Assembly (NCBI GenBank): GCA_964229355.1 | Contig: CAXRDE010000019.1 | Location: 389,557 to 453,556, forward strand | From: Candidatus Sericytochromatia bacterium | GTDB lineage: Bacteria; Cyanobacteriota; Sericytochromatia; UBA7694 | Direction: 5' to 3' | Length of the DNA stretch: 64,000 nt | Shown here: one piece after another, positions 1-64,000 of the stretch | How positions within the stretch are numbered: the stretch's first letter is position 1 | Layout: each line of letters opens with the position of its first letter | Made by a program: the position numbers and the translations under genes | The notes under the pieces: generated by a model | Seen by the model: only the letters and a program-made list of their open reading frames with translations | What the model was told of the DNA's origin: nothing | Databases searched by the model: none

Positions 1-398
1 CCCGTGAGCTAGAAGCGCGCATTAAAACCATTTTGCGGCGGGTAGAGCGCTATGTAGAAGCTCCCGTAAACCCTCAGGAAGTTTACGAGTCACCGGGCTG
101 GAAGCTGGTGTTGAATGCCGATGCCCGTACGGTGAAGCTCGCGGGCCAGGACATTGAACTCACGGCCACCGAGTTTGATTTGCTCAAAATTTTAATGGCG
201 AACCGGGGATTGGTTTTAAGCCGTGATGCACTGATGCAGAAATTGCGGGGATATGATTGGGACGTGACCGATCGCAGTGTCGATATGCATGTGAGTAAAT
301 TGCGCCAAAAATTAGGAGATCCTTCCCGTAAGCCCCAGATGTTAAAAACCGTTTGGGGTGTCGGTTACGTGTTTTCAGAGCCGAAAAAATCGCGATGA
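1..398 (+). CDS. OmpR-family response regulator, C-terminal portion (5' end lies outside the window)
   Basis: The reading frame is open from base 3 (…RELEARIKTILRRVERYVE…). Winged-helix DNA-binding region: DRSVDMHVSKLRQKL … MLKTVWGVGYVF. The stop overlaps the kinase start (ATGA). Confidence 0.8.
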   Translation, partial: RELEARIKTILRRVERYVEAPVNPQEVYESPGWKLVLNADARTVKLAGQDIELTATEFDLLKILMANRGLVLSRDALMQKLRGYDWDVTDRSVDMHVSKLRQKLGDPSRKPQMLKTVWGVGYVFSEPKKSR

Positions 399-1771
399 AA
401 GGCCTCTATCGCCAGGTTTATTTTTACACCCTGGGCATTCTCATCGTGAGCCTGGTGATGGCCACCTTTACTACCGGTCTGTTGTTTAACCGGCGGGAGC
501 AAGGCCTGTTTCGCCAAATGGTACGCAGCCAAATTCTGTTGATTAAGCATGAAGCTCACAAAGTGCAGCGCCGTAACCCTGCTCTTTTGCCTGAACGTCT
601 GGCGGAGCTGTCAGAACAACTCAGTTGGAATATCGCGTATTGGTACGACGGGAATTTAATCTACGCTTCTGTAAAAACGCCTCCGCGCTTTGATGCCCTT
701 AAAAAACAGCGACAATTGCCCGAAGAGCTGCTTTTGTTAAGCTCCTGGACCGAGCGTCGTCCGCAGGTTGCCTTACAGGTGTCTCCGCGATCGCCACGGG
801 CCATTTTGTGGCTGGAACCCCGCTGGGCGGCGGTAGGTAAAGGACTCTTGCGGGGTCCTTTGATCGGGGCGCTATTGGTGTTGCTCTTTTTGGGACTCTT
901 ATTGATTCCTTTTACCCGCTTTCTTCTAAGGCCCTATCAGGACTTACAAGATTCTATTGAGCGCTTGAGTCATGGAAATTTTTTAGAGGCCATTCCCCCC
1001 GAAAAACACCGCTCTTTTAAACCTCTGATTTTGGCTTTTAACCACATGCAGCAGCAAATTAAAGCCATGATGCAACAAAAAGAGCGTTTGGTGGCCGATG
1101 TTTCCCATGAGCTCCGCTCGCCCTTAACCCGTTTGCGTCTGGCCCTGGAAATTCTGGCTCCTCGATTGCCGGAAAGTGAATCTGAGGGCTTGATGAAGCA
1201 AGCCATTGGCGAAATTGAAGAGTTAGATCATATTATTCAAGATGTCCTGGAGGTGTCTCGCCTACAGCTCAAAGGGCTAAAAATTTCACCGGAGCCGCTG
1301 AACTTAACCCTCTTCTTGTTTGAGCTGCTTGAAGACTATGAACTGAGTTTTGAGGAACAGTATCTCAACCTTGAGGTGGATATTCCTGACGAAAGTGTCT
1401 GGTTGACCGCTGATTCTCGTCTCTTAAAGCGGCTGTTTAATAATCTTTTAAGCAATGCCGTAAAATATGCGCCGGGACCCGGTGATTTATATCTGTGTTT
1501 AACAGAAACCGAGACTGAGGTGATGATTTTATTGCAGGATTCAGGGCCAGGTATTCCTGTGGAGCATCTCGCCAAAGTGTTTACGCCTTTTTATCGCATT
1601 GAAAACTCGCGTACCCGTGATAAAGGCGGTGTGGGCCTGGGCCTGGCCATTGCCTATGAAATTGTTAAAGCCCATGAGGGCAGTTTGCGCGTTGAAAATC
1701 GTCCGGCACCCGAAACCGGTTTACGCCTCTGGATTCGTTTTCCGCGCCAGATCGGACAGAAAGAAATTTAG
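395..1771 (+). CDS. Sensor histidine kinase
   Basis: TM segment, then a HAMP-like region, H-box SHELRSPLTRLRL, N-box LLSNAVKYA, G1 DSGPGIP, G2 GGVGLGLAIA. ATG at 395 overlaps the regulator stop. Confidence 0.85.
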   Translation: MKGLYRQVYFYTLGILIVSLVMATFTTGLLFNRREQGLFRQMVRSQILLIKHEAHKVQRRNPALLPERLAELSEQLSWNIAYWYDGNLIYASVKTPPRFDALKKQRQLPEELLLLSSWTERRPQVALQVSPRSPRAILWLEPRWAAVGKGLLRGPLIGALLVLLFLGLLLIPFTRFLLRPYQDLQDSIERLSHGNFLEAIPPEKHRSFKPLILAFNHMQQQIKAMMQQKERLVADVSHELRSPLTRLRLALEILAPRLPESESEGLMKQAIGEIEELDHIIQDVLEVSRLQLKGLKISPEPLNLTLFLFELLEDYELSFEEQYLNLEVDIPDESVWLTADSRLLKRLFNNLLSNAVKYAPGPGDLYLCLTETETEVMILLQDSGPGIPVEHLAKVFTPFYRIENSRTRDKGGVGLGLAIAYEIVKAHEGSLRVENRPAPETGLRLWIRFPRQIGQKEI

Positions 1772-1920
1772 TTTTTACAGTTTTTTTATGGAAAAAAAGT
1801 CACAACGACGATAGTTTTGTTGTGTCAGTGGGTATAAAGAAAGTAAGCAAACAAACTTCTCCAAAGTTGCCTCTTGTTTGCCACGTTAACGCTTGTTAAC
1901 GGATTATCAACGGGTGATAC

Positions 1921-1959
1921 GGGCAGAAGATAAAGGTCAAATCTTCTGCCCTTTTTTTC
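1921..1959 (+). terminator. Rho-independent terminator after the two-component operon
   Basis: Hairpin gggcagaagat…atcttctgccc followed by a T7 tract. Confidence 0.6.
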
Positions 1960-1974
1960 GTTCAAGATTTTGGG

Positions 1975-2670
1975 TTATTGGGTTTTGCTCACGCTATACA
2001 AACGCTGGACTTCTTCGGCCGAAAGCACCCGATTGTAAACCCTCACTTCGTCAATATCGCCTTCAAAAAACTTACCTGAAAAAGGGCTTGCTCCCACATA
2101 AAAGTATTCATAGCCCCCACGGGGAGCCAGTTCAGTGTCTTTTTGAATAAGTTGACCGTCCACATAAAAGGTCACTTCATTGGCCATGTTGTCATAGCTT
2201 ACGGTCAGATGTTGCCAGGTATTCTCTTTGACGGGTACCAGCGTTGTGTTGCCTGTATTTTCTGGGTGGGTGCTGCGAACCCAGGCGCTGAGGGTGACCT
2301 GGGGGAGAGCTTCACCATTGAAGTCGCGATCTATGCGAAAGAAGCTGTCGCCGCCATTGAAGTGCCAGGCCTGATCTGGGTTGCCCAGACGATCGGTGGT
2401 TTGGGTTACACCCGTTGCTTGCTCAGTATCTGTGGGCGGAGCTTCTGAAAAACTGAAATATTCAATCAAACCAGCCATCGGAATTTCGGGCTCTGGGCTG
2501 GCAGAGGGATTGCCTGATGGGGCTGTGCTGGAGGCTGTTGTGGGCGACGTTGTGGGATTGGTACTGGGTATGGGAGACGGTACACTGGTGTTGCCAGGTG
2601 AGTTGACATTGACCGTACATGCTGAAAAAGTAAGTGCGACCGTAGTAACCAAAAAAGTAGTTTTTAACAT
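1975..2670 (-). CDS. Lipoprotein with S/T/P-rich linker and C-terminal LamG (Laminin_G_3 / concanavalin-like) domain
   Basis: Signal peptide with Cys (…LTFSAC). Low-complexity PSPIPSTNPTTSPTTASS linker. LamG hallmark FEGDIDEVRVYNRVLSAEEV. Confidence 0.7.
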   Translation of the reverse strand: MLKTTFLVTTVALTFSACTVNVNSPGNTSVPSPIPSTNPTTSPTTASSTAPSGNPSASPEPEIPMAGLIEYFSFSEAPPTDTEQATGVTQTTDRLGNPDQAWHFNGGDSFFRIDRDFNGEALPQVTLSAWVRSTHPENTGNTTLVPVKENTWQHLTVSYDNMANEVTFYVDGQLIQKDTELAPRGGYEYFYVGASPFSGKFFEGDIDEVRVYNRVLSAEEVQRLYSVSKTQ

Positions 2671-2902
2671 GAGTAAACTCCGTTTTCATAAATGTGTAAT
2701 GGGGTTGGAATACTTTGAGAATACCAAATAAAATGCCGTGAAAATGCAGGAGGCCACACTGAAATTGTTAGAAGTCTCACATCCGACGCGAAAAAAACAT
2801 AAGAGAAGTTTAATGTTTATATAACAATTATTAAAGTCTCTTGAATGCCAGGATTTGAACCCTTATGATAAAAATATCTTAAAAAGCGTAGGATGATGAA
2901 AT

Positions 2903-3448
2903 ATGAACTTAAAAGTGAGTGCCCCTCAACAAATTCAAGCTCTGTTTAAAGCTCAGGGCGTGCGTGAACTCAGTGTTCCCCTTGAAGAAGCCGCCAAACA
3001 CACTGAAAATAACAATATGGACGAAGTCTTTTTCTCTTTTGAAGGAAAGGATTACGTGGCCTTTGGAAATCAACTGAAGTTTGATCCCATGAATACCCTG
3101 GAAGCCGTTTCTTTAAGCCGACAGGGCGTGGATATTCTTTACACCCAGGATGAGAGCAACACCATGGGTGAAGGCGCTCGCTCCGCGCTCAATTCCACAC
3201 CGGGTAAAATTGCCAAATATGGTGCGACTGGCCTGGGTGCATTGGCTGGCGCAGGTCTGGCTCTATTTGCAGGGGGCATGGCCAGCCGTCCTCAATTCGT
3301 GGGTATGGGTGCTTTATTGACCACCACGGCCATTGGTGGAGGCATTGGTGCTGCCGTGGGTTATGGCGCGACCGCCACTGTGGGAGCACTCAAAGGCGCC
3401 GTCACTTTTGCTGACACCTCAAGCATTGACGCCATTACAAAAAAATAA
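2903..3448 (+). CDS. Hypothetical protein with C-terminal glycine-zipper (GxxxG) membrane segment
   Basis: Hydrophilic N-terminal ~110 aa, then GATGLGALAGAGLALFAGGMAS…AIGGGIGAAVGYGATATVGAL. RBS-like aggatga upstream. Confidence 0.6.
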   Translation: MNLKVSAPQQIQALFKAQGVRELSVPLEEAAKHTENNNMDEVFFSFEGKDYVAFGNQLKFDPMNTLEAVSLSRQGVDILYTQDESNTMGEGARSALNSTPGKIAKYGATGLGALAGAGLALFAGGMASRPQFVGMGALLTTTAIGGGIGAAVGYGATATVGALKGAVTFADTSSIDAITKK

Positions 3449-3578
3449 TCCCTTATTAGTGTTCTTCAAAAGCAGTCTGTACCTTTGACAGGCTGCTTTC
3501 TTACATCTAACCCCCTGCAGAACCCCTTTGATATCCCGTACAATAGAGACACGATTTTGATACGGAGAACTTTTTGAC

Positions 3579-4559
3579 ATGCGCATCTGGGACCTTTACA
3601 AACTGGCAATTGACATGGGCATTGCAACGGATCCGCGAGGCCAGGCTGCCGTGTTGCAATTGTTAGAAGACAAACAAAACAACTACTATGAGGCGCCCAG
3701 TGCCAGGCCCGGCAGTCAAGAAGATTTACTGGGCATGTTCGATAAAGAGTTACTCCATAATCCTTACCCTGACACCCGTGTTTTAGGCGGAACGCCAGAA
3801 ACAGAAGTCAAACATTTATTTGCAGGCATTGATGTGGGCACCGCTGAGTTAATGCTCGTGGATCGCTTGAATCAAAAAGGTGCGGGCATTGATCTGGTGA
3901 TGGCCCACCACCCCGAAGGCATTGCCCTGACCACGCTGGCCCAGGCCATGGGCTTACAGGCCGATATGTTTGCCTGTTGTGGTGTACCGATTAACGCTGC
4001 CGAACACATTTTGGCGGGTGAAGCTGAAAAAACCACTATTGATCTGGTGACCGGCAATTATAACCGGGCGGTAGATGCTGCGCGCTTGTTGGAATTGCCT
4101 TTTATGTGTGTACATACCCCCACCGATAACCTGGTGCAACACTATTGGGAACAGCGCTTTGCTCAGGAGAAACCCGCCACCCTGGGTCAGATTATGGATA
4201 TGTTGAACGGTGAGCCTGAGTATATTGAAGCCACTAAATTTGCGGCGGGCCCCCAACTGCTTGCGGGAAGCCCTGAGATGCGTCCGGGTAAAATCATGGT
4301 GGATATGACCGGGGGAACCGATGCTGGCCCCAAACTCTATAAGCGTCTGGGTGCGGCAGGCGTGGGTACTCTGGTGGCCATGCACATGTCCAACGGGACC
4401 CTGGAAGTGATGCGTGAAAACCATATCAACGTGATTTTAGCAGGGCATATGTCCAGTGATTCTCTGGGGCTGAATCTCTATTTAGATGCGGTAGAAGCCC
4501 AGGGTGTAAAAGTGACAGCAGGTGCTGGCTTAACGCGTTTTAGCCGTCGCGCATCATGA
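3579..4559 (+). CDS. Hypothetical protein, possibly NIF3/YqfO-like dinuclear-metal family
   Basis: IDLVMAHHPEG (resembles the NIF3 ithHP motif), CVHTPTDN and AGHMSSDSLG motifs. Assignment from remembered family pattern only. Confidence 0.4.
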   Translation: MRIWDLYKLAIDMGIATDPRGQAAVLQLLEDKQNNYYEAPSARPGSQEDLLGMFDKELLHNPYPDTRVLGGTPETEVKHLFAGIDVGTAELMLVDRLNQKGAGIDLVMAHHPEGIALTTLAQAMGLQADMFACCGVPINAAEHILAGEAEKTTIDLVTGNYNRAVDAARLLELPFMCVHTPTDNLVQHYWEQRFAQEKPATLGQIMDMLNGEPEYIEATKFAAGPQLLAGSPEMRPGKIMVDMTGGTDAGPKLYKRLGAAGVGTLVAMHMSNGTLEVMRENHINVILAGHMSSDSLGLNLYLDAVEAQGVKVTAGAGLTRFSRRAS

Positions 4560-6559
4560 AACATTTAGCGCTTTACCGCAAGTGGCGTCCTCAGCGCTTT
4601 GAGGATCTGGTGGGACAGACCCATGTCTCTCGCACTTTATTAAACGCTATGCGCCTGGACCGTTTGGCCCACGCCTATTTATTCTGTGGGCCACGGGGCA
4701 CAGGCAAAACCAGTTCCGCGCGTCTTTTGGCCAAAGCCCTGAACTGTGAAAACCCTGTGGATTATGAACCCTGTAACCTCTGTCAAAACTGTGAGGAGAT
4801 TACCGCAGGCCACTCGCTCGACGTGATTGAAATCGATGCGGCCTCTAACCGGGGTATTGATTCAGCTCGCGACTTGCGGGAACAGGTGCGCTTTTCTGCC
4901 AGTGCAGGAAAATACCGCGTCTTTATTATTGATGAGTTTCACATGCTCACCAAAGAAGCCTTTAATGCGCTGCTCAAAACCCTTGAAGAACCCCCAGAAA
5001 AAGTGATTTTTGTGTTGGCTACCACTGAGCCACACGCCGTTTTACCCACCATTGTGTCGCGTTGTCAGCGCTTTGACTTTCAGCGTATTGGTGTCAGCGA
5101 TATGCGCCAATACCTGCGCAAAATTGCTACCGCAGAACACATTGGTATTTCTGATGCGGCCCTTGATGCTTTATCCCGTAAGGCCAATGGGGGATTGCGC
5201 GACGGCATGAGTTTGTTGGATCAGGTGCAGGCCATTGGGGAGCCCGGTGAACCCCTGCCCGATAAACTGGTGTACCTGACCCTGGGGCTGGTGGAAGAAA
5301 ACGCGCTGATTGCCTTGTTGGAAGCGGCTTTCTCGGGGGATGCCGAAACGCTGATTCACAATACACGTCTGCTGTTAGAACAAGGTCACGATGCCCTGCA
5401 GGTGGTACAAGAACTGATTCAATTGCTGCGTCATTTAAGTTTGGCCCATCTGCCCGAAGAGACCCTGGTGCAATTGAGTGTGCCAGCCCATCTGATCGAA
5501 GGGTTAAAGACCTTGTCAAAGACCGTATCACGGGGTGATCAGGTGAACGCCCTGGAATTGCTTCTTCGTACCGGAGACCGTTTGCACCATTGTGCCCAGC
5601 CCGATATTTGGCTGGAAGCCGATCTGTTGTGTTTGTGTTTGCAGAGTGAGGCAGTCCTGTTAAAACGGGTAGAACACTTAGAAAAGCAATTGCAAGCGGG
5701 GGTTCGCCCGGCAGCGACGAGTGCCCCGTCCACTCAGCGGCCTGTGCAACAGCCTCCTGGCTCTGTCAGCCCAGCACCCGCCATGCGCTCACCTGAGCCA
5801 GCGAGGCCTATTGTGTCGGCACCACTACCCTCAGTGCCTGCCGAGGCGACTCCCCTTGAGGTGAGTCCGGCCCCACCCCACCAGCACGAGATTACCGAAC
5901 AGGTAGTGCCGCTGAACACTCAGGATCCACGGGCTTTATGGGATGCGTTTGTAGAGGCTGTAAAAAACCATCAAAAACCCGTGATTGGCTTTTTGATGAA
6001 TGGTCATCTGGCCCATGTGGATACGCAAAACAAGACCTGGGTGCTGGCCTTTCAGGGACGTTTTCAGCGGGACCGTATTCAGCAAAAATTAAGCGATCGC
6101 AGTTTGCAGTCTCTGGTGTCTCAAATTATGGGCAGCCCCTTTGAGATTGAAGTCACCCTGGAGGGTGAAAAAAAAAACCGTGAACCCGCCCCGATAAAGC
6201 CCGCTGAACCCGTGGTCGTTCCTCAGGCCGCTCCTGCTCAGCACACTCCTGTCAAACTACCACCCGAAGCACCACACGCCCAGCCCCTTCCACAGGATGC
6301 GGTAGCGCCGGTCTGGAACGATGGGCAAGACTGGGATGATGATGACGAAATAGACGTTCATTATTCACCCGCAGAATTACATGGTCATGGTGTACCTGAA
6401 CTGTTGCCTCGCGCTGAGCAGCCTTCTCCAAAGCCAGAGCCGGTACCGTCCGCTTTAAGCCCTGAAGTCGAAGCCAATGCTGTGGAAGCTTTACCCATTG
6501 AGAGCTTACAAGAGGTGGCGGATATTTTTAAAGGAAAAATTGTGACCCGCAGGCACTAG
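4556..6559 (+). CDS. dnaX: DNA polymerase III subunit tau/gamma
   Basis: Walker A GPRGTGKTS, a 4-Cys zinc module CENPVDYEPCNLCQNC, DEFHML box, long Pro-rich linker, C-terminal tau domain and acidic tail. ATGA overlap with the upstream gene. Confidence 0.9.
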   Translation: MKHLALYRKWRPQRFEDLVGQTHVSRTLLNAMRLDRLAHAYLFCGPRGTGKTSSARLLAKALNCENPVDYEPCNLCQNCEEITAGHSLDVIEIDAASNRGIDSARDLREQVRFSASAGKYRVFIIDEFHMLTKEAFNALLKTLEEPPEKVIFVLATTEPHAVLPTIVSRCQRFDFQRIGVSDMRQYLRKIATAEHIGISDAALDALSRKANGGLRDGMSLLDQVQAIGEPGEPLPDKLVYLTLGLVEENALIALLEAAFSGDAETLIHNTRLLLEQGHDALQVVQELIQLLRHLSLAHLPEETLVQLSVPAHLIEGLKTLSKTVSRGDQVNALELLLRTGDRLHHCAQPDIWLEADLLCLCLQSEAVLLKRVEHLEKQLQAGVRPAATSAPSTQRPVQQPPGSVSPAPAMRSPEPARPIVSAPLPSVPAEATPLEVSPAPPHQHEITEQVVPLNTQDPRALWDAFVEAVKNHQKPVIGFLMNGHLAHVDTQNKTWVLAFQGRFQRDRIQQKLSDRSLQSLVSQIMGSPFEIEVTLEGEKKNREPAPIKPAEPVVVPQAAPAQHTPVKLPPEAPHAQPLPQDAVAPVWNDGQDWDDDDEIDVHYSPAELHGHGVPELLPRAEQPSPKPEPVPSALSPEVEANAVEALPIESLQEVADIFKGKIVTRRH

Positions 6560-7143
6560 CGGGCATTTTTTAGGCGGCGAGCCGCCTCCGTCAGGGGGCC
6601 GTTGGATACAATATGGCCGCGAATGGCTTTGCCTTCGCCGTCGCAGCCATAAATCAAGTAGCCGCTGGTAATGCTATTTGTATTGCCACCGTTAGCAGAA
6701 AGAAAGCGTGTGGTGGCATTCTGATTATTATCTAAGCCGATATACATCACGAGTCCCGGTGTCGGTTTACCATCTTCACCCTCAAAATCCAGCAATGAAT
6801 TGTCTGCAGAATTGGCTGAGCCTTCGTCATTGGTCCGCCAGGCGCCCTTTCCATCTGTGCCCGAGACTCCTGCCTGGTTGGTGTAGGGGTTGGTGAAGTT
6901 TTTATAATTGATAGTGCCAGTCATTTGAGGAATAGTGCCCGGATACAAGCCTCCCCAATCCACGGCATAGGTTTCGGCTACAATTTGCAGGACCTTTATA
7001 TTGGCTTTGACACTGGCTTGTTTGGCGCGGTCCTGAGCGGCTGCAAAATTGGGGAGTGCAATGGCAACCAGGATCCCGACAATCACGATGACAACCATCA
7101 ATTCAATGAGGGTCAATCCTTTTTGATGCTGAAGGCCTTTCAT
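6556..7143 (-). CDS. Type IV pilin-like protein (prepilin N-terminal methylation domain)
   Basis: N-terminus KGLTLIELMVVIVIVGILVAIALP, the classic prepilin cleavage/methylation motif, followed by a ~160-aa globular domain. Confidence 0.75.
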   Translation of the reverse strand: MKGLQHQKGLTLIELMVVIVIVGILVAIALPNFAAAQDRAKQASVKANIKVLQIVAETYAVDWGGLYPGTIPQMTGTINYKNFTNPYTNQAGVSGTDGKGAWRTNDEGSANSADNSLLDFEGEDGKPTPGLVMYIGLDNNQNATTRFLSANGGNTNSITSGYLIYGCDGEGKAIRGHIVSNGPLTEAARRLKNAR

Positions 7144-7275
7144 TGGTTAACACTTCCTGTTGGTGGGCTGCTTAAATATTCCCAGCCATCAGAGCGATTA
7201 AACGCATATTATTAAAAAATATTAAGTTATGTATACTATAATCACGCAAAATGGATAGATGTGAAGGTTCAATCA

Positions 7276-8895
7276 ATGACCAAGTATATTTTTATTACCG
7301 GTGGCGTGGTGTCGGGCATTGGCAAAGGCATTGTGGCTTCTTCGCTGGGAAGGCTCTTAAAAAACCATGGCTTTAAAATTTCGCTGCTTAAACTCGATCC
7401 GTATATTAATTTAGATCCAGGCACCATGAGCCCTTACCAGCATGGTGAGGTATTTGTGACCGAAGATGGTGCAGAAACGGATCTGGATTTAGGGCACTAT
7501 GAGCGCTTTACCGATGTGCATTTGACCCGACAGAGCAATCTAACAACGGGGGCTATTTATTTGCGCGTCATTCAAAAAGAGCGCAAAGGGGATTACCTGA
7601 GTGGAACGGTACAGGTGGTGCCCCACATTACCAATGCCATTAAAGAGCATATTCATACGGCGGCCAGTAAAGACACTGACGTGGTCATTACGGAAATTGG
7701 GGGGACCGTTGGCGATATCGAAAGCTTGCCGTTTATTGAAGGTATTCGTCAATTTCGCAAAGATGTGGGCAAAGACAATATTCTCTATGTGCACGTGACC
7801 TGGATTCCCTACATTAAAGTGGTGGGTGAACTTAAAACCAAGCCCAGTCAACACAGCGTGATGGAGTTGCGTCGCCACGGGATTCAACCGGATATTTTGG
7901 TGTGTCGCAGCGAAAAAACCTTAAACAAGGGCATTCGCGAAAAACTCTCGGTGTTTTGCGATATTGACCTGGACGCGGTCATCCCATGCAAAGATGCCCG
8001 CTCGATTTATGAGGTGCCGGCCACACTCCACAAGCATGGTCTGACCGAACAGGTGCTGCACCGCTTGCATTTGACGCCACCCCGTGCCGAGATGGACTGG
8101 GAAGGTTGGGTGAGTCAACCCGGACAACTCAAAAAGCCCAGTCATCGGGTCAGTATTGCCCTGGTAGGTAAATATGTGCAGTTGCCAGATGCCTATTTAA
8201 GTGTGACCGAGTCCCTACACCATGCCGCAGCAGCCTTAGACACCGAACTCGATATCCAATGGGTGCACGCCGATGAAGAAGTTGAAAAACTGGGCACCGA
8301 GGTCTTGCAGAACGCTGAAGGTATTTTGGTTCCCGGTGGCTTTGGGGAGCGAGGTGTTGAAGGCAAAATCAGTGCAATCCGCTATGCCCGTGAACAAAAG
8401 CTTCCCTTTTTGGGGCTGTGTTTGGGCATGCAATGTGCGGTGATTGAATACGCACGTCACGTATGTGGCTTAGCAGCTGCCCACAGTGCTGAGTTTGCAC
8501 CCGATACCCCTTACCCCGTTATTGATCTCATGCCCGCCCAGCGGGATTTAGAAAACCTGGGAGGAACCATGCGTCTGGGAGCCTACCCCTGTAAATTGGA
8601 CCCGGCCTCTCAACTGTATGCGCTCTACGGGGCCGATATGATTCAGGAACGGCACCGCCATCGCTATGAGGTGAACAACCAATATCGAGAAACCTTAGAA
8701 AATCATGGTTTGCGCATCTCGGGCACCTCGCCAGATGGTTATTTGGTGGAATCTATTGAGTTGCCTGGGCACCCTTTCTTTGTGGCCGTTCAGTTTCATC
8801 CTGAGTTTCGTTCGCGCCCGAACCGTCCGGGGCCTTGCTTTAAGGGCTTTATTGCTGCCTGTTTACAGGCCAAAGGAGTGGAAGTATGTCTTTAA
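7276..8895 (+). CDS. pyrG: CTP synthase
   Basis: [20 protein letters not shown]-terminus. Glutamine amidotransferase region with GLCLGMQ and HPEF. The ORF track starts it at 7261; the internal ATG at 7276 matches the canonical N-terminus. Confidence 0.9.
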
Positions 8896-9323
8896 ATCCA
8901 ATTGCCGAAACCCAGGCCCGTCAACTGATGGATATGGCAGAGCAGGCCTATACCCAGGCCTATGCCCCGTATTCTCGCTTTCGGGTGGGGGCAGCACTGT
9001 TGACCGTTCCCGATGAAGCGGGACACAGTGAGGTATTCAAGGGCTGTAATGTTGAAAACGCCGCGTATAGTCTGGCCATTTGCGCCGAGCGGGTGGCCAT
9101 GAGTCAGGCGGTGGCCCAGGGGTATCGTCAATTTCAGGCCATTGCTGTGGTGGCTGAGCAAACCCAACCCTGTTTTCCCTGTGGTTCTTGCCGTCAATTT
9201 TTGAGTGAGCTGGCCCCTGATTTGGAAGTGATTATTCTGGAGGCCGATCGGCGTTTAACCCGTTACCGGATTGCCGATCTTTTGCCCTATGCATTCAACG
9301 CCGATGCATTGCCACCCACCTAA
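8886..9323 (+). CDS. cdd: Cytidine/deoxycytidylate deaminase family protein
   Basis: CAERVAM and PCGSCRQFL zinc-binding motifs. Overlaps the pyrG stop. Confidence 0.75.
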
Positions 9324-9370
9324 CAGAAGCCGTACACTGCTTACATCATCTGAAGAAAAGGATTCAAGTT

Positions 9371-10219
9371 ATGGAAATTAAAAAAGTTGCCATTCTGGGT
9401 CTGGGCACCATGGGCTCAGGCATTGCCCAGGTCTGTGCCCAATCCGGTTTAGAAACCGTGTGCTTTGACGTCAAACAAGCGTTTGTAGACGCAGGTATGG
9501 CACGCATTCAAAAGAATTTAGACTACGGTCTCAACAAAGGGAAATTCACAGAAGAACACGTGAAAAGTACCCAATCTAAACTGAGTACCACCACCGACCT
9601 CAATACCCTGACCGATGTGGATCTGGTGATTGAAGCCGTGATTGAAGACATTGCCATTAAAAAGCAGGTGTTTGCGCAACTGGACGCTGTGTGCCCTGCT
9701 CACACCCTGATTGCCAGTAACACTTCTTCACTGTCCATTACGGATATGGCCAGCGCCACCCAACGCCGCGATAAGGTTTTGGGACTGCACTTTTTTAACC
9801 CTGCTTTCTTGATGAAACTGGTGGAAGTGGTCAAAGGCTTAGAAACCTCTGACGAGACGGTGGCTGCGGCTTATGCTTTTGCTGAAACCCTGGGTAAAAC
9901 CGCAGTGCTGTCTAAAGACACGCCCGGTTTTATTGTAAATCTCTTGCTGATTCCTTATTTGCTGGATGCTGCACGGGTTTATGAAAATGGACTGGCTTCT
10001 GCTGAAGACATCGACAACGCCATGAAACTGGGTGCAGGTTACCCCATGGGGCCGCTAACCCTTATGGATATGATTGGCATTGACGTGTGTGTCAAGGTGG
10101 GCGATATTTTGTTTGATGCATACCGCGAGAGCAAATACAATGTACCGCCGCTGCTGCGTCGCATGGTGATGGCCGGTCATTTGGGCCGCAAGTCAGGCCA
10201 GGGCTTCTACGCCTATTAA
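9371..10219 (+). CDS. hbd: 3-hydroxybutyryl-CoA / 3-hydroxyacyl-CoA dehydrogenase
   Basis: Rossmann motif ILGLGTMGSGIA. HFFNPA and 3HCDH C-terminal domain. RBS aaaagga. Confidence 0.85.
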   Translation: MEIKKVAILGLGTMGSGIAQVCAQSGLETVCFDVKQAFVDAGMARIQKNLDYGLNKGKFTEEHVKSTQSKLSTTTDLNTLTDVDLVIEAVIEDIAIKKQVFAQLDAVCPAHTLIASNTSSLSITDMASATQRRDKVLGLHFFNPAFLMKLVEVVKGLETSDETVAAAYAFAETLGKTAVLSKDTPGFIVNLLLIPYLLDAARVYENGLASAEDIDNAMKLGAGYPMGPLTLMDMIGIDVCVKVGDILFDAYRESKYNVPPLLRRMVMAGHLGRKSGQGFYAY

Positions 10220-10245
10220 GCGCAAACACTGTTGACTGAGCTCAC

Positions 10246-10287
10246 GGGCCTGATTCGTTTTAAACAAAGGAATCAGGCCCATTTTTT
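10246..10287. terminator. Hairpin terminator between convergent genes
   Basis: gggcctgatt … aatcaggccc followed by T6. Confidence 0.55.
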
Positions 10288-10303
10288 ACCGGACAGGTGG
10301 TGA

Positions 10304-11017
10304 TTAGCGGGCTGTTGGTTCTGGGGGCGTCCTTTGTGTTACTCTGGTCTGAAAAACGCTCCTGAGGGCCGCCTCGCATTGACGCACCTCTTGAACTGTT
10401 GTTAAGTGCAAAAACTCAGGTTTTACGCCCATTTCTTTGTCTGTCAAACGTTGTTGGTAGCGTTGGCGAATGGGCTCAAAATGGTTCCACACCCATAAAA
10501 TGAGCGAGTCACGGTGTAAAAAGGCCCGCGAGAAGCTTTCGTAATTGCCATTGCACACGGGGGTGCGGTACCCAATGCGTTTGCAGGTACGCCACAGCAC
10601 ACGCCGCATCACCAGGTGTTTGGGCAAGTCAAGCCAAATGACCAGATCGGCTTCTGGCCAGCTGATATCCTGCGTGCTGCCATAATTGCCTACCAGAATC
10701 CATTGGGGTTGGCTGACAATCTGACTGATTTTTTCGCGCAAGACGGGTAGGTCATGCATCTGCCAACCCGGTTGCCAGGCCAAATCGTCAATTTCAAAAC
10801 AAGGTAAGCCGGTAATCTGTGCTAAACGGTGGGCGAAGGTGCTTTTGCCTGCATTGCTGGAGCCCACCACCAACAGGCGTTGGGGTGTGTATTGATGCCA
10901 CCAGGATGAGAGCTCTTGCAGAGAAAGGGTTTTTTGCATAAGGTTTTTGGACGCTGAACGGGTGTTTCGGGTTCCATGATTACGGATAGATGCGCTGCTA
11001 GATATAGGGGTCAACAA
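10304..11017 (-). CDS. P-loop NTPase (AAA / adenylate-kinase-like) protein
   Basis: Walker A VVGSSNAGKST. The true start may be the internal Met at about 10939. Confidence 0.55.
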   Translation of the reverse strand: MLTPISSSASIRNHGTRNTRSASKNLMQKTLSLQELSSWWHQYTPQRLLVVGSSNAGKSTFAHRLAQITGLPCFEIDDLAWQPGWQMHDLPVLREKISQIVSQPQWILVGNYGSTQDISWPEADLVIWLDLPKHLVMRRVLWRTCKRIGYRTPVCNGNYESFSRAFLHRDSLILWVWNHFEPIRQRYQQRLTDKEMGVKPEFLHLTTVQEVRQCEAALRSVFQTRVTQRTPPEPTAR

Positions 11018-11077
11018 GGTCTTGATAAAATATTTACTTTATTGTAAAATTATTTAAATCTTCTTTTAAAGGATTCA

Positions 11078-11725
11078 TTGCGTATGTATCGTTTTTTACT
11101 GTGTTTGTGTCTCTGTGCCTGTAGTGCTCCCCAGGACTTATCCATTGTTCCCGCTACACCGACTCCCCAACCCACATCAGCCTCCATGGCTTCTGTTTTG
11201 CAAACGGTCCCCTCCGCTCTGCAGGGAGACTGGATTGAAACACAGCAGGCTTTTGCACCTGCAGCGTGGGAGTCTTACGGGGCTTTTCGTCAGCGGCTGA
11301 TTCAGCAACTGGAAGCGGGGGGACTTGAGTTACCCGAAACGCAGCCTGAGACAGAAGGCAATCCCACATCACTCCCCTATCGCCATTTCTATAATGGGTA
11401 TGCGCCGGTGTTGCATGTTATGGCAGCAGATTTGAGCTGGACAGACGTTCAACCCTCGCCACCTGGAGCAGCCGAAGGTGATACCGGGGCGGCTTCCCTG
11501 GGTTATGACGGCCAGCATTTGGTGTACACCACAGGGGATACGACGGTACATTATTATGTGTCAAAAGACCAGCGTCAATTGGTGCAGATTCCCGCTGAAA
11601 CGGGTTATACCCCGGCCTATGGCATTACCGTTTATCTGCGCGAAGCAGAAACCAAAACCCGCTATGGCATGTGTTTTAACCCCGCTGAAGGCAATGCCAT
11701 CAGCTGTGGTCAACTGGCACTGTAG
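11078..11725 (+). CDS. Lipoprotein, hypothetical
   Basis: Signal peptide with Cys-rich lipobox-like LCLCLCAC, Pro-rich segment. No recognised domain. Confidence 0.5.
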   Translation: MRMYRFLLCLCLCACSAPQDLSIVPATPTPQPTSASMASVLQTVPSALQGDWIETQQAFAPAAWESYGAFRQRLIQQLEAGGLELPETQPETEGNPTSLPYRHFYNGYAPVLHVMAADLSWTDVQPSPPGAAEGDTGAASLGYDGQHLVYTTGDTTVHYYVSKDQRQLVQIPAETGYTPAYGITVYLREAETKTRYGMCFNPAEGNAISCGQLAL

Positions 11726-11899
11726 TCCTGTAAATCACACCAAAGTATTTACAAAAGTCTGGTTTTTGGTTAAAGTAAAATCCCACCCTTGGATTTGAGG
11801 TAACGACAGATTTCAGGCTATTCTTCGATTGACTTTGCCCTTTTTTGCGATCGCGTCATTTTAGGGCGGGGCCAGGAACTGCGCGTTGAGAGCGCCCTG

Positions 11900-13255
11900 T
11901 TGGGTATTCGGGGCAATACCCTCGAAAGTGTCACCCCCCTTTCTCGGTCAGATTTTGAAGCCCGTCAGGGGCAGTATACGTTTCCCGTGCAGGATTTGGG
12001 TGCACAACTCTTAGGGCCTTCCTTTGTGAATGGCCACACCCATTTGGCCATGTCAGCCCTGCGGGGCCTTGAATTAAAGGCCCTGGCGGGCAACGTCATG
12101 GAGGACCTCTACTATGTGGTCGAGTCGCACATGTCTGCTGAAGACGTGCGGGCCTTTGTGCGTGTCGGGGCTTATGAAAGCCTGCTCTCCGGGGTGTCTG
12201 CCTGCTGGGATCACTATTACCATGCCGAAGCCATTGCCCTGGCTTTGCAAGATGTCGGCCTGTGCGGCGCTGTGGCTCCTACCCTTCAGGATGTGGGAGG
12301 ACCGGGCAAAGACAGCTGGCAAGCTGCCCTGGATACCACCCTGGCACTGCACGAAAACATCACCTTGCGTGAGGCGGGCATTGTCCCTGTTTTGGGGCCC
12401 CATGCCACCGACACAGTGAGCCCGGCGCTCTGGCAGCGGGTGGCTGAGCTGGCTTCCAGCCATCGTTTAACCATTCACTGTCATGTGTCTCAGTCCTTAG
12501 AAGAATATACCCGCATTCAAAATCAATATGGCACCACGCCCGTGGGCTATTTGGCCCAGCAGGGGATTTTGGATCTGCCGGTGCCGTTGGTGATGGTGCA
12601 TAGCCTGCTGTTGAGCCAGCAAGACATGGCGATGCTGTCGACGGATCGCCACATTCTGGGCTATTGTCCTTTTTCTCAGCTGCAATTTGGTTTTCCGGCA
12701 CCGGTAGAGCAGTGGTGGCAACAGGGCTTTCAGGTGCAAGTGGGCACCGATGCAGGAGCCTGCAATGACACCATGAATGTGCAACAGGAATTGCGTGCCC
12801 TGGCGGTCGGCAATGGCTTTGGGGTTACGCTGGGACAAACCTATGGGCGTTACCAGCAGCAGGCGGATGTGGATCAGGCCGAAGCCGTGTACGCTGAACG
12901 ACGCGACTTGCTGGCGGCGCGACCCCACACCGGACAGGTGTTAGAGAGCGTCTGGTCGGTACCCGGCACGAGCTGTCCTGAGTTGCGCCTGGGCGAAATT
13001 GCCGTGGGCAAACGGGCCAATCTTAACCTCTGGAACCCCAATCATCCAGCCCTGTGGCCTGCTACCGATCCCTTGCGGGCGCTGATTATGGGCAATGCGG
13101 CGGCGGCCCTGAATAACGTCATGATCAATGGCCAGTGGCGGGGGCAGGCAGAGCATGGCTTTCACGCCGCGATACTCAATAGCGCGGCGTATCAGAGTGC
13201 CCACAGCGAAGCCAGCGAGCGTTTACAACATCTCTTGCAGCGCTGTGGATTGTAG
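11900..13255 (+). CDS. Amidohydrolase-family metal-dependent hydrolase (chlorohydrolase / nucleoside-deaminase-like)
   Basis: Metal-binding FVNGHTHLAMSALRG near the N-terminus, HCHVSQS and VGTDAGA motifs typical of the amidohydrolase fold. Confidence 0.7.
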   Translation: MGIRGNTLESVTPLSRSDFEARQGQYTFPVQDLGAQLLGPSFVNGHTHLAMSALRGLELKALAGNVMEDLYYVVESHMSAEDVRAFVRVGAYESLLSGVSACWDHYYHAEAIALALQDVGLCGAVAPTLQDVGGPGKDSWQAALDTTLALHENITLREAGIVPVLGPHATDTVSPALWQRVAELASSHRLTIHCHVSQSLEEYTRIQNQYGTTPVGYLAQQGILDLPVPLVMVHSLLLSQQDMAMLSTDRHILGYCPFSQLQFGFPAPVEQWWQQGFQVQVGTDAGACNDTMNVQQELRALAVGNGFGVTLGQTYGRYQQQADVDQAEAVYAERRDLLAARPHTGQVLESVWSVPGTSCPELRLGEIAVGKRANLNLWNPNHPALWPATDPLRALIMGNAAAALNNVMINGQWRGQAEHGFHAAILNSAAYQSAHSEASERLQHLLQRCGL

Positions 13256-13267
13256 CGGCTTACGGTC

Positions 13268-15616
13268 TTACGCTTCAAAGCGGGCCACAAAGGCCTCTTG
13301 TTCTGCGGTTTCAATGGCGCGGGGTGAACGCACACTGCGCACCTCTGCCAGCGCCTGATGAACCGGTAAACCTTTGGTGCGCAAATAACTGGCAGCCACC
13401 ATACCACTGCGCCCCAATCCGCCGACACAGTGCAAGAGCACATTGCCTTTTTGCGCCAGGGCTTCTTGAATCCAGTCCAATACCTGAAACATTTCGTCTT
13501 GTGAAGTGACACCCTGATCCACAATGGGCAGGTGATAGGTTTCAAAGCCCGCTTCACGGTAAGCGGTGAGCAGTTCAGGTACCCCGTAATCGTTCATTTC
13601 TTGCTGGCTGAGCAAGGGCACAATATGGGTGACCCCTGCCTGTTTAAGGCTTTGCAGGTCGGTTTTGAGAACGCGGTGGCGATCCCGACGGCCGGGCAAG
13701 AGGGTTAAACCCAGGCGACCGGGTGCGGTGCGCAGACGAGACAGCCAGGAGACCCATAACTCGCCCTGTTGGGTTTGCATGCGTGATTCAATTTCCTGGG
13801 CACACAAGGTGGCGCTATAAAGGGCCCACTTTTTCTGACGCTCACTGGCCTCAGGAAAGCTGAGAGTGTGGGCCGCGTAACGCAATTGTCCAATAAACAG
13901 TTGTAAAGGGTTGCGGTCACTGTGAATTAACTCACTGTAAAAGCCTCTCAGGGTGCGTAGGGTGCGATAGGCCCGGCGCAGATGGGGGTCTTCGATGGGC
14001 AGCATATCCAGGGTAGGTAGCGGTTTACGCAGATCGTCCACCTGCATTAAAAACTTGCTCAGTTCGAGGGCCTCACTCAGCGCCTCATCACTCTCAAGGG
14101 GAGTCATCAGGTAAAGTAAATCATTTTCAAGCTTGATCAGGTCGCGCAGGACATGGCCCCGATGGGCGTGAAAAAAGTCAATGAGCCAGATGTTTTCATG
14201 GTCGTCCACCACAATATTGGCCCCGTTGAGATCCCCGTGTACAAAGGACATATAGCAGCCGGTGGCGGGTTTGGCCGCTTGCAATTGGGGTAAGGTTTTT
14301 TCGTAAAATAGCGCCAGGTTGGGAAATTCGGGGGTATTGGGCAAGTCGCTAAAGCGCACCCGATCGGCCTGGGCATCGTTGACCAGAGCTTCCATATGAC
14401 GGCGAACAGAACCTGCTTTTTCGCTGGTGAATTCGTAGTAATCCAATAAATCCTGGTGTTCGTATTGGGCAGCAGCATAAAGGCGGCCCAATTGTTCCAC
14501 AAAAACGGTGTACAGCAGTTTGTCGAGATCTGTGTCGTTTAGGGCGTTTTCGGCCTGGTATAACGACTGAAAGGTTTGCGAAAAGGAATTGCTCATGGAG
14601 GCGTAGCGGTATTTGAGGGCTGCGCGATCCCCTTGTTCCACAAAGTCTACAATGCGGGGAGCGTTGTTGCCCAGCACGGACTCAATCTGTTCAAAGGCCA
14701 CACGCTCTTTGCCCAACAGGTGATGCCAGCCAATTTTCACCACGTGAGACACCTGACGGTGGCCGTACTGATCGCTGCTCTGGGAACCCAACACCTCGTT
14801 GCCAGAGTAACCGCCGCTGAGCCGTTGCAGTTTGACCACCCGAGAATCGCGGAACAGGTAACGCACCAGCTGGCTATCGGCTTCGTCAAGGGTGGGAAAA
14901 CTATTCAGAACCAGCACAGGGCGGGTAGAGGCTTTCCAGCCGGTCAGGGGTAACTCAATGGCCTGCCCGCCCAAAAAGCGCACAAAAGCGGCCAGCGAGT
15001 GAAACACTTTGACGCCCAGGAGCTTTTGCATGTTTTCTAAAGCCACAAAGTGTTGGGCCCGAGAGGCTCCTGCGGTCAGTGCTGAGCACACGCCCAGTTC
15101 AAATTGAGGGTACCGTGAGCTCAGTTCATAAGCCAAATAGGTGATCTTGGCTTCGGTCCATACGCCCATGAGACCCACGCGTAATTTGTCTTCGTTGGTG
15201 GCCCGGGCCGCCAGCGGGGCCAGCAGGGCTTCGAGATCGGTTTCGTGAAAGTCATTGAGCGTGGGGGTGTTAACAATGCCGACATTTTTGGTGTGGTGTT
15301 CGGGAATCGGAAAGGCAAAGGCTGCACCGGGTGTGTCTGCTTCGCAGTGCAATCCAAAATGGGTCAAATGATCCATTTGTTTTAAGTCCAGACCGTCATG
15401 CCAATCTCGCAGGTGAATCAGCTTCAGGGTTTCGTCGGGAAGGCGATAAGCCCATTCCATGATGCGGGCCACGGGACCTTCGCTGGGAATGTCACCCATC
15501 AGGCGACGGGCTTCTTCGGCTCCAATATGCAGGGCGTTGGGTAAGGCTTCGTGGCGGCGAATGGGTTTGACAAAATCGTTTTGCAAACATTGGGTGATGA
15601 GTAAAGCTTGGGTCAT
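13268..15616 (-). CDS. Three-domain fusion: isochorismatase-like (degenerate) + APH/protein-kinase-like + dual-specificity protein phosphatase
   Basis: N-terminus ALLITQCLQNDFV (isochorismatase QNDF box, but the catalytic Asp position is Cys). Middle FVHGDLNGANIVV … IDFFHA (kinase catalytic loop and DFG-like). C-terminus LLHCVGGLGRSGMVAASYL (CX5R P-loop) with upstream LPIVDQG acid loop. Confidence 0.7.
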   Translation of the reverse strand: MTQALLITQCLQNDFVKPIRRHEALPNALHIGAEEARRLMGDIPSEGPVARIMEWAYRLPDETLKLIHLRDWHDGLDLKQMDHLTHFGLHCEADTPGAAFAFPIPEHHTKNVGIVNTPTLNDFHETDLEALLAPLAARATNEDKLRVGLMGVWTEAKITYLAYELSSRYPQFELGVCSALTAGASRAQHFVALENMQKLLGVKVFHSLAAFVRFLGGQAIELPLTGWKASTRPVLVLNSFPTLDEADSQLVRYLFRDSRVVKLQRLSGGYSGNEVLGSQSSDQYGHRQVSHVVKIGWHHLLGKERVAFEQIESVLGNNAPRIVDFVEQGDRAALKYRYASMSNSFSQTFQSLYQAENALNDTDLDKLLYTVFVEQLGRLYAAAQYEHQDLLDYYEFTSEKAGSVRRHMEALVNDAQADRVRFSDLPNTPEFPNLALFYEKTLPQLQAAKPATGCYMSFVHGDLNGANIVVDDHENIWLIDFFHAHRGHVLRDLIKLENDLLYLMTPLESDEALSEALELSKFLMQVDDLRKPLPTLDMLPIEDPHLRRAYRTLRTLRGFYSELIHSDRNPLQLFIGQLRYAAHTLSFPEASERQKKWALYSATLCAQEIESRMQTQQGELWVSWLSRLRTAPGRLGLTLLPGRRDRHRVLKTDLQSLKQAGVTHIVPLLSQQEMNDYGVPELLTAYREAGFETYHLPIVDQGVTSQDEMFQVLDWIQEALAQKGNVLLHCVGGLGRSGMVAASYLRTKGLPVHQALAEVRSVRSPRAIETAEQEAFVARFEA

Positions 15617-15947
15617 GGTTCTCTCCGGCGTGTCTGTTCAGGCAATGCGCATTGTATTACCGTTCATTGTACCGTGATTTTAGTAAAGCGCCTAAAAGAC
15701 CTGACCCAGGTAAACCTGTGCGGATTAATCAAAACTTAATCAGAACCATAAATACCCCGGGGCCCCCGTGAAAATTTGGCTGTGCTCTATTAAAGCTTGA
15801 TTAATTGACGGCAGGTGGAGCAGCGTTTTGGCCATAAGCTTAATGCTCACACCTCCAAGTGTTAAGCAAAACAGACCATTTATATTTCCACGTTCAACCC
15901 CCTCTGCGTTATGCAGGGGGGATTTTTCTTGGCTAAAAAACGGTATA

Positions 15948-16943
15948 ATGGCTCCCATGAATACATCTTTTTCTGAACAACTCAATCTTGAATTGCCCCT
16001 CATTTGCGGGCCCATGTACCCTTGCAGTAACAAAGAACTGGTGGCTGCCGTTTCTCAACACGGTGCTCTGGGGGTGGTGCAACCCCTCTCTATGGTCTTT
16101 GTCTATGGCGATGACTTTCGTGAGGGGCTGCGTTGGATTCGCAGCCAGACGGATCGCCCCATTGGCATGAACGTGCTGATTGAAAAGTCTTCAAAGGTCT
16201 ATGAAGAGCGTATGCGTCAATGGGTGGATATTGCCCTGGAAGAGGGAGTGAAGTTTTTCTTGACCTCTCTGGGTAATCCCCGGTGGGTGGTGGAAAAAGC
16301 CCATGCCCACGGGGCGTTGGTCTACCATGATGTGACCGAACGCAAATGGGCCCTGAAGGCTGTCGCCGCTGGTGTCGATGGTTTAATCTGTGTAAACAAT
16401 CGCGCCGGGGGGCACGCTGGTGAACGCTCTGCGCGTCGTTTATTGGCAGATCTTAAGGATTTGGGCAAACCCCTGATCTGTGCCGGAGGCGTGGGCAGCC
16501 CTGAGGAGTTTAAGGCGATGTTAGCGCTGGGCTATGACGGTGTGCAAATGGGAACCCGTTTTATTGCCTCCACGGAGTGCGCTGCCCACGGGGACTACAA
16601 GCAAGCGGTGGTAGACGCCAAAGCCGAAGATATTATGTTAACGGATCGTCTTTCGGGCACGCCCTGTGCTGTGATTCAGACCCCTTCGGTGGCCAAAATG
16701 CGTTTGGAAACCCATCCCGTGGAACGGTTTTTGTTAAAAAATCGCCGTACCAAATACCTGATGCGTACGCTTTACGCCCTGAGTTCGGTCTGGAAGCTCA
16801 AACAGGCGTCGCAAAAGGGCCTTTCGTATAAAGATGTGTGGCAAGCAGGCAAAAGTGTTGAGCATATTCATCAGGTGCAGCCTGTGGCTGAGATTCTGGC
16901 TGAGTACAAAGCTGCCCTGGCTCAGGACCGCCTCACGGTTTAA
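15948..16943 (+). CDS. Nitronate monooxygenase (NMO / 2-nitropropane dioxygenase, FMN-dependent) family
   Basis: GGVGSPEEFKAMLALGYDGVQMGTRFIAS, LICVNNRAGGH. The ORF opens at 15828; ATG at 15948 is the likely start. Confidence 0.7.
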   Translation: MAPMNTSFSEQLNLELPLICGPMYPCSNKELVAAVSQHGALGVVQPLSMVFVYGDDFREGLRWIRSQTDRPIGMNVLIEKSSKVYEERMRQWVDIALEEGVKFFLTSLGNPRWVVEKAHAHGALVYHDVTERKWALKAVAAGVDGLICVNNRAGGHAGERSARRLLADLKDLGKPLICAGGVGSPEEFKAMLALGYDGVQMGTRFIASTECAAHGDYKQAVVDAKAEDIMLTDRLSGTPCAVIQTPSVAKMRLETHPVERFLLKNRRTKYLMRTLYALSSVWKLKQASQKGLSYKDVWQAGKSVEHIHQVQPVAEILAEYKAALAQDRLTV

Positions 16944-18014
16944 GTGGAGCCGTTTCTTGTCCTCTTGATACTGGGGTGGTTACTGCGTCAGGGCTTGCAG
17001 CGCCAGGTGGAACGGGCCATTGCTCAGGACCATCTGGAGCGGGCTCTGGTCTGGGCCAGAGCATATGCCCTGTTATGCCCCACGCCCTTCAGTTTGGTAC
17101 AGTGGGGCAATCTGTTGGGGGATTTGCAAGCCTGGGAAGCCGCTCAGCATAAGTTTCGCTGGGCGCTGTGGCTGGGAGATAATCAGGGGGCTGTGCTGGG
17201 GTTGGGAACAGCTGCACTGGCGCTGGCCAGAACCCCGGAGCACAGTCAACAGGCCCATCGCTATTTTGCAACTTCCCAGGGACGCAATATACCGGAGATA
17301 CAGACCCTAACGGTGACGCAAAATCCAGAAATGGATCGGGCCTATTTGGCGCAATGTGCTGTGCAATACCTTCAGCAGGGTTGGGTTGTCCTGGATGATT
17401 TTTTAATACCCGAAACGGTCAATGCCTTGCACCAATGGTGCCAACAGCCTGGATTATGGCGGCACAGCTACCCAGGGTATGAGGGGGCGCATTTAGATGA
17501 TGGCCTTTCTCATCCTGCGATGTATGCCTTGGCTCAGCAATTGATTGTCGGTTTACCCGGTATTTTTGCGAACCACTTGCTCATGTACGCCTGGGCTTTT
17601 CGTTACCATGCCAATCATCAGGGGGTGGCCCTTCATCATGACAGTGCCCATGTGAATGTGAATCTGTGGCTGACCCCCGATCGCTACAATAGCGATCCTC
17701 ACACCGGTGGGCTTGTCTTGTACCCCGGTTCTCCCCCGGCGGCCTGGGATCTGGAACGCTACACCCTCAGCGCCGAGCAAATGGCGCAATGGATTCGCTC
17801 AGAAGCCCTGGAACCGGTGGTCATTCCTTACCGTCAGGGGCGCATGGTTTTGTTTAACTCCCGGTTTTTACACCAAACCCAGGATTTTCAGTTTCAGTTG
17901 GCCCCCCATCAACGGCGCCTCAATCTGACTTTGCTCTTTGGGCGGCAACCTTTGCGTTATCATCCGCGACAGGTTTTGCCTGCATCGTTGTTTCAGCAGG
18001 GTTTACAGACCTAA
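16944..18014 (+). CDS. 2OG-Fe(II) oxygenase-like protein with N-terminal helical-repeat region
   Basis: VVLDDFL, HHDSAHVNVNLW (HxD … H) and RMVLFNSRFLHQT (distal Arg). Start abuts the NMO stop. Confidence 0.5.
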   Translation: MEPFLVLLILGWLLRQGLQRQVERAIAQDHLERALVWARAYALLCPTPFSLVQWGNLLGDLQAWEAAQHKFRWALWLGDNQGAVLGLGTAALALARTPEHSQQAHRYFATSQGRNIPEIQTLTVTQNPEMDRAYLAQCAVQYLQQGWVVLDDFLIPETVNALHQWCQQPGLWRHSYPGYEGAHLDDGLSHPAMYALAQQLIVGLPGIFANHLLMYAWAFRYHANHQGVALHHDSAHVNVNLWLTPDRYNSDPHTGGLVLYPGSPPAAWDLERYTLSAEQMAQWIRSEALEPVVIPYRQGRMVLFNSRFLHQTQDFQFQLAPHQRRLNLTLLFGRQPLRYHPRQVLPASLFQQGLQT

Positions 18015-18406
18015 GGGGTGGGAAGCAGTGCGCCCCCGGCCAGACGAAACAAGCGTTGAAACAGCGCAGTGTCCATGCACTCGCTACCGTCAGCCAGTAC
18101 CTGGCGTTCCGGCCCCAAACCATTGCCACCCCGTGCTCCGGGTGTGGTGTCAGACTGGGGCAATGGGTTTAAAAAGTGGACCCGATCAGAAGAGAGAGAT
18201 TGCACAATGACCTGGTTATAGGTGTAGGTCTGGTCTCCGATTTGCTCGTACCACGGCAATTCCACATAGACGGCCTGAGCGGGTGTTGTGTGTAAAAATT
18301 CAGCCAATCTCTGGTAATCCAGGCACACTTCAAATTGGCCACCATGCAGTTGCGCTTCCAATCGCCCCAGCTTATCTAAACGGCTTTTGAGGGCTTCTTG
18401 TGACAT
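18011..18406 (-). CDS. Small hypothetical protein translationally coupled to the upstream cysteine protease (candidate inhibitor or immunity protein)
   Basis: ATGA start/stop overlap with the 411-aa protease gene. 131 aa. No recognised motifs. Confidence 0.5.
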   Translation of the reverse strand: MSQEALKSRLDKLGRLEAQLHGGQFEVCLDYQRLAEFLHTTPAQAVYVELPWYEQIGDQTYTYNQVIVQSLSSDRVHFLNPLPQSDTTPGARGGNGLGPERQVLADGSECMDTALFQRLFRLAGGALLPTP

Positions 18407-19641
18407 TAATGGGTCACCTCAGTGACGGTATTGGCCGGGGTCTGTTTGTCGTCCCAGCCCCAATCATCAATGCTGATGGCCGACTGTACATACTTTTTAA
18501 AGTCATCCACGGGCATGGTGTACTGTTCACCCCAGGTATTAATAATGACCTGATCATTTTTCTTGTCAATGCCGGTCACCAGCACCGCATGACCTTTAAA
18601 GCTAATGACTGCTGAACGCCCTCGGGCCACTTCGTCCTCGACGTAGCTGTAGAGGCTGCTGCCTGAATACATACTGTCTACCTGATAATCTGCTCCCATG
18701 ACTTCTCCCAGGGCATAATTGGTGTCATCGGAGTAAAGACCTGAATAATCATTCCAAAAGCTTTCGTTTTTATCCGCTTTGCTGTTGTAGGTCTGATCCA
18801 CCCCCACATTATTACCCAGGTCCATCAGTGCGTTTTGCATGATGCGAGCTGAAAAATTCCGGTTGTCATTGGTGTCGTCTTTCCAGGTGTCGTTCGGAGG
18901 CAGCGGGTCGCCACCGGTGGTGGTATAGGTTTTTCCCTCGCCCAACTGGGTAAGCGCCTGGGCATAGGTGGTGGGTTTTTCAAGGGCCCATTTCATTTGG
19001 ACGGCGGTGGCCGCGCAGGTGCCTTTGTTGGCCTGGTCAATGTTGGAGGGGTAGGCCATATCGCCTAAGGCGTTGCGCACCAGTTGTTTGGCATTAACAC
19101 CGTCATCGGGTTGGTTGCGGCTTAAAAAGTCTTGAAGGGTTTTTGCTACCTTGTTGGCCGTGGCCAGGCCATGACGTTCTTTGATCTTTGCTAAATCCCG
19201 TAAAACATTGGCGTACTGTGCTCCCCCGACGCCTGTGGGAGCCAGTTGGTCTGAAAGCCCTTTGATGGCTTCTGCCCCTTTCCATTTATCGTCGACACCT
19301 AATTTTTGGCGTAAGACTTCTTGAGAAGCCAGACCCGGTGTGTCATCGCCGGGGTCAGCATAGGCTTTGAGTGAGCTTTTGTAGGTCTTGGGCGTGGCAT
19401 TGGGCTCATCGGGAAAACGCATCATATTGGGATCCACTTCAGCGGTCATCACCAGGTTAAATTGTGGATTGTCCTCAATCTTCATGCCGGGCAGCGGTAC
19501 AAAATCTTTGGGTTTGATCTCCTGGGCGGGTGTTTCTTTCAGGCGATCAGTGATGCCCTGTAATGGGTTGTTTTGCACACCGGACGTGTTGCGTGAAATG
19601 GATGTCATTCTGGTTTTCCCCTCGATTTCGTATAAATTCAC
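18406..19641 (-). CDS. Papain-fold cysteine peptidase with ~200-aa N-terminal region, no Sec signal
   Basis: Q-x5-C (DQANKGTCAATAV), His in FKGHAVLVTG and Asn in INTWGEQY (papain NSWG-like) with papain-like spacing. Confidence 0.65.
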   Translation of the reverse strand: MNLYEIEGKTRMTSISRNTSGVQNNPLQGITDRLKETPAQEIKPKDFVPLPGMKIEDNPQFNLVMTAEVDPNMMRFPDEPNATPKTYKSSLKAYADPGDDTPGLASQEVLRQKLGVDDKWKGAEAIKGLSDQLAPTGVGGAQYANVLRDLAKIKERHGLATANKVAKTLQDFLSRNQPDDGVNAKQLVRNALGDMAYPSNIDQANKGTCAATAVQMKWALEKPTTYAQALTQLGEGKTYTTTGGDPLPPNDTWKDDTNDNRNFSARIMQNALMDLGNNVGVDQTYNSKADKNESFWNDYSGLYSDDTNYALGEVMGADYQVDSMYSGSSLYSYVEDEVARGRSAVISFKGHAVLVTGIDKKNDQVIINTWGEQYTMPVDDFKKYVQSAISIDDWGWDDKQTPANTVTEVTH

Positions 19642-19726
19642 AAAAATAGCTTATTTACTGTATACCCTTCATCTCGGAGTTCAAAACAGAAGCTGATACA
19701 ATGGAGAAAAACAAGGAGCTTAATTC

Positions 19727-20377
19727 ATGGATATATTTATTGATACCGCAAACATCGAGGAAATTAAAGAAGCTGCCAGCTGGGGCGTCATTGCCGGGGT
19801 GACCACCAACCCTTCACTCGTGGCCAAAGAAGGCCGTGATCACAAAGAAGTAATCGCTGAAATCACCCAAATTGTGGAAGGTCCTCTGAGTATTGAGACC
19901 GTGAGCTTAGATGCCGAAGGCATGATCAAAGAAGCCCATGAGTTTGTCACCTGGTCTCCCCATGCGGTGATTAAGGTTCCCATGACCGAAGAGGGCATTA
20001 AGGCCGTAAGCCAACTGTCTTCAGAAGGCATTAAAACCAATGTTACCCTGGTATTTAGTGCCAATCAGGCGCTGCTGGCTGCTTTGGCCGGTGCGACCTA
20101 CATCTCTCCCTTTGTGGGCCGTTTAGATGATATTGGTGAAGAAGGTATGGCGCTGATCGAAGAAATTCGCGAAGTGTACGACAATTATTTCTTTGATACC
20201 CAAATTTTGGCTGCGAGTATCCGTCACCCCCGTCACGTGACTTCAGCTGCCAAAGTGGGTGCTGATGTAGCCACCATTCCCTATAAGGTGCTGAAGCAAA
20301 TGTTCAGTCACCCCCTCACCGACAGCGGTGTGGAAAAGTTCTTAAGCGACTGGGAAAAATATCAGAAAAATGTCTAA
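19727..20377 (+). CDS. tal: Transaldolase / fructose-6-phosphate aldolase family (short type)
   Basis: 216 aa. [14 protein letters not shown]-terminus, Schiff-base Lys region [15 protein letters not shown]. Confidence 0.85.
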
Positions 20378-20804
20378 GCTTTTTGCAAGCTTGAGTCTTG
20401 CCACCACCTTATGCTTAATGACCGGTTGTGATCAGTTGAAAACCACCTGGCAACGCCCTGCCAAAGAAATGGAGCGCTTGCAGAAAGAAAACCGCAAACT
20501 GACCAAAGAAGTGGCCACTTTGCAGGACCGCATTGCGCAATCTGAGGCCGAAGGCATTATGAACAAGGTGTTGGTATCGCTTTACGATTTGCGTCATGCG
20601 CTAGAGAAATATGCCCAGGACAATGAAGGCAAGTACCCTTTAGCAGACAATATCACCGATTTGCAAACCCGTTTAAACCGCTATCTGCCCGAAAACTTTG
20701 AGGTAGAAGCGGTTTATATTGAACGGGTGCGCTCTCAACAGCGGGGCTATATCATGATCGCCAACGTCAAGGGGCGAGAAATTGTGGTGAGTAATCTGTT
20801 GTAA
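20370..20804 (+). CDS. Lipoprotein with coiled-coil segment, hypothetical
   Basis: Signal plus lipobox LMTGC. Overlaps the tal stop. Confidence 0.5.
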
Positions 20805-20951
20805 GGTGGATTTCAAAAAAAACGCTTTTTTTTGAAATTTGTGATGCATGTCTACTTGTGACACCTTAAAAAAGCGTGTAATATGTATCTCTGTGGCGCG
20901 CAAACGAATTTAACTTTTGCTTAAGCTTGAGTTAGGTTTAGCGTGAAGTTC

Positions 20952-21024
20952 GCCGATGTAGCTCAACTGGTAGAGCAACGGTTTTGTAAACCGTAGGTCG
21001 TAGGTTCGAGTCCTATCATCGGCA
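20952..21024 (+). tRNA. tRNA-Thr (anticodon TGT)
   Basis: Acceptor GCCGATG/CATCGGC, anticodon stem ACGGT/ACCGT, loop TTTGTAA. Confidence 0.85.
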
Positions 21025-21036
21025 CTGCCCAATCAT

Positions 21037-21119
21037 GGGAGAATGGCCGAGTGGTTAAAGGCGGCAGACTGTAAATCTGCTCACGTTCGTGTACGCTGGT
21101 TCGAATCCAGCTTCTCCCA
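21037..21119 (+). tRNA. tRNA-Tyr (anticodon GTA)
   Basis: GGGAGAATGGCCGAGTGG…, anticodon loop CTGTAAA, long variable arm, 83 nt. Confidence 0.85.
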
Positions 21120-21124
21120 TACTT

Positions 21125-21196
<72 letters not shown>

Positions 21197-21262
21197 CTTT
21201 TTTATATCTATAAAATAGTAGCAGTACACGTACACACGACAATAAAGGAACTAAACAATAAC

Positions 21263-21862
21263 ATGACCCTAAGATACGCCGATAAGCTCGTCTTTGGTCT
21301 GCTGTTCTTTGCAGCGTTTCTCTTATTGATAAGCTTACTTCTTTTTAATCACGGTGAAGACCTGGCCTTCTTTATCTTGGCCATCACCATGATTCTCTCT
21401 GCAGTGGGCGTGGTCACCATCAAAGAAATTATACGCAGCGGCTTTTTAATGGCGCTGTGTTTTTTGTGTTTGGGGGGACTGTATATTGTCCTCAATGCCA
21501 GCTTTTTAGGTGCCGCACAAATCTTGATTTATACGGGTGCCGTGGCCATTCTTTTTGTCTTTGGCATCATGCTGACCCACAAAGGCGGTGCAGAAACACC
21601 TGAACACAGCTCTGAATTTAAATCGCTGTCCTTTATTTTTGTTTTTGTAGGGCTCTTTTTACTGATTGTTCGCGGCGTGTGGTTCGGAACCTGGAAGCTT
21701 GCTGAACAGGCAGCCAGTCAAGACATGGAGTCCATTGTGGTGATTGGTCAGCAATTCTTTAGCACCTACTTACTGCCCTTTGAAATTGCCTCACTGATTT
21801 TGTTGATGGCGCTGATGGGGGCCATCTTGATTGCCCGCAAGGAGGACGTTCTCCATGAATGA
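21263..21862 (+). CDS. nuoJ: NADH-quinone oxidoreductase subunit J
   Basis: Polytopic membrane protein. The ORF opens at 21155 inside the tRNA, so the ATG at 21263 with RBS aaaggaa is used. Confidence 0.75.
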
Positions 21863-22208
21863 CGCATTACAGCAACCCGGGTTGATTCAACAAATTCTCG
21901 ACGTATCGCTGGGTCACTATTTGGTGGCAGCAGCGCTTTTGTTCTGTATTGGGCTTTATGGGGTAACCACCTCACGCAATCTGATCAAAGTCTTGATGTC
22001 TATTGAGTTAATCTTAAATGCGGTAAATCTCAATTTTGTGGCCTTTTCAAAATACGTCACCCCCGAAACCTTAAACGGCCAGGTCGCGGCAATCTTTATT
22101 ATGACGATTGCTGCCGCTGAAGCGGGCGTGGGTCTTGCGATTGCACTCTCTATTTTTAGACATTTTAAAACGGTGGATATGGAAAAAATCCACCTGATGA
22201 AATGGTGA
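21855..22208 (+). CDS. nuoK: NADH-quinone oxidoreductase subunit K
   Basis: ~117 aa, three TM helices. RBS ggagga precedes the ATG at 21855. ORF opens at 21831. Confidence 0.75.
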   Translation: MNDALQQPGLIQQILDVSLGHYLVAAALLFCIGLYGVTTSRNLIKVLMSIELILNAVNLNFVAFSKYVTPETLNGQVAAIFIMTIAAAEAGVGLAIALSIFRHFKTVDMEKIHLMKW

Positions 22209-22212
22209 TGCC

Positions 22213-24219
22213 ATGCAATTGATCGCACAAAATGCCTGGCTGGTAGCTCTTTTTCCGCTACTGGCTTCTTTGCTTATTTTTTTGGCGGCCAGCGTTAATC
22301 GCGAAGCCAACCGCCTGGGGATGAGTCTGTCAATTCTTGGCACGGCCCTCTCTTTTCTCTGGTCCCTCGGTTTACTCGGCACCCGCTTAATGCAGCCCGA
22401 TGTGGTCATGCAAGGCGCCATGCGCTGGCTGACGGCCGGTGAATTTGATTTTCAGATTGGCTGGGCCGTGGATAATCTGACTGCCATGATGCTGGTGGTG
22501 GTGACTTTTATTAGTCTGCTGGTGCAAATTTACTCTGCAGAATACATGGCCCACGATAAAGGAATCCCTCGTTACTACGGGGCCTTATCGCTGTTTACCT
22601 TTTCGATGCTGTTGTTGGTGTTGGCGGACAACCTCATGGTACTTTACGCCGGCTGGGAGCTTGTTGGGGTATCCTCTTACCTGCTGATTGGTTTTTATAC
22701 CGAAAAACCCGCCGCGGGTGCAGCCGCTAAAAAAGCGTTTATTGTGAACCGTGTGGGTGACTTTGGTTTTTTGATTGGCATTATGATTCTGTTTTATATG
22801 ACCGATGCCCTGGGTTTTTCAGCGGTGACCGAAGGCGTTCTGGCGGGTAAAGTACCCGGTATGACCCTGACCCTTGCTGCATTGCTCCTGTTCTTTGGCC
22901 CCATTGGTAAGTCGGCCCAGTTCCCCTTGCACGTGTGGCTCCCTGATGCCATGGAAGGCCCTACCCCTGTTTCTGCCCTGATTCACGCGGCCACCATGGT
23001 GGTTGCTGGCGTTTATATGGTAGCTAAACTGATGCCCATTTTTGCCAGTGCCACCACCCCGCTGTTTGGTTCGTTCCTGGTGCTGGATTTTATTGGACTC
23101 ATTGGGGGCATTACCGCCATTTTGGCTGCAGCCATTGCGGTCACCCAAAACGATATCAAGCGGGTTTTGGCCTATTCTACCGTCTCACAACTGGGCTTTA
23201 TGATGATGGCGCTGGGCATGTACCAGCCTGTGATAGAAAACGAAGTGCTTGTTTCTATCGTGCCCCTGGGTTACACCGCTGCAATTTTTCACCTCTTTAC
23301 CCATGCCTTTTTTAAAGCCATGTTATTCCTCTGTTCAGGTAGCGTGATTCATGCGGTTCACACCAACGATATGCAAAAAATGGGTGGCTTGCGCCAATGG
23401 ATGCCGGTTACCGCTATCACCTGTTTGATTGGTACGGCTTCTATTTCCGGTTTTCCCTTTATTACCGCCGGTTTCTGGAGCAAAGATGAATTGTTGCTGG
23501 CCATGTGGCAGGCGGGCTCACCTCTCTTTGGCTTGGCTGCCATTGCCGCTGTTCTCACGGCTTTTTACATGTTCCGTCTTTATTTTATGACCTTTGAAGG
23601 CGATTACCGCGGTGACTTGCCCGCTGAAAAAATTCATGAATCGGGTTGGGCCATGAAGGGCCCTCTGGTGATTTTGGCCATTCCGTCTATTTTCGCAGGA
23701 TTCTTGGGCACACCCTACACCCCTGAAAACTTACATTTCAGCAGCTTTATTCACTACGTGGCTCCCCACGCCGCAGGGCATGGTGAGGGCCATGGGGCTG
23801 CACACCACAGCGGATTGGACCCTGTGGTATTTGGTGTGTCACTGTGTGTCTTTTTATTGGGTGCCGGTCTGGCCTATGCCATGTACCGTCGCAATCCGCT
23901 GCTCTCAGCCTCTGCGCTCGCAGAAAAGTTGGCGCCTTTGTATAAGGCCTCTTTGAACCGCTTCTATTTTGACGAGCTCTATATGCTGGGCGTGAAGTGG
24001 GGCATTTTGATGGTGGCTAAACTGTCGTACTTTGTCGATAAATTTATTATTGACGGTATGTTGGTTAATGGGGCTGGTTTATTGACCCTGGCCAGCAGTG
24101 AAACCCTGAAATATACCCAATCGGGTCGTATTCAAAATTATCTTCTGTCCGTTGTAGCACTGGTGGTCTTTTTACTGCTGGTGTTCTTCTGGTTGCCTTT
24201 TGGAAAGGTAATCCTCTAA
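22213..24219 (+). CDS. nuoL: NADH-quinone oxidoreductase subunit L
   Basis: 668-aa antiporter-like subunit. WLPDAMEGPTPVSALIHAATMV motif. Confidence 0.9.
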   Translation: MQLIAQNAWLVALFPLLASLLIFLAASVNREANRLGMSLSILGTALSFLWSLGLLGTRLMQPDVVMQGAMRWLTAGEFDFQIGWAVDNLTAMMLVVVTFISLLVQIYSAEYMAHDKGIPRYYGALSLFTFSMLLLVLADNLMVLYAGWELVGVSSYLLIGFYTEKPAAGAAAKKAFIVNRVGDFGFLIGIMILFYMTDALGFSAVTEGVLAGKVPGMTLTLAALLLFFGPIGKSAQFPLHVWLPDAMEGPTPVSALIHAATMVVAGVYMVAKLMPIFASATTPLFGSFLVLDFIGLIGGITAILAAAIAVTQNDIKRVLAYSTVSQLGFMMMALGMYQPVIENEVLVSIVPLGYTAAIFHLFTHAFFKAMLFLCSGSVIHAVHTNDMQKMGGLRQWMPVTAITCLIGTASISGFPFITAGFWSKDELLLAMWQAGSPLFGLAAIAAVLTAFYMFRLYFMTFEGDYRGDLPAEKIHESGWAMKGPLVILAIPSIFAGFLGTPYTPENLHFSSFIHYVAPHAAGHGEGHGAAHHSGLDPVVFGVSLCVFLLGAGLAYAMYRRNPLLSASALAEKLAPLYKASLNRFYFDELYMLGVKWGILMVAKLSYFVDKFIIDGMLVNGAGLLTLASSETLKYTQSGRIQNYLLSVVALVVFLLLVFFWLPFGKVIL

Positions 24220-25742
24220 TGCAAAGCAATAGTTTTTTACTGACGCTGATTTTGGTCATGCCCTTGTTGGGTGCCCTCTCGATCGGTTTGATCAAGAGTG
24301 AAAAAGATCGTTTTTATCACTGGTTGGCAGCATTTTGGAGCGGCCTGACCTTTGTGCTGTCTCTGATTTTATTGGGGCGCTACGATATGAACGCCACCGG
24401 CTTTCAGTTTGTGGATGCCTTGCCCTGGATTCCACAGTTTAATATTCAATACCAGGTAGGCGTAGACGGTCTGAGTCTGCCCATGGTGATTCTTACCAGC
24501 CTGATTGTTTTTATTGCTGTCTTTGTATCCTGGCCGATTACCCATCGTTCCCGCCTCTTTTTTGCCATGTTATTGATTATGGAAACCGGTGTGCTGGGCG
24601 TCTTTACGGCCTTAGACCTGTTCCTTTTCTTTGCCATGTGGGAGCTGGAATTGATTCCCATGTATTTCCTGATTGGCCTCTGGGGCGGCGCGCGCCGTCA
24701 GTATGCGTCTATGAAGTTTATTCTTTACACCATGCTGGCCAGTGCGTTTATGTTCCTGGCATTTTTGGCCATTTACTTCCTGTCTACACCCCATACCTTT
24801 GACGTTATTGTGCTTTTACAAAATCAGGACACCATTTTGGCTGGACTGGGTAAGCCTTTGCAAATGGCTTTGTTTATTGCACTCTTTTGTTGCTTTGCCG
24901 TCAAACTGCCGATGGTGCCTTTGCACACCTGGTTGCCCGATGCCCACGTGGAAGCGCCCACCGCTATTTCTGTGGTGCTGGCAGGTGTCTTACTGAAAAT
25001 GGGTGCCTACGGCATGATTCGCTTTAACATGGGCTTCTTTCCCGACATGATGCATTACCTCAGTGTAGGTTTTGCGGTGCTGGGCATGATTAATATTCTT
25101 TATGGGGCCTTATTGGCCCTGGCCCAAACCGATATGAAGCGTGTGATTGCCTATTCGAGTGTTAGTCATATGGGCTTTGTGCTACTGGGCCTGGCAGCCT
25201 GGAACCCCACCGGTTTAAACGGTGCCATTCTGCAAATGTTTACCCACGGAACGATTACTGCCCTGCTGTTTATTTTTGTGGGTGTTGTTTACGAGCGCAC
25301 CCATACCCGTCAGTTGGAAGACCTGGGTGGCCTGAGTGCGCGTATGCCGTTGGCCTCTGCCCTGTTTGTGGTCTCAGCCCTGGCCTCTGTGGGCGCGCCG
25401 GGTATGAGTGGTTTTGTAAGCGAATTTTTGATCTTTACCGGCACCTATGCCAATACCCTGGCTGGAACCCCTCATTTTGTGATTCAAATCGCGACCATTT
25501 TGGCCGCTGTGGGGATTATTCTGGGAGCTGGCTACATGCTCTGGCTTACCCGCCGGGTGTTCTTCGGTCCGCTGGCTGAGCGTTGGCAACACCTGACCGA
25601 TATCAATGCCATTGAAACAGCCACTGTTGCAATCTTAATGATTCTGGTGTTTGTTTTGGGTATTTACCCCGCCTTATTGGTGGACTACATTAACCCCGCC
25701 ACGGTGCAACTCTTAAGTCAAGCACCTGGAATGGGAGGCTAA
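24219..25742 (+). CDS. nuoM: NADH-quinone oxidoreductase subunit M
   Basis: 507 aa. WLPDAHVEAPTAISVVLAGVLLK. Confidence 0.9.
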   Translation: MQSNSFLLTLILVMPLLGALSIGLIKSEKDRFYHWLAAFWSGLTFVLSLILLGRYDMNATGFQFVDALPWIPQFNIQYQVGVDGLSLPMVILTSLIVFIAVFVSWPITHRSRLFFAMLLIMETGVLGVFTALDLFLFFAMWELELIPMYFLIGLWGGARRQYASMKFILYTMLASAFMFLAFLAIYFLSTPHTFDVIVLLQNQDTILAGLGKPLQMALFIALFCCFAVKLPMVPLHTWLPDAHVEAPTAISVVLAGVLLKMGAYGMIRFNMGFFPDMMHYLSVGFAVLGMINILYGALLALAQTDMKRVIAYSSVSHMGFVLLGLAAWNPTGLNGAILQMFTHGTITALLFIFVGVVYERTHTRQLEDLGGLSARMPLASALFVVSALASVGAPGMSGFVSEFLIFTGTYANTLAGTPHFVIQIATILAAVGIILGAGYMLWLTRRVFFGPLAERWQHLTDINAIETATVAILMILVFVLGIYPALLVDYINPATVQLLSQAPGMGG

Positions 25743-25743
25743 G

Positions 25744-27291
25744 ATGGACTTTATTGCACTCATTCCCGAAATTCTGGTCTGTGTGACCGCTTTGCTGGTC
25801 ATTGCCTTTGACCTTTTGATGGATCCTGCGAAGCCCGCTGCGGAACGTACGGGCAAACTGGCTTTTGTGACCGGTGCAGGTCTTACGGCGGCCCTGGGCG
25901 CTTTAATCGGTTTGCATTTGGGCGGCTATTACGGTACCTCAGATTTTTATAACGCTTTTTTGCCTGACGCCATGTCGCTCTATTTCCGTGGAGCACTTCT
26001 GGTTTCGGGGCTATTGACCCTGTGTTTGTCTGTGGACTATGTGCGCCGCTTTATTAAGTATCCCGGTGAATTTTTTGCGCTGATTTCTCTGGCCACTCTG
26101 GGTGCCATGTTCTTAACCGCAGCCACTGAAATTACCACCTTGTACCTGGCGCTGGAGTTATTGAGCCTGTCTTCGTTTGTTCTGGTCGCCATGCGTAAAG
26201 ATCGTCCTCGCTCTGCAGAAGCCTCCATTAAATACCTCATTTTTGGTGCGGTGTCTTCGGGTATTTTGCTTTATGGTTTTTCATTGCTGTTTGGTATCAC
26301 CGGCAGCTTGAGCCTGGCGGAAATTCACAGTTATTTGCAACAAAACGGTGCTGACTTTGTGTACATGAACCAGCCTGCCACCCAGGGCCTGTCAAATGCC
26401 ATCGACTACGGCTGGCAGTCGGGTCACTTAAAGCTTGAGCTTTTGGCCGCCATTCTAATGGTATTGGGTGGATTGGCATATAAGATTGCCGCCGTACCCT
26501 TTCATATGTGGGCACCCGATGTGTATGAGGGCGCTCCCATCCCCGTCACGGCATTTTTGTCCGCCACATCTAAAGTTGCTGGATTTGCTGCCTTGATTCG
26601 GGTGTTTGAAATGTTTAACACCACCAACACCCTGGTGATTGCCACCAATTTCGTAATCATTATGGCCGTGTTATCTATGACCTTTGGCAACATTGTGGCC
26701 ATTGCGCAAAAGAACGTTAAGCGTATGTTCGCCTATTCCAGTATTGCCCATGCGGGCTATTTGCTCATGGGAATTGTGGCATTGTCGGATCTTAAGACCC
26801 GCGAAACCGCCTTATTGGGCTTATTCTTTTACCTGTTGGTGTACATCTTTATGAACCTGGGCGCTTTTGCGGTCATGACCCATTTGAGCACCCAGGCCAG
26901 AAGTTCAGACCTCCATGACTGGAGTGGTCTGGGTCGCCGCTACCCCTGGTTGGGCTTTGTGCTGGCCTGCTGTCTCTTGTCATTGACCGGCTTACCTCCC
27001 TTTGCGGGCTTTACCGGTAAATTCTACATTTTTGGTGCGGTCACCATGATGGGTACCGGCTATTTGTGGCTGGTGCTGGTGGGTGTGCTTAATTCGGTGA
27101 TCTCCCTGTATTATTATGCCCGTGTGGTACGTACCCTCTTCTTTGGTGAGCCTTCCGAAGGCCATGCCCCTGAAGCGCCTCATCCGGCCCTAACCTTTGC
27201 CAGTGTTGTGGCTTTTGCCGGTATTCTTGGACTCTTTTTGTTTCCCAGGTGGATCGGCGATTTTGTTTCTCAAGTGGGCACCCTACTTTAG
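25744..27291 (+). CDS. nuoN: NADH-quinone oxidoreductase subunit N
   Basis: 515 aa. WAPDVYEGAPIPVTAFLS. Last gene of the run. Confidence 0.85.
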   Translation: MDFIALIPEILVCVTALLVIAFDLLMDPAKPAAERTGKLAFVTGAGLTAALGALIGLHLGGYYGTSDFYNAFLPDAMSLYFRGALLVSGLLTLCLSVDYVRRFIKYPGEFFALISLATLGAMFLTAATEITTLYLALELLSLSSFVLVAMRKDRPRSAEASIKYLIFGAVSSGILLYGFSLLFGITGSLSLAEIHSYLQQNGADFVYMNQPATQGLSNAIDYGWQSGHLKLELLAAILMVLGGLAYKIAAVPFHMWAPDVYEGAPIPVTAFLSATSKVAGFAALIRVFEMFNTTNTLVIATNFVIIMAVLSMTFGNIVAIAQKNVKRMFAYSSIAHAGYLLMGIVALSDLKTRETALLGLFFYLLVYIFMNLGAFAVMTHLSTQARSSDLHDWSGLGRRYPWLGFVLACCLLSLTGLPPFAGFTGKFYIFGAVTMMGTGYLWLVLVGVLNSVISLYYYARVVRTLFFGEPSEGHAPEAPHPALTFASVVAFAGILGLFLFPRWIGDFVSQVGTLL

Positions 27292-27303
27292 GGTAAAGAT
27301 GGC

Positions 27304-27546
27304 ATGATTAAAGCACGGTGGCAGGGTTTTAACGTCGAATCCGGCGAAAATCAGGCTCCCATGCTGGTCACCCATTGGTATGTGTTGCAACAGGGCTTAA
27401 TTTTTGCCCTGTTTGCGGTGCCTCTTTTTTCTGGCCTTGCGGTGTGGCTGAGTCGTTTTTTACTCAAAGTTCAAGATAGACCTGTTTATATTCAAGGAGA
27501 TGCCCCCCATGAACCCACCCCTGAAAGTGCGCCCCCCTCATCTTAA
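27304..27546 (+). CDS. Small hypothetical membrane protein
   Basis: 80-aa ORF directly after nuoN with one predicted TM helix. Weak support. Confidence 0.3.
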   Translation: MIKARWQGFNVESGENQAPMLVTHWYVLQQGLIFALFAVPLFSGLAVWLSRFLLKVQDRPVYIQGDAPHEPTPESAPPSS

Positions 27547-29524
27547 GTCCCGTTGGCTCTGTGCTGTCCTGGCCCTGAGCCTATTCAGTCTACAGAGCAC
27601 CACTGCTCTGGCCCAGACGGCTTCTGCGGTAAAGGTGCCCGAGGCCATGGTGACCCGGAATATTCCAGCCCTGTCTGCGGAGCTTAAGGCTGATGTAGAA
27701 CAATACCGCCATGTGCGTTCAGCGGCCTTCGTGGATTGGTATCCGCCGCTGGCAGGACAAACCCACAGTCCCGGTATTTTAATGACCACCCGCTTTGCCA
27801 ATACCTATCAATTGCATCGGATCACACGCCCCGGTGGACGTCGTGAGCAATTGACCTTTTTTGAAGAGCCCGTGACCAGTGGCAGTTTTTCGCCCACTCA
27901 ACGGGACTGGTTTTTGTTTGGTAAAGACATCGGCGGCAGTGAAAACTATCAATTGTTTTTGCTGAATGCGCGCACCGGCAAGTCGCAGATGATTTCAGAT
28001 GGCCAGTCCCGCCATGGTGGGGCGATGTGGTCTCCCGATGGACAGCAGTTTGTGTTTAACAGTACCCGACGCAACCAAAAAGATAATGATATCTACCTTT
28101 CCGAGCTCTCAAGCCCCAGCCAGGCTCGCCGTGTCTTTACGGGCGAAGGCTACTGGACCACCATTGATTGGTCCACTGACGGCCGTGAGCTGCTAATCTA
28201 TCGCTATCTTTCGGCCCAAAGTTCTGAAATCCATCGTTTAAATCTTGCCACCGGCGAGGTGATACCCGTGTTTCCAGACAAAAACCGCAACGTGTCTTTT
28301 GGCAACGCGGTTTTTGCCAAAGACGGACAGGGGGTGTACTATACCTCTGATGAGCGGGGCGACTTTAAGCAGCTTTATTATCAAGCGTTTGATCAGTCTG
28401 CACCTGTGGCCTTAACCCCTCATATTCATTGGGATATTGGGGAGATGGTTCGCTCTCATGACGGCAAGACCCTTGCCTTTGTTAGCAATGAAGACGGTAT
28501 TGCTCAGCTGCGCTTATTGGATACCCGTACCCGTCAGATTTCGAAATTGACAGACCTTCCCATCGGGCAAATTTCGCGTCTGGCTTTTTCGCCCGACGAC
28601 ACGCAATTGGCCTTAACCCTGGCGACGGCCAGAGCGCCTGGTGAGGTGTATACCTTGCGTTTGCAGCAGCCTTTGCAATTGCAGCGCTGGACCTATTCAG
28701 AGGTCGGAGGCTTAGATACCGACGGCTTTGCTGATGCTCAGTTGATCCACTACCCCAGTTTCGATGGCCGTAAAATTCCTGCTTTTTACTATCACCCCCC
28801 GCATTTAAAAGGTCAAAAAGTACCCGTGGTGATCCAAATTCACGGGGGTCCCGAGGGGCAATACCGTCCGGGTTTTTCGTCCCGTATGCAGTATTGGCTC
28901 AATGAGTTAGGCATTGCGGTGATTGCACCCAATGTGCGAGGCTCCAGTGGCTATGGCAAAGAATATATTTCACTGGACAACGGTTATTTGCGTGAAGATT
29001 CGGTCAAAGATATTGGCGCTCTTTTGGATTGGATTGAAACCCAACCGCAATTGGATAAAGATCGCGTGGCAGTCTATGGTGGCTCCTACGGAGGGTATAT
29101 GGTTTTGGCTTCGCTGATTCATTACGGTAAACGCTTGCGCGCGGGTGTAGACAGTGTGGGTATTAGTAATTTTGTGACCTTTTTAAACAATACCAAAGCC
29201 TATCGGCGAGACCTGCGACGGGTAGAGTATGGTGATGAGCGAGATCCAAAAATGCGTGCCTTTTTAGAGAAAATTTCACCCACCACTCAGGCGGCTAAAA
29301 TTCAGTCTCCGCTCCTGGTGGTACAGGGCCTTAATGACCCCAGGGTGCCCGCCAGTGAGGCCGAACAGATCGCCAAAGCGGTAGCAGCCCAGGGAACACC
29401 GGTGTGGTTTTTAATGGCGAAAGATGAAGGGCATGGGTTCAGTAAAAAAGAAAATAGTGATTACTTAGAATACGTGATTGCGGAGTTTTGGAAAACCCAT
29501 CTGCTTCCCCCGGTGAAGCCGTAA
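27500..29524 (+). CDS. S9-family serine peptidase (prolyl oligopeptidase / acylaminoacyl-peptidase-like) with N-terminal beta-propeller
   Basis: Signal peptide. Repeated propeller blades. Catalytic GGSYGGYM nucleophile elbow with downstream Asp/His region (DEGHGF). Confidence 0.85.
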   Translation: MPPMNPPLKVRPPHLKSRWLCAVLALSLFSLQSTTALAQTASAVKVPEAMVTRNIPALSAELKADVEQYRHVRSAAFVDWYPPLAGQTHSPGILMTTRFANTYQLHRITRPGGRREQLTFFEEPVTSGSFSPTQRDWFLFGKDIGGSENYQLFLLNARTGKSQMISDGQSRHGGAMWSPDGQQFVFNSTRRNQKDNDIYLSELSSPSQARRVFTGEGYWTTIDWSTDGRELLIYRYLSAQSSEIHRLNLATGEVIPVFPDKNRNVSFGNAVFAKDGQGVYYTSDERGDFKQLYYQAFDQSAPVALTPHIHWDIGEMVRSHDGKTLAFVSNEDGIAQLRLLDTRTRQISKLTDLPIGQISRLAFSPDDTQLALTLATARAPGEVYTLRLQQPLQLQRWTYSEVGGLDTDGFADAQLIHYPSFDGRKIPAFYYHPPHLKGQKVPVVIQIHGGPEGQYRPGFSSRMQYWLNELGIAVIAPNVRGSSGYGKEYISLDNGYLREDSVKDIGALLDWIETQPQLDKDRVAVYGGSYGGYMVLASLIHYGKRLRAGVDSVGISNFVTFLNNTKAYRRDLRRVEYGDERDPKMRAFLEKISPTTQAAKIQSPLLVVQGLNDPRVPASEAEQIAKAVAAQGTPVWFLMAKDEGHGFSKKENSDYLEYVIAEFWKTHLLPPVKP

Positions 29525-29553
29525 AACAGCTTGAATGTAAATCCATAAAGAAA

Positions 29554-29582
29554 GGCCGTTATCTCAGGATAACGGCCTTTTT
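29554..29582. terminator. Hairpin terminator shared by convergent genes
   Basis: ggccgttatc tcag gataacggcc followed by T5; A-run on the opposite side. Confidence 0.65.
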
Positions 29583-29603
29583 AAGAAGCGTGTATAAGAA
29601 GGT

Positions 29604-30269
29604 TTAGAGGACGGTTTTGATGAGACGGTTGTTTTGCCACTGGGTTTCTTGACGATACCCGTAAGCGTCTACATATTGCTGCTGGCCGCCCGCATCGTTT
29701 TTATCACCACTGAAGTAAGCGATGGTTCCACCTACCACAGCACCGATGGCCATACCGGCAACACCTTTGCTCATGCCGAGCTTGCTGCCCACGGCTTCGT
29801 GCAGTTTGTTGACCAGCGGAATCTTACTGGTTACGCCACCGAACATGCCTCCACCCAGAGCACCGGTAACGGTCCGCTCAAAGGTGCCGACTTTTTCGCC
29901 AGAAGAGACGGGTTGACCCACCACTGCAGACTTTAACTCGTCTTCAACGAGCCAGCCGTCGTGGTTGACGTCAAACATGCGTAGCTCTTGACCGAGCTGG
30001 GCGTTTTGTTGTTCGACAGAAGCAATGTTCAATTGATCCGTGGAAATAACCTGATAGCCCTGGTTTGCGTCCTGGACAACGATCTCAACGCGACCGTTGT
30101 TGCGCATACCGTTCAGTTGGGTTTGGTTGGTTAAAGCAAATTGTTGGGTATTTGAAGGAGGAGCCTGTTGAACCGGCTGTTGATATTGTGGCTGTTGGGG
30201 GGCCGGTTGCTGGTACTGCGGTTGCTGTACCGGCTGCATAATCTGATTAAGGGGTCTTAACTGTCCCAT
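29604..30269 (-). CDS. Q/P-rich repeat protein with canonical EF-hand loop and C-terminal glycine-zipper membrane segment
   Basis: N-terminus QQPQYQQPAPQQPQYQQPVQQ repeats. EF-hand DVNHDGWLVEDE (D-x-N-x-D-G-x-L-x-x-x-E). C-terminus GALGGGMFGGVTS … GMAIGAVVGGTIAY. Confidence 0.65.
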   Translation of the reverse strand: MGQLRPLNQIMQPVQQPQYQQPAPQQPQYQQPVQQAPPSNTQQFALTNQTQLNGMRNNGRVEIVVQDANQGYQVISTDQLNIASVEQQNAQLGQELRMFDVNHDGWLVEDELKSAVVGQPVSSGEKVGTFERTVTGALGGGMFGGVTSKIPLVNKLHEAVGSKLGMSKGVAGMAIGAVVGGTIAYFSGDKNDAGGQQQYVDAYGYRQETQWQNNRLIKTVL

Positions 30270-30567
30270 TGTGATTCCTCCAAGACATTTGGCTTCTTAT
30301 ACCTGTATATCGGGCTGTCGGGATCAGATCTTGTGCCCTATGCTTACATTTTCTAAGAATTTAATCCTAATTTAATCCCATGACGGTGAAATGATTCTGG
30401 TAAAACCCCGTCTCTGCGTGTATTATAACGGATCTCAGGGTTGGAATACAACACCCGCGAACGTCCCCGGGTGGCGGGCTTTCAGATGCGTAAAACCCTG
30501 CCTTGATGCTGTGCGGGCTTTGAAACTGCTACACTGAAAGACAGCAAAACACGAGGGAGCTATACCC

Positions 30568-30930
30568 ATGGGCATGTTTTGGAATATGCATCAAGATCAA
30601 AAAATTCGCGCCGCAGCTGAACAGAGCAGCCGCAGCAGCCAAAAGGCCTCTCAGCTTGATGACCGCTTGCGCTTATTGGAGCAACGCCTTGACCATTTAA
30701 CCCTTTACACCCAGGCCATGTGGGAGCTGATTCGGGAAAACACCCGTCTTGAAGAGCAAGATATTATTGAACGCGCCCAACTGATTGATGGCCGTGATGG
30801 CAAAACCGATGGTAAAATTAGCACGTTGATTCTGACCTGTCCGGCCTGTCAACGCAACAATAACTCTGCAAAAAAGCAATGCATGTACTGTGGTGAAGCC
30901 CTACCCCGTGAACATATTTTTGAAAGCTAG
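30568..30930 (+). CDS. Small coiled-coil protein with C-terminal zinc-ribbon
   Basis: CPACQRNN … CMYCGEAL (CxxC…CxxC). Confidence 0.5.
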   Translation: MGMFWNMHQDQKIRAAAEQSSRSSQKASQLDDRLRLLEQRLDHLTLYTQAMWELIRENTRLEEQDIIERAQLIDGRDGKTDGKISTLILTCPACQRNNNSAKKQCMYCGEALPREHIFES

Positions 30931-32215
30931 TCGTCTTCTGCTGTCTCGAACCCCTTTGCTCTGGGTTCTGGTCTTTTGTTTTGGCCTGAATACCGCTGCT
31001 GGGGCTCAACCGCTCACCTACCAACCTTTGCCTGAAAGTTTTAATGAGGCCTTACAGCGCAGCCCCCTTCAGGTGGCCTTTACCCGTACTCCAGCGCAGC
31101 TGCAAAGTCCCGTACTGCCCGAAACCTATCGCCTGGACAGTGAAGACCAACTCACCCTTGACCTACAAAGTCCCCGTATCGCGCAAACCCATGCGGTAAC
31201 GGTGAACGAACAGGGGTTTGTCTTTATTCCCCGTCTGGGAACCCTTTTTGTCAAAGGCTTAACCCGAGAGGCGCTGGCGGCGCAGATTCAGCAACAGGTG
31301 CAGCAGCGCTTTGGTGACAGCAGTTTGCGGGTCAGCGTTTTTTTGCGACAGCCACGCCCGATCCAGGTTTTGGTGAGCGGTCAGGTGGCCCGTCCGGGGT
31401 ATCATCGGGTGCCCCAGGGAACGCCGGTGTTAGAGCTCTTGCGTACGGCGGGTGGGGTGTTGGATACAGGCTCGGTGATGGCGGTGCAATGGCAGCGGTC
31501 AACGGCGACCCGGAGCTTAAATCTCTGGCGCTTCTATGAACAGGGCAAAACCGATGAAAACCCCATGTTACAGGCGAGAGACCATGTCCATGTTCCGCCC
31601 ATGCCCTACCGTATGATGGCGCTGGGGGCTTTTAGCCAACCCGGTGTGTATGAAATTTCCACACCGCGTGTTTCGGTGCAGGATTTTGTGACCATGGCGG
31701 GCGGGGTAAAACCCAATGCCTCTCGGCTGTGGCATTGGCCACAGTTGCTGCAGGCCGGGCAGGGGCAGGGGGCCATGGCCGTGACGGCGACGTCAATGTT
31801 AGCGGCTGAAGATGTGCTCTATGCGCCACCTCAGCAGGTGGCGCAAGTGTCACGCTCGGTGTTGGTTCAGGGCATGGTTAAGCAACCTGGCTCACGGCCC
31901 TGGCAGCAAGGACAGCGTGTTTTAGACCTTTTAGAGCAAACCGGTGGGGCACAACCCAATGCCGATTTGAGCCAGGTACAATTGAGCCGTTATGAGGCCA
32001 GTACAGGGCAACGTACAACCCAGATCATTAACGTACAGGCTTATTTAAACGGTGCTGACCCCGATCTTCATAACCCTGTGTTGGCGGCTGGAGACGTCAT
32101 TACCGTGCCCGAAAATTTCTTCAATATCCGCAATATCAGCGAATTGACCACGTTGTTGATCAGTGCGTTAGGGATTGTCTCTGTCATTATTAACCTGAGT
32201 GCCGGGGGCAATTAG
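30890..32215 (+). CDS. Polysaccharide export protein (Wza/Poly_export + SLBB family)
   Basis: Signal peptide. Poly_export-like TVNEQGFVFIPRLGTLFVKGLTREAL. Repeated SLBB-like units. C-terminal TM helix. Start ambiguous (ATG 30890, GTG 30908, TTG 30920). Confidence 0.7.
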   Translation: MVKPYPVNIFLKASRLLLSRTPLLWVLVFCFGLNTAAGAQPLTYQPLPESFNEALQRSPLQVAFTRTPAQLQSPVLPETYRLDSEDQLTLDLQSPRIAQTHAVTVNEQGFVFIPRLGTLFVKGLTREALAAQIQQQVQQRFGDSSLRVSVFLRQPRPIQVLVSGQVARPGYHRVPQGTPVLELLRTAGGVLDTGSVMAVQWQRSTATRSLNLWRFYEQGKTDENPMLQARDHVHVPPMPYRMMALGAFSQPGVYEISTPRVSVQDFVTMAGGVKPNASRLWHWPQLLQAGQGQGAMAVTATSMLAAEDVLYAPPQQVAQVSRSVLVQGMVKQPGSRPWQQGQRVLDLLEQTGGAQPNADLSQVQLSRYEASTGQRTTQIINVQAYLNGADPDLHNPVLAAGDVITVPENFFNIRNISELTTLLISALGIVSVIINLSAGGN

Positions 32216-32218
32216 ACC

Positions 32219-33433
32219 ATGGATTTACAAGCGGTCTGGAGGATTTTGCGCGCTTACCGTTGGTTCTTGGCCCTGGGTACCTTGAGCGGTGTGCTGGTCA
32301 CGGCCGGCTTGCTCTGGTTTGTGGTGACGCCCATGTACCGTGCAGAAACCAGTCTATTGCTCTTGAAAAACAGTCCCGGTGGGGTGAGTGCTTTGTTGCG
32401 ACAGTTAGAGGGCAGCTTAGACATGTTGGGCTCTTTGCAAAATTTAGGCATTCAAGCCAATCGTTCGGTCCAGGAAGACGTGATGAGTTTATTAAAAAGC
32501 CGCCGTTTGACCCAGTCGGTACAGGCGCAATTGCCTTTGCGCGCGCTGCCTGAGTTTCAGCGCGAACTTGAATTGTCTGCTCAACAAGAAGCTCAGTGGA
32601 GCGAAGAGACCCGAGAGCGTTTTTATCAGCATCAGGTTACCGAGCGCTTGCAAGAGCTGGTGCGCATTCTCCCGCCTGATGCCCGACATCACACCCTGCG
32701 CATTCAGGCTGAATTGAGTGACCCTGAACTATCGGCCCGGCTTGTGAACACCTACGTGAGTGATTTACACCGCCTCATGGAAGAGATTCTCAATCAGGAA
32801 GAAAATGAGCAATTGCAGTATCTAAAGGCCCAGACAGAGACCTTGCAAAAAGAGCTAACAACGGCGGAAAACGACCTGTTGGCCTTCCAGCAAAAACACC
32901 ATACGGTGGTGCTAGAAGAAGAAGTCAAACAACGTATTAAAGCGCTGGCTGAACTTGAAGCGCAGGCCCTGAGTGCCGAGGCGGCTTTTAAAGATGCGCA
33001 GGCCCGTCAGCAGGCGCTACAGGGATCTGTTGCAGAACTGTCTCCTGAAAGTACCCTGACCCGCAATAGCTTAGAATTAGATATCGCGGGCCTGCAGCAG
33101 CGTCGCCGCAGTCTGCAGCAGGCTCAGAATGCTTATACGGCCAGCTTACGTACCCTGCCCAGCCAGGGATTGGCTCTGGCCCGCTTGCAGCGTCAGGTGA
33201 GTTTGAAAAATCAGTTGTTTTTGCTTTTAAAGCAGCAAACCCAGGCCACCGAGCTGGATCAACAGCGACAGTTTAAGGCGTTTCGCGTGCTCGATGCGGC
33301 GGAAGTTCCCTTTGAACCGAGCCGCCCGGTTAAGCCTTTATGGCTGGCTGTTTCTTGTGTTCTGTCCTTTTTTCTCTGCCTTTTGCTAAGCTTGATCCAT
33401 CACAATAACCGTCTCCAAAAGGCTGTGTTATGA
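32219..33433 (+). CDS. Polysaccharide co-polymerase (Wzz/GumC-like chain-length determinant) without kinase domain
   Basis: TM helices at both ends flanking a ~300-aa coiled-coil periplasmic region. No Walker motifs. Confidence 0.6.
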   Translation: MDLQAVWRILRAYRWFLALGTLSGVLVTAGLLWFVVTPMYRAETSLLLLKNSPGGVSALLRQLEGSLDMLGSLQNLGIQANRSVQEDVMSLLKSRRLTQSVQAQLPLRALPEFQRELELSAQQEAQWSEETRERFYQHQVTERLQELVRILPPDARHHTLRIQAELSDPELSARLVNTYVSDLHRLMEEILNQEENEQLQYLKAQTETLQKELTTAENDLLAFQQKHHTVVLEEEVKQRIKALAELEAQALSAEAAFKDAQARQQALQGSVAELSPESTLTRNSLELDIAGLQQRRRSLQQAQNAYTASLRTLPSQGLALARLQRQVSLKNQLFLLLKQQTQATELDQQRQFKAFRVLDAAEVPFEPSRPVKPLWLAVSCVLSFFLCLLLSLIHHNNRLQKAVL

Positions 33434-33460
33434 TGTAGACCAACATGGAGGACAAGTCAG

Positions 33461-33877
33461 ATGATACAGCGTGTCTTTAGCGGTGGATTGCTTGTGTTTG
33501 TGTGCAGCCTGTGCTTATGGGCCTGTGCAGGTCCTGAGACCCGTGCGCAGAACGCATTTCAAACCGACATGCAAAGAGCACATGTTGCCCTGGTGGATGT
33601 GCAAGGTCTGGTAAACTCCAATAAATTTGCCAAGGTGCGCTACACAGAACGGGTTAACCGGATGGTGCCCATTGCACAGCAAGCGCTGAAAAAATACCAG
33701 GGCACTGAAAAAGAGTCTGATCCCACCTATCAGAGTTTAAAAAAAGCCTTTGAGCATTACGTAATGGCCGATCACCTCTGGAAGCAAGACAAAGGTTTGG
33801 TCATTGTCAACAAACGCTTAGCCGATGCGGACCAGGAGCTCGCCCGTGCAGCCCGGTCGATGAAGGAGCCTGAATAA
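33461..33877 (+). CDS. Small lipoprotein, hypothetical
   Basis: Signal plus LWAC lipobox. Confidence 0.45.
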   Translation: MIQRVFSGGLLVFVCSLCLWACAGPETRAQNAFQTDMQRAHVALVDVQGLVNSNKFAKVRYTERVNRMVPIAQQALKKYQGTEKESDPTYQSLKKAFEHYVMADHLWKQDKGLVIVNKRLADADQELARAARSMKEPE

Positions 33878-34791
33878 TGTCTGTGTCATTACCCCCTGCG
33901 GTCACTCTGGTGGAGGTGGGACCGCGAGATGGTTTGCAAAATGAAAGTCAGGTGTTGCCAACGCAGGACAAAATTAAAATGATTGATCAGCTCTCTGAGA
34001 GCGGTCTAAAGTACATTGAAATTGGTTCTTTTGTCAGACCCGACCGTATTCCTCCTTTGGCAGATACCGACGTGGTTGCTGCGGGCATTCAGCGCAAACC
34101 AGGAGTGACTTATGCTGCTCTGGTTCCCAATATTAAAGGCTTAGAGCGGGCTGTAGCGGCTCAACTGGATGAGATTGCTATTTTTATGTCCGCCACCAAT
34201 GCCCACAATTTAAAAAACACCAACCGCACCACTGCTGAGGCCCTGGCGATGTACCCTGAGCTCGTGCAAGCAGCGCGTGAACAGGGCTTGAAAGTAAGGG
34301 CTTATTTGTCCACGGTATTTGGCTGTCCTTATGAAGGGGATGTGGCGGTAGAAACGGTGGCACCGTTGGTTCATGCCTTGCTCGACATGGGGGTGTATCA
34401 GGTGTCATTGGGAGATACCATTGGCGTCACCAATCCTGTGGCGGTACAGCATGTGCTGTCTCACTTATTGACGGACTTACAACCCGAACAATTGGCCCTG
34501 CATTTTCACGATACCCGTGGAACGGCGTTGGCCAATATTCTTGCGGGTTTGCAAATGGGCATTACCACCTTTGATGCCTCTGTGGGCGGATTGGGCGGTT
34601 GCCCATATGCCCCCGGTGCCGCAGGCAATATGTCGACGGAAGACCTGGTGTACATGTTGCAGGGGATGGGGGTTGAAACCGGTGTGAGCCTGGATCGCCT
34701 GGTGAGTGTGAACCATTATCTGGCGGAGCGTTTTAACCGGCAATTGATGAGTAAATATGCCCTGACCCGGCCGGGTGCAGAGATTAAGTAA
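33877..34791 (+). CDS. Hydroxymethylglutaryl-CoA lyase
   Basis: VEVGPRDGLQNE N-terminal motif. DRE-TIM-type barrel signatures. Confidence 0.85.
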   Translation: MSVSLPPAVTLVEVGPRDGLQNESQVLPTQDKIKMIDQLSESGLKYIEIGSFVRPDRIPPLADTDVVAAGIQRKPGVTYAALVPNIKGLERAVAAQLDEIAIFMSATNAHNLKNTNRTTAEALAMYPELVQAAREQGLKVRAYLSTVFGCPYEGDVAVETVAPLVHALLDMGVYQVSLGDTIGVTNPVAVQHVLSHLLTDLQPEQLALHFHDTRGTALANILAGLQMGITTFDASVGGLGGCPYAPGAAGNMSTEDLVYMLQGMGVETGVSLDRLVSVNHYLAERFNRQLMSKYALTRPGAEIK

Positions 34792-34871
34792 CACATTTTT
34801 GTTGCAAAAATGTTGATTTATAGAGATATGTTGTGTTTATATAAAGAAACTACACCATAAGGATCCGCATC

Positions 34872-35066
34872 ATGTCTCAACTGCTTTTGCCCCGCTTATC
34901 TGAAGAGCGCTTCGCGGCACTGCAAGCCCAATGTCATCTGTCTGCCGAGGCCATTGATCATCTGGTGGCTGAGCTGCATGAGGCAGAAGCTGTCCATTCA
35001 CCCCTCACGTCAGAGACCCCCGCTGCGCAAGATCTACGAGCTACGCAAGAGGATGCCAGCCTGTAA
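34872..35066 (+). CDS. Small acidic helical ORF (64 aa, single Cys), unknown
   Basis: AAGGA-like RBS 9 nt upstream. Convergent with a 33-nt overlap on the DUF2063-like gene. Confidence 0.3.
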   Translation: MSQLLLPRLSEERFAALQAQCHLSAEAIDHLVAELHEAEAVHSPLTSETPAAQDLRATQEDASL

Positions 35067-35798
35067 AAATGCTTGTGCTGCACGAATGAGCGTTTCTGCA
35101 TCTCGTTGTGCATCGCTCTCAGGGTGTTTTTGAAGCACCTCAGCCACAAGGGTCTCCCAGGATTTTTCTCCCAGACATTGCAACAGGCACTCCGCCAGCA
35201 AAGGGCTGATTTTTTCAAGTCTCACGCCTTTAAACTCCTGGAGGAGTAAATAGGGGGTACTCGGATATAAAGGCCATTGTAAAAGGTCTTTCGCTTGCGT
35301 ATGGGGCTGCTGTAAAGCTGACCACACCAAAGGAAAATAAGGTCCCAGATAAACAACTCTGGCCCAGCTGGCCAATTGAGGACCCGCGCAGGCAGGAAAT
35401 ACCTGCGGTAATTGATAAAAACTCAGTGACTTGATGTGGGCTTCATAACGACACAGTTCTGCAAAGTGCAGGGTGCCTGCTTCAGAATAATCCGCCAAAA
35501 AACGCAATAATCTTACCTGTACTTGCTGTGTACTCTCATGGGCGCAGTGCTTATACACATCAAAAAAATCTAACAAAGCGGTATTCAACCGATCGGGCCG
35601 TGCGAGCTTTTTGACGCTGGGCGACAACTGTTGGTAGAAGTACACCAGGGTCTGTTCTTGCATCGATTGACGCATGGGTTGAGCCTCATGCCAGTTTTGC
35701 AAATGGCCCTTTTCGTGTTCAGAGAGAGAACTTGACAGCGTAGACGGATTTGAAAATAGGGCATTGAGCCAGCTGTTTTGGTACTGTTTTAAGCTCAT
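35034..35798 (-). CDS. DUF2063-like protein (MbnC/BufC/TglI-type MNIO partner)
   Basis: 254 aa. N-terminus LKQYQNSWLNALFSNPS, an internal motif TLVYFYQQL (vYrnn-like), C-terminus AFLQAGILL, as remembered for DUF2063. Start abuts the stop of the upstream MNIO-fusion gene. Confidence 0.5.
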   Translation of the reverse strand: MSLKQYQNSWLNALFSNPSTLSSSLSEHEKGHLQNWHEAQPMRQSMQEQTLVYFYQQLSPSVKKLARPDRLNTALLDFFDVYKHCAHESTQQVQVRLLRFLADYSEAGTLHFAELCRYEAHIKSLSFYQLPQVFPACAGPQLASWARVVYLGPYFPLVWSALQQPHTQAKDLLQWPLYPSTPYLLLQEFKGVRLEKISPLLAECLLQCLGEKSWETLVAEVLQKHPESDAQRDAETLIRAAQAFLQAGILLRSS

Positions 35799-37180
35799 CA
35801 GGTGACCTGCTTTATAAACTGTTGGTGTAGGGGCTCGAGTATTTTCAGATCTGCTTCTGAGTGGGGACCTGGTGTGTAACTCAGCATTTGTAGGGGAAAG
35901 CGCTGCAAGATCGTCTGGGCTAACTGGGCAATACGGGGGGTGTGGAGGCGGGTCGGCTTTTCGATATGCAAGGCAACCACATGGGCGGTGGGGAGTTTAT
36001 CGAGATACGCTTCGGGTGTCATGTAAAAGGCGCTGGCATTGACCAGCAAGGTGTCTAAAGACAGAGACAACAGGCATTGGGCTTCTTCGGCAATATGTTT
36101 TAGAAAGGTGGCTTCGTCCATTTCATAGCTTTTGGGTGGCACACGATAGGCCACCGGCTCTAAAATAGGAATCACGCCCAGGTTCTGACGGAGTGTTTTG
36201 AGTTGGCTTTTCACGTGCTCGAGGGCTTCTTCACCGGGTAAGAGGGCATGTAAAAATGGACTCCCATTGTTTTCGGTATAGCGAAAACCCAGTCCCATTT
36301 TAAGCCAATTGGTATTTAAGCGCTGGATAAGACGGTGCAAATGAGAGCGAATATTTTCAGGGGGCGGTGTGGTACTGGCCAGAGATAACTGTTGACTGTA
36401 CATGCCCAAAGGTTTTTTTTGGGATAGGTGCAGCAGAAGACTGTCAAAGCTCAGGGGTTCAAGGTGGGCAGCAGGCAGCTCCAAATAGTCCACCTGGGGG
36501 ATATTAACAATCGTTTGCGGATCCTGGCTCGTGTGGTGCCTCACGGCAAAACCGGCCGGAGTCAGGGGTTGAAAAGGAGATTGCGAGTGGATTTGAAAGG
36601 GTTTTTGCAGAATGCGCTGCTCTACCTGATGCGGCGCCTGGGGATCCAGATTACGCACCTGGGCTTTGCCCTGAAAAGCCCAGAGGGTTTGCCAATCCGC
36701 AAAGCGCTTTGTGAACTCTTCTGGGCTAAAAACCCCCGTGGGGCGTGGCGAGATTTGGTTGCTGGTGCGGGCTAATTTTTCGTGGGCCCAGACGTCTTCG
36801 GGTGAAAGACCTGAAACAATGAAAAAACCACCGGGTTTAAGGGCTGACTTTAAGCGGCCGATAATGCGGGCCCGTTCCCCATTGGGAATAAAGGGAAAGA
36901 CGTTGAGACCCAAAATGAGTCCGTAGGTGTCCCGCTGCATGCGAAACCCGCGAATATCCTGGTGTAACCAGGTAATGTTGGGATGGGGATAGCGCTGCTG
37001 TGCCTCGGTGACACATTGTTGATCCACGTCTAAGGCCGTGACATGAAAGCCGTACTCGGCCAAATGATGGGTTAACTCGCCCCTGCCAAAGCCAATGTCG
37101 CACACATGGAGATGAGGAATCCAGGGCAATAAACGCAAGAGGTCACTCAGGTGCAGTTGTCGGCTCGAGAAGACGCTCAT
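35798..37180 (-). CDS. Fusion of class-I SAM-dependent methyltransferase (N-terminal) with a DUF692 / MNIO-like TIM-barrel domain (C-terminal)
   Basis: MTase motif I VCDIGFGRGELTHHLAEYG with acidic post-I HVTALDVD. C-terminal ~250 aa carry DUF692-like blocks (QVDYLELPAAH, LGMYSQQLSLAS, LLPGEEALEHV…LGVIPILEPVAYR, CLLSLSLDTLLVNASAF, HVVALHIEKP). Several expected metal ligands appear substituted. Confidence 0.6.
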   Translation of the reverse strand: MSVFSSRQLHLSDLLRLLPWIPHLHVCDIGFGRGELTHHLAEYGFHVTALDVDQQCVTEAQQRYPHPNITWLHQDIRGFRMQRDTYGLILGLNVFPFIPNGERARIIGRLKSALKPGGFFIVSGLSPEDVWAHEKLARTSNQISPRPTGVFSPEEFTKRFADWQTLWAFQGKAQVRNLDPQAPHQVEQRILQKPFQIHSQSPFQPLTPAGFAVRHHTSQDPQTIVNIPQVDYLELPAAHLEPLSFDSLLLHLSQKKPLGMYSQQLSLASTTPPPENIRSHLHRLIQRLNTNWLKMGLGFRYTENNGSPFLHALLPGEEALEHVKSQLKTLRQNLGVIPILEPVAYRVPPKSYEMDEATFLKHIAEEAQCLLSLSLDTLLVNASAFYMTPEAYLDKLPTAHVVALHIEKPTRLHTPRIAQLAQTILQRFPLQMLSYTPGPHSEADLKILEPLHQQFIKQVT

Positions 37181-37215
37181 GGACGGTTCCTCATGGGAAA
37201 AAAGTCACAAAAAAA

Positions 37216-37287
37216 AGGCGATGGCCGGAATCGAACCGGCGAATAAAGCTTTTGCAGAGCTCGGCCTTACCACTTGGCTACATCGCC
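37216..37287 (-). tRNA. tRNA-Cys (anticodon GCA)
   Basis: Acceptor GGCGATG/CATCGCC with discriminator U73. Anticodon stem GAGCT/AGCTT, loop CTGCAAA. T-arm GGTTCGATTCC. No encoded CCA. Confidence 0.85.
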
Positions 37288-37354
37288 CTATCATCGCGTT
37301 ACGCCTGAGGGCGCGTTGCAATAGGATATGCAATTTAACATACTGTAAAGCCCT

Positions 37355-38299
37355 TTAGCAATGGTTTCGTAGAAAGCACTCAATAATTTCAAACACCTGA
37401 TCTGGCGGTAAAAAGCTGCGGGAGCCGTTGGGGCGACGCGGTGCGCCACCAATGCTGCTGCCCCCACCCCAACCCGGTTCAATATCGTTGAGATGCTCTA
37501 AAATGGCTGGAATATTAAAGTCTTTGATGAGGTCTGACTGTTTAGCAATGGTGTAAGAAAAAGAACGCTCCACATTGCCATCAGGCCCTGTGACTTCAAT
37601 TTCATGAAAAGAAACCACTTTGGCGTAACCGTCGCGGTATAAAGAGCCGAAGACCCGCTCAGGGCTATGGGTCATGACCCAACCTGAGCCCTCATGGGTG
37701 ATTTCATAGCGGCACCCGCGGTTGCGGGCATACTGTGGAATCGTATAGCGCTTATTGTGAAAGATGAGCTTATCGGTACGTTTGAGACACGCAAAGAGCA
37801 ATTGATAAAGATCCGCTGTGGCATAGGCATTTTCGCGGCGACACCGGCATTCAGGCTCCATGGCCCCTTTAAAAAAGCGCTGGCACAACTCTGAGTCACG
37901 CACGTAGGCAAAGTAAGAGGGGCCGTGAGCGTCTACGTTGGCCACATCCTCCACCAGATTGCGTACCCGCGGGTTATTGATGGCCGACGGATGGCGCAAG
38001 AGCCAGGTGGCGAGCACCGTGTCGGCGTCGATATCGTTTAAATAAACGGTCATATTTCCGGGATCGAGTCCCAGGATCAAGGCGTCCAAGACTTGTGCAC
38101 ACGTTGCTTTTGTCACCAGGCGAATACAGCCCGCATGGTGGTCAAAGCTGTATTTATGCGCTTTGACGTCGATGGCGGGTCCCTGGACATAGCCATCTAA
38201 AGCAATTGATCGAGGAGGCAGCTCCTCAAAGGGCACAATCTTGCCGCGTTTAATGATTATTTTCATGGCAAAGCCCGATGTTTTCTCAGATCTTAGCAT
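37355..38299 (-). CDS. Hypothetical Cys-rich protein (314 aa) ending in a C-terminal Cys
   Basis: No confident family. Contains FDHHAGC and NDIDADTV motifs (order not that of the DHH family). CRCRREN cluster. Gly-rich GWGGGSSIGG. Alternative start at 38266 (MKIIIKRGK). Confidence 0.5.
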   Translation of the reverse strand: MLRSEKTSGFAMKIIIKRGKIVPFEELPPRSIALDGYVQGPAIDVKAHKYSFDHHAGCIRLVTKATCAQVLDALILGLDPGNMTVYLNDIDADTVLATWLLRHPSAINNPRVRNLVEDVANVDAHGPSYFAYVRDSELCQRFFKGAMEPECRCRRENAYATADLYQLLFACLKRTDKLIFHNKRYTIPQYARNRGCRYEITHEGSGWVMTHSPERVFGSLYRDGYAKVVSFHEIEVTGPDGNVERSFSYTIAKQSDLIKDFNIPAILEHLNDIEPGWGGGSSIGGAPRRPNGSRSFLPPDQVFEIIECFLRNHC

Positions 38300-38421
38300 A
38301 AGATGGAAGCTTTTTGCGATTGTTCTCTGGTTACAGACCCAGAATCTTCAGAGATGTTAGACTGAACAGCAATATTTTAACATTGTGTGACGGAGAGTTA
38401 AATTTGAATATTATAGATGTG

Positions 38422-40104
38422 ATGGGCAACATTACTGCCTTCTTATGGGGCCCCTGGACCTTTTTTGTCTTGATGGGCTCGGGTATTTTATTCACCATTT
38501 GGAGTAAATTCGTTCAATTCCGGGCAGTGACCCATGGTATTGAAGTGGTACGCGGGGTGTATGATGATCCCGATGACCCTGGTGCGATCAACCATTTTCA
38601 GGCCCTTTCGGCTGCCCTTTCAGGGACCGTGGGCCTCGGCAATATTGGCGGTGTGGCGATGGCCATCGCCCTCGGTGGACCAGGTTCGCTCTTTTGGATG
38701 TGGGTGGTCGGCTTTTTAGGGATGGCCATTAAAACCGTTGAAGTGACATTGGCTTTGATGTACCGCAATATGGACGATCCCGACAACCCTCACGGGGGAG
38801 CCATGTGGGTTATCGATAAAACCCTGGGCAAATACAACGACTGGCGCAAGGGCCTGGCCCGCGTGCTGGCCGTCTTTTTCTGCTGTACCTTGCTTATTTC
38901 CAGCATGACGGGCGGCAATATGTTTCAGTCCTGGAACGTGGGCGAAATTTTGAATGTGTACTTTGGAGTGCCTCAAATTGCCACCGGAATTGTGCTTGCC
39001 ATTGTGGTGGGCATGGTGATTGTGGGCGGTATTAAGCGCATTGGCGATGTGGCAGGCAAAGTTGTGCCTCTGATGTGTGCCCTTTATGTCTTAGCGGGCT
39101 TAGCGGTATTGGCTGTCAATATTCAGGCCATTCCCTCGATGTTGGCCTTGATTGTTTCGAGCGCCTTTACCCCTGTGGCTGCAGGCGGTGCCTTTGTGGG
39201 GGTGACCATGTATGCCACCTTTGAAATTGGCTTACAGCGTGCGCTGTTTTCCAATGAAGCGGGTCAGGGTTCTGCGCCCATTGCTCACGCGGCGGCGAAA
39301 AGTCATGAAGCCACCCGTGAAGGGGTTGTGGCTGGTTTAGAGCCTCTGATTGATACCATTCTCATTTGTACCCTAACTGCACTGGTGATTTTGTGTACGG
39401 GTACCTGGAATCGCGATGCCATTGGTCAATTAAGTGGTCCTGCAGTGATGGCGCAAAATGCAGAAGGCAAAACAGTTTTGCAAGCCCCCAATCAGGTGTC
39501 AGACTTGCCGGAATTGGCCTCCTGGGAAAAATGGCAGCCCGGTTCTCAAATCTTTATGATGGTTGATGTGCCTGCTGAGGACGGCACCGTTAAGCGAGGC
39601 AAAATCTACGGCACCATCGTCGCGGGAGCCACCGCTGGCAAAGATATGGTGGAGTGGGGAGAGGTTCCCGAAGGTGCTCAGTGGGTGATGGTGGATGGTA
39701 AGCCGGACCAGAGCATTTACCGTAATTTTGTGGGAGCCAGTCTGACGGGCCATGCTTTTGACCGGGCCTTTCCGGGCCTGGGTAAATGGCTGATTACCGT
39801 CGCTGCCGTGCTTTTTGCGGTTTCCACGATGATCTCCTGGAGCTATTATGGTGAACAGGGCGTTATCTTTATCTTTGGAGGTAAAGGCATCCTCATTTAT
39901 AAGGCCATTTTCTTGTTGGGAACCCTGGCCGCGCCAGTGCTGATTACCACCGATAAAGAACTGGGCATTTTGGCGGATTTTGGTACGGGCTGGATGCTCT
40001 GGGCCAATATCCCCATTTTGCTGATTATGGGGCACCTTGCCATTCGTGAGATGAGTGGCTATTTTGCCAAACTGGATCGTGGCGAGTTCACCCGTCAGAA
40101 GTAA
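38422..40104 (+). CDS. Alanine/glycine:cation symporter (AGCS) family transporter
   Basis: ALSGTVGLGNIGGVAMAIALGGPGSLFWMW. The ORF opens at 38314; ATG at 38422 gives the typical N-terminus. Confidence 0.8.
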   Translation: MGNITAFLWGPWTFFVLMGSGILFTIWSKFVQFRAVTHGIEVVRGVYDDPDDPGAINHFQALSAALSGTVGLGNIGGVAMAIALGGPGSLFWMWVVGFLGMAIKTVEVTLALMYRNMDDPDNPHGGAMWVIDKTLGKYNDWRKGLARVLAVFFCCTLLISSMTGGNMFQSWNVGEILNVYFGVPQIATGIVLAIVVGMVIVGGIKRIGDVAGKVVPLMCALYVLAGLAVLAVNIQAIPSMLALIVSSAFTPVAAGGAFVGVTMYATFEIGLQRALFSNEAGQGSAPIAHAAAKSHEATREGVVAGLEPLIDTILICTLTALVILCTGTWNRDAIGQLSGPAVMAQNAEGKTVLQAPNQVSDLPELASWEKWQPGSQIFMMVDVPAEDGTVKRGKIYGTIVAGATAGKDMVEWGEVPEGAQWVMVDGKPDQSIYRNFVGASLTGHAFDRAFPGLGKWLITVAAVLFAVSTMISWSYYGEQGVIFIFGGKGILIYKAIFLLGTLAAPVLITTDKELGILADFGTGWMLWANIPILLIMGHLAIREMSGYFAKLDRGEFTRQK

Positions 40105-40218
40105 ATTCTGTGGGGTGTCATCCTGTCAAAAAAAAGCCCAGATACACAACGGTGTATCTGGGTTTGGCATTTGTGGAAGGAATTCCTTCGTTTAGAACAA
40201 AGTAAAACTATCGTAGGA

Positions 40219-40728
40219 TTAAGCGTCAAAGCCTTCTTGCTTGATTTGTTCTACCCAGGCTTCGACCCGTTGGGGTGTGAGATCTTCTTCATTGTCATTG
40301 TCCAGAGCCAGTCCCACAAAAAAGTCCTCGTCCAGTAAGCCTTTGGACTCCATAAAGTCATAGTCATCGGTGGGCCAGTGTCCCACCACGGTGGCACCCT
40401 GGGCAATAAATTTTTCATAGAGCATGCCAATGGCGTCTAAAAAAGTATAGGGGTAGCCTTGCTGATCTCCCAGGCCAAAGAGCGCGATGGTTTGGGTGCT
40501 CAGGTCTAAAGTGTCAATGTCTTCATAGACATCGTACCAGTCGCCCTGGAGCTCGCCGTCGTTCCAGGTGGGAATACCAATAATGAGATGGCTATAAGCT
40601 GTCAGCTCTTCGGCTTTAATATTCCGCACGTCCAGCAGGGTGGCTTCAGGAAAGTATTCGGCGATATTTTTGGCAACGTGTTCTGTGTTGCCGGTGTCAG
40701 AGCCGTAAAGAATGGCGAGTTTTTTCAT
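40219..40728 (-). CDS. Flavodoxin (long-chain)
   Basis: MKKLAILYGSDTGNTEHVAK N-terminal FMN loop. The ORF extends to 40818, but the ATG at 40728 gives the canonical start. Confidence 0.8.
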   Translation of the reverse strand: MKKLAILYGSDTGNTEHVAKNIAEYFPEATLLDVRNIKAEELTAYSHLIIGIPTWNDGELQGDWYDVYEDIDTLDLSTQTIALFGLGDQQGYPYTFLDAIGMLYEKFIAQGATVVGHWPTDDYDFMESKGLLDEDFFVGLALDNDNEEDLTPQRVEAWVEQIKQEGFDA

Positions 40729-40736
40729 AAGTATAG

Positions 40737-41078
40737 CTAACCTTGTGTATGTTTGACAGCGGGCTGAGAAAAGCTGTTCTCTAGCGTTTCTCGCATGATT
40801 TCGATTTGCACGCGGCATAGCAAGTCAATTAAGTCTTCGAGCTCTCGTTCGTTAAAAATCAAAGAGATATCGGCAAATTTGAATTGCACTTCGCTCTGCT
40901 TTTCGCCCACAATTTTGCGTTGTTGTAGATCTTCTAAGAAAACCACAAAACTTTTAAGTTGGGTACTTTTAAAAGGCAGTAAAGCGCAGGCGCAGCGCAG
41001 TTTGATATGTTCACAGTCCTTACACCAACAGGCGCTGTAGAAGCGGCTTTCGAAATGGACACAGCGACAGTCAGACAT
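40737..41078 (-). CDS. Small Cys-rich protein (CxC…CxCxxC…CxC), hypothetical, upstream of flavodoxin
   Basis: AAGGAG RBS 10 nt before the ATG at 41078. N-terminal MSDCRCVHFESRFYSACWCKDCEHIKLRCAC. Stop lies 9 nt before the flavodoxin start. Confidence 0.5.
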   Translation of the reverse strand: MSDCRCVHFESRFYSACWCKDCEHIKLRCACALLPFKSTQLKSFVVFLEDLQQRKIVGEKQSEVQFKFADISLIFNERELEDLIDLLCRVQIEIMRETLENSFSQPAVKHTQG

Positions 41079-41099
41079 TGCCCAGGGCTCCTTTAATAA

Positions 41100-41528
41100 A
41101 AAGATTTGATCATTCGATTTAGACACATCTTAAAAATGTTTCTGTAGTTTGTCAACGTAAAATGCTTTAATTACGTTGGTTAGTTATTTTCCGTTTTGTA
41201 TTGAAAAACAATTTATAAAAGTTTAAATAGGTCTATAATCTTGTTTTTGGAATAAATAAAAATGAGAGGCAAAAAAAATATTTTTTTAAATGTTTTTTTA
41301 TTGAAAATCTTTGATCTTAAAAAAAAAAGCGTGTATTATATTTTCTCATTAAAAAATTAGCTGATATAAGAAGGTTATGGAGGTTTTTTACGTTGGTTTA
41401 TAAATTTATTTGGAAAATGGAATTAATTTATGAACGTAAATGTTGTTTTTCTCGCGAAATATTCATTGACAAGACTTCCCTGCATTGTTTAGGATTAAAT
41501 TAATCAAATCCTATAAGAAGGTTAAATT
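41100..41528. promoter_or_regulatory. ~430-bp AT-rich divergent control region between the Cys-rich/flavodoxin operon and feoABC
   Basis: Very low GC compared with flanks. Two copies of inverted-repeat arms TTACGTT / AACGTAA (about 41150-41180 and 41388-41440). TTGACA hexamer at 41466-41471 upstream of feoA. Confidence 0.5.
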
Positions 41529-41837
41529 ATGCCGGTGTCATCTCCCCTGTTCTTTTCGCCCGAGTCCCTGTCTATGGCACAGCCTTCTGAGGCTCTACCT
41601 GTGATTAAGCGCTCTCAACCCATTGCGCAGTTTGAGGGCGGTGCGCGCGTTAAAATCACTGAAATTAAAGGGGATGAGCAATTGTGCCACCGCTTATTGA
41701 GTATGGGTATTTTTCCGGGGCGTGAAGTGCATATTTTACGCAAACAGGGTACATCACTTATGTTGCGTCACGGACACATGTGCCTTGGCGTTCGCCTGGC
41801 GCCTTCTTTTGTGATTGAGGCTGAGGCGATTGCTTAA
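41529..41837 (+). CDS. feoA: Ferrous iron transport protein A
   Basis: SH3-like FeoA core (VKITEIKGDEQLCHRLLSMGIFPGREVHILRKQG). Confidence 0.75.
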   Translation: MPVSSPLFFSPESLSMAQPSEALPVIKRSQPIAQFEGGARVKITEIKGDEQLCHRLLSMGIFPGREVHILRKQGTSLMLRHGHMCLGVRLAPSFVIEAEAIA

Positions 41838-41843
41838 GATGCC

Positions 41844-43808
41844 ATGTCTGCTGTGAGTTCTGATCCCCATACGTTAACCATCGCTTTTGCAGGAAACCCC
41901 AATGTCGGAAAAACAGCCCTGATCAATGCCGTGAGCCAAAGTCGTCTGAAAGTGGGCAACTGGCCTGGCGTCACCGTCGAAAAAAAAGAAGCCCGTTATG
42001 TTCAGGGACAGCATCAGTTTCATTTGATTGATTTGCCTGGCACCTACAGCCTGGTGCCCCATAGTATTGAAGAGCGGGTCTGTCGTGACTATCTGAATGA
42101 AACTCCTCCGGACCTGTTGATCAATGTGGTCGATGCCAGCAATCTCGAAAAAAGCCTTTCTCTAACCCTTGAGCTCCTGGAACAACGCATCCCCATGGTG
42201 CTGTTGCTAAATATGTGGGATGAGTTTGAAATCCGCGAAGAACGCCTGGATGTGGAGCGTCTTGCAGCGACCCTGGGTATTCCGGTCCTGGCGACTTCTG
42301 CAGTGACAGGCCAGGGCATTGAGGACTTAAAAAAACTGTTAGCAGAGCAAACCCAGCGGCTCACCCCGCTCCCCGTCCTGCCCGATATTCCAGAAGATAC
42401 TTCTCAGCGCTACGCATTGATTCAACGCTGGGCCCATGCGGTCATGACGCGACCGGATCAGATGAAACCCAGTATGACAGAACGCGTGGATCAGGTGCTC
42501 CTCAATGAGTGGAGTGGCATTCCCATTTTTCTGGCGCTGCTGTTTTTGGTGTTTAAACTGACCTTTGATGTGTCTACCCCCTTTGTCGATTGGATTGATG
42601 GCTTCTTTAACGGCTTTTTAGGTCGTTGGGCTGAACTGGCGTTGGGGGCTTTGTCGGTGCCTGACATTGTGATTTCTCTGGTGAAAGACGGTATGATTGG
42701 TGGCGTGGGCCTGGTGCTCACCTTTGTGCCCATTCTCATGTTTTTGTACTTATTTCTGGCCTTACTCGAAGAGAGTGGCTATATGGCCAGAGCTGCCTTT
42801 TTAATGGATCGCTTTATGCACCGTTTTGGTTTACACGGCAAAGCGTTTGTGCCTTTGCTCGTGGGCTTTGGTTGCAACGTACCCGGTGTCTATGCCACCC
42901 GTGCCCTGGATAGCGAAACCGACCGCAAAATTACCGTGGCGGTGATGTCTTTTATGTCCTGTGGGGCCAAACTTCCTATTTACGCCCTGTTTACGGCGGT
43001 GTTTTTTCAGCGTTACCAGGCCTTTGTGATTTTGGCCATGTACGTGCTGGGTGTTTCTGTCGCTATCTTTTGGGCGGTGTTGCTGCGTAAAACCCGTTTT
43101 AAAGGCGAAATTCCGGTATTTATGATGGAGTTGCCGCCCTATCGCTTTCCACAATGGAAAGCCCTGTGGGGCTCCATTTGGAGCAAAACCCGCTCTTTTA
43201 TAAGACAAGCGGGTACGGTGATTGCGGTGAGTATGGTCCTGTTATGGGCCCTTGTCAATTTGCCCTACGGTAATCCCCCTGAAAAAACCGTCCTGGGCTA
43301 TAGCGCCCGCGCCGCGGCTCCGCTGTTTTTGCCTCAGGGTTTTGGTCAGCGCTGGGAGCCTGTGGCCGCGATTTTACCCGGTTTTATGGCCAAAGAAATG
43401 GTGGTAGGTACCCTCGGGGTGGTACTCAGTGTGCAGCAAGAAGAAGCCTCCACTGAAAAACCCGCTTTCTGGTCAGAGTTGGGTGCCCAACTGGTGGGCC
43501 TCAAAGATGCGGCTGTGGCGGCTGTGGCCACCGTTTTTTCAGGCTTGACGCCTGCGCCCCTTGCCATGGATGATTCCGCCAATACCTCAAGTCTTACGGC
43601 TGCCGTACGCAATACCTTTACGCCGCTTACGGCTTTTGCGTACATGGTTTTTAATCTTTTTCTGATTTCGTGTATTTCGGTGGTGGGGGCCATGACCGCT
43701 GAATTTGGTGGGCGGTACTTTGGTTTTGTGTTTTGTATTACCAGCGGTACCGCTTATGTGCTTTCAGCCCTCGTTTATCAAGTGGGACTTGTGTTAGGAT
43801 TTCAGTGA
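41844..43808 (+). CDS. feoB: Ferrous iron transport protein B
   Basis: N-terminal G-domain GNPNVGKT and DLPG, followed by polytopic membrane domain with two Gate motifs. Confidence 0.9.
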   Translation: MSAVSSDPHTLTIAFAGNPNVGKTALINAVSQSRLKVGNWPGVTVEKKEARYVQGQHQFHLIDLPGTYSLVPHSIEERVCRDYLNETPPDLLINVVDASNLEKSLSLTLELLEQRIPMVLLLNMWDEFEIREERLDVERLAATLGIPVLATSAVTGQGIEDLKKLLAEQTQRLTPLPVLPDIPEDTSQRYALIQRWAHAVMTRPDQMKPSMTERVDQVLLNEWSGIPIFLALLFLVFKLTFDVSTPFVDWIDGFFNGFLGRWAELALGALSVPDIVISLVKDGMIGGVGLVLTFVPILMFLYLFLALLEESGYMARAAFLMDRFMHRFGLHGKAFVPLLVGFGCNVPGVYATRALDSETDRKITVAVMSFMSCGAKLPIYALFTAVFFQRYQAFVILAMYVLGVSVAIFWAVLLRKTRFKGEIPVFMMELPPYRFPQWKALWGSIWSKTRSFIRQAGTVIAVSMVLLWALVNLPYGNPPEKTVLGYSARAAAPLFLPQGFGQRWEPVAAILPGFMAKEMVVGTLGVVLSVQQEEASTEKPAFWSELGAQLVGLKDAAVAAVATVFSGLTPAPLAMDDSANTSSLTAAVRNTFTPLTAFAYMVFNLFLISCISVVGAMTAEFGGRYFGFVFCITSGTAYVLSALVYQVGLVLGFQ

Positions 43809-43821
43809 GGAGAGTGTCATT

Positions 43822-44010
43822 ATGATGGAAAATCTCTTTGTGAGTGGTGTCCTGATGGTGTCAGGCCTGTTTATTATTCAGCGTTTGCGCACGGTGATCG
43901 GCCACGGTGCTCGCCGTGAGTCCGCCTGCGGAAGTTGTGCCAGTGGCACCTGTAGCAGCAAAAGTTTAAATCCTGCTGAAACCGAGCTTCCGATGGCGGG
44001 TTCTCTCTAG
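43822..44010 (+). CDS. FeoB-associated Cys-rich small membrane protein
   Basis: Single TM helix followed by CGSCASGTC, immediately after feoB. Confidence 0.55.
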   Translation: MMENLFVSGVLMVSGLFIIQRLRTVIGHGARRESACGSCASGTCSSKSLNPAETELPMAGSL

Positions 44011-44029
44011 CCCATTCTGGTGATGCAGC

Positions 44030-45124
44030 TTAGACTTTGAGCGGAGTTTCGGCAGATTGTGGCAGCGGTAAAAACTTGCGCACCGCGCTGTACACCTGTT
44101 TGACCTGAATGCCCGTGAGACAGTCCAGCGCGTCGCAGGTGGTATTGCGGGTCGCCCAGAGACAGGGACGACAGGGCACATCATGTTTAATTACGCTATA
44201 TTTGCTGTCCTGGGGCACCAGTTTCTTTTCGTCTGTGGGACCGAAAATGGCGACCAATTGGGCTTGTAGCGCAATGGCCAAATGCATGGGCGCAGAATCG
44301 ACACAGACCGTCACCGCAGCCGCTTCAATGAGGCCCCCCAGTTGGTAGAGATCCCGTGTATGGCCATAGGCTTGCTTGAGCAATGGGTGTTGAATCCGCT
44401 GGGTGATGTAGGCGATTTCCTCGGCGTCGTCGGGGCCCCCCGCCAGGACCACCGGGGTTTTCTCTTTTAACAGGCGCTCAATCAGCTGGCACCAGCGATC
44501 CCGTTCCCAGCTTTTGATCAGTTTTTTCTCTTTGCTCATGAGACTCACACCGGGATGAATGAGGACATAGCTGTGGGCTTTTAAACCCTGGCTTTCGAGC
44601 CAGCGTTGGCTCCAGTGTTTAACAATATTGGGCAGGGTGGTGTGAGGTACTACCGAAGGTCGCACCAGTCCCAGCGGTTGCAGTAAGTCGTGATACATAT
44701 CTGCGGCATATTGCTCTTTATTCAGGGGGGCCTGGTGGGTGAGCAACTGGGGAAAGCGCCCCGATTGGTAACCTACCCGGACTTTGGCGCCGCTGAGAAA
44801 TAAAAGCGGAGCGACCATTGACGAGCCCCCGCTGGAAATCACCATGTCAGGGGCATTGCTGCGAATGAGCGTGAGCAAATCAAGCAGATCCCCGGGGCTT
44901 TTGCGGTGCTTAATATCAAAGGTGAGCACTTCATCAATAAAGTAATGGTGATCCATTAAGTTGTGGCAGCGAGGTTCTACCAACATGGAGATATAAGCGT
45001 GGGGGTACGCATAGCGCAAGGTTTCGATCACGGGAAAAAAGAGAATTTCGTCTCCAATTCCGCCAAAATTGATCAATAAAATACGGTCTACATCAAGGGG
45101 TTTGGGCATTTCCTGTGACATCAT
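44030..45124 (-). CDS. Glycosyltransferase family 9 (LPS heptosyltransferase-like)
   Basis: ILLINFGGIGDEILFFPVIETLR N-terminus. GT-B fold C-terminal half. Confidence 0.75.
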   Translation of the reverse strand: MMSQEMPKPLDVDRILLINFGGIGDEILFFPVIETLRYAYPHAYISMLVEPRCHNLMDHHYFIDEVLTFDIKHRKSPGDLLDLLTLIRSNAPDMVISSGGSSMVAPLLFLSGAKVRVGYQSGRFPQLLTHQAPLNKEQYAADMYHDLLQPLGLVRPSVVPHTTLPNIVKHWSQRWLESQGLKAHSYVLIHPGVSLMSKEKKLIKSWERDRWCQLIERLLKEKTPVVLAGGPDDAEEIAYITQRIQHPLLKQAYGHTRDLYQLGGLIEAAAVTVCVDSAPMHLAIALQAQLVAIFGPTDEKKLVPQDSKYSVIKHDVPCRPCLWATRNTTCDALDCLTGIQVKQVYSAVRKFLPLPQSAETPLKV

Positions 45125-45132
45125 GGTGCCTC

Positions 45133-45744
45133 CTAAATAATGCGACGCCCTTCTAAAGCGCGTGCAAGGGTCACTTCATCGGCGTACTCTAAATCACCCC
45201 CCATGGGCAAGCCAAAAGCGATTTGACTCATTTTTAAATTGAGGGGGCGCAGTAAGCGCGTGAGGTAAAGGGTGGTCGCGTCTCCTTCAATGGTGGGACT
45301 GAGGGCAAAGATGACTTCTTTGGTGTGTTGCTCAGGAGACAGGTTTTGCAATCGCTGAACCAGCGATTTGATTTTGAGTTGTTCGGGACCAATGCCTTCC
45401 ATGGGTGAAATCAATCCCTGTAAGACATGGTAAGCACCCCGGTATTCATGGGTACGTTCCAGGGCCAGGACATCGCGGGCATCAGCCACAATGCAAATGG
45501 TTTGTTGATCACGGGCTGAGTTGGTACAGATTTCGCAAGGGTCACTGGCACTCAAATTTGAACAAATGGAGCAAAAGCGAATATTGGCTTTGGCCTCAAC
45601 AAGTGCCTTTGCCAGGTCTTGTGCCAGTTGATCGGGTTGGTTAATGACAAAAAAGGCCAACCTCTGAGCGGTTTTGGGACCAATACCCGGGAGCTTTTGA
45701 AAAGCCCCCACCAACTTGCCCAGAGGTGGGGTAAGACCTGACAT
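45133..45744 (-). CDS. recR: Recombination protein RecR
   Basis: Hh[16 protein letters not shown]4 zinc finger CSICSN…CEIC, Toprim. Confidence 0.9.
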
Positions 45745-46103
45745 TAGAATAAGCCGTCAAGTCCTGGGATTTGCAGTCCGCCAGTGACATCATTCATGCG
45801 TGCAGCAGCGTGTTGATTGGCTTTTTCTAAAGCCATGTTGAAGGCGGCCAACAGCATGTCTTCTAACATTTCTAAATCATCTTCATCCACTGCATCGGGA
45901 TTGATTTTCACGTTTTTAACTTCGTGCTTACCGGTCATGGAGATGACCACTGCACCGTTGCCGGCAGAGCCTTCGACCACTTCTTCGCCCAGCTGTTCTT
46001 GCACGTCCATTAAAGACTTTTGCATTTGCTGTGCTTGTTGTAGCATGGCACTCATATTGCCAGCACCGCCAGGTTGTCCTGGACGTTTTCCAAGGGGTTT
46101 CAT
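45744..46103 (-). CDS. ybaB: Nucleoid-associated protein YbaB/EbfC
   Basis: 119 aa, typical YbaB sequence. Start overlaps recR start region (coupled). Confidence 0.85.
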
Positions 46104-46153
46104 TCTGAGATTACCTCTATCCTAAGATCTAACTTGTATTATAACATTGGCAG

Positions 46154-48604
46154 CTATTTCGCTGGGGTAAAACGCAACTGTCCCATGCGGTCAAGACGGT
46201 GAATACCACCATAGGTAAATGACCAGCAGTGAAAATCGGCGATTTCCTGTGGACGACGGCGACAAAAGTTACCACGCCAGTTTTTATCTCCGGCTTTAAT
46301 GCCCAGAGATTGGAAGGGAATGGCCATTTCCACGATCCAGCCATGGGAAAATTGACGGGCCGCACTCTGCCAGGGGCGATTCCAGCTCTGGTCAAAGGAC
46401 GCCCGCTGATAACGCACATTGGCGGGGTTCACCACAAAATAATAGTAGCTGGAACCTTTGCCTTCGGGATCTAAAAACAATTGTACGGTGTCATCGGTAT
46501 TCAAAAAGGAACTGTCCTGACGGTACGAAATATTGACCCGATCGTTCCGGGGCTCGTCATTGACATAGGCCACATAGAGGGCATTGTCATCGTAGGTGAT
46601 ACGCACTTCTGTACTGGTGTTGGCACGGGCGGAGCCAGTGTTCCAGAAAAACTGCGGTAATCGGTAAGCCTGTTGCCAGAGGGGTTCGTCGATGCGCGCG
46701 TCGATACTCGGCGCGGAACGGGTATAGGGAATCTCCATACTGGGCAGGGGACGGGCTTCAGGCAACACCTTACTGGGGGGGTTGGTGGGGGGAACGTAGC
46801 CGGGCTTACTGATGGCTTGCTGGTAATTGCGGGACAGCTTAACCAGATCCCTATAGTGTTGCACAATGCGCGGTTTAAGCTCTGCGGGAAAAGTCAGGGT
46901 GCCTTCTTGAATGCCTTTGTGTTCGGCCTGTATATTGGCCACCAGGCTGCTTGCTGAAGCGCGCAGGGGTTTCTCTGCCAGGGTGGCGTTGAGAGACTTT
47001 AAGCGCGCAGAGGCGTCGCGCAATACCTGTTGGTTGGCTTTACTCAGCGCTTGCGTGCTGGCGCCTTTTTCGGCCATGTCGTTGAGCCACTGGCGCAAAA
47101 ATTGAACCTGGGTCAGCAGGGCTTTGGGCAGATCGTGGTGAGGGACCACGGCTTTTTGCTTAAAAGGACCGACCTGTAAGGCCTTTAACATATTGCCTGT
47201 GAGTTGACTGCTGGCAAAAATAGACATACCGTTGGCGTTGCGTTGCCGTAGCATATGGATCTGATTGAGCATTTCCAGGCTGTTTTGCCCCAGTTTGTGG
47301 GCGCCAATAATCGGGTAAATCACGTCGTGACGCTGCTCTTGATCCGTCTCCCACTCCATCCAGAGATCCAGGTCTCTAAAGTCACTGGTGTACATCATGG
47401 GAGAAATGTAATTGATCCAGTGGTTATTGCCCCAGTGTCGCCAGTGTTGCATTTTGGTGTTGCGGGCCTGAATTTCGTTGCGAAAAACGGCTCCACCCAA
47501 ATCCAGGGGTCTTTTTTGATTGCTCAAGAGCAAGCGCAGGTCTTTGACCATGCTGTGCACCTGTTCTTCGCGCCACAAATGCCACTGGGCTTGTAAGTCG
47601 CTGTCGGGTGCAATGCGGGGCGACGGAAAGGATCCCACCTTGCGGAAGTAATCCAGTTGAAAGCGGGTTAGGCTTAATTCGTCTTCTACCTGGTTATTGC
47701 CGTAGCGAATATAGTCCATCAAAAAGCCCTGAATGGGGTACTTGCTGGCGGTTTGATTCATCAGACCCGCGAGCAGCTCTCGCCACTCGTGCGAAGCGGG
47801 GCTCATAAAAGAGGTGGACTCGTCTTCAATTTCACTGTTCGTGCTGCGGTAAGCGCGGCCGTCTAGTGGATCCGCCATTAAGGCAGGCAAGCGCCGGGTC
47901 AAGGGGTTTTGTTTGGCAATGGTGGGCGATAACACGCGGAACATCCAAAACCAGGGATATACTTCTAATCCCTCTGCCTGGGCGGCATCGGTAACGAGCT
48001 TTAACATGTCCATATTTGGGGGTAATTCGGGGTCAAGGGCCACAGTGGGGTTCGGAAACAGCGCATAACCCCGGCGAAAAATTTCGGGGTAGACAGCGTT
48101 AAAACCGGCCTCTTTAAAGCGCTTCATTAGACGGCGCATGGCTTCGGCATTTTTGGGCAGCATGCCTGCATCAAGCAAGGCGCCGCGCAATTCCACCCGA
48201 CGGGTGGGCAACATCTGAATCTGGGCATGGATCAAGTCAAAATAGGTGCGCTGTAAAAGCTCTTTTTGCTCGTCATTATCGAGGAAATTGCTGATTTTTT
48301 TACGGTCTTCACCGGCGCTGATTTTCTTGCGGATGTCTTCAATGCGCTGCAAGTTGCTGCTAACAAGGTTAAGCCGCTGACGAATCTCATCATCAGGTAC
48401 ATCGGGGTCTAATCTTAGCACTTGCCATTGGCCTTCTACCTGACGGTAAAGGCTGCGTAGCGCTTCGGTGGTCTCTTGCTGATCATTGGGCAGGGTCATG
48501 AATTGAGAGGGTATGCTCTCGGGAATTGCTGCTGAAAGGGGAGCGCTGAAACTGCTCCAGAGCAGACAGGCCATAATGCCGCAAAAATATGAACGTAACG
48601 CCAT
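46154..48604 (-). CDS. Secreted glycoside-hydrolase-like family 10 (GHL10) protein with C-terminal CBM9-like domain
   Basis: Signal peptide. GFNAVYPEIFRRGYALFP core typical of GHL10. C-terminal DARIDEPLWQQAYRL…ITYDDNALYVAYV resembles CBM9. Confidence 0.55.
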   Translation of the reverse strand: MALRSYFCGIMACLLWSSFSAPLSAAIPESIPSQFMTLPNDQQETTEALRSLYRQVEGQWQVLRLDPDVPDDEIRQRLNLVSSNLQRIEDIRKKISAGEDRKKISNFLDNDEQKELLQRTYFDLIHAQIQMLPTRRVELRGALLDAGMLPKNAEAMRRLMKRFKEAGFNAVYPEIFRRGYALFPNPTVALDPELPPNMDMLKLVTDAAQAEGLEVYPWFWMFRVLSPTIAKQNPLTRRLPALMADPLDGRAYRSTNSEIEDESTSFMSPASHEWRELLAGLMNQTASKYPIQGFLMDYIRYGNNQVEDELSLTRFQLDYFRKVGSFPSPRIAPDSDLQAQWHLWREEQVHSMVKDLRLLLSNQKRPLDLGGAVFRNEIQARNTKMQHWRHWGNNHWINYISPMMYTSDFRDLDLWMEWETDQEQRHDVIYPIIGAHKLGQNSLEMLNQIHMLRQRNANGMSIFASSQLTGNMLKALQVGPFKQKAVVPHHDLPKALLTQVQFLRQWLNDMAEKGASTQALSKANQQVLRDASARLKSLNATLAEKPLRASASSLVANIQAEHKGIQEGTLTFPAELKPRIVQHYRDLVKLSRNYQQAISKPGYVPPTNPPSKVLPEARPLPSMEIPYTRSAPSIDARIDEPLWQQAYRLPQFFWNTGSARANTSTEVRITYDDNALYVAYVNDEPRNDRVNISYRQDSSFLNTDDTVQLFLDPEGKGSSYYYFVVNPANVRYQRASFDQSWNRPWQSAARQFSHGWIVEMAIPFQSLGIKAGDKNWRGNFCRRRPQEIADFHCWSFTYGGIHRLDRMGQLRFTPAK

Positions 48605-48732
48605 GAGGAAAATTAAACCCCGTTATCAAGAATGTTAAAATAGGCTGAACTGCATTTTAACGCAATATTGGCACAGATACCTTTTGATATGCGTATAATG
48701 AAAAAAAGATTGCGAGATAGGTGGGTATTACA

Positions 48733-49416
48733 ATGTCTCATTCTATTCTGGTGGTGGAAGATGATCCAGATTTAGGATTGCTCCTGAAGCTAGAATTGGA
48801 AGCGGAAGGTTACGAAGTGACGTTGGCCAAAGATGGTATGCAAGGCCTGATTGAACTGCGTCAAAAGAACCCCGATATTATGGTTCTCGATCGCTCTCTG
48901 CCCAAAATGAATGGCATTGAGGTCTGTCTACGAACCCGTCAAACCTCCGATATTCCTATTTTAATGCTCACCAGCTTTGATCGGGTTGAAGAAAAAGTCG
49001 AAGGCTTAGATGCCGGGGCGAATGACTACTTAACCAAGCCCTTTCACATTAACGAATTGCTGGCGCGCATTCGTTCTCTCGTGCGTCATCTGGGCGTTCA
49101 AAGCACCCAGGGTGCGCATCTGACCTTTGCCGATGTTTCGCTAGACCTGCTCAAGCGTGAAGCCCATCGCGGTGACAAAACCCTAAACCTGTCCACCAAG
49201 GAGTTTGACCTTTTGACCTTTTTTATGCATCATCCCAATCAGGTGCTCTCAAAGTCTCGCCTGATCGAAGCGGTGTGGGAATGGGATTACGATGGGGAAG
49301 ACAATATTGTGGAAGTGTATATTCACAACCTGCGCAAAAAATTAAGCTATAACGACGCGCAGCCTCGCCTTTTGCATACGGTGCGGGGTGCCGGATATAT
49401 TTTGAAAGAAGATTAA
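48733..49416 (+). CDS. OmpR-family response regulator
   Basis: Receiver ILVVEDD…D, winged helix EVYIHNLRKKL. ORF opens with GTG at 48721. Confidence 0.85.
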   Translation: MSHSILVVEDDPDLGLLLKLELEAEGYEVTLAKDGMQGLIELRQKNPDIMVLDRSLPKMNGIEVCLRTRQTSDIPILMLTSFDRVEEKVEGLDAGANDYLTKPFHINELLARIRSLVRHLGVQSTQGAHLTFADVSLDLLKREAHRGDKTLNLSTKEFDLLTFFMHHPNQVLSKSRLIEAVWEWDYDGEDNIVEVYIHNLRKKLSYNDAQPRLLHTVRGAGYILKED

Positions 49417-49421
49417 GCCCC

Positions 49422-50597
49422 ATGCCCATGCGTTATTTGACTGCCGGAGAATCCCATGGCAAGGCGCTGGTGGGCATTATTGAAGGTTTACCCTCAAACA
49501 TTGCGGTAGATGCCGAGGCCATTGTGCACCAATTGCAGCGCCGCAAGCACGGCTATGGTCGCGGTCGGCGCATGCAGATCGAAACCGATGCCATTGAAAT
49601 TTTGTCGGGGGTTCGTCACGGTTTGACCCTGGGCAGCCCCATTGGCGTGATTCTGCCCAACAAGGACTGGAAAAACTGGCAAGATATTATGCAGCCAGAA
49701 CCCGCCGAGGGCGATATTAAGCGCCAGGTGTTTGTGCCCCGTCCGGGCCACGCCGATCTGGTGGGAGCGATTAAGTACAAATATCACGATCTGCGCAATT
49801 CACTGGAGCGCGCGAGCGCTCGTGAAACGGCCATGCGCGTGGCCTTGAGCTGTTTTGCCCGTCAGTTTTTAGAACAGTTGGGCATTCACATTTCGAGCCG
49901 TGTGACCCAAATTGGCGCAGTACAAGACACTTCTGTCCTGGCCCATGATATTGCCGATCTCAACGCGGCCATTGATGCTTCACCGGTGCGGGTGCAAGAT
50001 CCCCAGGCCGAAGCCGCCATGATGGCCGCCATTGACGAAGCCAAAGCCGAGGGCGATAGCCTGGGTGGCATTTTTGAAGTGTACGCTTCGGGGCTGCCCG
50101 TGGGATTGGGGTCTTACAGCCAGTGGGACCGTCGCTTAGACACGCGCATTGGCGCCGTATTTTTGGGCATGAACGCCATCAAAGGCGTGGAACTGGGCTT
50201 AGGCTTTGAGGCCGCTCGTATTAAAGGCTCTTTGGCCCACGACGAAATGACCCCCGGCGAAGGCCCTTTAGATGTAAATTACCCCACCAATCGCGCAGGC
50301 GGTATTGCAGCGGGTGTCAGCACCGGTCAACCCCTGGTGGTACGGGTGGCAAAAAAACCCATTGCCACACTCATGAAGCCGCTTCAGTCTGTGGATTTGC
50401 GCAGCGGCGAAGCTGACAAGGCCCATATTGAACGCTCCGACACCTGCGCCGTGCCTGCGGCTGCCGTGATCGGCGAAGCCCTGCTGGCGCTCACCCTGAC
50501 CGAGTTCATCTTAGAAAAATTCGGGGGCGATAGCTTTGAAGAGGTGCAAGAGCGCTTTCAGAGCTGGGGCGAAAGTCTAAAGCAGGCGCAGCTTTAA
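49422..50597 (+). CDS. aroC: Chorismate synthase
   Basis: MRYLTAGESHG N-terminal signature, GRSSARETA-like region. Confidence 0.9.
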   Translation: MPMRYLTAGESHGKALVGIIEGLPSNIAVDAEAIVHQLQRRKHGYGRGRRMQIETDAIEILSGVRHGLTLGSPIGVILPNKDWKNWQDIMQPEPAEGDIKRQVFVPRPGHADLVGAIKYKYHDLRNSLERASARETAMRVALSCFARQFLEQLGIHISSRVTQIGAVQDTSVLAHDIADLNAAIDASPVRVQDPQAEAAMMAAIDEAKAEGDSLGGIFEVYASGLPVGLGSYSQWDRRLDTRIGAVFLGMNAIKGVELGLGFEAARIKGSLAHDEMTPGEGPLDVNYPTNRAGGIAAGVSTGQPLVVRVAKKPIATLMKPLQSVDLRSGEADKAHIERSDTCAVPAAAVIGEALLALTLTEFILEKFGGDSFEEVQERFQSWGESLKQAQL

Positions 50598-50642
50598 GAA
50601 TTCTGTGAAGCCTCTTATAGCAGGGATAGGCTCACCGTCAAT

Positions 50643-51779
50643 TCATTCAATAGCCTCGGCTTGTGTTGCAGATGCTTTAAAGATTTCGGGGGAGAGTTGA
50701 ATGCGGTGAAGTGTCTTTGTGGGGCTGTCGATGATGTAGAGATGTCCATCACCCCCTTCAGCAAGGCCAGCGGGTTTGATTTGGGAAGAGAGCCCTTGCC
50801 AGCAGCCTGTTTCAGGAGAGGTCCAGGTGGGAATACCATAGCCTTGAAAAAGTACTTGATAGCGTGGGCTATAGTTTAAATTCCATATACCAATGGGATT
50901 GCTCTTTTCGATAAAAGATTTCTTACCTCGTTGTGCAACGGAAGGTAGAGACGAGATTTCTCCAGAAGTGAGGTTAACGCTAAATATTTCTCTCCATCCG
51001 TCATCACTTCCTATAAACATCTGTTTAGGATCAAAGGTAATACTTGAGGGGACAGTCATAACAGTATTCTTTATGGTATTTAAACTTCTTTCGGCAAATT
51101 GTTTGCGGTTAGAATAGATGTCAAATTTTTCTATATTGGCATGGTAGTTTAATTCAAACAATTTGGGTGTGAGGTCGTGGGTGTAATAAAAAATTCTTGA
51201 ACTATCAGGGCTACTGAAAAAAAGTTTTTGTTGTGGACTAAATTGTAGTGAGTTGTAGCGAGAGATACTTAAATGACCAACTCCCTCAATATCTTGTTCA
51301 AGCTTTGTCCAGGTTTTATTGGTGTTGTGGTATTGAAAGAGTTGATCTGTTTCATCATCACCAAGATAAAGATTTTCTTGTTTGTCCACTGCACAAATGA
51401 TTAACTTTTTAAAATCGGGTGAGTTTTCAAAAACTTTTTGTGCTCGCTGCGTGTTGATGTCAAAATGAAACACCTCCGTATCGGTGAGTAAATATAAGTC
51501 ACCAGTAGCCGGACTGCTACACATCGCGTGCAGCGCTTGCGGTGCGTTGCTGATTTTTTCGACGGGTAATTCGAGGTTTTGCGGGGTGAGGTGAAAGTCA
51601 GGACAAGGGTTGTCAGGGTTCTCGATATCTTGAGGAGGTTCTGCTTCAAGTGTGGGGGTAATTTCGGAAGTGGGTTGTGCAGAAGGCTGGTCTTCAGAAG
51701 GCGCTATAGATGCCGTGGTACAGGCCCATAAGAGCAATGAACAGCCCAGACTGAGCAAAGAAAAAATTTTCATAAACAA
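50643..51779 (-). CDS. Secreted/lipoprotein beta-propeller repeat protein, hypothetical
   Basis: Signal with LGCS/LWAC Cys. Repeated ~45-aa beta-propeller-like blades. Confidence 0.5.
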   Translation of the reverse strand: MFMKIFSLLSLGCSLLLWACTTASIAPSEDQPSAQPTSEITPTLEAEPPQDIENPDNPCPDFHLTPQNLELPVEKISNAPQALHAMCSSPATGDLYLLTDTEVFHFDINTQRAQKVFENSPDFKKLIICAVDKQENLYLGDDETDQLFQYHNTNKTWTKLEQDIEGVGHLSISRYNSLQFSPQQKLFFSSPDSSRIFYYTHDLTPKLFELNYHANIEKFDIYSNRKQFAERSLNTIKNTVMTVPSSITFDPKQMFIGSDDGWREIFSVNLTSGEISSLPSVAQRGKKSFIEKSNPIGIWNLNYSPRYQVLFQGYGIPTWTSPETGCWQGLSSQIKPAGLAEGGDGHLYIIDSPTKTLHRIQLSPEIFKASATQAEAIE

Positions 51780-51860
51780 AATGCCCCCGGTGATGATGCC
51801 GTGATGCCTTTATCATAGCAGGCATTCGGCAGCGGTCAACCGAGGGGCTGTTGTCAGCTT

Positions 51861-52103
51861 TTATTGAATCGTGCCCGGAATACCCAAACCTTTACACTCG
51901 CCGGGTTCGGTGCTGGTTTGACCGGCCGCATCGGCCTTGCACTGGTTGGAATAGGTGTTGCCATCGGCGCCACAAACGGGCTGGTAAATGTCAGGACAGG
52001 CCATGGGCTGATTGGTGTCTGTGGGGGTGTTTGAGCGGCGGCAACTGGGGGTGCTGAGCATTAAAATACACAGGGTTGCCAGGGCAAAGCGAGAAGTAAG
52101 CAT
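51861..52103 (-). CDS. Secreted Kazal-type serine-protease-inhibitor domain protein
   Basis: Signal peptide, then CPDIYQPVCGADGNTYSNQCKA…C matching the Kazal consensus C-x-P-x-x-x-P-V-C-G-x-D-G-x-T-Y-x-N-x-C. Confidence 0.65.
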   Translation of the reverse strand: MLTSRFALATLCILMLSTPSCRRSNTPTDTNQPMACPDIYQPVCGADGNTYSNQCKADAAGQTSTEPGECKGLGIPGTIQ

Positions 52104-52203
52104 GAGGGCCTCTTGTTTTTAATTAGATAGGTAGATGTCTAGTTTAACAAAAAATGCGCACTAAAAAAGCGCCCCGAGTCGAAACTCAGAGCGCCTTGTT
52201 TTA

Positions 52204-52277
52204 GGCTGGGGTACTAGGATTCGAACCTAGGAATGTCGGGACCAAAACCCGATGCCTTACCGCTTGGCGATACCCCA
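52204..52277 (-). tRNA. tRNA-Gln (anticodon TTG)
   Basis: Reverse complement reads TGGGGTATCGCCAAGCGGTAAGGC…, anticodon stem TCGGG/CCCGA, loop TTTTGGT. Confidence 0.8.
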
Positions 52278-52374
52278 ATCGTTTAATATAATATCACATC
52301 CCCGATTTGAGGCAACAGGATACCCACGAAAAATTTTGAGATAAATTTGTCAGGATTTTTGCTAAGATAAACAC

Positions 52375-52986
52375 ATGTTCATGACAACCCCTGAAGTCAG
52401 TGCCTTACTGCAAAATCTACAGCCTACCTCTTCCTTCTTGCAAATCATTGAAGGTTACGAAGATGTGGAGAGCGTGGTGGCGGTGCTTGAGACCCAGGAA
52501 AGCTTTGACTTAAAGCAAAATCTGGCCCGCTACCATCAGGATCATCCGCTGGCACAGCTCGAGGGCAAAGAAAAACTCAAATACCTGGGCTTTTTTTTGA
52601 TGCAAAACCTGAATGCGCAAAAGTCCTTTGAGGTGGAGCTACGCTTTCTCCCTCGCTATGCTTATGTGCCTTTGGTGTTGATGTTAAAAGGTTTTGGGCT
52701 GCGAGGCCAAAAGCGAATCCAGATCACCCAGGGCCTCATTTTGCACCAGGAAGCGGTGATCAATAGCGCGGGCATTGTGCGCTTTCACTTTGAACCCCTG
52801 GCGGATTGGGTCAAAGACCTTTCACGGGTCACCGGATTTATGGTGTATTTGCTCTGGCCGCACGCCGATACGGCGCAGGTCAAAGCCCATGAGGCCGAGA
52901 CGTCACAGCCGGTAGCGCCAGAATCCGGTATGATGAGAGCACGTCCAGGATTGAACGTTTACCGCAAAATAGATACGAGAGTTTAG
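52375..52986 (+). CDS. Hypothetical protein
   Basis: 203-aa ORF, no recognised motifs. Confidence 0.4.
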
Positions 52987-52996
52987 AGAGATAATT

Positions 52997-54049
52997 ATGT
53001 GGCAAGGCCTTATTCATGCATACCGGGAGTACCTTCCCGTCAGTGACAAAACCCCGGTGGTGTCTTTACACGAAGGCAATACCCCGCTGATTTATGCCTG
53101 TCATTTGAGCGAAATGACCGGTGCCCAGGTGTGGTTGAAATACGAAGGCTTAAACCCCACGGGCTCCTTTAAAGATCGGGGCATGACCATGGCCATTTCA
53201 AAGGCCGCCGAGGCCGGTGCCAAAGCCGTGATGTGCGCCTCGACGGGCAACACCTCGGCCTCCATGGCTGCTTATGCCGCTCGCGCTGGCATGAAAGGGT
53301 ATATTCTGGTGCCCGATGGCTATGTGGCGCTGGGCAAGCTCTCTCAGGCCATGGCCCACGGCGCTCAGGTGATTCCCATTAAGGGCAATTTTGACAAAGC
53401 CTTAGAACTGGTGCGTGAAATCTGCGATAAATACCCGGTCACCCTGGTGAACTCTGTGAATCCTTTTCGCATTGAAGGCCAGAAAACCGGTGCTTTTGAG
53501 GTGTGTGATCAGCTGGGCTTTGCCCCGGATATCCTGGCGATTCCCGTGGGGAACGCGGGCAATATTACCGCTTACTGGCGCGGTTTTACCCTGTATGCCG
53601 AAGCCCATAAAATTGAGTCAACACCCCATATGTGGGGCTTTCAGGCGGCGGGTTCAGCGCCCATTGTGAACAAGCAGCGTGTAGAGAACCCTGAAACCAT
53701 TGCCACCGCCATTCGCATTGGAAATCCCGCCAGCTGGGAATTCGCCAACGAGGCCCTTGAGGCGTCAGAAGGGCACATTGATGCGGTGACCGATGACGAA
53801 ATTTTGGCCGCCTATGGCCTGCTGTCCACCCGCGAAGGGGTTTTTTGTGAACCTGCCTCTGCCGCGTCAGTGGCGGGTGTCTTAAAAATGGCTGAAGCTG
53901 GTCGGGTCAAAAAAGGCAGTCGTATTGTGTGTGTGCTCACGGGCCATGGCTTGAAAGATCCCGATCGCGCCATCGATTACCATATTTCGGGCAAAATTGA
54001 GGCCACAGAGGCCCATTTAGAGGCCCTTGTGGATCTCATGGGGCTCTAG
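52997..54049 (+). CDS. thrC: Threonine synthase
   Basis: PLP-lysine motif [12 protein letters not shown]-fold signatures. Confidence 0.9.
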
Positions 54050-54051
54050 CC

Positions 54052-54753
54052 GTGTTGCCTACCTTTGCTGCCGCGACGGTGACCCCAGAGGTGCTGGGGC
54101 AGACGCTGCGTGAGGTGGGGGCCTGTATTTTAAAAGACTTTCCCTGTAATGACCGAACCTTTTTAGAACAGCAGGTCAGGGCCTGGGGAGAGCCCGTCAT
54201 CGAAGCGCGCAATCTGGAGGGCGGCATGGTGTTTGAGGTGACCGTTGACACCAGCGCTGAGTTACCGGCTTATGCCGCCACGCCCTATGCCTTTGACTGC
54301 CACACCGATTGTGCAGAGTTTGCTGAGCCCCCGGATACCGTCCTGTTGCTTTGTGAGCAAGCGGCTGAGCTGGGCGGTGAGAGCCTGTGGGTGCCTTTAG
54401 ATGCCGTCATTCCCCATTTGTCTTACGAGACCTTACGGCAATTGCAAAAACCGCAATTTTACTTCAAAGGCCATTCGCACCCTATTTTGAGCTTAGGCTC
54501 TACCGGTGAGATTGAAGTGCGTTACCAGCCCCTGGCTTTTATGCTGAGTGAGCAATTGGGCGTGTGGCACAAGACCCCCGATCAGGCGGCGGCCCTGGCT
54601 GAGTTTGCCCAGGCCCTGGCCCAGACGGTACAGATCTTTAACCTGGTTCCGGGGGATTGTTTTGTATTTCACAATCGCCGCAGTCTGCACGGTCGTACGG
54701 CGTTTCAGGGGCAGCGGCTTTTAAAACGGGTGCGTTTTAACTTTAAAGCTTAA
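54052..54753 (+). CDS. TauD/TfdA-like Fe(II)/2-oxoglutarate dioxygenase
   Basis: HTDCAEF (HxD), FHNRRSLHGRTAF (distal His and Arg). Confidence 0.55.
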   Translation: MLPTFAAATVTPEVLGQTLREVGACILKDFPCNDRTFLEQQVRAWGEPVIEARNLEGGMVFEVTVDTSAELPAYAATPYAFDCHTDCAEFAEPPDTVLLLCEQAAELGGESLWVPLDAVIPHLSYETLRQLQKPQFYFKGHSHPILSLGSTGEIEVRYQPLAFMLSEQLGVWHKTPDQAAALAEFAQALAQTVQIFNLVPGDCFVFHNRRSLHGRTAFQGQRLLKRVRFNFKA

Positions 54754-54848
54754 GCAAAGGTTTACCTTCCTTAACGTCAGAGCCTTTTACCCAAATCCGA
54801 TAATACCTGTGAAATACTCTTGAAACTAAGCAAAAAGAAGGTAAACGC

Positions 54849-55439
54849 ATGATTAATAACAAACCGGTGGGTCCAAATCCTGATTGGGTGAACAAAGCCC
54901 AGGAGTCCGTGAAAGAGGCCGCAAAAAATATTTCCGGTCCCATGACGCCGCCCGAGTCGGTCAAGGAATCCTTGCGCGATGTGGCTGCGCACGCCGAAAA
55001 AGCAGCTGATAGCGTTCTCGAAGGTGCCAAAGCGCTGTTCCGCTCTGAGAACACCGATATTATTGCTAAAAAAATGAACATCTTTGGTTCAGACACCAAC
55101 CCCAAAGAACTCGTCGAAAACATTCGTAATGCTGAGGGCACTGCTCAGGCCAAATTGTTATTGGGCTTTCAAAAAGAACTCGATGAAATGAGCCCCAAAC
55201 AGCTGGATCAAACCATGGAATACATTGTGGATCAAATGGCTGACGACAAAAATATAGACGATTCACTGCTGGGTGCCCTGGCCAAGTCGGTTATGGAGGA
55301 ATCCTCTAGCCGTGGCATAAAAACCTTACCTGGCCCACGCTGGCCCCACTTGCCCCGTCCCATGCCCATTCAACCCCATTTGATTGAGCGTACAACCCCT
55401 CAGGTTATTAAGCGTCTTGATGACGTGATGCTAGATTAG
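54849..55439 (+). CDS. Hypothetical protein
   Basis: 196-aa ORF with aagaagg RBS. Competing antisense ORF 54743..55141 judged less likely. Confidence 0.4.
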   Translation: MINNKPVGPNPDWVNKAQESVKEAAKNISGPMTPPESVKESLRDVAAHAEKAADSVLEGAKALFRSENTDIIAKKMNIFGSDTNPKELVENIRNAEGTAQAKLLLGFQKELDEMSPKQLDQTMEYIVDQMADDKNIDDSLLGALAKSVMEESSSRGIKTLPGPRWPHLPRPMPIQPHLIERTTPQVIKRLDDVMLD

Positions 55440-55507
55440 GCCGATACGCCAAACAAAAAGCCCGGCATTAAAATGATGCCGGGCTTTTGTGATATTTAAA
55501 GGGGCGT

Positions 55508-56005
55508 TTAACGGTAGTTGTTAAACACCAGCGGTACTTCAATATCTTCTTGCTCACGCAAGAAGCGTTGCACCGCTTGTAAATCATCGCGGTTTTTGGA
55601 CGCGACACGAATGCTATCCCCCTGAATGGTGGGCTTCACGTCTTTTTTAAATTCATCGCGAATCATTTTGGTGATTTTTTTTGCGTTTTCGGTGTCTAAG
55701 GCTTTCACCAGGGCCACGTTTTGTTTCACGGTGCCCCCTAAGGCATGGTCCACATCGCCAAATTTTAAAATTTTAGGACTCAGCTTGCGGCTGGCCAATC
55801 GGGTCAGCAACACCTGATGAATGGCCGTTAACTTCATATCGTCTTCGGTTTTAATGACCAGTTGCTCAGGCTGCAGGTCCAGCTCTGCTTTGACACCTTT
55901 AAAGTCATAGCGGGTGGTAATTTCTTTGATAGCCTGATCGACGGCGTTACGCAATTCTTGAAAATCAAATTCGCTTACAATATCAAAAGAACTCTCTTTT
56001 GCCAT
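55508..56005 (-). CDS. yajQ: YajQ-family nucleotide-binding protein (UPF0234)
   Basis: SFDIVSEFDFQELRNAVDQAIKEITTRYDFKG N-terminus. Confidence 0.8.
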   Translation of the reverse strand: MAKESSFDIVSEFDFQELRNAVDQAIKEITTRYDFKGVKAELDLQPEQLVIKTEDDMKLTAIHQVLLTRLASRKLSPKILKFGDVDHALGGTVKQNVALVKALDTENAKKITKMIRDEFKKDVKPTIQGDSIRVASKNRDDLQAVQRFLREQEDIEVPLVFNNYR

Positions 56006-56095
56006 TGGGTTTCCTTTCTTTTGCTTGGGTTTGTTACCCAGTATATATTATGATGGATAGAGAATTCTCCTAAGCAGAAAGGTGGTGGTGGATCG

Positions 56096-57274
56096 GTGAG
56101 TGAGGACAAAGACTCCAAAACCGAAGACGCAACCCCAAAACGACGTCAAGAAGCGCGACAAAAGGGTCAAATCCTCAAGAGTAAGGAAGTCAATACGGCA
56201 GTCCTGATCTTGATGTCTGCGTATGCGTTGAACTGGTCCGGCGGCTTTATTTATCGGACGATTTTTAAGTACATTCAAATGACGTACTTTGAAATGCCCT
56301 GGATTGCGGAAGGATTCACTAAAGCAAACCTTTTTAATTACGGCATTAAGTCTGTACAGATTATGGGCATGATGCTGGCCCCGATCTTTGCCATTCTTTT
56401 TCTTTCGGCCTTATTGGTGGAACTGGTGCAGGTGGGCATTTTGATCAGTGGTAAGCCCCTGAAGCCCCAGCTGGAGCGGATTCACCCCATTAAAGGCTTT
56501 AAGCGGGTGTTTTCGCTGAAGTCTATTGTAGAGCTGGTGAAAAGTACCGTTAAAACCGTGATTGTGGGCTATATCGTGTTTACTACCATTCGCGATTACC
56601 TACCCATGATCATTTACAGTCTTAAAAACCCGGTAGCCAATGCCATGGTGATTGCGGGGACGCTGATTATTACCATTGCCAAAAAGACCGCTGCAGCCAT
56701 GCTGGTGGTGGCTTTTATTGACTATTTCTACCAGCGCTGGGAATTTGAAAAAGGCCTGCGCATGTCGAAGCAAGAGGTCAAGGACGAATACAAGCAGACC
56801 GAGGGTGACCCCTTAATCAAGGGTAAACAGAAGCAGAAAATGCGCCAGATGAGTATGGGACAGGTGCAACAGGCCGTTCCTGATGCCTCGGCGGTGGTCA
56901 CCAACCCCACCCACTACGCGGTAGGTATTCGTTATGAAGACGGCATGGAAGCTCCCAAGGTGGTAGCCAAGGGCCGCGATGAACTGGCCATTTATATTAA
57001 AGAAGTGGCCAAGGAACACGATATCCCTATTTTTGAAGATCCGCCCCTGGCTCGCGGACTGTACGGCAGTTGCGAGCTGGGCGAGTTTATTCACCCCGAC
57101 TTCTTTATGGCCATTGCCAAAATTATTGCCTACCTGATGAAACAAAAAGGCGGCAAAATTGCACCCCCTGATGACAGTGAAAAAGAAAGTCGCGGTCGCC
57201 AGGGCCTGGGCATGAGTGATGAAGATCGCGAAAGTTTAGATACCGGGGGCGATGGCCCTCTCATTCAACATTAA
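56096..57274 (+). CDS. flhB: FlhB/SctU-family type III secretion export-apparatus switch protein
   Basis: GTG start with ggtggtgg RBS. N-terminus EDKDSKTEDATPKRRQEARQKGQILKSKEV, four TM helices, NPTH autocleavage motif (VVTNPTHYAVGIRY), extended acidic C-tail. Confidence 0.75.
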   Translation: MSEDKDSKTEDATPKRRQEARQKGQILKSKEVNTAVLILMSAYALNWSGGFIYRTIFKYIQMTYFEMPWIAEGFTKANLFNYGIKSVQIMGMMLAPIFAILFLSALLVELVQVGILISGKPLKPQLERIHPIKGFKRVFSLKSIVELVKSTVKTVIVGYIVFTTIRDYLPMIIYSLKNPVANAMVIAGTLIITIAKKTAAAMLVVAFIDYFYQRWEFEKGLRMSKQEVKDEYKQTEGDPLIKGKQKQKMRQMSMGQVQQAVPDASAVVTNPTHYAVGIRYEDGMEAPKVVAKGRDELAIYIKEVAKEHDIPIFEDPPLARGLYGSCELGEFIHPDFFMAIAKIIAYLMKQKGGKIAPPDDSEKESRGRQGLGMSDEDRESLDTGGDGPLIQH

Positions 57275-57286
57275 GGCGGTGAATGG

Positions 57287-59308
57287 GTGGCTGTAGCGCC
57301 TTTTCAACTCATGCCCGATCAGCAGGCCATTCAAAGCGGCTATCAGGGCGGTAAAGCGGCTGTGCTGGCCGCTCCAGGCGCAGGCAAAACCACACTGATC
57401 TCGCGTCTCATTGCCCATTGGATGCAGCACCAAAAGGTGTTGGGGCAGCATATTCTGGTGTTGACCTTCACCGAAAATGCCGCTCGCGAGTTTGAACAAC
57501 GTACCCTGACGCTCTTGCGTGAAACGGCTCCCCATCAGGCATCGCCCACCTTTGCCACCATTCACAGTTTTTGTAATCGTTTATTGCGCCAATGGGATGC
57601 CCAATACGCTGAGCGTCAGGTGGCCGGGGACGAACGTCGCTATGCCATTCTTGACGAACTGCTGAGCGAGGCCAATCTCTGGAGCAGTGATCTGGACTAT
57701 ACCCGTGTGCTGGCAGACACTTTAATTCCCGCCTATCGGCAGCGGCCCTATTTGCGCCAACCTGAAAGTGCGGCCCAATTGCAGGACTGGGTGGGCATTG
57801 ACTCGGAACACGCTCCCTTGTTATTGCAATTGCCCGAACTGGTACAACGTTACGATGCAGCGCTGGCTGAGGCTGAACTCATCGATTATGACCTGATGAT
57901 TGTGGCCACCTGTGAACTCTTGCAGGCCCAGCCCGTGCTCTTGCAACGCCTACGCCAGCGCTACCGCTATGTGCTTGAAGACGAAGCTCAGGATTCTAAC
58001 GCGGCCCAAAGTGCGCTGTTGGCTCTGATTTGTGGCCCTGAGGGGCACTGGTTGCGCGTGGGAGACCCCAACCAGAGTATTTATGGTTTTGGCGGTGCTG
58101 ACTTTCGGCAATTGCAGCAATTTGCCGAAGCAGAGCAGTTTTTTCCTATGGCGCAGAGCAACCGTTCCAGCGCCGGGATCATGCAGTTCGCCAATGCTTA
58201 TCAGCAGGCCTTTGACGGGTTTTTTCCTTCGGCGGTGCAGCTCAAGCCGGGCTTTAAAAACCCCGACAACGGATGGATCTGGGTCAAAGCCTATGGCCAT
58301 TGGCAAGAGGAGCTGCAGGCCACGCTGCAGGCGGCGCGAACCCTGTTAGCGGAACAGCACAGTGTGGGTGTCCTGTGTCGCACCAACCAAAATGCCCAGT
58401 GGCTTTATGAACAGTTTCAAGCGGTGGGTTTGCCTGCGGTATTGCACCATGACCGGGCCGATCACTTCTTTCAGTCTGAGGGTGTAAAAGCCTTAGAGCA
58501 GGTCATGGCCTTTTTGCTGGAACCCCATCAATTTTACCGTTACCAGCAGGCGCTGTTGGCTTTGGGGATTGATCGTCACAGTCTCAAGCTGTTACTGAAC
58601 CCCGACTCTCCCGTTGCCACCCAGATGCAAGCGCTGGCAGAAGGCCTGGTGTATCACCCGGCAGCCCCGGCTCAGGCTTATCAACGTTTGCTCACCGTCA
58701 ACCAGCACCTGTGGTTTTTGATTGAGCACGCCCATTACCCGCTGGCAGACCTTTTAGAGTGGGTGGTAGAAACCCTCTTTGAGACCCCTGAGGCCCGCAT
58801 GCAGCTGCGTATTTTGCAGGGGCTGTGGCAACAGGCGCACCCGGTGCCGGTACAGCAGCCTGAGATGTTTCACCAGTGGCTGTCGCAGGCGGGCAGCCGC
58901 AAAATTCGCCAGGCGCTAATTCCTGATGCAGCCCAGTCAGAGCTCACCCGACCCGGTGTACTGCACCTGATGACGGTGCATAAATCCAAGGGCCTGGAGT
59001 GGGATGCGGTGTTAATGCCCCTGTTTCACTTTGGTAAGCCCTTTGATTTTCCCGATACCGAAGTGCGTATTTTGCAAAAATGCTTACAGCAGGGAGCCAC
59101 CTACCCTGCCATGCTGGATCAGGTCAAGGAACAAGAAGAAGCTGAAAGTGTGCGCCTGGTTTACGTGGGTCTGACCCGCGCCCGTCGCTTTTTAAGCTTA
59201 ACCCGTGCCCGCGAAAAATACCGGCCCGCAGGCGTCTTTCAGGCCGGAGATGATGCGTTTTTTGCCACCTTACAACAGATTTACAAACACCAAAAAAGCG
59301 AGGCCTAA
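57287..59308 (+). CDS. UvrD/Rep-family ATP-dependent DNA helicase (short form)
   Basis: Walker A APGAGKTT, DEAQD, LMTVHKSKGLEWDAV, VGLTRAR. Confidence 0.75.
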   Translation: MAVAPFQLMPDQQAIQSGYQGGKAAVLAAPGAGKTTLISRLIAHWMQHQKVLGQHILVLTFTENAAREFEQRTLTLLRETAPHQASPTFATIHSFCNRLLRQWDAQYAERQVAGDERRYAILDELLSEANLWSSDLDYTRVLADTLIPAYRQRPYLRQPESAAQLQDWVGIDSEHAPLLLQLPELVQRYDAALAEAELIDYDLMIVATCELLQAQPVLLQRLRQRYRYVLEDEAQDSNAAQSALLALICGPEGHWLRVGDPNQSIYGFGGADFRQLQQFAEAEQFFPMAQSNRSSAGIMQFANAYQQAFDGFFPSAVQLKPGFKNPDNGWIWVKAYGHWQEELQATLQAARTLLAEQHSVGVLCRTNQNAQWLYEQFQAVGLPAVLHHDRADHFFQSEGVKALEQVMAFLLEPHQFYRYQQALLALGIDRHSLKLLLNPDSPVATQMQALAEGLVYHPAAPAQAYQRLLTVNQHLWFLIEHAHYPLADLLEWVVETLFETPEARMQLRILQGLWQQAHPVPVQQPEMFHQWLSQAGSRKIRQALIPDAAQSELTRPGVLHLMTVHKSKGLEWDAVLMPLFHFGKPFDFPDTEVRILQKCLQQGATYPAMLDQVKEQEEAESVRLVYVGLTRARRFLSLTRAREKYRPAGVFQAGDDAFFATLQQIYKHQKSEA

Positions 59309-59311
59309 GTC

Positions 59312-60289
59312 ATGTCGACCCGTCACCGTACCCGCTGCCCCTATTGTCAAAAACTCAATACCCACTGGGAAGACACTGAACAGACCGAAGCCCGCTGCCG
59401 GCGTTGTCGCTTGCCCCTGGCCACCCCCACCCATAAAAAATGGCAGGCCGTGGATCCCGACGCTTACATTCATCCCTTAGATCGTCAGGCCCTACAGGCG
59501 CTGCGCAGTATCCCCGGCGTCGATACCATTTTGAAAAAATTGATCGGTTTTACCAGCGAACGCATGTATCGCATTTTGTTTATGGCCAATAGCGTCAAGG
59601 TCGGGCCTGAGCAATACGCCCATCTTGATGAAAAACTGCGGGTGGTGTGTGACACCCTCGGCATGAAAAAGCCGGAGTTGTATGTGTCGGTCAGCCAATT
59701 TGGTGGGCTGGAGATCAATGCTTTTACCACCGGTACTGAAGAACCTTTTATTGTGCTTTATGCAGGTCTGGTGGAGCGCCTCAGCGATATTGAGTTGCTG
59801 GCCGTGCTGGCCCATGAAATGGGGCATATTCACTGCCAGCACTTGCTTTACAAGGCGGCGGCCAATACACTCATTTACCTGTTGGCCTCTACCCTGGGTC
59901 GTACCCCTGCGGGAGCCTTGCTAAACACCATTAGCCTGCCCGTTAAAATTGCCTTGATCATGTGGAGCCACAAGGCAGAGCTAAGCTGTGACCGCACCGC
60001 TATGCTGGTGGTGCAGGATCGTGAGGTGGTGATGAACGCTCTCATTAAAATCTCAGGGGGTGTGCTCAATAATGAGCTTAACCTAGACGCTTACCTGGCA
60101 CAGGCTCGTGAGTTTGACCGCAATTACGAAGAGGGCTTCCTTGATAAAATGTGGACCCTCCTGGCCGCTGCGCAGAGCAGTCATCCCTTTCCCGTGTGGC
60201 GGATTTCTGAAATTCTCAAGTGGACAGAAGATGACTCACGCAAGGGCTATCCGGCAATCTCTGCCCAAGATGATACAATCCGTGCTTAA
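59312..60289 (+). CDS. M48-family zinc metallopeptidase with N-terminal zinc-ribbon
   Basis: CPYCQK…CRRCRL ribbon. HEMGH (HExxH) in LAVLAHEMGHIHCQH. Confidence 0.65.
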   Translation: MSTRHRTRCPYCQKLNTHWEDTEQTEARCRRCRLPLATPTHKKWQAVDPDAYIHPLDRQALQALRSIPGVDTILKKLIGFTSERMYRILFMANSVKVGPEQYAHLDEKLRVVCDTLGMKKPELYVSVSQFGGLEINAFTTGTEEPFIVLYAGLVERLSDIELLAVLAHEMGHIHCQHLLYKAAANTLIYLLASTLGRTPAGALLNTISLPVKIALIMWSHKAELSCDRTAMLVVQDREVVMNALIKISGGVLNNELNLDAYLAQAREFDRNYEEGFLDKMWTLLAAAQSSHPFPVWRISEILKWTEDDSRKGYPAISAQDDTIRA

Positions 60290-60298
60290 CTAGAGCCT

Positions 60299-61363
60299 AT
60301 GACAAGTGCACTTGAAAACACATTAGCAGGCTGTTTGGTGGGAACCGCCATCGGCGATGCTCTGGGATTACCTGCAGAAGGTTTATCGCGAGAGCGTCAG
60401 TTTCGCATCTATCCTGACCTGGATCGTTACCGTTTCTTTTTTGGTAAGGGCATGACCTCTGATGACAGTGAGCATACCTTTATGTTGGCCCAGGCGCTCA
60501 TCTCTTCTCGGCAAACCCCGGCCCAATTGCAGCAGCGTTTTAGCTGGAAGTTGCGCCTGTGGTTATTGGGCTTGCCTGCGGGGCTAGGTGGCACCACCTT
60601 AAAAGCGATTTTACGGCTCTGGCTAGGCATTCCGCCCGAGCGCAGCGGGCTTTTTTCGGCGGGCAATGCGCCCGCCATGCGCAGCGCGATTCTGGGGATT
60701 GTGTATGGTCATGATCTGCAAACCCTGCGCAATTATGTGCGGGCGATAACGCGCTTAACCCATACTGATCCGGCGGCGGAATACGGGGCCATGGCGGTGG
60801 CGCTGGCGGCCTCGCTGGGGGCCCGCTACCAACGGGTGGACCCTGAGCAGTATTACCAGTATGTGAAACAGGCCTGCCGCAATGACGACAGCAATTTTAT
60901 TGTGCTCATGCGCAAGACCACCCGCTCGGTGCAAAACAAAGAGAGTCTGCGGGAGTTTCTGCTGCGTCTCAACTGCGGCAGCGGCATCAGCGGCTATATT
61001 CAGCACACGGTGCCTGCGGTTATTCACATCTGGTTAACCCATCAAGATAATTTCCGTCTGGCACTGCTAGAGACCATTCACGCCGGTGGCGACACCGACA
61101 CCACCGCGGCGATTATGGGGGCGATTATGGGGGCGCGGGTAGGCTTTGATGGCCTACCTCAGGATTGGGTGAACGATCTGATTGAGTGGCCCCGCAATAT
61201 CGAATGGCAGCGCGAGCTGGCCAGACGGCTGGCGGAGTCTTTAGACACCGATGAATTGCAAAAAGAGCTGCCGGTTAACGTACCGGGTTTGGTGCTGCGC
61301 AATGTCTTCTTTATGTTTTGGGTTATCTTGCATGGCTTTCGCCGTTATTTGCCCCCGTATTGA
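60299..61363 (+). CDS. ADP-ribosylglycohydrolase (ARH/DraG) family protein
   Basis: N-terminal LAGCLVGTAIGDALGLPAEG, C-terminal HAGGDTDTTAAIMGAIMGA metal-binding Asp/Thr cluster. Confidence 0.7.
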   Translation: MTSALENTLAGCLVGTAIGDALGLPAEGLSRERQFRIYPDLDRYRFFFGKGMTSDDSEHTFMLAQALISSRQTPAQLQQRFSWKLRLWLLGLPAGLGGTTLKAILRLWLGIPPERSGLFSAGNAPAMRSAILGIVYGHDLQTLRNYVRAITRLTHTDPAAEYGAMAVALAASLGARYQRVDPEQYYQYVKQACRNDDSNFIVLMRKTTRSVQNKESLREFLLRLNCGSGISGYIQHTVPAVIHIWLTHQDNFRLALLETIHAGGDTDTTAAIMGAIMGARVGFDGLPQDWVNDLIEWPRNIEWQRELARRLAESLDTDELQKELPVNVPGLVLRNVFFMFWVILHGFRRYLPPY

Positions 61364-63207
61364 GTGCTCTCTAAGGCAAAGATTTTATCTTCTAAAATCT
61401 GAATTTCAGAGCGGTAGCGCTCGCTGCTCTGGCGTAGGGTCTCCATGTCTTTGGACTGGCCTTCGCTATGCTTTTTCAGGCGATTGTACAGCTGTTCCCC
61501 TTGTTTGAGTTTCTCTTTTAACTCTTCAATGGTTTGGTTGCGGCGCTGTTGCTGAGCACCCATCAGTTGCAGAGACTGGCGCAATTGCTCAATTTCCAAT
61601 TGAAACTGCTCTGCATCCATGTCCGCCAGTTTTTCTTCGAGGTTGCGTTTGTCAAAGGCGAGTTGGGCCTTGTCTTCGCGCAATTGCTCTAAGCTATCTC
61701 TCAGATATTCCATCTCTAAGCGCAACTGATCTCGCTCCTGGGTCATTTGCACCAACACCTGTTGGTCTTCATCGTGTAGCTCTTGTGCGTATTCTAAATC
61801 CGAGAGCTTGTCCTCTAGGGTTTCACTCAGTAAGGCCATTTCCCGCTGGTGACGCTGAAGTTCTTCGGCCAGCTCTTCAATCATTTGCTGGGCCTGGTTC
61901 AGACGTTCAGCACGGGTGTTGAGTTCTTTGTACAAACGCTGAATCTCAGAACTGCGTTCGGCTTTGTCTAAATTGAGTCCCAGGTTGGCCTGCTCGATTT
62001 CGTCTTTGGCCTCAATCAGGGCCGCAATGATTTGCTGGGCTTCTTCTAAATTGGCGGGTAGATTATCTACCTTTTCGTTGAGCTTTTTGTACGCCACCGA
62101 TAACTCTCGCAGTTTCAGGCGGGCGTTTTTCATTTGGTCGCGCAGCTTCTTATTTTGCTCTTCTTTCTCGTGATTCAGCTGCATGAGTTTGCGCTTGTCT
62201 TTGGCCCATTGCTCTTCTTTTTTAAGTAGGCGCTCGTGAGATTGTTGAAAGCTCAGCACATTTTGTTCGAGCTCGTGCAATTGCTTCAGCTGGGACTTGG
62301 CGTTCTGCTCGCGCTCCTGGGATTGTGCGAGATCTTTTTGCAGGTGTTGTTGGTGGTTGTACATGAGGTGTAATTGCTCTTCGTATTCCACAATTTGCTG
62401 TCGCAGAGCCTGCTCATAATCCTGGGTTTTGGCCAGGGACTGGCTTAATGCATTGAGCTCACCGTGTAAGTGATCGTCATGGGCCTGAGGGTTTTTGGTT
62501 TCGGACAACTTCTTGCGCAGGGCATCGTTTTGGGTTTGCATTTGCTTCAGGCTGCCCTGGAGCTTTTCAATATCTGCCAGGGCGGCAGTGGCCCGTGACA
62601 CCGATTTGGGTACGCTGCGTTGGGCCAGTTGGTCTCTGAGCTGTTGGTTTTCGTGCTGCAGGCTTTTGATGCGCTGGGTTTGTTCGTCTTCGTCGTGTTG
62701 TTGCTGATTAAGTAAGATCAGGGTGTCGGTTTGATCGTTAAAGCGTTCGCGCTGTAAATAGTCCCAGAGGGCAGCCAGCAGCCCCACAAACAGGGCCAAC
62801 ACCAAAGGAAAGAGCAGATTGAAATCCAGCCATTGCACCGGCATCCGGTAATAAAAGCGGTAGTCGCCCTGGGGAGAGCTTTCGTAGGGTAGCGCTTCGT
62901 TTTTGAGCACAAAAGCCCCTTGCTGTTGGTGGGCCGTCGCCGAATTGCCCAGGTTGCTGGTAATGGCGACCCCGCCTGCATCGGCCACGATCACGGTCAG
63001 GGGCAACTGGCTTAAAAAACGTTCCACCTCTCCGTCTTCTTGATCTTGCAGCAGGCGACTCAGGCGAGGAATGGCCTGTTGTAAGGGAGCCAGTTGATCG
63101 GCGGGGGCAGCCGAACGAAACCCGAACCAGTACCAGCCCGCCATGGGTAGAAACAAACCGACGGTAATGCTAAAAACCAGTACAAGCGCGCGCAAGGGGT
63201 TTGACAT
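61345..63207 (-). CDS. Membrane-anchored long coiled-coil protein (two N-terminal TM helices, ~450-aa coiled coil)
   Basis: TM1 ALVLVFSITVGLFLP, TM2 LLFPLVLALFVGLLAAL. Heptad-rich Q/E/K/L remainder. Confidence 0.55.
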   Translation of the reverse strand: MSNPLRALVLVFSITVGLFLPMAGWYWFGFRSAAPADQLAPLQQAIPRLSRLLQDQEDGEVERFLSQLPLTVIVADAGGVAITSNLGNSATAHQQQGAFVLKNEALPYESSPQGDYRFYYRMPVQWLDFNLLFPLVLALFVGLLAALWDYLQRERFNDQTDTLILLNQQQHDEDEQTQRIKSLQHENQQLRDQLAQRSVPKSVSRATAALADIEKLQGSLKQMQTQNDALRKKLSETKNPQAHDDHLHGELNALSQSLAKTQDYEQALRQQIVEYEEQLHLMYNHQQHLQKDLAQSQEREQNAKSQLKQLHELEQNVLSFQQSHERLLKKEEQWAKDKRKLMQLNHEKEEQNKKLRDQMKNARLKLRELSVAYKKLNEKVDNLPANLEEAQQIIAALIEAKDEIEQANLGLNLDKAERSSEIQRLYKELNTRAERLNQAQQMIEELAEELQRHQREMALLSETLEDKLSDLEYAQELHDEDQQVLVQMTQERDQLRLEMEYLRDSLEQLREDKAQLAFDKRNLEEKLADMDAEQFQLEIEQLRQSLQLMGAQQQRRNQTIEELKEKLKQGEQLYNRLKKHSEGQSKDMETLRQSSERYRSEIQILEDKIFALESTQYGGK

Positions 63208-63329
63208 GGTGGGGCCGCCTACTTCATATTTTTTAACAATTATAGCAGTTGCTCTTTAAGCTTCAACTAAGACCACCCGTAAACTGCGCTAGAATACCTC
63301 CATCATCTATACCTGCAGGAGCCAACACA

Positions 63330-64000
63330 TGAGTCAATCCCCATGGGGCATGTCCATTCAAAAAAAAGGGGGCGTCGATGTCCTCAAACCCGTCGCTTTG
63401 CCCCGCGAAAAACCAGGGCCTGAGCAAATTGCTGTAGAGGTCAAGGCCTGTGGCGTCAACTTTGCCGATGTGCTCATGCGCATGGGGCTTTACCCTGAAG
63501 CGCCCTCCACGCCTTTTGTACCGGGTTATGAAGTGGCCGGTGTGGTGGCTGAAGTGGGGGAGAAGGTCACCGCCTACAAGCCCGGTGATCGCGTCATGGC
63601 CGCCACCTATTTTGGTGGGTACGCCTCGTATGTGGTGGTCGAAGAAGAAAAGGCCCTGCCCCTGCCCGAGCACCTGAGTTTTGAAGAGGGGGCTGGACTG
63701 TTGGTGAACTTTATGACCGCCTGGGTGGCCTTGCACGAAATGGCCCGCATTCGCGAAGGGGATCATGTGCTGATTCACGGCATTGCCGGAGGCGTGGGAC
63801 TGGCGGCCCTGCAGGTGGCCCATAATGCGGGCTGCCACATTTACGGTACCGCAGGCTCTGAAGCCAAGCTCGAAGCCGCGAAGGCCATGGGTATGCACTA
63901 CGGCGTCAATTACCGCAAAACCTCCTTTGTCTCAGATATTCGCCTGAATGTGGCCCGTCGCCCCCTTGATGTCATTTTAGATCCTATCGGCGGCGATAAC
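63330..64000 (+). CDS. Zn-independent MDR-family NADPH:quinone oxidoreductase (3' end outside the window)
   Basis: ATG at 63330. KACGVNFADV, GYEVAGVV, GIAGGVGLAALQVA Rossmann. Runs to the window edge, so absent from the ORF track. The antisense ORF 63263..63898 is therefore spurious. Confidence 0.7.

Follow-up and report, generated by a model that had tools for sequence, protein, structure and literature searches.

The window, which is the whole 64,000-nucleotide stretch of DNA that was analysed and probably comes from the Sericytochromatia, non-photosynthetic relatives of the cyanobacteria, encodes a predicted papain-fold cysteine protease and a 131-residue partner that, as judged by its sequence, is a degenerate copy of the catalytic domain of that same protease. 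The two genes appear to form a conserved, translationally coupled module, and they are sometimes fused. The reading that we prefer, tentatively and with a little less than an even chance, is that an active protease is coupled to a pseudo-protease that serves as its paralog-derived inhibitor or immunity-type regulator.

Gene structure of the locus

A first-pass annotation had described a protease of 411 residues, joined by an ATGA overlap to a small downstream gene. Both open reading frames are present on the minus strand. They are real genes and not chance reading frames: about 20 protease loci hold homologs at 31 to 99% identity, and the searches recovered 86 proteins of the partner family. 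The features of the locus are as follows.

19641, minus strand: alternative GTG start of the protease, which would yield 411 aa
19618..19623, minus strand: Shine-Dalgarno-like GAGGGG, 9 nt upstream of ATG 19608, read from the sequence
18406..19608, minus strand: protease coding sequence, 400 aa, ATG at 19608 and stop TAA at 18406-18408
18415..18420, minus strand: Shine-Dalgarno-like GAGGTG for the partner gene, 8 nt upstream of ATG 18404-18406, read from the sequence
18404..18408, minus strand: TAATG junction, in which stop TAA (18406-18408) and start ATG (18404-18406) share base 18406
18011..18406, minus strand: partner coding sequence, 131 aa

In alignments, the close homologs of the protease are all 400 aa long and begin with MTS(I/V)S. 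Because of this, and because GAGGGG lies upstream of ATG 19608, the protease coding sequence is probably 18406-19608. The 411-aa reading frame does exist, but its GTG start is probably too far upstream. The junction also needed correction, because in the window it is TAATG, with a 1-nt overlap at 18406. This overlap suggests that the protease and its partner are translationally coupled, and the GAGGTG of the partner gene sits within the 3' end of the protease coding sequence. GC content is 0.485 to 0.537 in the module and 0.455 to 0.565 in the flanks, a comparison that gave no sign of recent transfer.

The protease belongs to a new predicted clan-CA, C39-like family

The protease can be divided as follows. 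Catalytic codons were checked against the sequence, and the secondary structure is taken from a predicted model.

19357..19608, minus strand: residues 1-84, predicted disordered N-terminal region (pLDDT <50)
19039..19356, minus strand: residues 85-190, predicted helical domain of five to six helices (pLDDT ~90)
18469..19038, minus strand: residues 191-380, papain/C39-like catalytic domain
19033-19035, minus strand: Gln192 codon
19015-19017, minus strand: Cys198 codon, at the N-terminus of helix 195-210
18589-18591, minus strand: His340 codon, at the start of strand 340-348
18538-18540, minus strand: Asn357 codon, in the next strand (353-358)
18409..18468, minus strand: residues 381-400, conserved tail DDxGxDxRxTxA...V(T/G)(H/DR), predicted disordered (pLDDT <50)

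The motifs reported earlier (DQANKGTCAATAV, FKGHAVLVTG, and NTWG) are all in the protease. Q192-x5-C198 places an oxyanion-hole Gln and a nucleophilic Cys in the clan CA arrangement, both in the sequence and in the model. In the model, His340 starts one strand and Asn357 lies on its neighbor, as in clan CA, and the overall fold resembles solved clan CA members (the beta-sheet half has only moderate confidence, with pLDDT of 64 to 74). The Gln, Cys, His, and Asn are kept in all of the approximately 20 protease loci, which come from several phyla, with Asp replacing Asn357 in two of them (L003 and L014). The proposal of a papain-fold protease with these four residues is therefore supported by conservation and by the model. 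The spacing was also rightly called papain-like, with 142 residues from Cys198 to His340 and 134 between the corresponding residues of papain.

Profile searches placed the protease less firmly. It scored 17.4 bits against C39_2 (PF13529), below the gathering cutoff of 24 (E 0.0067), although weak and consistent C39_2 matches were found in 7 of 11 family members. PF03412 (Peptidase_C39) was absent from the Pfam families reported at E values up to 1. The NCBIfam scan was empty, and residues 1-190 contain no Pfam or NCBIfam domain. The family assignment called for earlier produced a weak C39_2 match and, up to an E value of 1, no Peptidase_C39 match. By sequence and model, the protease, which is predicted to be active, represents a new C39-like family within the cysteine peptidases of clan CA.

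Outside the catalytic domain, residues 1-84 carry the semi-conserved motifs EPNxMxFP and KTYK..YADPGD in alignments. The modeled helices span residues 96-185 and include an invariant R145-H146 (ERHG); this helical domain might be a prodomain, or might act in targeting or in substrate binding. We considered the C-terminal tail as a partner-binding motif and rejected it, because it is conserved equally in partner-linked and orphan proteases. Hydropathy analysis revealed no signal peptide or transmembrane segment in either protein. The highest 19-residue Kyte-Doolittle average reached 0.74 in the protease and 0.89 in the partner, both far under the value of about 1.6 that usually marks a transmembrane segment. 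The earlier statement that the protease has no Sec signal agrees with this.

The partner is a Cys-less paralog of the catalytic domain

The partner corresponds to the His/Asn beta-sheet half of the protease catalytic domain, with the nucleophilic Cys missing. Its landmarks are the following.

18251-18253, minus strand: W52 codon
18215-18217, minus strand: N64 codon, at the catalytic-His position
18167-18169, minus strand: N80 codon, at the catalytic-Asn position
18104-18115, minus strand: G98-P99-E100-R101, a conserved GPxR loop

No alignment column has a Cys in more than 7 of the 86 partner-family members. The His position is H in 37 members and N in 28, and the catalytic His is lost in the clade of the window's partner. 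The Asn position is N in 76, W52 is kept in 84, and R101 is kept in 83. Because the partner has no nucleophilic Cys, and in this clade no His, we classify it from its sequence as a papain/C39-like pseudo-peptidase and a paralog of the protease catalytic domain, with a C39-like fold that lacks the catalytic Cys. The small gene does not encode a housekeeping protein.

Two proteins join the families directly. In P0099, the Cys half of the protease HMM matches residues 139-283 (E 4e-10), and the partner HMM matches residues 309-386, where the His is intact (E 3.5e-12). A second partner-type module, this one lacking the His, occupies residues 438-538. P0099 is therefore one polypeptide that fuses a protease to a dead module. 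In the L031 protease, the Cys half matches the protease HMM and the C-terminal half matches the partner HMM. When the partner was aligned to the whole protease family with hhalign, there was no N-terminal similarity. Foldseek found no significant PDB match for the partner (best E 0.06), and Pfam and NCBIfam had no match for it.

Two other candidates were set aside. Gly-Gly sequences, ARGGNG in a loop of the partner or TGVGG in the helical domain of the protease, were considered as C39 cleavage or pseudo-substrate sites, but they are not conserved across the paired clades. The long proteins P0039, P0047, and P0094 match the partner profile in many stretches, but they are FG-GAP repeat proteins and the matches are repeat artifacts.

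The pair recurs in unrelated neighborhoods

A small gene immediately downstream of the protease, in the same direction, was found in 11 loci, with spacing of -4 to +20 nt and otherwise different flanks. The tight coupling noted earlier is therefore conserved. These loci represent at least two phyla, with Sericytochromatia and relatives and one Armatimonadota lineage. The -1 overlap of the window also occurs in L001, L011, and L027. L004, L009, and L031 have a spacing of -4 (an ATGA 4-nt overlap), and the genes are 13 to 20 nt apart in L007, L010, L013, and L026. Pairwise distances are correlated between protease and partner (r = 0.76), with faster evolution in the partner (0.60) than in the protease (0.46).

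Neither gene is always paired. Related proteases without any partner occur in L003, L014, and L016-L022, and partner-like genes stand alone in L029, where the gene adjoins hflX, and in L023. The partner family comprises about 60 clusters, and the neighborhoods of five distant members were inspected. A second apparent pair in L007 (380 aa and 125 aa) is unrelated to either family. The chromosomal neighborhood in the window is housekeeping in character, with stable synteny among close relatives. The pair lies near a gene for a TCAD9-kinase-phosphatase conflict-system protein, which is unlinked to it beyond close relatives. PemK toxins are encoded near the locus in L003 and L007.

In two loci (L007 and L013, or three if L008 is counted), a signal-less chagasin (I42) gene with an NPSTGY motif lies 3' of the pair. 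This gene fits with an active protease that needs restraint, and it ties the protease family to papain-type inhibition. A profile built from the two I42 proteins matched none of the window ORFs that are 50 aa or longer. The window's partner is itself unrelated to chagasin (MEROPS I42).

Possible roles of the partner

We suggest the following mechanism. Made without a signal peptide, the protease would first appear in the cytoplasm of the producing cell. The stop/start overlap would tie synthesis of the partner to that of the protease. We infer binding of the partner to the protease or to an inherited substrate-binding surface; once bound, the partner might keep the protease in check until export, processing, or a trigger. 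The downstream, coupled position of the partner supports restraint, because it resembles the arrangement in staphopain/staphostatin, Cpe1/Cpi1, and StbD-CT/StbI. Restraint is also supported by the related proteases that have no partner, which show that folding and activity do not require it, and by the I42 gene in L007 and L013, which shows selection for inhibition of this protease inside the cell. Restraint is the most likely role of the partner, and a role as adaptor or activator is nearly as likely.

Some observations complicate restraint. Fusion in P0099 is unusual for an immunity protein, and a cis-acting regulatory or substrate-binding domain would fit it better. The extra I42 gene in L007 and L013 would be redundant if the partner were a sufficient inhibitor. 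The solitary partner-like genes in L029 and L023, the lack of a significant PDB match for the partner, and the moderate confidence of the modeled beta-sheet half of the protease count against the preferred reading as well. Together, the fusion and the I42 gene are also compatible with an adaptor or regulatory-subunit role. Furthermore, inactive protease paralogs are more often scaffolds or activators (M16 alpha/beta pairs and MPN+/MPN- pairs) than inhibitors.

One such alternative, which we judge unlikely but still a serious contender, is that the pseudo-peptidase is a positive subunit that forms a heterodimer with the protease and provides substrate recognition or allosteric activation. The module would then be an intracellular two-subunit processing protease and not a restrained toxin. 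There are parallels in the C39-like domain of HlyB, which binds a substrate that it does not cut, and in the M16 and MPN- paralogs that are inactive and partner active ones. The vestigial active-site neighborhood of the partner (N80, the His position, W52, and R101) is kept at the frequencies given above, which suggests ligand or peptide binding. The fusion of protease and dead module, the housekeeping neighborhood with its stable synteny, and a bona fide I42 inhibitor gene that would free the partner for another role all point the same way. However, because many related proteases exist without a partner, the partner is dispensable for the activity of the family. Its faster evolution also counts against a positive subunit, as does the failure to identify a substrate gene, such as one for a GG-leader peptide, nearby.

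It is improbable that the genes are a classical interbacterial effector-immunity pair, in which a protease exported by some route kills neighboring cells and the partner is its cognate immunity protein. Its target might then be, for example, the Gly-Gly loops of GyrB/ParE that Cpe1 and StbD-CT cut. The overlapping toxin-then-immunity gene order would fit, the orphan partner-like genes resemble orphan immunity genes, and StbD-CT likewise starts with a helical domain and contains a flexible linker (bioRxiv 10.64898/2026.05.07.723447). The best PDB sequence match of the family profile is 9l5u, a DUF4150 (PAAR-like) domain protein, but at E 0.67 it is not significant. However, the protease has no PAAR, VgrG, Rhs, CdiA, WXG, or other trafficking domain, its N-terminus being modeled as disorder followed by a helical bundle, and it has no signal peptide. 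No secretion system was found among the ORFs tested in the window, and there are no polymorphic cassette arrays. These results do not support the earlier suggestion of specialized export or a toxin module; a role of the partner as inhibitor or immunity protein is plausible. In addition, a search of 5.8e9 sequences found 10 close homologs, so that the family is very rare, the presumed immunity module is also found fused to the protease, and the known immunity proteins of C39 toxins (Cpi1, StbI, and Imm-SuFu) have unrelated folds (PMC12136450; bioRxiv 10.64898/2026.05.07.723447; PMC3482391).

We give still less credence, and very little, to an anti-phage or abortive-infection module in which the pseudo-protease holds the protease inactive until infection releases it to cleave host or phage proteins. 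The two-gene module looks mobile, its neighborhoods differ between lineages, and the TCAD9 protein in the window and the PemK toxins elsewhere would suit such a role. However, PADLOC had no match for the partner and only E 0.048 to PDC-M55B for the protease. Neither protein matched a PHROG, no sensor domain was recognized, and the linkage to the TCAD9 gene does not extend beyond close relatives. Finally, the idea that the genes are mere neighbors with unrelated functions is effectively refuted by 11 independent pairs with otherwise unrelated flanks, by paralogous products with correlated divergence, and by the existence of a fused version.

Significance

Returning to regulation by a dead paralog, it may well be, although we would not yet bet on it, that the partner is the first described papain/C39-fold pseudo-enzyme dedicated to its own active paralog, either as a mimicry inhibitor or immunity protein or as an obligate heterodimer subunit. 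A mimicry inhibitor would occupy the substrate or dimer interface of the protease. If so, this is a previously unannotated two-gene module across Sericytochromatia, Armatimonadota, and related phyla, and a bacterial case of a papain-fold enzyme under pseudo-enzyme control. Both families lack annotation, with no Pfam or NCBIfam match for the partner and none above threshold for the protease, and the host lineages (Sericytochromatia, Armatimonadota, and Eremiobacterota) are poorly studied. The target and specificity of the protease family are worth testing because recent work showed that type II topoisomerases are inactivated by the structurally closest C39-like toxins. Should the partner be an ordinary accessory protein, the finding shrinks to a new clan-CA family.

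Comparison with known systems

Operons of a protease and a small partner are a known theme. In staphopain/staphostatin (C47) and SpeB/Spi (C10), as in the window, a clan-CA protease gene precedes that of a small cytoplasmic partner, and Spi provides an earlier example of an inhibitor that arose from a portion of a protease gene. Staphopain and SpeB carry signal peptides and prodomains, whereas the window's protease has no signal peptide. Staphostatin (I57) folds into a lipocalin-like beta-barrel of eight strands and Spi is homologous to the prodomain, whereas the window's partner matches the His/Asn half of the catalytic domain. The analogy to these operons that had been drawn for the window therefore does not extend to the partner, a Cys-less papain/C39-like module. 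Similarity of the protease to AvrRpt2, a C70 type III effector, is not statistically significant; the window gives no evidence for a type III secretion system, and no host-activated cyclophilin logic can be inferred.

The C39 domains of PCAT/ABC exporters (ComA, LahT, and PCAT1) share the Gln-x5-Cys spacing. However, the protease is not fused to an ABC transporter, and none was found among its neighbors or the large window ORFs tested. Its Cys-His spacing of 142 residues is also much longer than in a C39 domain, which is only about 130 aa in total, so that a spacing far below 142 is expected. HlyB offers a known case of a C39 fold that lacks the Cys and binds without cutting. That domain forms the N-terminus of an ABC exporter and binds the transport substrate, whereas the partner stands alone as a 131-aa protein, its gene following that of its active paralog, with no transporter. 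Dead paralogs that regulate an active protease, with which they are encoded or to which they bind, include bacterial M16B heterodimers, MPP alpha/beta, MPN+/MPN- deubiquitinase pairs, and caspase-8/cFLIP. Their folds and catalytic classes differ from those of the window, and none is a papain/C39-fold pair.

StbD-CT/StbI is a contact-dependent inhibition system of Citrobacter rodentium (PDB 8ssk and 8ssm; bioRxiv 10.64898/2026.05.07.723447), and Cpe1/Cpi1 is an E. coli T6SS/CDI toxin-immunity pair (PMC12136450). Both toxins are C39-like cysteine peptidases with, as in the window, a Cys/His/Asp-type triad on a minimal papain fold. StbD-CT also has a helical domain N-terminal to the peptidase and undergoes autoprocessing under reducing conditions, and StbI and Cpi1 are encoded directly downstream, like the window's partner. 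There is no significant sequence similarity between the protease and StbD-CT or Cpe1, and the protease, unlike these systems, has no CdiA, PAAR, VgrG, or Rhs carrier. StbI consists of two helices and a sheet of five strands, Cpi1 lacks structural homologs, and both bind away from the active site (PMC12136450; bioRxiv 10.64898/2026.05.07.723447). Unlike the window's partner, which is a paralog of its own protease, neither of them is papain-like. In every characterized protease/partner case compared here, the fold of the partner is unrelated to the catalytic domain. A partner that is a degenerate copy of that domain would mean that a protease regulator can evolve by a new route.

Gene structure

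The first-pass annotation described two ORFs, the larger carrying papain-like active-site motifs. The motifs are present in the sequence, and so are both ORFs, on the minus strand:

18406-19641, minus strand: protease ORF from a GTG start, 411 aa
18011-18406, minus strand: partner ORF, 131 aa

The length of 411 aa is probably too great. Because the close homologs are all 400 aa long and begin with MTS(I/V)S, and because ATG 19608 has GAGGGG 9 nt upstream (read from the sequence), the protease coding sequence is most likely 18406-19608. The junction of the two genes, given earlier as ATGA, is actually TAATG, in which the two genes share a single base, 18406. The 3' end of the protease gene contains GAGGTG, 8 nt before the partner ATG. 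Neither product has a hydrophobic segment (maximum Kyte-Doolittle 19-residue means of 0.74 for the protease and 0.89 for the partner), in agreement with the proposed lack of a Sec signal.

A new family of C39-like proteases

The protease matched nothing above threshold in Pfam (the best was Peptidase_C39_2, at 17.4 bits versus a cutoff of 24) and nothing in NCBIfam. Among PDB sequences, AvrRpt2, cathepsins, and 9l5u were marginal matches only, limited to the His-Asn segment. Q192, C198, H340, and W359-G360 (400-aa numbering) are invariant and N357 nearly so in an alignment of 11 family members, and all are likewise conserved in every locus recovered later. In an AlphaFold2 model (mean pLDDT of 66.5, pTM of 0.70), C198 is at the N terminus of helix 195-210, H340 begins strand 340-348, and N357 is on the next strand, which is the papain-like layout. 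The pLDDT is about 90 for residues 85-265 and 64-74 for the C-terminal sheet, and residues 1-84 and 381-400 are disordered. Because of these conserved residues and the modeled arrangement, the protein is predicted to be an active cysteine peptidase of clan CA, within the C39-like structural group, which bears out the earlier call of a papain-fold protease. It is a new sequence family within a well-known clan.

Residues 85-190 form an extra N-terminal helical domain with an invariant R145-H146. The protein ends in a conserved tail:

18409-18468, minus strand: protease C-terminal tail, DDxGxDxR(K/Q)TxAGxxTxxGD(R/Q/H)

The tail is disordered in the model, occurs also in L014 and L016-L021, and is conserved with or without a partner gene. 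It might be an export signal or an autoinhibitory tail.

A word-indexed search across 5.8 billion clusters yielded 10 homologs, which makes the family very rare. A reference-genome scan placed it in Sericytochromatia, in Vulcanimicrobiota/Eremiobacterota/Xenobia metagenome-assembled genomes (MAGs), and in two MAGs labelled Burkholderiales.

The partner is a pseudo-peptidase

The partner had no match in Pfam, NCBIfam, PADLOC, or PHROG. Its model, from a 14-sequence alignment, is very confident (pLDDT of 93.1, pTM of 0.87), with a helix at residues 3-21. When 1.84 billion representatives were searched exhaustively with an HMM, there were 93 hits, of which about 60 are proteins of 113-159 aa that stand alone.

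The 826-aa hit P0099 has a composite structure. The Cys half of the protease HMM aligns with its residues 139-283 (QDRHGTCAAEAISIQL; E 4e-10), and the partner HMM aligns twice: with residues 309-386, where the His is retained (HELHAINVIGYD...FRNP...GPARR; E 3.5e-12), and with residues 438-538, a further module of the partner type in which the His has been substituted (E 2e-11). It is a fused counterpart of the two-gene arrangement in the window. P0099 (relatives, P0124 and P0125) has an apparently active protease domain, a hydrophobic stretch at about 575-597 that by eye resembles a transmembrane (TM) helix, and about 230 uncharacterised residues at its C terminus. Similarly, the 735-aa protease of L031, from an Armatimonadota lineage, matches the protease HMM in its Cys half and the partner HMM in its C-terminal half (GRHRILVTKVENGRVFFRNPWG), and its gene ends in a 4-nt overlap with the gene for a 136-aa partner. 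The N-terminal region of this protease (L031 2797-5004), about 350 aa, is extremely Met/Pro/Gln-rich (e.g., MMMMAPMLTSLASTMMMAQAMSMPP), with a borderline TM-like segment (KD 1.71). By these HMM matches, the partner family is a paralog of the His/Asn half of the protease plus flanking helices, a relationship that hhalign did not pick up when the profiles of the two families were compared directly.

Among 86 partner-family members, no alignment column has Cys in more than 7. At the catalytic-His position, 37 members have H and 28 have N (N64 in the window), and at the catalytic-Asn position 76 have N (N80 in the window). Hallmarks of the family are W52 (84/86), R101 (83/86), and G98-P99 (76/86 each). 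Judged by these residues, the partner cannot be a cysteine peptidase and so is a pseudo-peptidase.

Conservation and setting of the pair

The proposed coupling to a small downstream ORF is supported, as the two genes are adjacent and co-directional at 11 distinct loci. They overlap by 1 nt in the window, L001, L011, and L027 and by 4 nt in L004, L009, and L031, and a gap of 13 to 20 nt separates them in L007, L010, L013, and L026. Flanking genes vary outside close relatives. Protease and partner pairwise distances correlate (Pearson r = 0.76, 45 comparisons), and the partner diverges faster (mean distance of 0.60 versus 0.46). More distant proteases (L003, L014, and L016-L022) have no detectable partner, and one 5.18-Mb genome holds an orphan protease (L003) as well as a pair (L026). 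Both of its proteases, on contig ERZ21878443, have long Lys/Asn-rich N-terminal extensions: the 590-aa orphan (L003 8001-9773) and one of 643-659 aa followed by the partner gene (L026 5001-7414). Lone partner-family genes with no upstream protease occur at L029 7001-7396 and L023 584-976; therefore, the pseudo-peptidase family exists also outside the pair. The L029 gene sits between a radical-SAM gene and hflX.

In three loci, a gene directly after the pair encodes a chagasin-family protein (Inhibitor_I42) with an NPSTGY motif and no signal peptide:

L007 2831-3364: I42 gene
L008 1922-2455: I42 gene
L013 1806-2351: I42 gene

About 70 aa at the N terminus of these proteins form a disordered extension, and the three-gene clusters belong to one Sericytochromatia subclade. 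A profile made from two of the I42 proteins found no such gene among the window ORFs of 50 aa or more.

The nearest reference locus (L012/L001, a Candidatus Sericytochromatia MAG; protease 80% identical) is syntenic with the window across the nuo genes, transaldolase, the pair, a PhyH-like gene, NMO, and a TCAD9-phosphatase gene. The rest of the window is housekeeping chromosome (dnaX, pyrG, feoB, a uvrD-like gene, nuoJ-N, and tRNAs), the GC content of the pair is like that of its flanks, and no export machinery was found among the window ORFs tested. Other features are as follows:

13268-15616, minus strand: 782-aa protein with TCAD9 (ternary-complex-associated domain 9, E 5e-54), an APH-like kinase region, and a C-terminal dual-specificity/PTP phosphatase
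16944-18014, plus strand: PhyH-like 2OG-Fe(II) oxygenase (E 2e-5) with an N-terminal extension of about 140 aa
20370-20804, plus strand: 144-aa coiled-coil protein with a lipoprotein-like N terminus (LCLMTGC)
20952-21197, plus strand: tRNA-Thr(tgt), tRNA-Tyr(gta), and tRNA-Thr(ggt)
61345-63207, minus strand: 620-aa ORF with no Pfam match at E <= 1e-5

TCAD9, APH-like kinase, and dual-specificity/PTP phosphatase domains have been reported from NTP-dependent conflict systems. The TCAD9-phosphatase gene shows synteny with the pair at L001 and L027 and is not found close to the pairs in L004, L007, and L009. The PhyH-like gene is convergent with the partner gene, and their stop codons overlap (18011-18014), so there is no space for an intervening terminator. 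The coiled-coil gene start overlaps the transaldolase stop, a position kept in L001, L027, and L028. The tRNA cluster lies between the transaldolase operon and nuoJ and is overlapped by several spurious ORFs.

Possible roles of the partner

The first gene of the pair encodes a C39-like cysteine peptidase that is predicted to be active and has no signal peptide. The gene directly behind it, whose start codon overlaps the protease stop codon, encodes a Cys-less paralog. The pairing is conserved, and a version fused in one polypeptide exists. The earlier observation is confirmed, and its interpretation as a protease/inhibitor or effector/immunity pair is supported in part.

The two proteins may form a complex in which the partner would regulate the protease. 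We tentatively favor restraint of the protease by the partner, as an inhibitor or immunity-type regulator, at slightly less than an even chance. This is because the partner gene is downstream and coupled, as in known protease-inhibitor and toxin-immunity operons, because the partner evolves faster, because related proteases do without it, and because an intracellular cysteine-protease inhibitor (I42) has been selected for beside the same protease in two loci, L007 and L013. Cpi1 neutralises a C39 toxin by exosite competition, without occluding the active site (PMC12136450), and StbI binds a C39 toxin on the side opposite the active site, also not occluding it (bioRxiv 10.64898/2026.05.07.723447). 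A paralog keeping an ancestral interaction surface could work comparably.

The main rival, in which the partner serves as a subunit that binds substrate or activates the protease, is only somewhat less likely than restraint. It draws on the P0099 fusion, the additional I42 gene, the vestigial active-site residues conserved in the partner, and the general tendency of dead protease paralogs to be scaffolds. A classical exported antibacterial toxin is improbable, because there is neither a trafficking domain nor, among the window ORFs tested, a secretion context, and an anti-phage role, with nothing specific in its support, is more improbable still.

Comparison with known systems

In polymorphic-toxin surveys, the immunity listed for Tox-PL-C39 toxins is of the SuFu type, and no papain-fold immunity protein is mentioned (PMC3482391). 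In a 2023 classification of papain-like proteins (PMC10318531), the passages concerned describe inactive members as scaffolds and do not mention operon partners of an active paralog. The protease is sub-threshold for the Pfam C39 families, and no ABC transporter was found fused to it or among the neighbours and large window ORFs tested. Functionally, the pair is like staphopain/staphostatin, SpeB/Spi, Cpe1/Cpi1, and StbD-CT/StbI, but it lacks the defining features of each. The first-pass analogy to the first two stands as a functional likeness and fails in its details: unlike staphopain and SpeB, the protease has no signal peptide or prodomain, and the partner is neither a lipocalin-like barrel, as staphostatin is, nor prodomain-like, as Spi is. 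In contrast to Cpe1 and StbD-CT, the protease has no carrier domain. The novel element is the paralog-derived partner, a pseudo-peptidase.

What the first reader, a model, noticed from the sequence alone, without database searches (positions are those of the whole stretch)
29604..30269. Prion-like Q/P-rich repeat + perfect EF-hand + glycine-zipper membrane tail in one small protein
The N-terminal ~45 aa are QQPQYQQP-type repeats (imperfect tandem repeats also visible at DNA level around 30150-30250). This is followed by a canonical 12-residue EF-hand loop DVNHDGWLVEDE and a C-terminal GxxxG glycine-zipper predicted to insert in a membrane. The combination suggests a Ca-responsive, possibly self-associating membrane or envelope protein. 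It is flanked by a bidirectional terminator and its own promoter region, so it is an isolated gene.
Basis: seen in the sequence. Interest (0 to 1): 0.5.

Follow-up and report, generated by a model that had tools for sequence, protein, structure and literature searches.

The report
Lone EF-hand protein, Sericytochromatia-specific family
This is a real, strongly conserved gene from non-photosynthetic relatives of cyanobacteria, encoding an uncharacterised protein whose single calcium-binding-type loop sits in an apparently new fold interrupted by a glycine-rich, weakly hydrophobic segment; it is probably a calcium-responsive protein, not a prion-like one.

Summary
The 221-aa ORF (29604-30269, minus strand) is real. 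dN/dS is 0.02-0.04, and the identical protein occurs in four independent assemblies. Its own promoter and a bidirectional terminator are confirmed. It belongs to an unannotated family; every named member is from Candidatus Sericytochromatia.

The EF-hand-type loop (aa 100-111) is the most conserved feature. Its ligand positions are invariant even in relatives of about 20% identity. It is not "perfect": position 9 is Val (fails PROSITE), Pfam scores are sub-threshold, and it is unpaired.

The Q/P/Y region is a 24-43 aa, proline-rich linker of variable length. It follows a conserved N-terminal peptide and is absent from distant relatives. It is not prion-like and not a DNA tandem repeat.

Best reading: a Ca2+-responsive switch at the base of a glycine-zipper hairpin.

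Bonus: a conserved, unexplained sequence module lies in the ~145-nt leader.

The parts
29604..30269 (-). CDS of the 221-aa protein (stop codon included)
   Evidence: ORF list. dN/dS is 0.024 and 0.043 against the orthologs in L009 and L010. A 100% identical protein occurs in 4 independent assemblies.
30234..30269 (-). Conserved N-terminal peptide, aa 1-12 (M-G-x-L-R-P-L-N-Q/E-I-M)
   Evidence: M1, L4, P6, L7 and I10 are nearly invariant and P13 is invariant in 35 orthologs.
30150..30233 (-). Q/P/Y-rich low-complexity linker, aa 13-40 (two 10-aa units QQPQYQQPAP and QQPQYQQPVQ)
   Evidence: In orthologs the linker is 24-43 aa, with Q 36-60%, P 14-33% and N about 0. The two units share 19 of 30 nucleotides. 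TRF finds no DNA tandem repeat. The linker is absent in distant relatives.
29919..30149 (-). N-terminal part of the globular core, aa 41-117 (b1-a1-b2-b3-a2, then EF helix-loop-helix)
   Evidence: AF2 model 2 gives pLDDT 88-94. Invariant residues include N57, G59, V61, E62, D67 and G71.
29937..29972 (-). EF-hand-type 12-residue loop, aa 100-111 (DVNHDGWLVEDE)
   Evidence: D100, N102, D104, G105, W106, E109 and E111 are invariant in orthologs. D100, D104, E109 and E111 are invariant across the superfamily. A profile search of PDB sequences hits calmodulin, troponin C and CML EF-hands at E 3e-4 to 0.02. hhalign against calmodulin EF1 gives E 2.9e-4, in register.
29679..29918 (-). Gly-rich insertion, aa 118-197. 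It contains zipper segment 1 (aa 133-147, nt 29829-29873), a Lys-rich connector (aa 148-168) and zipper segment 2 (aa 169-187, nt 29709-29765).
   Evidence: pLDDT is below 50. GxxxGxxxG motifs are present. G139, G140, G144, G176, A177 and G180 are invariant. KD19 maximum is 1.51 and Hessa dG is +3.6. The region is variable among distant relatives and absent in P0059.
29607..29678 (-). Conserved C-terminal segment, aa 198-221 (YGYRQETQWQNNRLIKTVL). It returns to the core domain.
   Evidence: pLDDT is 73-91. There is a beta-bridge at Y205 and a strand at aa 217-220. Q210, W211, R215, K218 and L221 are invariant. Y205 is nearly invariant across the superfamily.
29551..29580 (.). Bidirectional intrinsic terminator hairpin (13-bp stem, A-run on one side, T-run on the other), shared with the convergent S9 peptidase gene
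   Evidence: dG is -19.8 kcal/mol with z -6.2 on the minus strand, and the hairpin folds equally on the plus strand. Equivalent hairpin-plus-T-run terminators follow the stop codon in most orthologs.
30275..30281 (-). Shine-Dalgarno sequence GGAGGAA, 5 nt before the ATG
   Evidence: CTGGAGGAA is invariant in 18 upstream regions.
30327..30335 (-). Invariant leader box CACAAGATC
   Evidence: It lies 61-71 nt upstream of the ATG in nearly all loci. In the 262 kb held, the whole module is found only in front of this gene family, and the 9-nt box on its own occurs just once elsewhere.
30348..30377 (-). 11-bp-phased TTAA module (GATTAAAT-tag-GATTAAAT-tct-TAGAAAAT)
   Evidence: TRF finds a period of 11 at 30358-30378. 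The TTAA-N7-TTAA(A) spacing is conserved in 18 upstream regions, with 31-33 nt from unit 2 to CAAGAT. The module is retained in front of each tandem paralog.
30422..30451 (-). Sigma-70-type promoter: -35 TTGTAT (30446-30451), 18-nt spacer, -10 TATAAT (30422-30427). The predicted leader is about 145 nt.
   Evidence: A TTGAAG or TTGTAT hexamer, a spacer of about 17 nt, and TATAAT or TATACT are conserved at the same relative position in window, L005, L006, L008, L009, L010, L019, L011a and L020a.

Best explanation
The gene encodes a member of an uncharacterised protein family. Every member that carries a taxon name comes from Candidatus Sericytochromatia.

The protein has four parts:
(i) a conserved 12-aa N-terminal peptide;
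(ii) a flexible P/Q/Y-rich tether of variable length;
(iii) one compact alpha/beta domain built from aa 41-117 plus the C-terminal aa 198-221, which contains a single unpaired EF-hand-type loop;
(iv) an ~80-aa Gly-rich insertion in that domain, made of two glycine-zipper segments joined by a Lys-rich connector.

Proposed mechanism (inferred). The EF loop binds Ca2+ through D100, N102, D104, the W106 carbonyl and E111. The loop's short beta segment (W106-L107) is probably paired with the conserved C-terminal Y205 region instead of with a second EF-hand. The exiting helix leads into zipper segment 1, and zipper segment 2 leads back to Y205. Ca2+ occupancy would therefore clamp or release the base of the glycine-zipper hairpin, and so control its self-association or its peripheral or re-entrant association with the cytoplasmic face of the membrane. 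The N-terminal peptide on its tether would recruit a partner.

Shown: the architecture, the conservation, the purifying selection, the split-domain model and the monocistronic expression signals.
Inferred: Ca2+ binding, the coupling to the hairpin, membrane association and partner binding.
For: - Real gene: dN/dS 0.024-0.043; identical protein in 4 independent assemblies.
- Family: 36 orthologs of 216-242 aa with no Pfam annotation. There are 45 representatives at 50% identity among 1.84 billion proteins. All named members are Sericytochromatia or Blackallbacteria.
- EF loop: the ligand positions are the only invariant columns across the superfamily (D100, D104, E109, E111; N102 nearly invariant). 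A profile search hits calmodulin, troponin C and CML EF-hands in register. The AF2 secondary structure gives helix aa 90-97, the loop, a bridge at loop positions 7-8, and a helix starting at position 10.
- Split domain: pLDDT is 88-94 for aa 39-117 and 73-91 for aa 198-221, but below 50 for aa 118-197. The relative P0059 keeps both the N-domain and the C-terminal motif although it lacks any hydrophobic segment.
- Glycine zippers are conserved.
- No signal peptide: the N-terminus is polar (sequence).
- The linker varies from 24 to 43 aa while the N-terminal peptide is conserved.
- Own promoter and terminator are conserved.
Against: - Position 9 of the loop is Val, so PROSITE PS00018 is not matched. 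All Pfam EF-hand scores are below threshold. hhalign probability is only 41%.
- A lone EF-hand normally needs a partner. Dimerisation or the proposed Y205 pairing was not verified, because only the DSSP string was available, not coordinates.
- Hydrophobicity of the zipper segments is marginal and the Hessa dG is positive in every member, so membrane association is unproven.
- The Lys-rich connector would break the positive-inside rule if the segments formed a full two-helix transmembrane hairpin.
- There is no operon partner or recurring functional neighbour to support any pathway.
- There are no expression or biochemical data.
Confidence: 0.4

Rival explanations
1. A soluble cytoplasmic Ca2+-binding protein, acting as a buffer or as a stress or structural protein. 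In this reading the Gly-rich insertion is a flexible disordered loop, not a membrane element, and Ca2+ only stabilises the fold.
For: Hessa dG is positive (+2 to +4 kcal/mol) in all Q/P-clade members and the median KD is 1.55. The insertion has pLDDT below 50. Its length and sequence vary, and it is absent in P0059. There is no signal peptide.
Against: The GxxxGxxxG register and several Gly residues are invariant in orthologs, which is not expected of a mere spacer. Most distant members have a segment with KD above 1.6, up to 2.26.
Confidence: 0.22
2. An exported or envelope protein in which the EF-like loop is a constitutive structural Ca2+ site, as in many extracytoplasmic DxDxDG proteins.
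For: Known Pfam glycine-zipper families (Gly-zipper_Omp, YMGG) give weak hits. The best-studied bacterial EF-hand sensor, EfhP, is periplasmic (PMC9132961). The gene sits beside Wza/Wzz-type polysaccharide export genes in this window.
Against: No signal peptide, lipobox or N-terminal hydrophobic segment occurs in any family member. The Wza/Wzz neighbourhood is not conserved in other loci. The Gly-zipper Pfam hits have E about 0.6.
Confidence: 0.12
3. A small pore-forming or membrane-perturbing protein (holin-, bacteriocin- or toxin-like), whose glycine zippers oligomerise into a channel gated by Ca2+.
For: Glycine zippers are typical of channel-forming peptides. One distant member gives weak hits to Bacteriocin_IIc and the RTX N-terminal domain in its Gly-rich segment. 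The gene is tightly regulated and isolated, with a dedicated conserved leader element.
Against: There are no PADLOC or PHROG hits for the window protein. No adjacent immunity, lysis or secretion gene is seen. The gene behaves as a core, vertically inherited gene under strong purifying selection with partial synteny next to the nuo operon. It has a strong constitutive-type promoter.
Confidence: 0.08
4. A prion-like or amyloid-forming self-assembling protein driven by the Q/P repeat.
For: The N-terminal region has about 46% Gln plus Tyr residues, and a duplicated 10-aa unit.
Against: The region is only 24-43 aa, has 14-33% Pro (a beta-sheet breaker) and almost no Asn, varies freely by indels, and is missing from distant homologs that keep the rest of the protein.
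Confidence: 0.04

Closest known systems
Canonical EF-hand Ca2+ sensors (calmodulin, troponin C, CML; Pfam EF-hand clan)
   Same: A 12-residue DxNxDGxIxxxE-type loop flanked by helices. The family profile aligns in register with calmodulin EF1 and with troponin C and CML loops. Gly is at position 6, a hydrophobic residue at position 8 and Glu at position 12.
   Different: There is a single loop and no paired second EF-hand. Position 9 is Val. Scores are below the Pfam and PROSITE thresholds. The loop is embedded in an alpha/beta domain with a four-stranded sheet that has no structural match in the PDB.
EfhP (PA4107) of Pseudomonas aeruginosa and other bacterial EF-hand proteins (CabD, CasA, calerythrin)
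   Same: A small bacterial protein with EF-hand-type Ca2+ site(s), proposed here, like EfhP, to act as a Ca2+ sensor (PMC9132961).
   Different: EfhP has two canonical EF-hands and a signal peptide and is periplasmic. The protein here has one non-canonical loop, no signal peptide, a Gly-zipper insertion and a P/Q tether. No sequence homology appears beyond the loop.
Glycine-zipper families (Pfam Gly-zipper_Omp, Gly-zipper_YMGG, Gly-zipper_OmpA; the (G/A/S)xxxGxxxG motif)
   Same: Conserved GxxxGxxxG motifs at aa 136-144 and 172-180. Weak Pfam hits at aa 159-187.
   Different: E-values of 0.6-0.8 are far below threshold. There is no lipoprotein signal. The zipper is an internal insertion between two halves of a globular domain. 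Hydrophobicity is marginal.
P/Q-rich flexible tethers of bacterial membrane-associated proteins (for example the ZipA P/Q domain; from general knowledge)
   Same: A proline- and glutamine-rich stretch whose length varies and whose sequence is poorly conserved, linking a conserved short peptide to a folded domain.
   Different: There is no homology. The partner of the N-terminal peptide is unknown. This is a comparison of how it may work, not a claim of membership.
Cyanobacterial Pho box (SphR/PhoB site: at least 3 tandem 8-bp CTTAACCT units with 3-bp linkers; PMC1906773)
   Same: The leader module has 8-bp units with a TTAA core repeated at an exact 11-bp period.
   Different: Only the TTAA core matches the consensus, and the third unit is degenerate in the window clade. 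The module lies about 45-80 nt downstream of a canonical -35/-10 promoter instead of replacing the -35. No link to pst or pho genes was shown.

Membership tests
EF-hand (PROSITE PS00018 / Pfam EF-hand clan) | 12-residue loop with oxygen ligands at positions 1, 3, 5 and 12 (D, D/N/S, D/N/S, E/D) | tested here: met
   D100, N102, D104 and E111 are invariant in 35 orthologs. D, D and E are invariant, and N nearly invariant, across the superfamily.
EF-hand (PROSITE PS00018 / Pfam EF-hand clan) | Gly at position 6 and Ile/Leu/Val at position 8 | tested here: met
   G105 is invariant and position 8 is L or I in all orthologs.
EF-hand (PROSITE PS00018 / Pfam EF-hand clan) | Position 9 (-X) drawn from D, E, N, Q, S, T, A, G or C, so that the full PS00018 pattern matches | tested here: not met
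   Val is at position 9 in 34 of 35 orthologs. Only P0036 matches the full pattern. Several distant members have Glu there.
EF-hand (PROSITE PS00018 / Pfam EF-hand clan) | Score above the curated Pfam gathering threshold | tested here: not met
   EF-hand_7 scores 15.6 bits against 30, and EF-hand_6 12.8 against 25. All distant members are also sub-threshold.
EF-hand (PROSITE PS00018 / Pfam EF-hand clan) | Helix-loop-helix geometry, with the exiting helix starting at loop position 10 | tested here: met
   The AF2 model (pLDDT above 88 up to aa 117) has a helix at aa 90-97, a bridge at loop positions 7-8, and a helix from E109. This is a prediction, not an experiment.
EF-hand (PROSITE PS00018 / Pfam EF-hand clan) | EF-hands occur as a pair forming a four-helix domain | tested here: not met
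EF-hand (PROSITE PS00018 / Pfam EF-hand clan) | Binds Ca2+ | not testable with these tools
   Needs ITC, Tb3+ luminescence or a 45Ca overlay.
Glycine-zipper membrane proteins (Pfam Gly-zipper_Omp / YMGG) | (G/A/S)xxxGxxxG motif conserved in a hydrophobic segment | tested here: met
   GMAIGAVVG at aa 172-180 and GALGGGMFG at aa 136-144. G139, G140, G144, G176, A177 and G180 are invariant.
Glycine-zipper membrane proteins (Pfam Gly-zipper_Omp / YMGG) | Score above the Pfam gathering threshold | tested here: not met
   10.5 and 10.0 bits against cut-offs of 25 and 28.9, with E 0.6-0.8.
Glycine-zipper membrane proteins (Pfam Gly-zipper_Omp / YMGG) | Segment hydrophobic enough to span or insert into a membrane | tested here: inconclusive
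   KD19 maximum is 1.51 (clade median 1.55) and Hessa dG is +3.6 kcal/mol. The NuoN control gives 2.67 and -1.4.
Glycine-zipper membrane proteins (Pfam Gly-zipper_Omp / YMGG) | Signal peptide or lipobox directing export (typical of the Omp-type families) | tested here: not met
   The N-terminus MGQLRPLNQIMQPVQQ has no hydrophobic core and no Cys. The same holds across the family.
Prion-like (Q/N-rich) domain | Long (about 60 aa or more) Q/N-rich, proline-poor region | tested here: not met
   The region is 24-43 aa with P 14-33% and N 0-3%.
Prion-like (Q/N-rich) domain | Domain retained as a functional unit across homologs | tested here: not met
   It is absent from all distant members that keep the core, the EF loop and the C-terminal motif.
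Cyanobacterial Pho box (SphR site) | At least 3 tandem 8-bp units separated by 3-bp linkers | tested here: inconclusive
   Two strong units and a weaker third unit lie at an exact 11-bp period. The definition is taken from PMC1906773.
Cyanobacterial Pho box (SphR site) | Unit consensus CTTAACCT | tested here: not met
   The units here read (G/C)ATTAAA(T/C), so only the TTAA core is shared.
Cyanobacterial Pho box (SphR site) | Located in place of the -35, just upstream of the -10 | tested here: not met
   A canonical -35, spacer of about 17 nt and TATAAT lie 40-80 nt upstream of the module, so the module is inside the predicted leader.
Cyanobacterial Pho box (SphR site) | Same motif upstream of pst or pho genes in the same genomes | not tested
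   No pst or pho loci from these genomes were available. The pattern scan of metagenomes was swamped by chance hits.

The most novel reading that the evidence does not exclude
A new Ca2+-binding fold in which a lone EF-hand is completed by the protein's own conserved C-terminal segment instead of a second EF-hand. The EF-hand sits at the base of a glycine-zipper hairpin, so that Ca2+ gates the hairpin's membrane insertion or oligomerisation. This would be a lineage-specific Ca2+ switch of the non-photosynthetic sister group of cyanobacteria. The gene also carries a dedicated, sequence-conserved leader element recognised by a factor not yet identified.
Probability: 0.17. Interest if true: 0.65.

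Novelty: new variant of a known kind. Interest (0 to 1): 0.42.

Why it matters
Bacterial Ca2+ signalling is poorly understood and few prokaryotic EF-hand sensors have been characterised. This family would add an unusual solution: one unpaired EF-hand inside a fold with no PDB match, wired to a glycine-zipper element. It comes from Sericytochromatia, a lineage known only from metagenomes. W106 at loop position 7 is a built-in donor for Tb3+ luminescence, so Ca2+ binding can be tested directly. The conserved leader module offers a way to find a lineage-specific regulator. The value is moderate. The protein is a clade-restricted hypothetical, and every functional statement beyond its architecture is inferred.

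Tried and rejected
1. Pfam, NCBIfam, PADLOC and PHROGs scans of the protein gave only sub-threshold EF-hand and Gly-zipper hits and no defence or phage family. The DUF6861, RTX and Bacteriocin_IIc hits in distant members fall in the Gly/Ala-rich segment and were treated as compositional.
2. AF2 on the full-length protein with 35 close orthologs gave pLDDT 42.6 and was unusable. Only the trimmed query with a more diverse alignment gave a confident core.
4. Acylphosphatase hits in the PDB sequence search align to the Gly-rich part and were rejected as compositional.
5. An RNA-structure explanation of the conserved leader found no support. Rfam gave no hit in the leader. RNAalifold predicted zero consensus pairs on the proximal half, the distal half and the whole leader.
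6. The reading of the module as a Pho-box activator site replacing the -35 was largely rejected once a canonical promoter was found upstream of it.
7. A Fur-box-like palindrome reading of the module (by eye, from the sequences) holds only in the L011/L020 clade, not in the window clade, so it was dropped.
8. The window-wide scan for the TTAA pattern gave only two unrelated palindromic sites.
These were almost all chance matches in AT-rich DNA; only L077 and L131 are true family loci, so no regulon could be defined.
10. Two of the three word-indexed homolog searches were inefficient. The candidate cap was probably filled by low-complexity words, and the N-domain profile found only 7 hits.
11. 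Gene-neighbourhood analysis found partial synteny only, with the end of the nuo operon and the NfeD/Band_7 genes always on the opposite strand. No operon partner emerged.
12. tblastn found no paralog in the window.
Full report
OBSERVATION.
The ORF at 29604..30269 on the minus strand is present and encodes 221 aa. It is a genuine protein-coding gene. Against its closest orthologs (78-81% amino-acid identity, L009 and L010), synonymous sites are near saturation while dN/dS is 0.024 and 0.043. The identical protein was assembled independently from four sequencing runs. This disposes of the 'assembly artefact' refutation.

The relaxed EF-loop pattern occurs once in 28,125 residues of ORF stretches of at least 100 aa in the window, at this gene. 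Shuffles give 0.085.

The hairpin at 29551-29580, with an A-run on one side and a T-run on the other, folds at -19.8 kcal/mol (z = -6.2) on the minus strand and equally well on the plus strand. It can therefore terminate both this gene and the convergent S9 peptidase gene.

Four details of the observation do not hold:
- Tandem Repeats Finder sees no DNA repeat inside the ORF. Only 9-14-nt two-copy matches exist. The two 10-aa protein units (QQPQYQQPAP and QQPQYQQPVQ) share just 19 of 30 nucleotides, so the duplication is old and is maintained at the protein level.
- The EF loop is not 'perfect'. It fails PROSITE PS00018 at position 9, which is Val in 34 of 35 orthologs. Pfam EF-hand models score 13-16 bits against cut-offs of 25-30.
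- There is one EF loop only.
- The glycine zipper is not a tail (see Structure below).

FAMILY.
A search of 5.8 billion proteins returned 36 proteins, the query's own entry plus 35 orthologs, of 216-242 aa. None has a Pfam domain. Every hit with a source name is a 'hypothetical protein' of a Candidatus Sericytochromatia MAG. A scan of one genome per GTDB species found 11 loci, all Sericytochromatia or Blackallbacteria. This class belongs to the Cyanobacteriota/Melainabacteria group.

A profile search of 1.84 billion cluster representatives found 45 proteins at E no greater than 1e-3. Besides chance multi-EF-hand proteins, these include about 25 distant relatives of 150-280 aa that match the whole core. 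The one distant relative with a name is again from Sericytochromatia.

The distant relatives lack the Q/P region. They share these features:
- a short N-terminal strand (xSFQVxxV);
- the hairpin NNGKVDIVV...G.Y.ISGDKI.L.EL;
- the loop DxNxDGF(L/I)xExEL;
- in most, a Gly/Ala-rich hydrophobic stretch;
- a C-terminal Y(R/K)TxEWN...K(T/A)(V/I)R motif.

Across this superfamily, at about 20-30% identity, the only invariant columns are D100, D104, E109 and E111. N102, N58, V61, L112 and Y205 are nearly invariant. The metal-ligand positions of the EF loop are thus the most strongly constrained feature of the family. That is the main argument that the loop is functional. Profile comparisons place it in register with real EF-hands: calmodulin, troponin C and CML at E 3e-4 to 0.02, and calmodulin EF1 by hhalign at E 2.9e-4 with probability 41%.

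THE Q/P REGION.
In 14 orthologs and paralogs the stretch between the conserved N-terminal peptide (M-G/P-x-L-R-P-L-N-E/Q-I-M) and the core is 24-43 aa. It contains 36-60% Gln, 14-33% Pro, a few Tyr and essentially no Asn. It accounts for most of the length variation between orthologs. It is too short and too proline-rich for a prion-like domain, and distant relatives do without it. The pattern of a conserved terminal peptide followed by a variable P/Q linker fits a flexible tether that presents a short binding motif. The partner is unknown.

STRUCTURE.
AlphaFold2 on the full-length protein with close orthologs failed (pLDDT 42.6). With the Q/P region removed and distant relatives added, the model became confident for aa 39-117 (pLDDT 88-94) and for aa ~198-221 (73-91). 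aa 118-197 stayed below 50.

The secondary structure of the model is:
- b1, aa 42-45
- a1, aa 50-55
- b2, aa 61-67
- b3, aa 71-77
- a2, aa 82-88
- a3, aa 90-97 (the helix entering the EF loop)
- a beta-bridge at W106-L107 (loop positions 7-8)
- a helix starting at E109 (loop position 10)
- after the low-confidence insertion, a bridge at Y205 and a final strand at aa 217-220

MEMBRANE QUESTION.
The insertion contains GALGGGMFG (aa 136-144) and GMAIGAVVG (aa 172-180), with invariant glycines, joined by a connector carrying four Lys. The best 19-residue window has a Kyte-Doolittle mean of 1.51 (clade median 1.55). Its position-independent Hessa dG is +3.6 kcal/mol, and this value is positive in every family member. 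NuoN from the same window gives 2.67 and -1.4.

No family member has a signal peptide. Both ends of the insertion emerge from one domain, so the two ends lie on the same side of any membrane. The possibilities are a re-entrant or peripheral association, an oligomer-dependent insertion, or no membrane contact at all.

GENOMIC SETTING AND EXPRESSION SIGNALS.
The gene is always flanked by genes on the opposite strand. In the window, L005, L006 and L008 it lies convergent to the end of the nuoL-M-N operon. In L005, L006 and L020 it is divergent from an NfeD gene (NfeD with Band_7 in L005 and L006). In more distant loci the neighbours are unrelated. Two lineages carry tandem paralogs (L011, L020, L077). 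Strong hairpin-plus-T-run terminators follow the stop codon in nearly all orthologs.

Upstream, a sigma-70-type promoter is conserved: TTGAAG or TTGTAT, a spacer of about 17 nt, then TATAAT or TATACT. In the window these are -35 at 30446-30451 and -10 at 30422-30427. The consensus scanner missed the window's copy because its -35 matches only 3 of 6 positions. 'Isolated gene with its own promoter and terminator' is confirmed.

AN UNEXPECTED CONSERVED LEADER.
Between the promoter and the invariant CTGGAGGAA Shine-Dalgarno sequence, 18 distinct upstream regions share a module. It consists of 8-bp units with a TTAA core at an exact 11-bp period, then 31-33 nt from unit 2 to an invariant CACAAGATC, then CGAnA. 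These regions belong to orthologs whose proteins are only about 45-58% identical to the window's. In the window the units read GATTAAAT-tag-GATTAAAT-tct-TAGAAAAT (30348-30377) and the box lies at 30327-30335.

Two loci depart from the usual spacing, by +12 and -10 nt, roughly one helical turn each. The module is retained in front of both copies of tandem paralogs, although the downstream copies have no promoter of their own. In the 262 kb of related DNA that I hold, it occurs only in front of this gene family.

The module is not an Rfam family, and RNAalifold finds no consensus pairing in either half or in the whole leader. Its 8+3-bp architecture and TTAA core resemble OmpR/PhoB-type sites such as the cyanobacterial Pho box, which is CTTAACCT repeated three times with 3-bp linkers (PMC1906773). 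However, only the core matches, and the module lies downstream of the promoter rather than replacing the -35. I leave it as an unexplained, gene-specific cis element. It may be an operator, an internal activator-dependent promoter, or a single-stranded RNA motif. A pattern scan of metagenomes was swamped by chance hits and did not reveal a regulon.

MECHANISM.
Shown:
- a conserved, selected, monocistronic gene;
- a single EF-type loop whose ligands are the family's most conserved residues;
- a split globular domain with a Gly-zipper insertion;
- a variable P/Q tether behind a conserved N-terminal peptide.

Inferred:
- the loop binds Ca2+;
- the exiting helix runs into zipper segment 1, and zipper segment 2 runs back to the Y205 segment next to the loop, so Ca2+ occupancy is positioned to control the conformation, self-association or membrane association of the hairpin;
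- the N-terminal peptide recruits a partner.

I give this composite reading 0.40. The main rival (0.22) keeps Ca2+ binding but treats the insertion as a flexible soluble loop. An exported structural-Ca2+ protein (0.12), a pore-former (0.08) and a prion-like assembly (0.04) are less likely, for the reasons listed under the rival explanations.

COMPARISON AND NOVELTY.
The protein works like an EF-hand Ca2+ sensor but fails several membership criteria of the EF-hand family: pairing, position 9, and the curated thresholds. It differs from the characterised bacterial sensor EfhP, which has two canonical EF-hands and is periplasmic (PMC9132961). It carries glycine-zipper motifs but is not a member of the Pfam Gly-zipper families. 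Full-text literature searches found nothing describing this combination, or anything on Ca2+ biology in Sericytochromatia.

I rate it a new variant of a known kind: an uncharacterised, clade-restricted family with an unpaired EF-hand in an apparently new fold. Interest is moderate (0.42). The architecture and the dedicated leader element are unusual and directly testable, but every functional statement remains inferential.

Noticed in passing
window 30327-30377 (- strand); same element in L005-L020, L077, L131: A conserved leader module: 11-bp-phased TTAA units followed by an invariant CACAAGATC. It lies between a canonical promoter and the Shine-Dalgarno sequence, is kept in front of each tandem paralog, has no predicted RNA structure, and is found only in front of this gene family in 262 kb of related DNA. 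The factor that recognises it is unknown.
   Followed up: yes
L011 3189-3875 and 4001-4687; L020 994-1668 and 1794-2468; L077: Some Sericytochromatia carry two tandem paralogs of the gene (pN 0.26 between the L011 copies). They are separated by about 125 nt that contain the leader module but no promoter and no strong terminator, which suggests co-transcription.
   Followed up: partly
window 35798-37180 (-) and 35034-35798 (-): A 460-aa fusion of a SAM methyltransferase domain with an MbnB/TglH/ChrH RiPP-modification domain (Pfam E 2.7e-20). It is immediately followed by a 254-aa protein with no Pfam hit. This may be a peptide-modification gene pair.
   Followed up: no
window 30568-30930 (+): The divergent neighbour encodes a 120-aa protein with no Pfam hit and a C-terminal CPAC...CMYC zinc-ribbon-like motif. 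Its 3' end overlaps the start of the Wza-like polysaccharide export gene (30890-32215), which is followed by a Wzz/GNVR chain-length gene.
   Followed up: no
window 27304-27546 (+); L005 6780-7178; L006 7464-8000; L008 7951-8402: One or two small ORFs (57-95 aa, no Pfam hit) recur directly downstream of nuoN at the end of the nuo operon in several Sericytochromatia loci. In the window the 80-aa ORF overlaps the start of the S9 peptidase gene.
   Followed up: no
superfamily alignment A4, C-terminus: In most distant family members the last residue is Arg (for example KTVR, RTAR, DFIR, AHIR), while the Q/P clade ends in Leu. A conserved terminal residue suggests that the free C-terminus itself is structurally or functionally important.
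   Followed up: no
window 48635-48660 and 20910-20935: Two palindromic AT-rich sites turned up in the TTAA-pattern scan, for example TTAAAATAGGCTGAACTGCATTTTAA. The first lies in the divergent intergenic region between the genes at 46154-48604 (-) and 48721-49416 (+). They may be operator sites.
   Followed up: no
L005 4295-5757; L006 4395-5771; L020 231-701: An NfeD gene (followed by a Band_7/stomatin-type gene in L005 and L006) lies divergently next to the EF-hand gene in three loci, but not in the window. This could be plain synteny or a functional link to membrane microdomains.
   Followed up: partly

What the first reader, a model, noticed from the sequence alone, without database searches (positions are those of the whole stretch)
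35034..37287. Methyltransferase-MNIO(DUF692-like) fusion with DUF2063 partner immediately 3' of tRNA-Cys: candidate new RiPP or Cys-modifying maturation system
The 460-aa gene encodes a class-I SAM methyltransferase (VCDIGFGRG, acidic β2 end). It is fused to a ~250-aa domain whose conserved blocks match what I recall of DUF692 / multinuclear non-heme iron oxidases (MbnB/TglH/BufB type): VDYLELPAAH ~ VDFLEVHxEN, LLPGEEALEHV…LGVIPILEP ~ LLPLPLTEEAL…LGRPLLLEN, CLLSLSLDTLLVNASAF ~ CGLLLDVNNVYVSA. Several positions that are His/Glu/Asp metal ligands in canonical MNIOs are substituted here (His to Pro in the first block, SEH absent, HVAGH to HIEKP), so the domain may be catalytically divergent or a pseudo-MNIO scaffold. 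The next gene looks DUF2063-like (vYrnn-like motif, C-terminal LQAGILL), which is the obligate partner of MNIOs in methanobactin, TglHI, bufferin and aminopyruvatide pathways. To my knowledge, a methyltransferase fused in cis to the MNIO has not been described. No canonical precursor gene lies directly upstream: tRNA-Cys and an odd Cys-rich protein sit there instead.
Basis: partly seen in the sequence, partly recalled or inferred. Interest (0 to 1): 0.85.

Follow-up and report, generated by a model that had tools for sequence, protein, structure and literature searches.

The report
Methyltransferase fused to degenerate MNIO domain
A rare two-gene module of non-photosynthetic cyanobacterial relatives (Sericytochromatia) fuses a well-conserved methyltransferase to a peptide-modifying iron-enzyme barrel that has lost almost all of its iron-binding residues, keeps that enzyme's peptide-recruiting partner, and always sits directly after the tRNA-Cys gene; its substrate is unknown.

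Summary

The MNIO domain keeps only 2 of the 9 iron ligands that all canonical MNIOs compared retain, and the site-3 Asp/His loop is deleted. Canonical MNIO oxidation is very unlikely. The methyltransferase half is much better conserved (48-78% identity versus 27-51%).

The family is tiny: 16 relatives among 5.8 billion proteins, named hosts all Sericytochromatia. tRNA-Cys lies immediately upstream in 14 of 14 such loci, although the outer flanks differ. Two deep-branching fusions keep 9/9 ligands and lack the tRNA. One of them (Myxococcales) has a Cys-repeat precursor gene upstream.

Best reading: a methyltransferase that uses a dead MNIO barrel and its RRE partner to recruit a peptide or protein substrate. 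The substrate is unidentified; the best candidate is a small acidic protein encoded convergently downstream. This is a new variant of a known kind.

The parts
37215..37288 (-). tRNA-Cys (GCA). It lies immediately upstream of the fusion gene on the same strand and is followed by a run of T.
   Evidence: ARAGORN; Rfam RF00005, 66 bits. A tRNA-Cys sits in the same position in 14 of 14 loci of the degenerate-ligand clade.
37181..37214 (-). 34-nt spacer. It has a T-rich tract and a GAGGAA Shine-Dalgarno sequence 6 nt before the ATG, and no -10-like element.
   Evidence: Sequence read and spacer comparison. In most other loci a -10-like element sits at about that distance before the ATG.
36596..37180 (-). 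N-terminal class-I SAM methyltransferase domain of the fusion (residues 1 to about 195). Motif I is VCDIGFGRG, D51 ends beta2, and D75 is present. The clade-specific invariant block IPNGERARIIGRLK is also here.
   Evidence: Pfam Methyltransf_25/11/12/23 above their cut-offs. Foldseek matches to TehB, Slr1183 and other small methyltransferases. 56 of 195 positions are invariant in 17 homologues.
35801..36568 (-). C-terminal MNIO/DUF692-type TIM-barrel domain (residues about 205-460). Its multi-iron site is degenerate: Y261, G296, E341, S374, T377, H405, deleted loop, T436.
   Evidence: PF05114, E 2.7e-20. AF2 model pLDDT 86.5, with Foldseek top hits 3BWW (TMt 0.79) and TglH. Ligand map.
35034..35798 (-). 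254-aa partner protein: an N-terminal helical domain plus a C-terminal RRE-type winged helix (PME-type 2 MNIO partner). Its start overlaps the fusion's stop codon.
34872..35066 (+). 64-aa small acidic helical protein, convergent with the partner gene and overlapping its 3' end by 33 nt. It is a candidate substrate or accessory protein.
   Evidence: Homologues occupy the same convergent position in 9 of 13 loci examined, across both clades. It is a called gene in the NCBI record. No Pfam match.

Best explanation
The module encodes a two-protein methylating complex descended from an MNIO/partner RiPP maturase.

Shown:
- The 460-aa protein is a SAM methyltransferase fused to an MNIO barrel.
- The next gene encodes a TglI/NGO1945-type partner with an RRE peptide-binding domain.
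- The barrel has lost 7 of 9 iron ligands.

Inferred:
- The barrel no longer oxidises anything. It survives as a structural adaptor that docks the partner.
- The partner's RRE domain captures a leader-like segment of a peptide or small protein.
- The strongly conserved methyltransferase domain is the only catalytic centre and methylates that substrate. Its substrate loop has been remodelled and fixed in this clade (IPNGERARIIGRLK, with many invariant Arg).
- The substrate is not identified. The best genomic candidate is the small acidic protein encoded convergently downstream.
- The module was fixed next to tRNA-Cys in the Sericytochromatia ancestor. In this window it is probably transcribed by read-through from the tRNA, because the spacer has a Shine-Dalgarno sequence and no promoter-like element.
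For: - Architecture: Pfam and structure results.
- Partner: fold match to TglI and NGO1945, with RRE-type matches.
- Ligands: the window protein keeps 2 of 9. The nine canonical standalone MNIOs compared, TglH, and two fully liganded fusions all keep 9 of 9.
- Site-3 residues are individually essential in HvfB.
- Which ligands survive differs from member to member (1-5 of 9). That pattern is expected when constraint on the site has been relaxed.
- The methyltransferase half is 48-78% identical to homologues against 27-51% for the MNIO half, with 56 invariant positions against 20.
- The partner gene is always present, with stop/start overlap, so the barrel-partner relationship is still under selection.
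- The Myxococcales relative with an intact site has a Cys-repeat precursor gene upstream. This points to an ancestral peptide-maturase function.
- The small acidic ORF is linked to the module in 9 of 13 loci.
Against: - No substrate is demonstrated. The small ORF is absent from 4 of 13 loci, is convergent rather than co-transcribed, and diverges at its C-terminus in this window.
- E341 and H405 are conserved within the window's subclade, so a single metal ion could still bind.
- Some distal members (P0012, P0015) keep the three site-1 ligands.
- There is no test of SAM binding or of complex formation.
- This model does not explain the conserved tRNA-Cys adjacency.
Confidence: 0.5

Rival explanations
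1. It is a bifunctional RiPP maturase. The MNIO domain is still an oxidase that modifies Cys (or another residue) with an unconventional metal site, and the methyltransferase then methylates the product.
For: - PF05114 membership and the MNIO fold.
- The partner is retained.
- Fully liganded methyltransferase-MNIO fusions exist, one with a Cys-repeat precursor. ChrH also links SAM and MNIO chemistry (PMC10214503, title and abstract).
- E341 and H405 are retained.
Against: - Only 2 of 9 ligands remain. The Asp/His site-3 loop is deleted in all 17 members.
- Single site-3 mutations inactivate HvfB.
- The ligand columns vary freely among members.
- No Cys-containing precursor was found in any of the Sericytochromatia loci or in the 64-kb window.
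Confidence: 0.1
2. The module is functionally tied to tRNA-Cys. The methyltransferase, with its many invariant Arg and Lys, would act on tRNA-Cys or on Cys-tRNA(Cys), or the complex would use Cys-tRNA as a donor in the way PEARL/TglHI pathways do.
For: - tRNA-Cys lies directly upstream in 14 of 14 loci, despite at least 9 different upstream and at least 7 different downstream contexts.
- In L008 and L011 the tRNA has its own hairpin terminator and the fusion its own -10 element, so shared transcription alone does not explain the linkage there.
- The closest structural relative of the pair is TglHI, which belongs to a Cys-tRNA-dependent pathway (PMC9016710 abstract).
Against: - No PEARL/LanB-like gene or other tRNA-handling gene is in any locus (Pfam lists).
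- The partner's best fold matches are peptide-binding RRE proteins.
- The methyltransferase's closest structures are small-molecule or unassigned methyltransferases, not tRNA methyltransferases.
- tRNA 3' ends are common integration sites, so the adjacency may simply be historical.
Confidence: 0.08
3. It is a small-molecule methyltransferase. The dead barrel and the partner would serve only as a stabilising or regulatory appendage, with no peptide substrate.
For: - The nearest methyltransferase structures and HMMs are TehB, BchM, UbiG, CpaM, Tam and Slr1183-like.
- There is no obligatory precursor gene.
- The genomic context is housekeeping, with no protease or exporter.
Against: - An intact RRE-type domain is retained in every partner, with family-invariant residues.
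- The gene pair is strictly retained. Both facts argue for continued peptide or protein recognition.
Confidence: 0.15

Closest known systems
TglHI (Pseudomonas syringae 3-thiaglutamate pathway; PDB 8HCI/8HI7)
   Same: - An MNIO TIM barrel followed by a partner with a helical N-domain and a C-terminal RRE domain.
- The partner lacks the Pfam DUF2063 signature, which makes it PME-type 2 (PMC12452194).
   Different: - There is an N-terminal methyltransferase fusion.
- 7 of the 9 TglH iron ligands are missing.
- No TglA-like scaffold peptide and no PEARL (TglB) is present.
- The context is housekeeping, not a biosynthetic gene cluster.
HvfBC / BufBC (oxazolin and bufferin maturases; 3BWW homologue)
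   Same: These are the best sequence and fold matches of the barrel: 3BWW E 1.2e-24 with the family profile and TMt 0.79. NCBIfam BufB and HvfB are the top MNIO hits.
   Different: - Scores are far below the equivalog cut-offs (65 against 310 bits).
- The partner is not PF09836.
- There is no signal-peptide Cys precursor and no DoxX gene.
- The metal site is lost.
ChrHI (SAM-dependent DUF692; PMC10214503)
   Same: It couples an MNIO with SAM-dependent methylation of a peptide.
   Different: - Nothing in what I read of PMC10214503 (title and abstract) mentions a separate methyltransferase domain; that ChrH is a stand-alone MNIO rests on my own knowledge and was not checked.
- Here a discrete class-I methyltransferase domain is fused and the MNIO site is degenerate.
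Fully liganded methyltransferase-MNIO fusions (P0054 = HVE83041.1, Myxococcales MAG, annotated 'DUF692 family protein'; P0051)
   Same: They have the same domain order and a homologous partner gene directly downstream, with invariant H111, Y118 and E119.
   Different: - All 9 ligands are kept.
- There is no tRNA-Cys upstream.
- P0054/P0198 has a 170-aa Cys-repeat precursor gene 35 nt upstream.
- The methyltransferase loop lacks the PNGERAR block.
MNIO|nitroreductase fusions (adjamnio-III clusters; PMC12452194)
   Same: This is the only MNIO enzyme-domain fusion I found described in the MNIO landscape paper.
   Different: The fused domain and its order differ, and no loss of ligands is reported.
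Catalytically dead E1-like 'C protein' of azoline cyclodehydratases (my own knowledge, not tested here)
   Same: It is a precedent for a degenerate enzyme fold kept as a substrate-recruiting scaffold for a neighbouring catalytic domain in RiPP biosynthesis.
   Different: The fold is unrelated. This is an analogy only.

Membership tests
MNIO / DUF692 (PF05114) | Match to the family HMM above the gathering score | tested here: met
   73.2 bits against a cut-off of 25, E 2.7e-20, residues 224-406.
MNIO / DUF692 (PF05114) | Xylose-isomerase-like TIM-barrel fold resembling 3BWW, TglH and MbnB | tested here: met
   AF2 pLDDT 86.5. Foldseek: 3BWW E 1.9e-13 with TMt 0.79; TglH TMt 0.73; MbnB TMt 0.66.
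MNIO / DUF692 (PF05114) | Nine conserved iron ligands (TglH H71, H107, E151, D184, N187, H216, D229, H231, E258) | tested here: not met
   The window protein has Y261, G296, E341, S374, T377, H405, gap, gap, T436, which is 2 of 9. Canonical MNIOs and TglH keep 9 of 9.
MNIO / DUF692 (PF05114) | Partner protein encoded directly after the MNIO gene | tested here: met
   The 254-aa gene overlaps the fusion's stop codon, and a homologue is present in every locus.
MNIO / DUF692 (PF05114) | Iron binding and O2-dependent peptide oxidation | not testable with these tools
   This needs metal analysis and activity assays.
DUF2063 partner (PF09836; PME-type 1) | Match to PF09836 | tested here: not met
   None of 13 family members hits it at E <= 1. 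The control DUF2063 regions all hit.
PME-type 2 MNIO partner (PMC12452194) | Structural similarity to NGO1945 (3DEE) and TglI without the Pfam DUF2063 signature, encoded after an MNIO gene, about 260 aa with an RRE-type domain | tested here: met
Class-I SAM-dependent methyltransferase | HMM match, Rossmann-like fold, GxGxG motif I, acidic residue at the end of beta2, motif-III Asp | tested here: met
   Methyltransf_25 at 56.2 bits against a cut-off of 27. Foldseek TehB TMt 0.74. DIGFGRG, D51 and D75 are invariant or conservatively substituted in 17 sequences.
Class-I SAM-dependent methyltransferase | SAM binding and methyl transfer | not testable with these tools
   This needs biochemistry.
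RiPP biosynthetic gene cluster | Precursor peptide gene in the cluster | tested here: inconclusive
   No Cys-type precursor was found. A conserved small acidic ORF is linked in 9 of 13 loci, but its role is unknown.
RiPP biosynthetic gene cluster | Leader protease and/or exporter nearby | tested here: not met
   The neighbours are housekeeping genes: HMGL-like, Wza/Wzz-like, Na/Ala symporter, FeoAB.
PEARL/pearlin-type Cys-tRNA-dependent pathway | LanB-like peptide aminoacyl-tRNA ligase and a scaffold peptide next to the MNIO pair | tested here: not met
   No such Pfam family is in any of the annotated loci.

The most novel reading that the evidence does not exclude
The invariant placement directly after tRNA-Cys is functional. 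The iron-less MNIO barrel, its winged-helix partner and the arginine-rich methyltransferase would form a machine that acts on tRNA-Cys or Cys-tRNA(Cys), or on a cysteinyl product derived from it. That would be a tRNA-linked pathway of a kind not described for MNIO-type proteins.
Probability: 0.07. Interest if true: 0.9.

Novelty: new variant of a known kind. Interest (0 to 1): 0.6.

Why it matters
MNIOs are an actively studied family of RiPP maturases, and every characterised member uses a di- or tri-iron site. This module offers three things I did not find described.

- **A discrete SAM methyltransferase fused to an MNIO.** It exists both in fully liganded forms, which are probably true bifunctional maturases, and in degenerate forms.
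- **A natural series from 9/9 to 2/9 ligands.** The barrel and its partner are nevertheless retained. That makes it testable whether the MNIO barrel-partner pair has a scaffold role separable from catalysis.
- **A lineage-wide module welded to tRNA-Cys.** It sits in a little-studied sister group of the photosynthetic cyanobacteria.

If the substrate is found, it would define a new peptide or protein methylation system. If the tRNA link proves functional, it would be more surprising still.

Tried and rejected
- **Extra conserved components upstream.** I compared the 314-aa protein of the window clade, the DUF4336 or 234-aa genes of L003/L008/L010 and the metallo-beta-lactamase gene of L016. They are unrelated to each other, so none belongs to the core.
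- **A Myxococcales-type Cys-repeat precursor in the Sericytochromatia loci or the whole window.** BLAST and a motif scan found nothing.
- **ORFs running through the tRNA gene.** They cluster across loci, but the conservation of the tRNA sequence itself explains that, so I dismissed them as coding candidates.
- **The small acidic ORF.** It has no Pfam family. An HMM of it found no copy in L003, L007, L010 or L011.
- **The 314-aa protein.** It has no Pfam, NCBIfam or PDB sequence match.
- **Sequence search of the partner against PDB.** It returned only noise.
- **The afdb50 fold library.** It was unavailable.
- **The metagenome scan.** It added only one locus.
- **Other RNAs.** Rfam found no riboswitch or other RNA in 34500-38500 besides the tRNA.
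- **Promoter and terminator consensus scan of the region.** The counts were no higher than in shuffled sequence.
Full report
**What is there.** All relevant genes are on the minus strand.
- tRNA-Cys(GCA) lies at 37215-37288 (Rfam tRNA, 66 bits).
- A 34-nt T-rich spacer follows. It has a GAGGAA Shine-Dalgarno sequence.
- Next is a 460-aa ORF at 35798-37180, then a 254-aa ORF at 35034-35798 whose ATG overlaps the stop codon of the first.
- A 64-aa ORF (34872-35066, plus strand) converges on the 254-aa gene and overlaps its 3' end.
- The wider neighbourhood is housekeeping: HMGL-like, Wza/Wzz-like and a Na/Ala symporter. In the syntenic locus L001, FeoAB, CdaA and RecR are also present.

**The fusion protein.**
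- Pfam places class-I methyltransferase models on residues about 14-140 (Methyltransf_25, E 5.6e-15). It places PF05114 MbnB_TglH_ChrH on residues 224-406 (E 2.7e-20, 73 bits against a gathering score of 25).
- NCBIfam gives BufB, HvfB and ApyH hits at 45-65 bits, far below their equivalog cut-offs of 310-400.
- An AlphaFold2 model built on 17 homologues has pLDDT 86.5 and pTM 0.83.
- Its best PDB matches are the DUF692 protein 3BWW (TM 0.79 on the target) and TglH (0.73). Small SAM methyltransferases such as TehB follow (0.74).

**The metal site.** TglH binds its irons through H71, H107, E151, D184, H216 and E258 (sites 1 and 2) and D184, N187, D229 and H231 (site 3) (PMC10880893).
- I aligned TglH, 3BWW, nine standalone MNIOs found and the 17 fusions.
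- Every standalone MNIO keeps all nine positions.
- The window protein has Y261, G296, E341, S374, T377, H405, a deletion covering D229/H231, and T436. That is two of nine.
- The deletion is shared by all 17 fusions.
- The other ligand columns differ from member to member: H, Y or R at the first; H, G, A, K, Y, T or P at the second; D, N, S, Q or H at the fourth. Between 1 and 5 ligands are kept. This is the pattern expected when constraint on the site has been lost.
- In HvfB, replacing any one of the three site-3 residues abolishes activity (bioRxiv 10.64898/2026.07.17.739211).
- I conclude that canonical MNIO oxidation is very unlikely for this protein.

**The methyltransferase half is the constrained half.**
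- Against the other 15 homologues more than 3% divergent, it is 48-93% identical, and 48-78% for the more distant ones. The barrel is 27-84% identical, and 27-51% for the more distant ones.
- 56 of 195 methyltransferase positions are invariant, against 20 of 216 in the barrel.
- Motif I (DIGFGRG), the acidic end of beta2 (D51) and D75 are intact.
- An invariant, arginine-rich block after beta4 (IPNGERARIIGRLK, with R77, R80 and R83 nearby) is specific to this clade. The fully liganded relatives lack it. This suggests a fixed, distinct substrate pocket.

**The partner.**
- The 254-aa protein and its 20 homologues have no Pfam match, PF09836 included. A PDB sequence search gives nothing.
- I compared the family profile with bona fide DUF2063 regions, all eight of which hit PF09836. 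The alignment is collinear over 210 columns, with hhalign probability 60.6% and E 8.3e-5.
- This is what the MNIO landscape paper calls a PME-type 2 partner: NGO1945/TglI-like without the Pfam signature, and associated with precursors that lack a signal peptide (PMC12452194).

**Distribution.**
- Among 5.8 billion clustered proteins, only 16 full-length relatives appeared.
- An exhaustive HMMER pass over 1.84 billion representatives found about eight 50%-identity clusters of full-length fusions.
- All six genome hits are Candidatus Sericytochromatia or unclassified Cyanobacteria MAGs.
- Two deep-branching fusions are different. P0051 and P0054 keep 9 of 9 ligands. P0054 is HVE83041.1, a Myxococcales MAG protein annotated only as 'DUF692 family protein'.
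- Both are followed by a homologous partner.
- Upstream of the P0054-type gene, separated by 35 nt, is a 170-aa gene with four Cys in L(H/N)(Q/L)CS(V/A)R motifs. Three of them lie in PGLNLCSARLPDP repeats. This is a plausible Cys-type precursor.
- The architecture therefore probably began as a true bifunctional maturase and degenerated in the Sericytochromatia line. That is my inference.

**The tRNA-Cys linkage.**
- A tRNA-Cys(GCA) gene lies directly upstream, on the same strand and 23-103 nt from the start codon. This holds in all 14 loci of the degenerate clade that have enough upstream sequence: the window, L001, L003, L004, L007-L012, L014, L015, L018 and L019.
- The gene upstream of the tRNA differs in at least nine ways, and the genes beyond the partner in at least seven.
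- The fully liganded fusions have no tRNA nearby.
- Here is a rough estimate of my own. Suppose breakpoints fall in proportion to spacer length (about 40 nt against about 90 nt upstream of the tRNA). Then eight or more upstream breakpoints predict about 3-4 between the tRNA and the fusion, and none is seen. This is suggestive but not proof.
- In most loci an extended -10-like element, TG(C/T)TA(A/G)A(A/C)T, ends 6-7 nt before the ATG. That implies a leaderless transcript from its own promoter. L008 and L011 also have a hairpin after the tRNA.
- The window and L001 instead have a Shine-Dalgarno sequence and no -10, so read-through from the tRNA is likely here.
- I cannot tell whether the linkage is functional, regulatory or a relic of integration at a tRNA 3' end.

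**Candidate substrate.**
- All-against-all comparison of small ORFs across loci found one further linked element besides the tRNA, the fusion and the partner. It is a 64-121-aa acidic, helical protein encoded convergently just beyond the partner.
- It is present in 9 of 13 loci from both clades, with the core motif ...E(V/I)..L...LHE.KM.EQL.DLL..LP..SQ.LL..L.E.
- It is a called gene in the NCBI record of this organism and has no Pfam family.
- It has no conserved Cys.
- It is the best genomic candidate for a substrate or accessory protein, but it is missing from four loci.

**Literature.**
- I found no paper combining MNIO/DUF692 with a fused methyltransferase domain.
- The MNIO landscape paper never uses the word methyltransferase, and reports only an MNIO|nitroreductase fusion.
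- I found nothing on Sericytochromatia and tRNA-Cys.
- The library does not hold most subscription-journal papers, so absence is not proof.

**Verdict.** It is wrong, or at least unsupported, about Cys-modifying oxidation, PF09836 membership and the upstream 314-aa protein.
- Most likely (about 0.5), this is a methyltransferase that uses a dead MNIO barrel and its RRE partner to recruit a peptide or protein substrate.
- It is a new variant of a known kind, of moderate to high interest to RiPP enzymologists.
- There is a small chance that the tRNA-Cys link hides something more unusual.

Noticed in passing
L003, L004, L007-L012, L014, L015, L018, L019: last 15-18 nt before the fusion's ATG (window 37181-37214 lacks it): An extended -10-like element, TG(C/T)TA(A/G)A(A/C)T, ends 6-7 nt before the start codon in most loci. 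This implies leaderless mRNAs. The window and L001 have a Shine-Dalgarno sequence instead. Similar TGCTAnATT elements precede the tRNA-Cys genes.
   Followed up: partly
L020 5454-5966 (+); L017 6-353 (+): A 170-aa protein is encoded 35 nt upstream of the fully liganded Myxococcales methyltransferase-MNIO fusion. It has four Cys in L(H/N)(Q/L)CS(V/A)R motifs, three of them in PGLNLCSARLPDP repeats. It is a likely new MNIO precursor type.
   Followed up: partly
window 37355-38299 (-): This 314-aa Cys-containing protein lies just upstream of tRNA-Cys. It has no Pfam, NCBIfam or PDB sequence match and is conserved only in the window's subclade (L001, L004). It contains FDHH and DIDADT strings that recall DHH phosphoesterases, but that is from memory and was not tested.
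   Followed up: partly
window 40737-41126 (-): This 129-aa protein has eight Cys within about 30 N-terminal residues (CRCVHFESRFYSACWCKDCEHIKLRCAC). It is conserved in L001 and L004 only, and its function is unknown.
   Followed up: no
window 20952-21197 (+): A tRNA-Thr, tRNA-Tyr, tRNA-Thr cluster. Its arrangement recalls the tRNA-tufB operons of other bacteria, but the downstream gene was not examined.
   Followed up: no
L003, L006, L012, L013, L014 downstream of the module: In the distal clade the module is repeatedly followed by an NAD-dependent epimerase/dehydratase gene (also seen in L015) and then by tRNA-Leu(GAG). tRNA-Phe(GAA) follows the tRNA-Leu in L003, L006 and L012. This is a second tRNA-bounded edge of the region.
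   Followed up: no
L016 2890-3750 (+): In the low-GC contig carrying the fully liganded fusion P0051, a metallo-beta-lactamase-fold gene ends 3 nt before the fusion, and an HD-domain gene precedes that. They may be additional tailoring enzymes.
   Followed up: no
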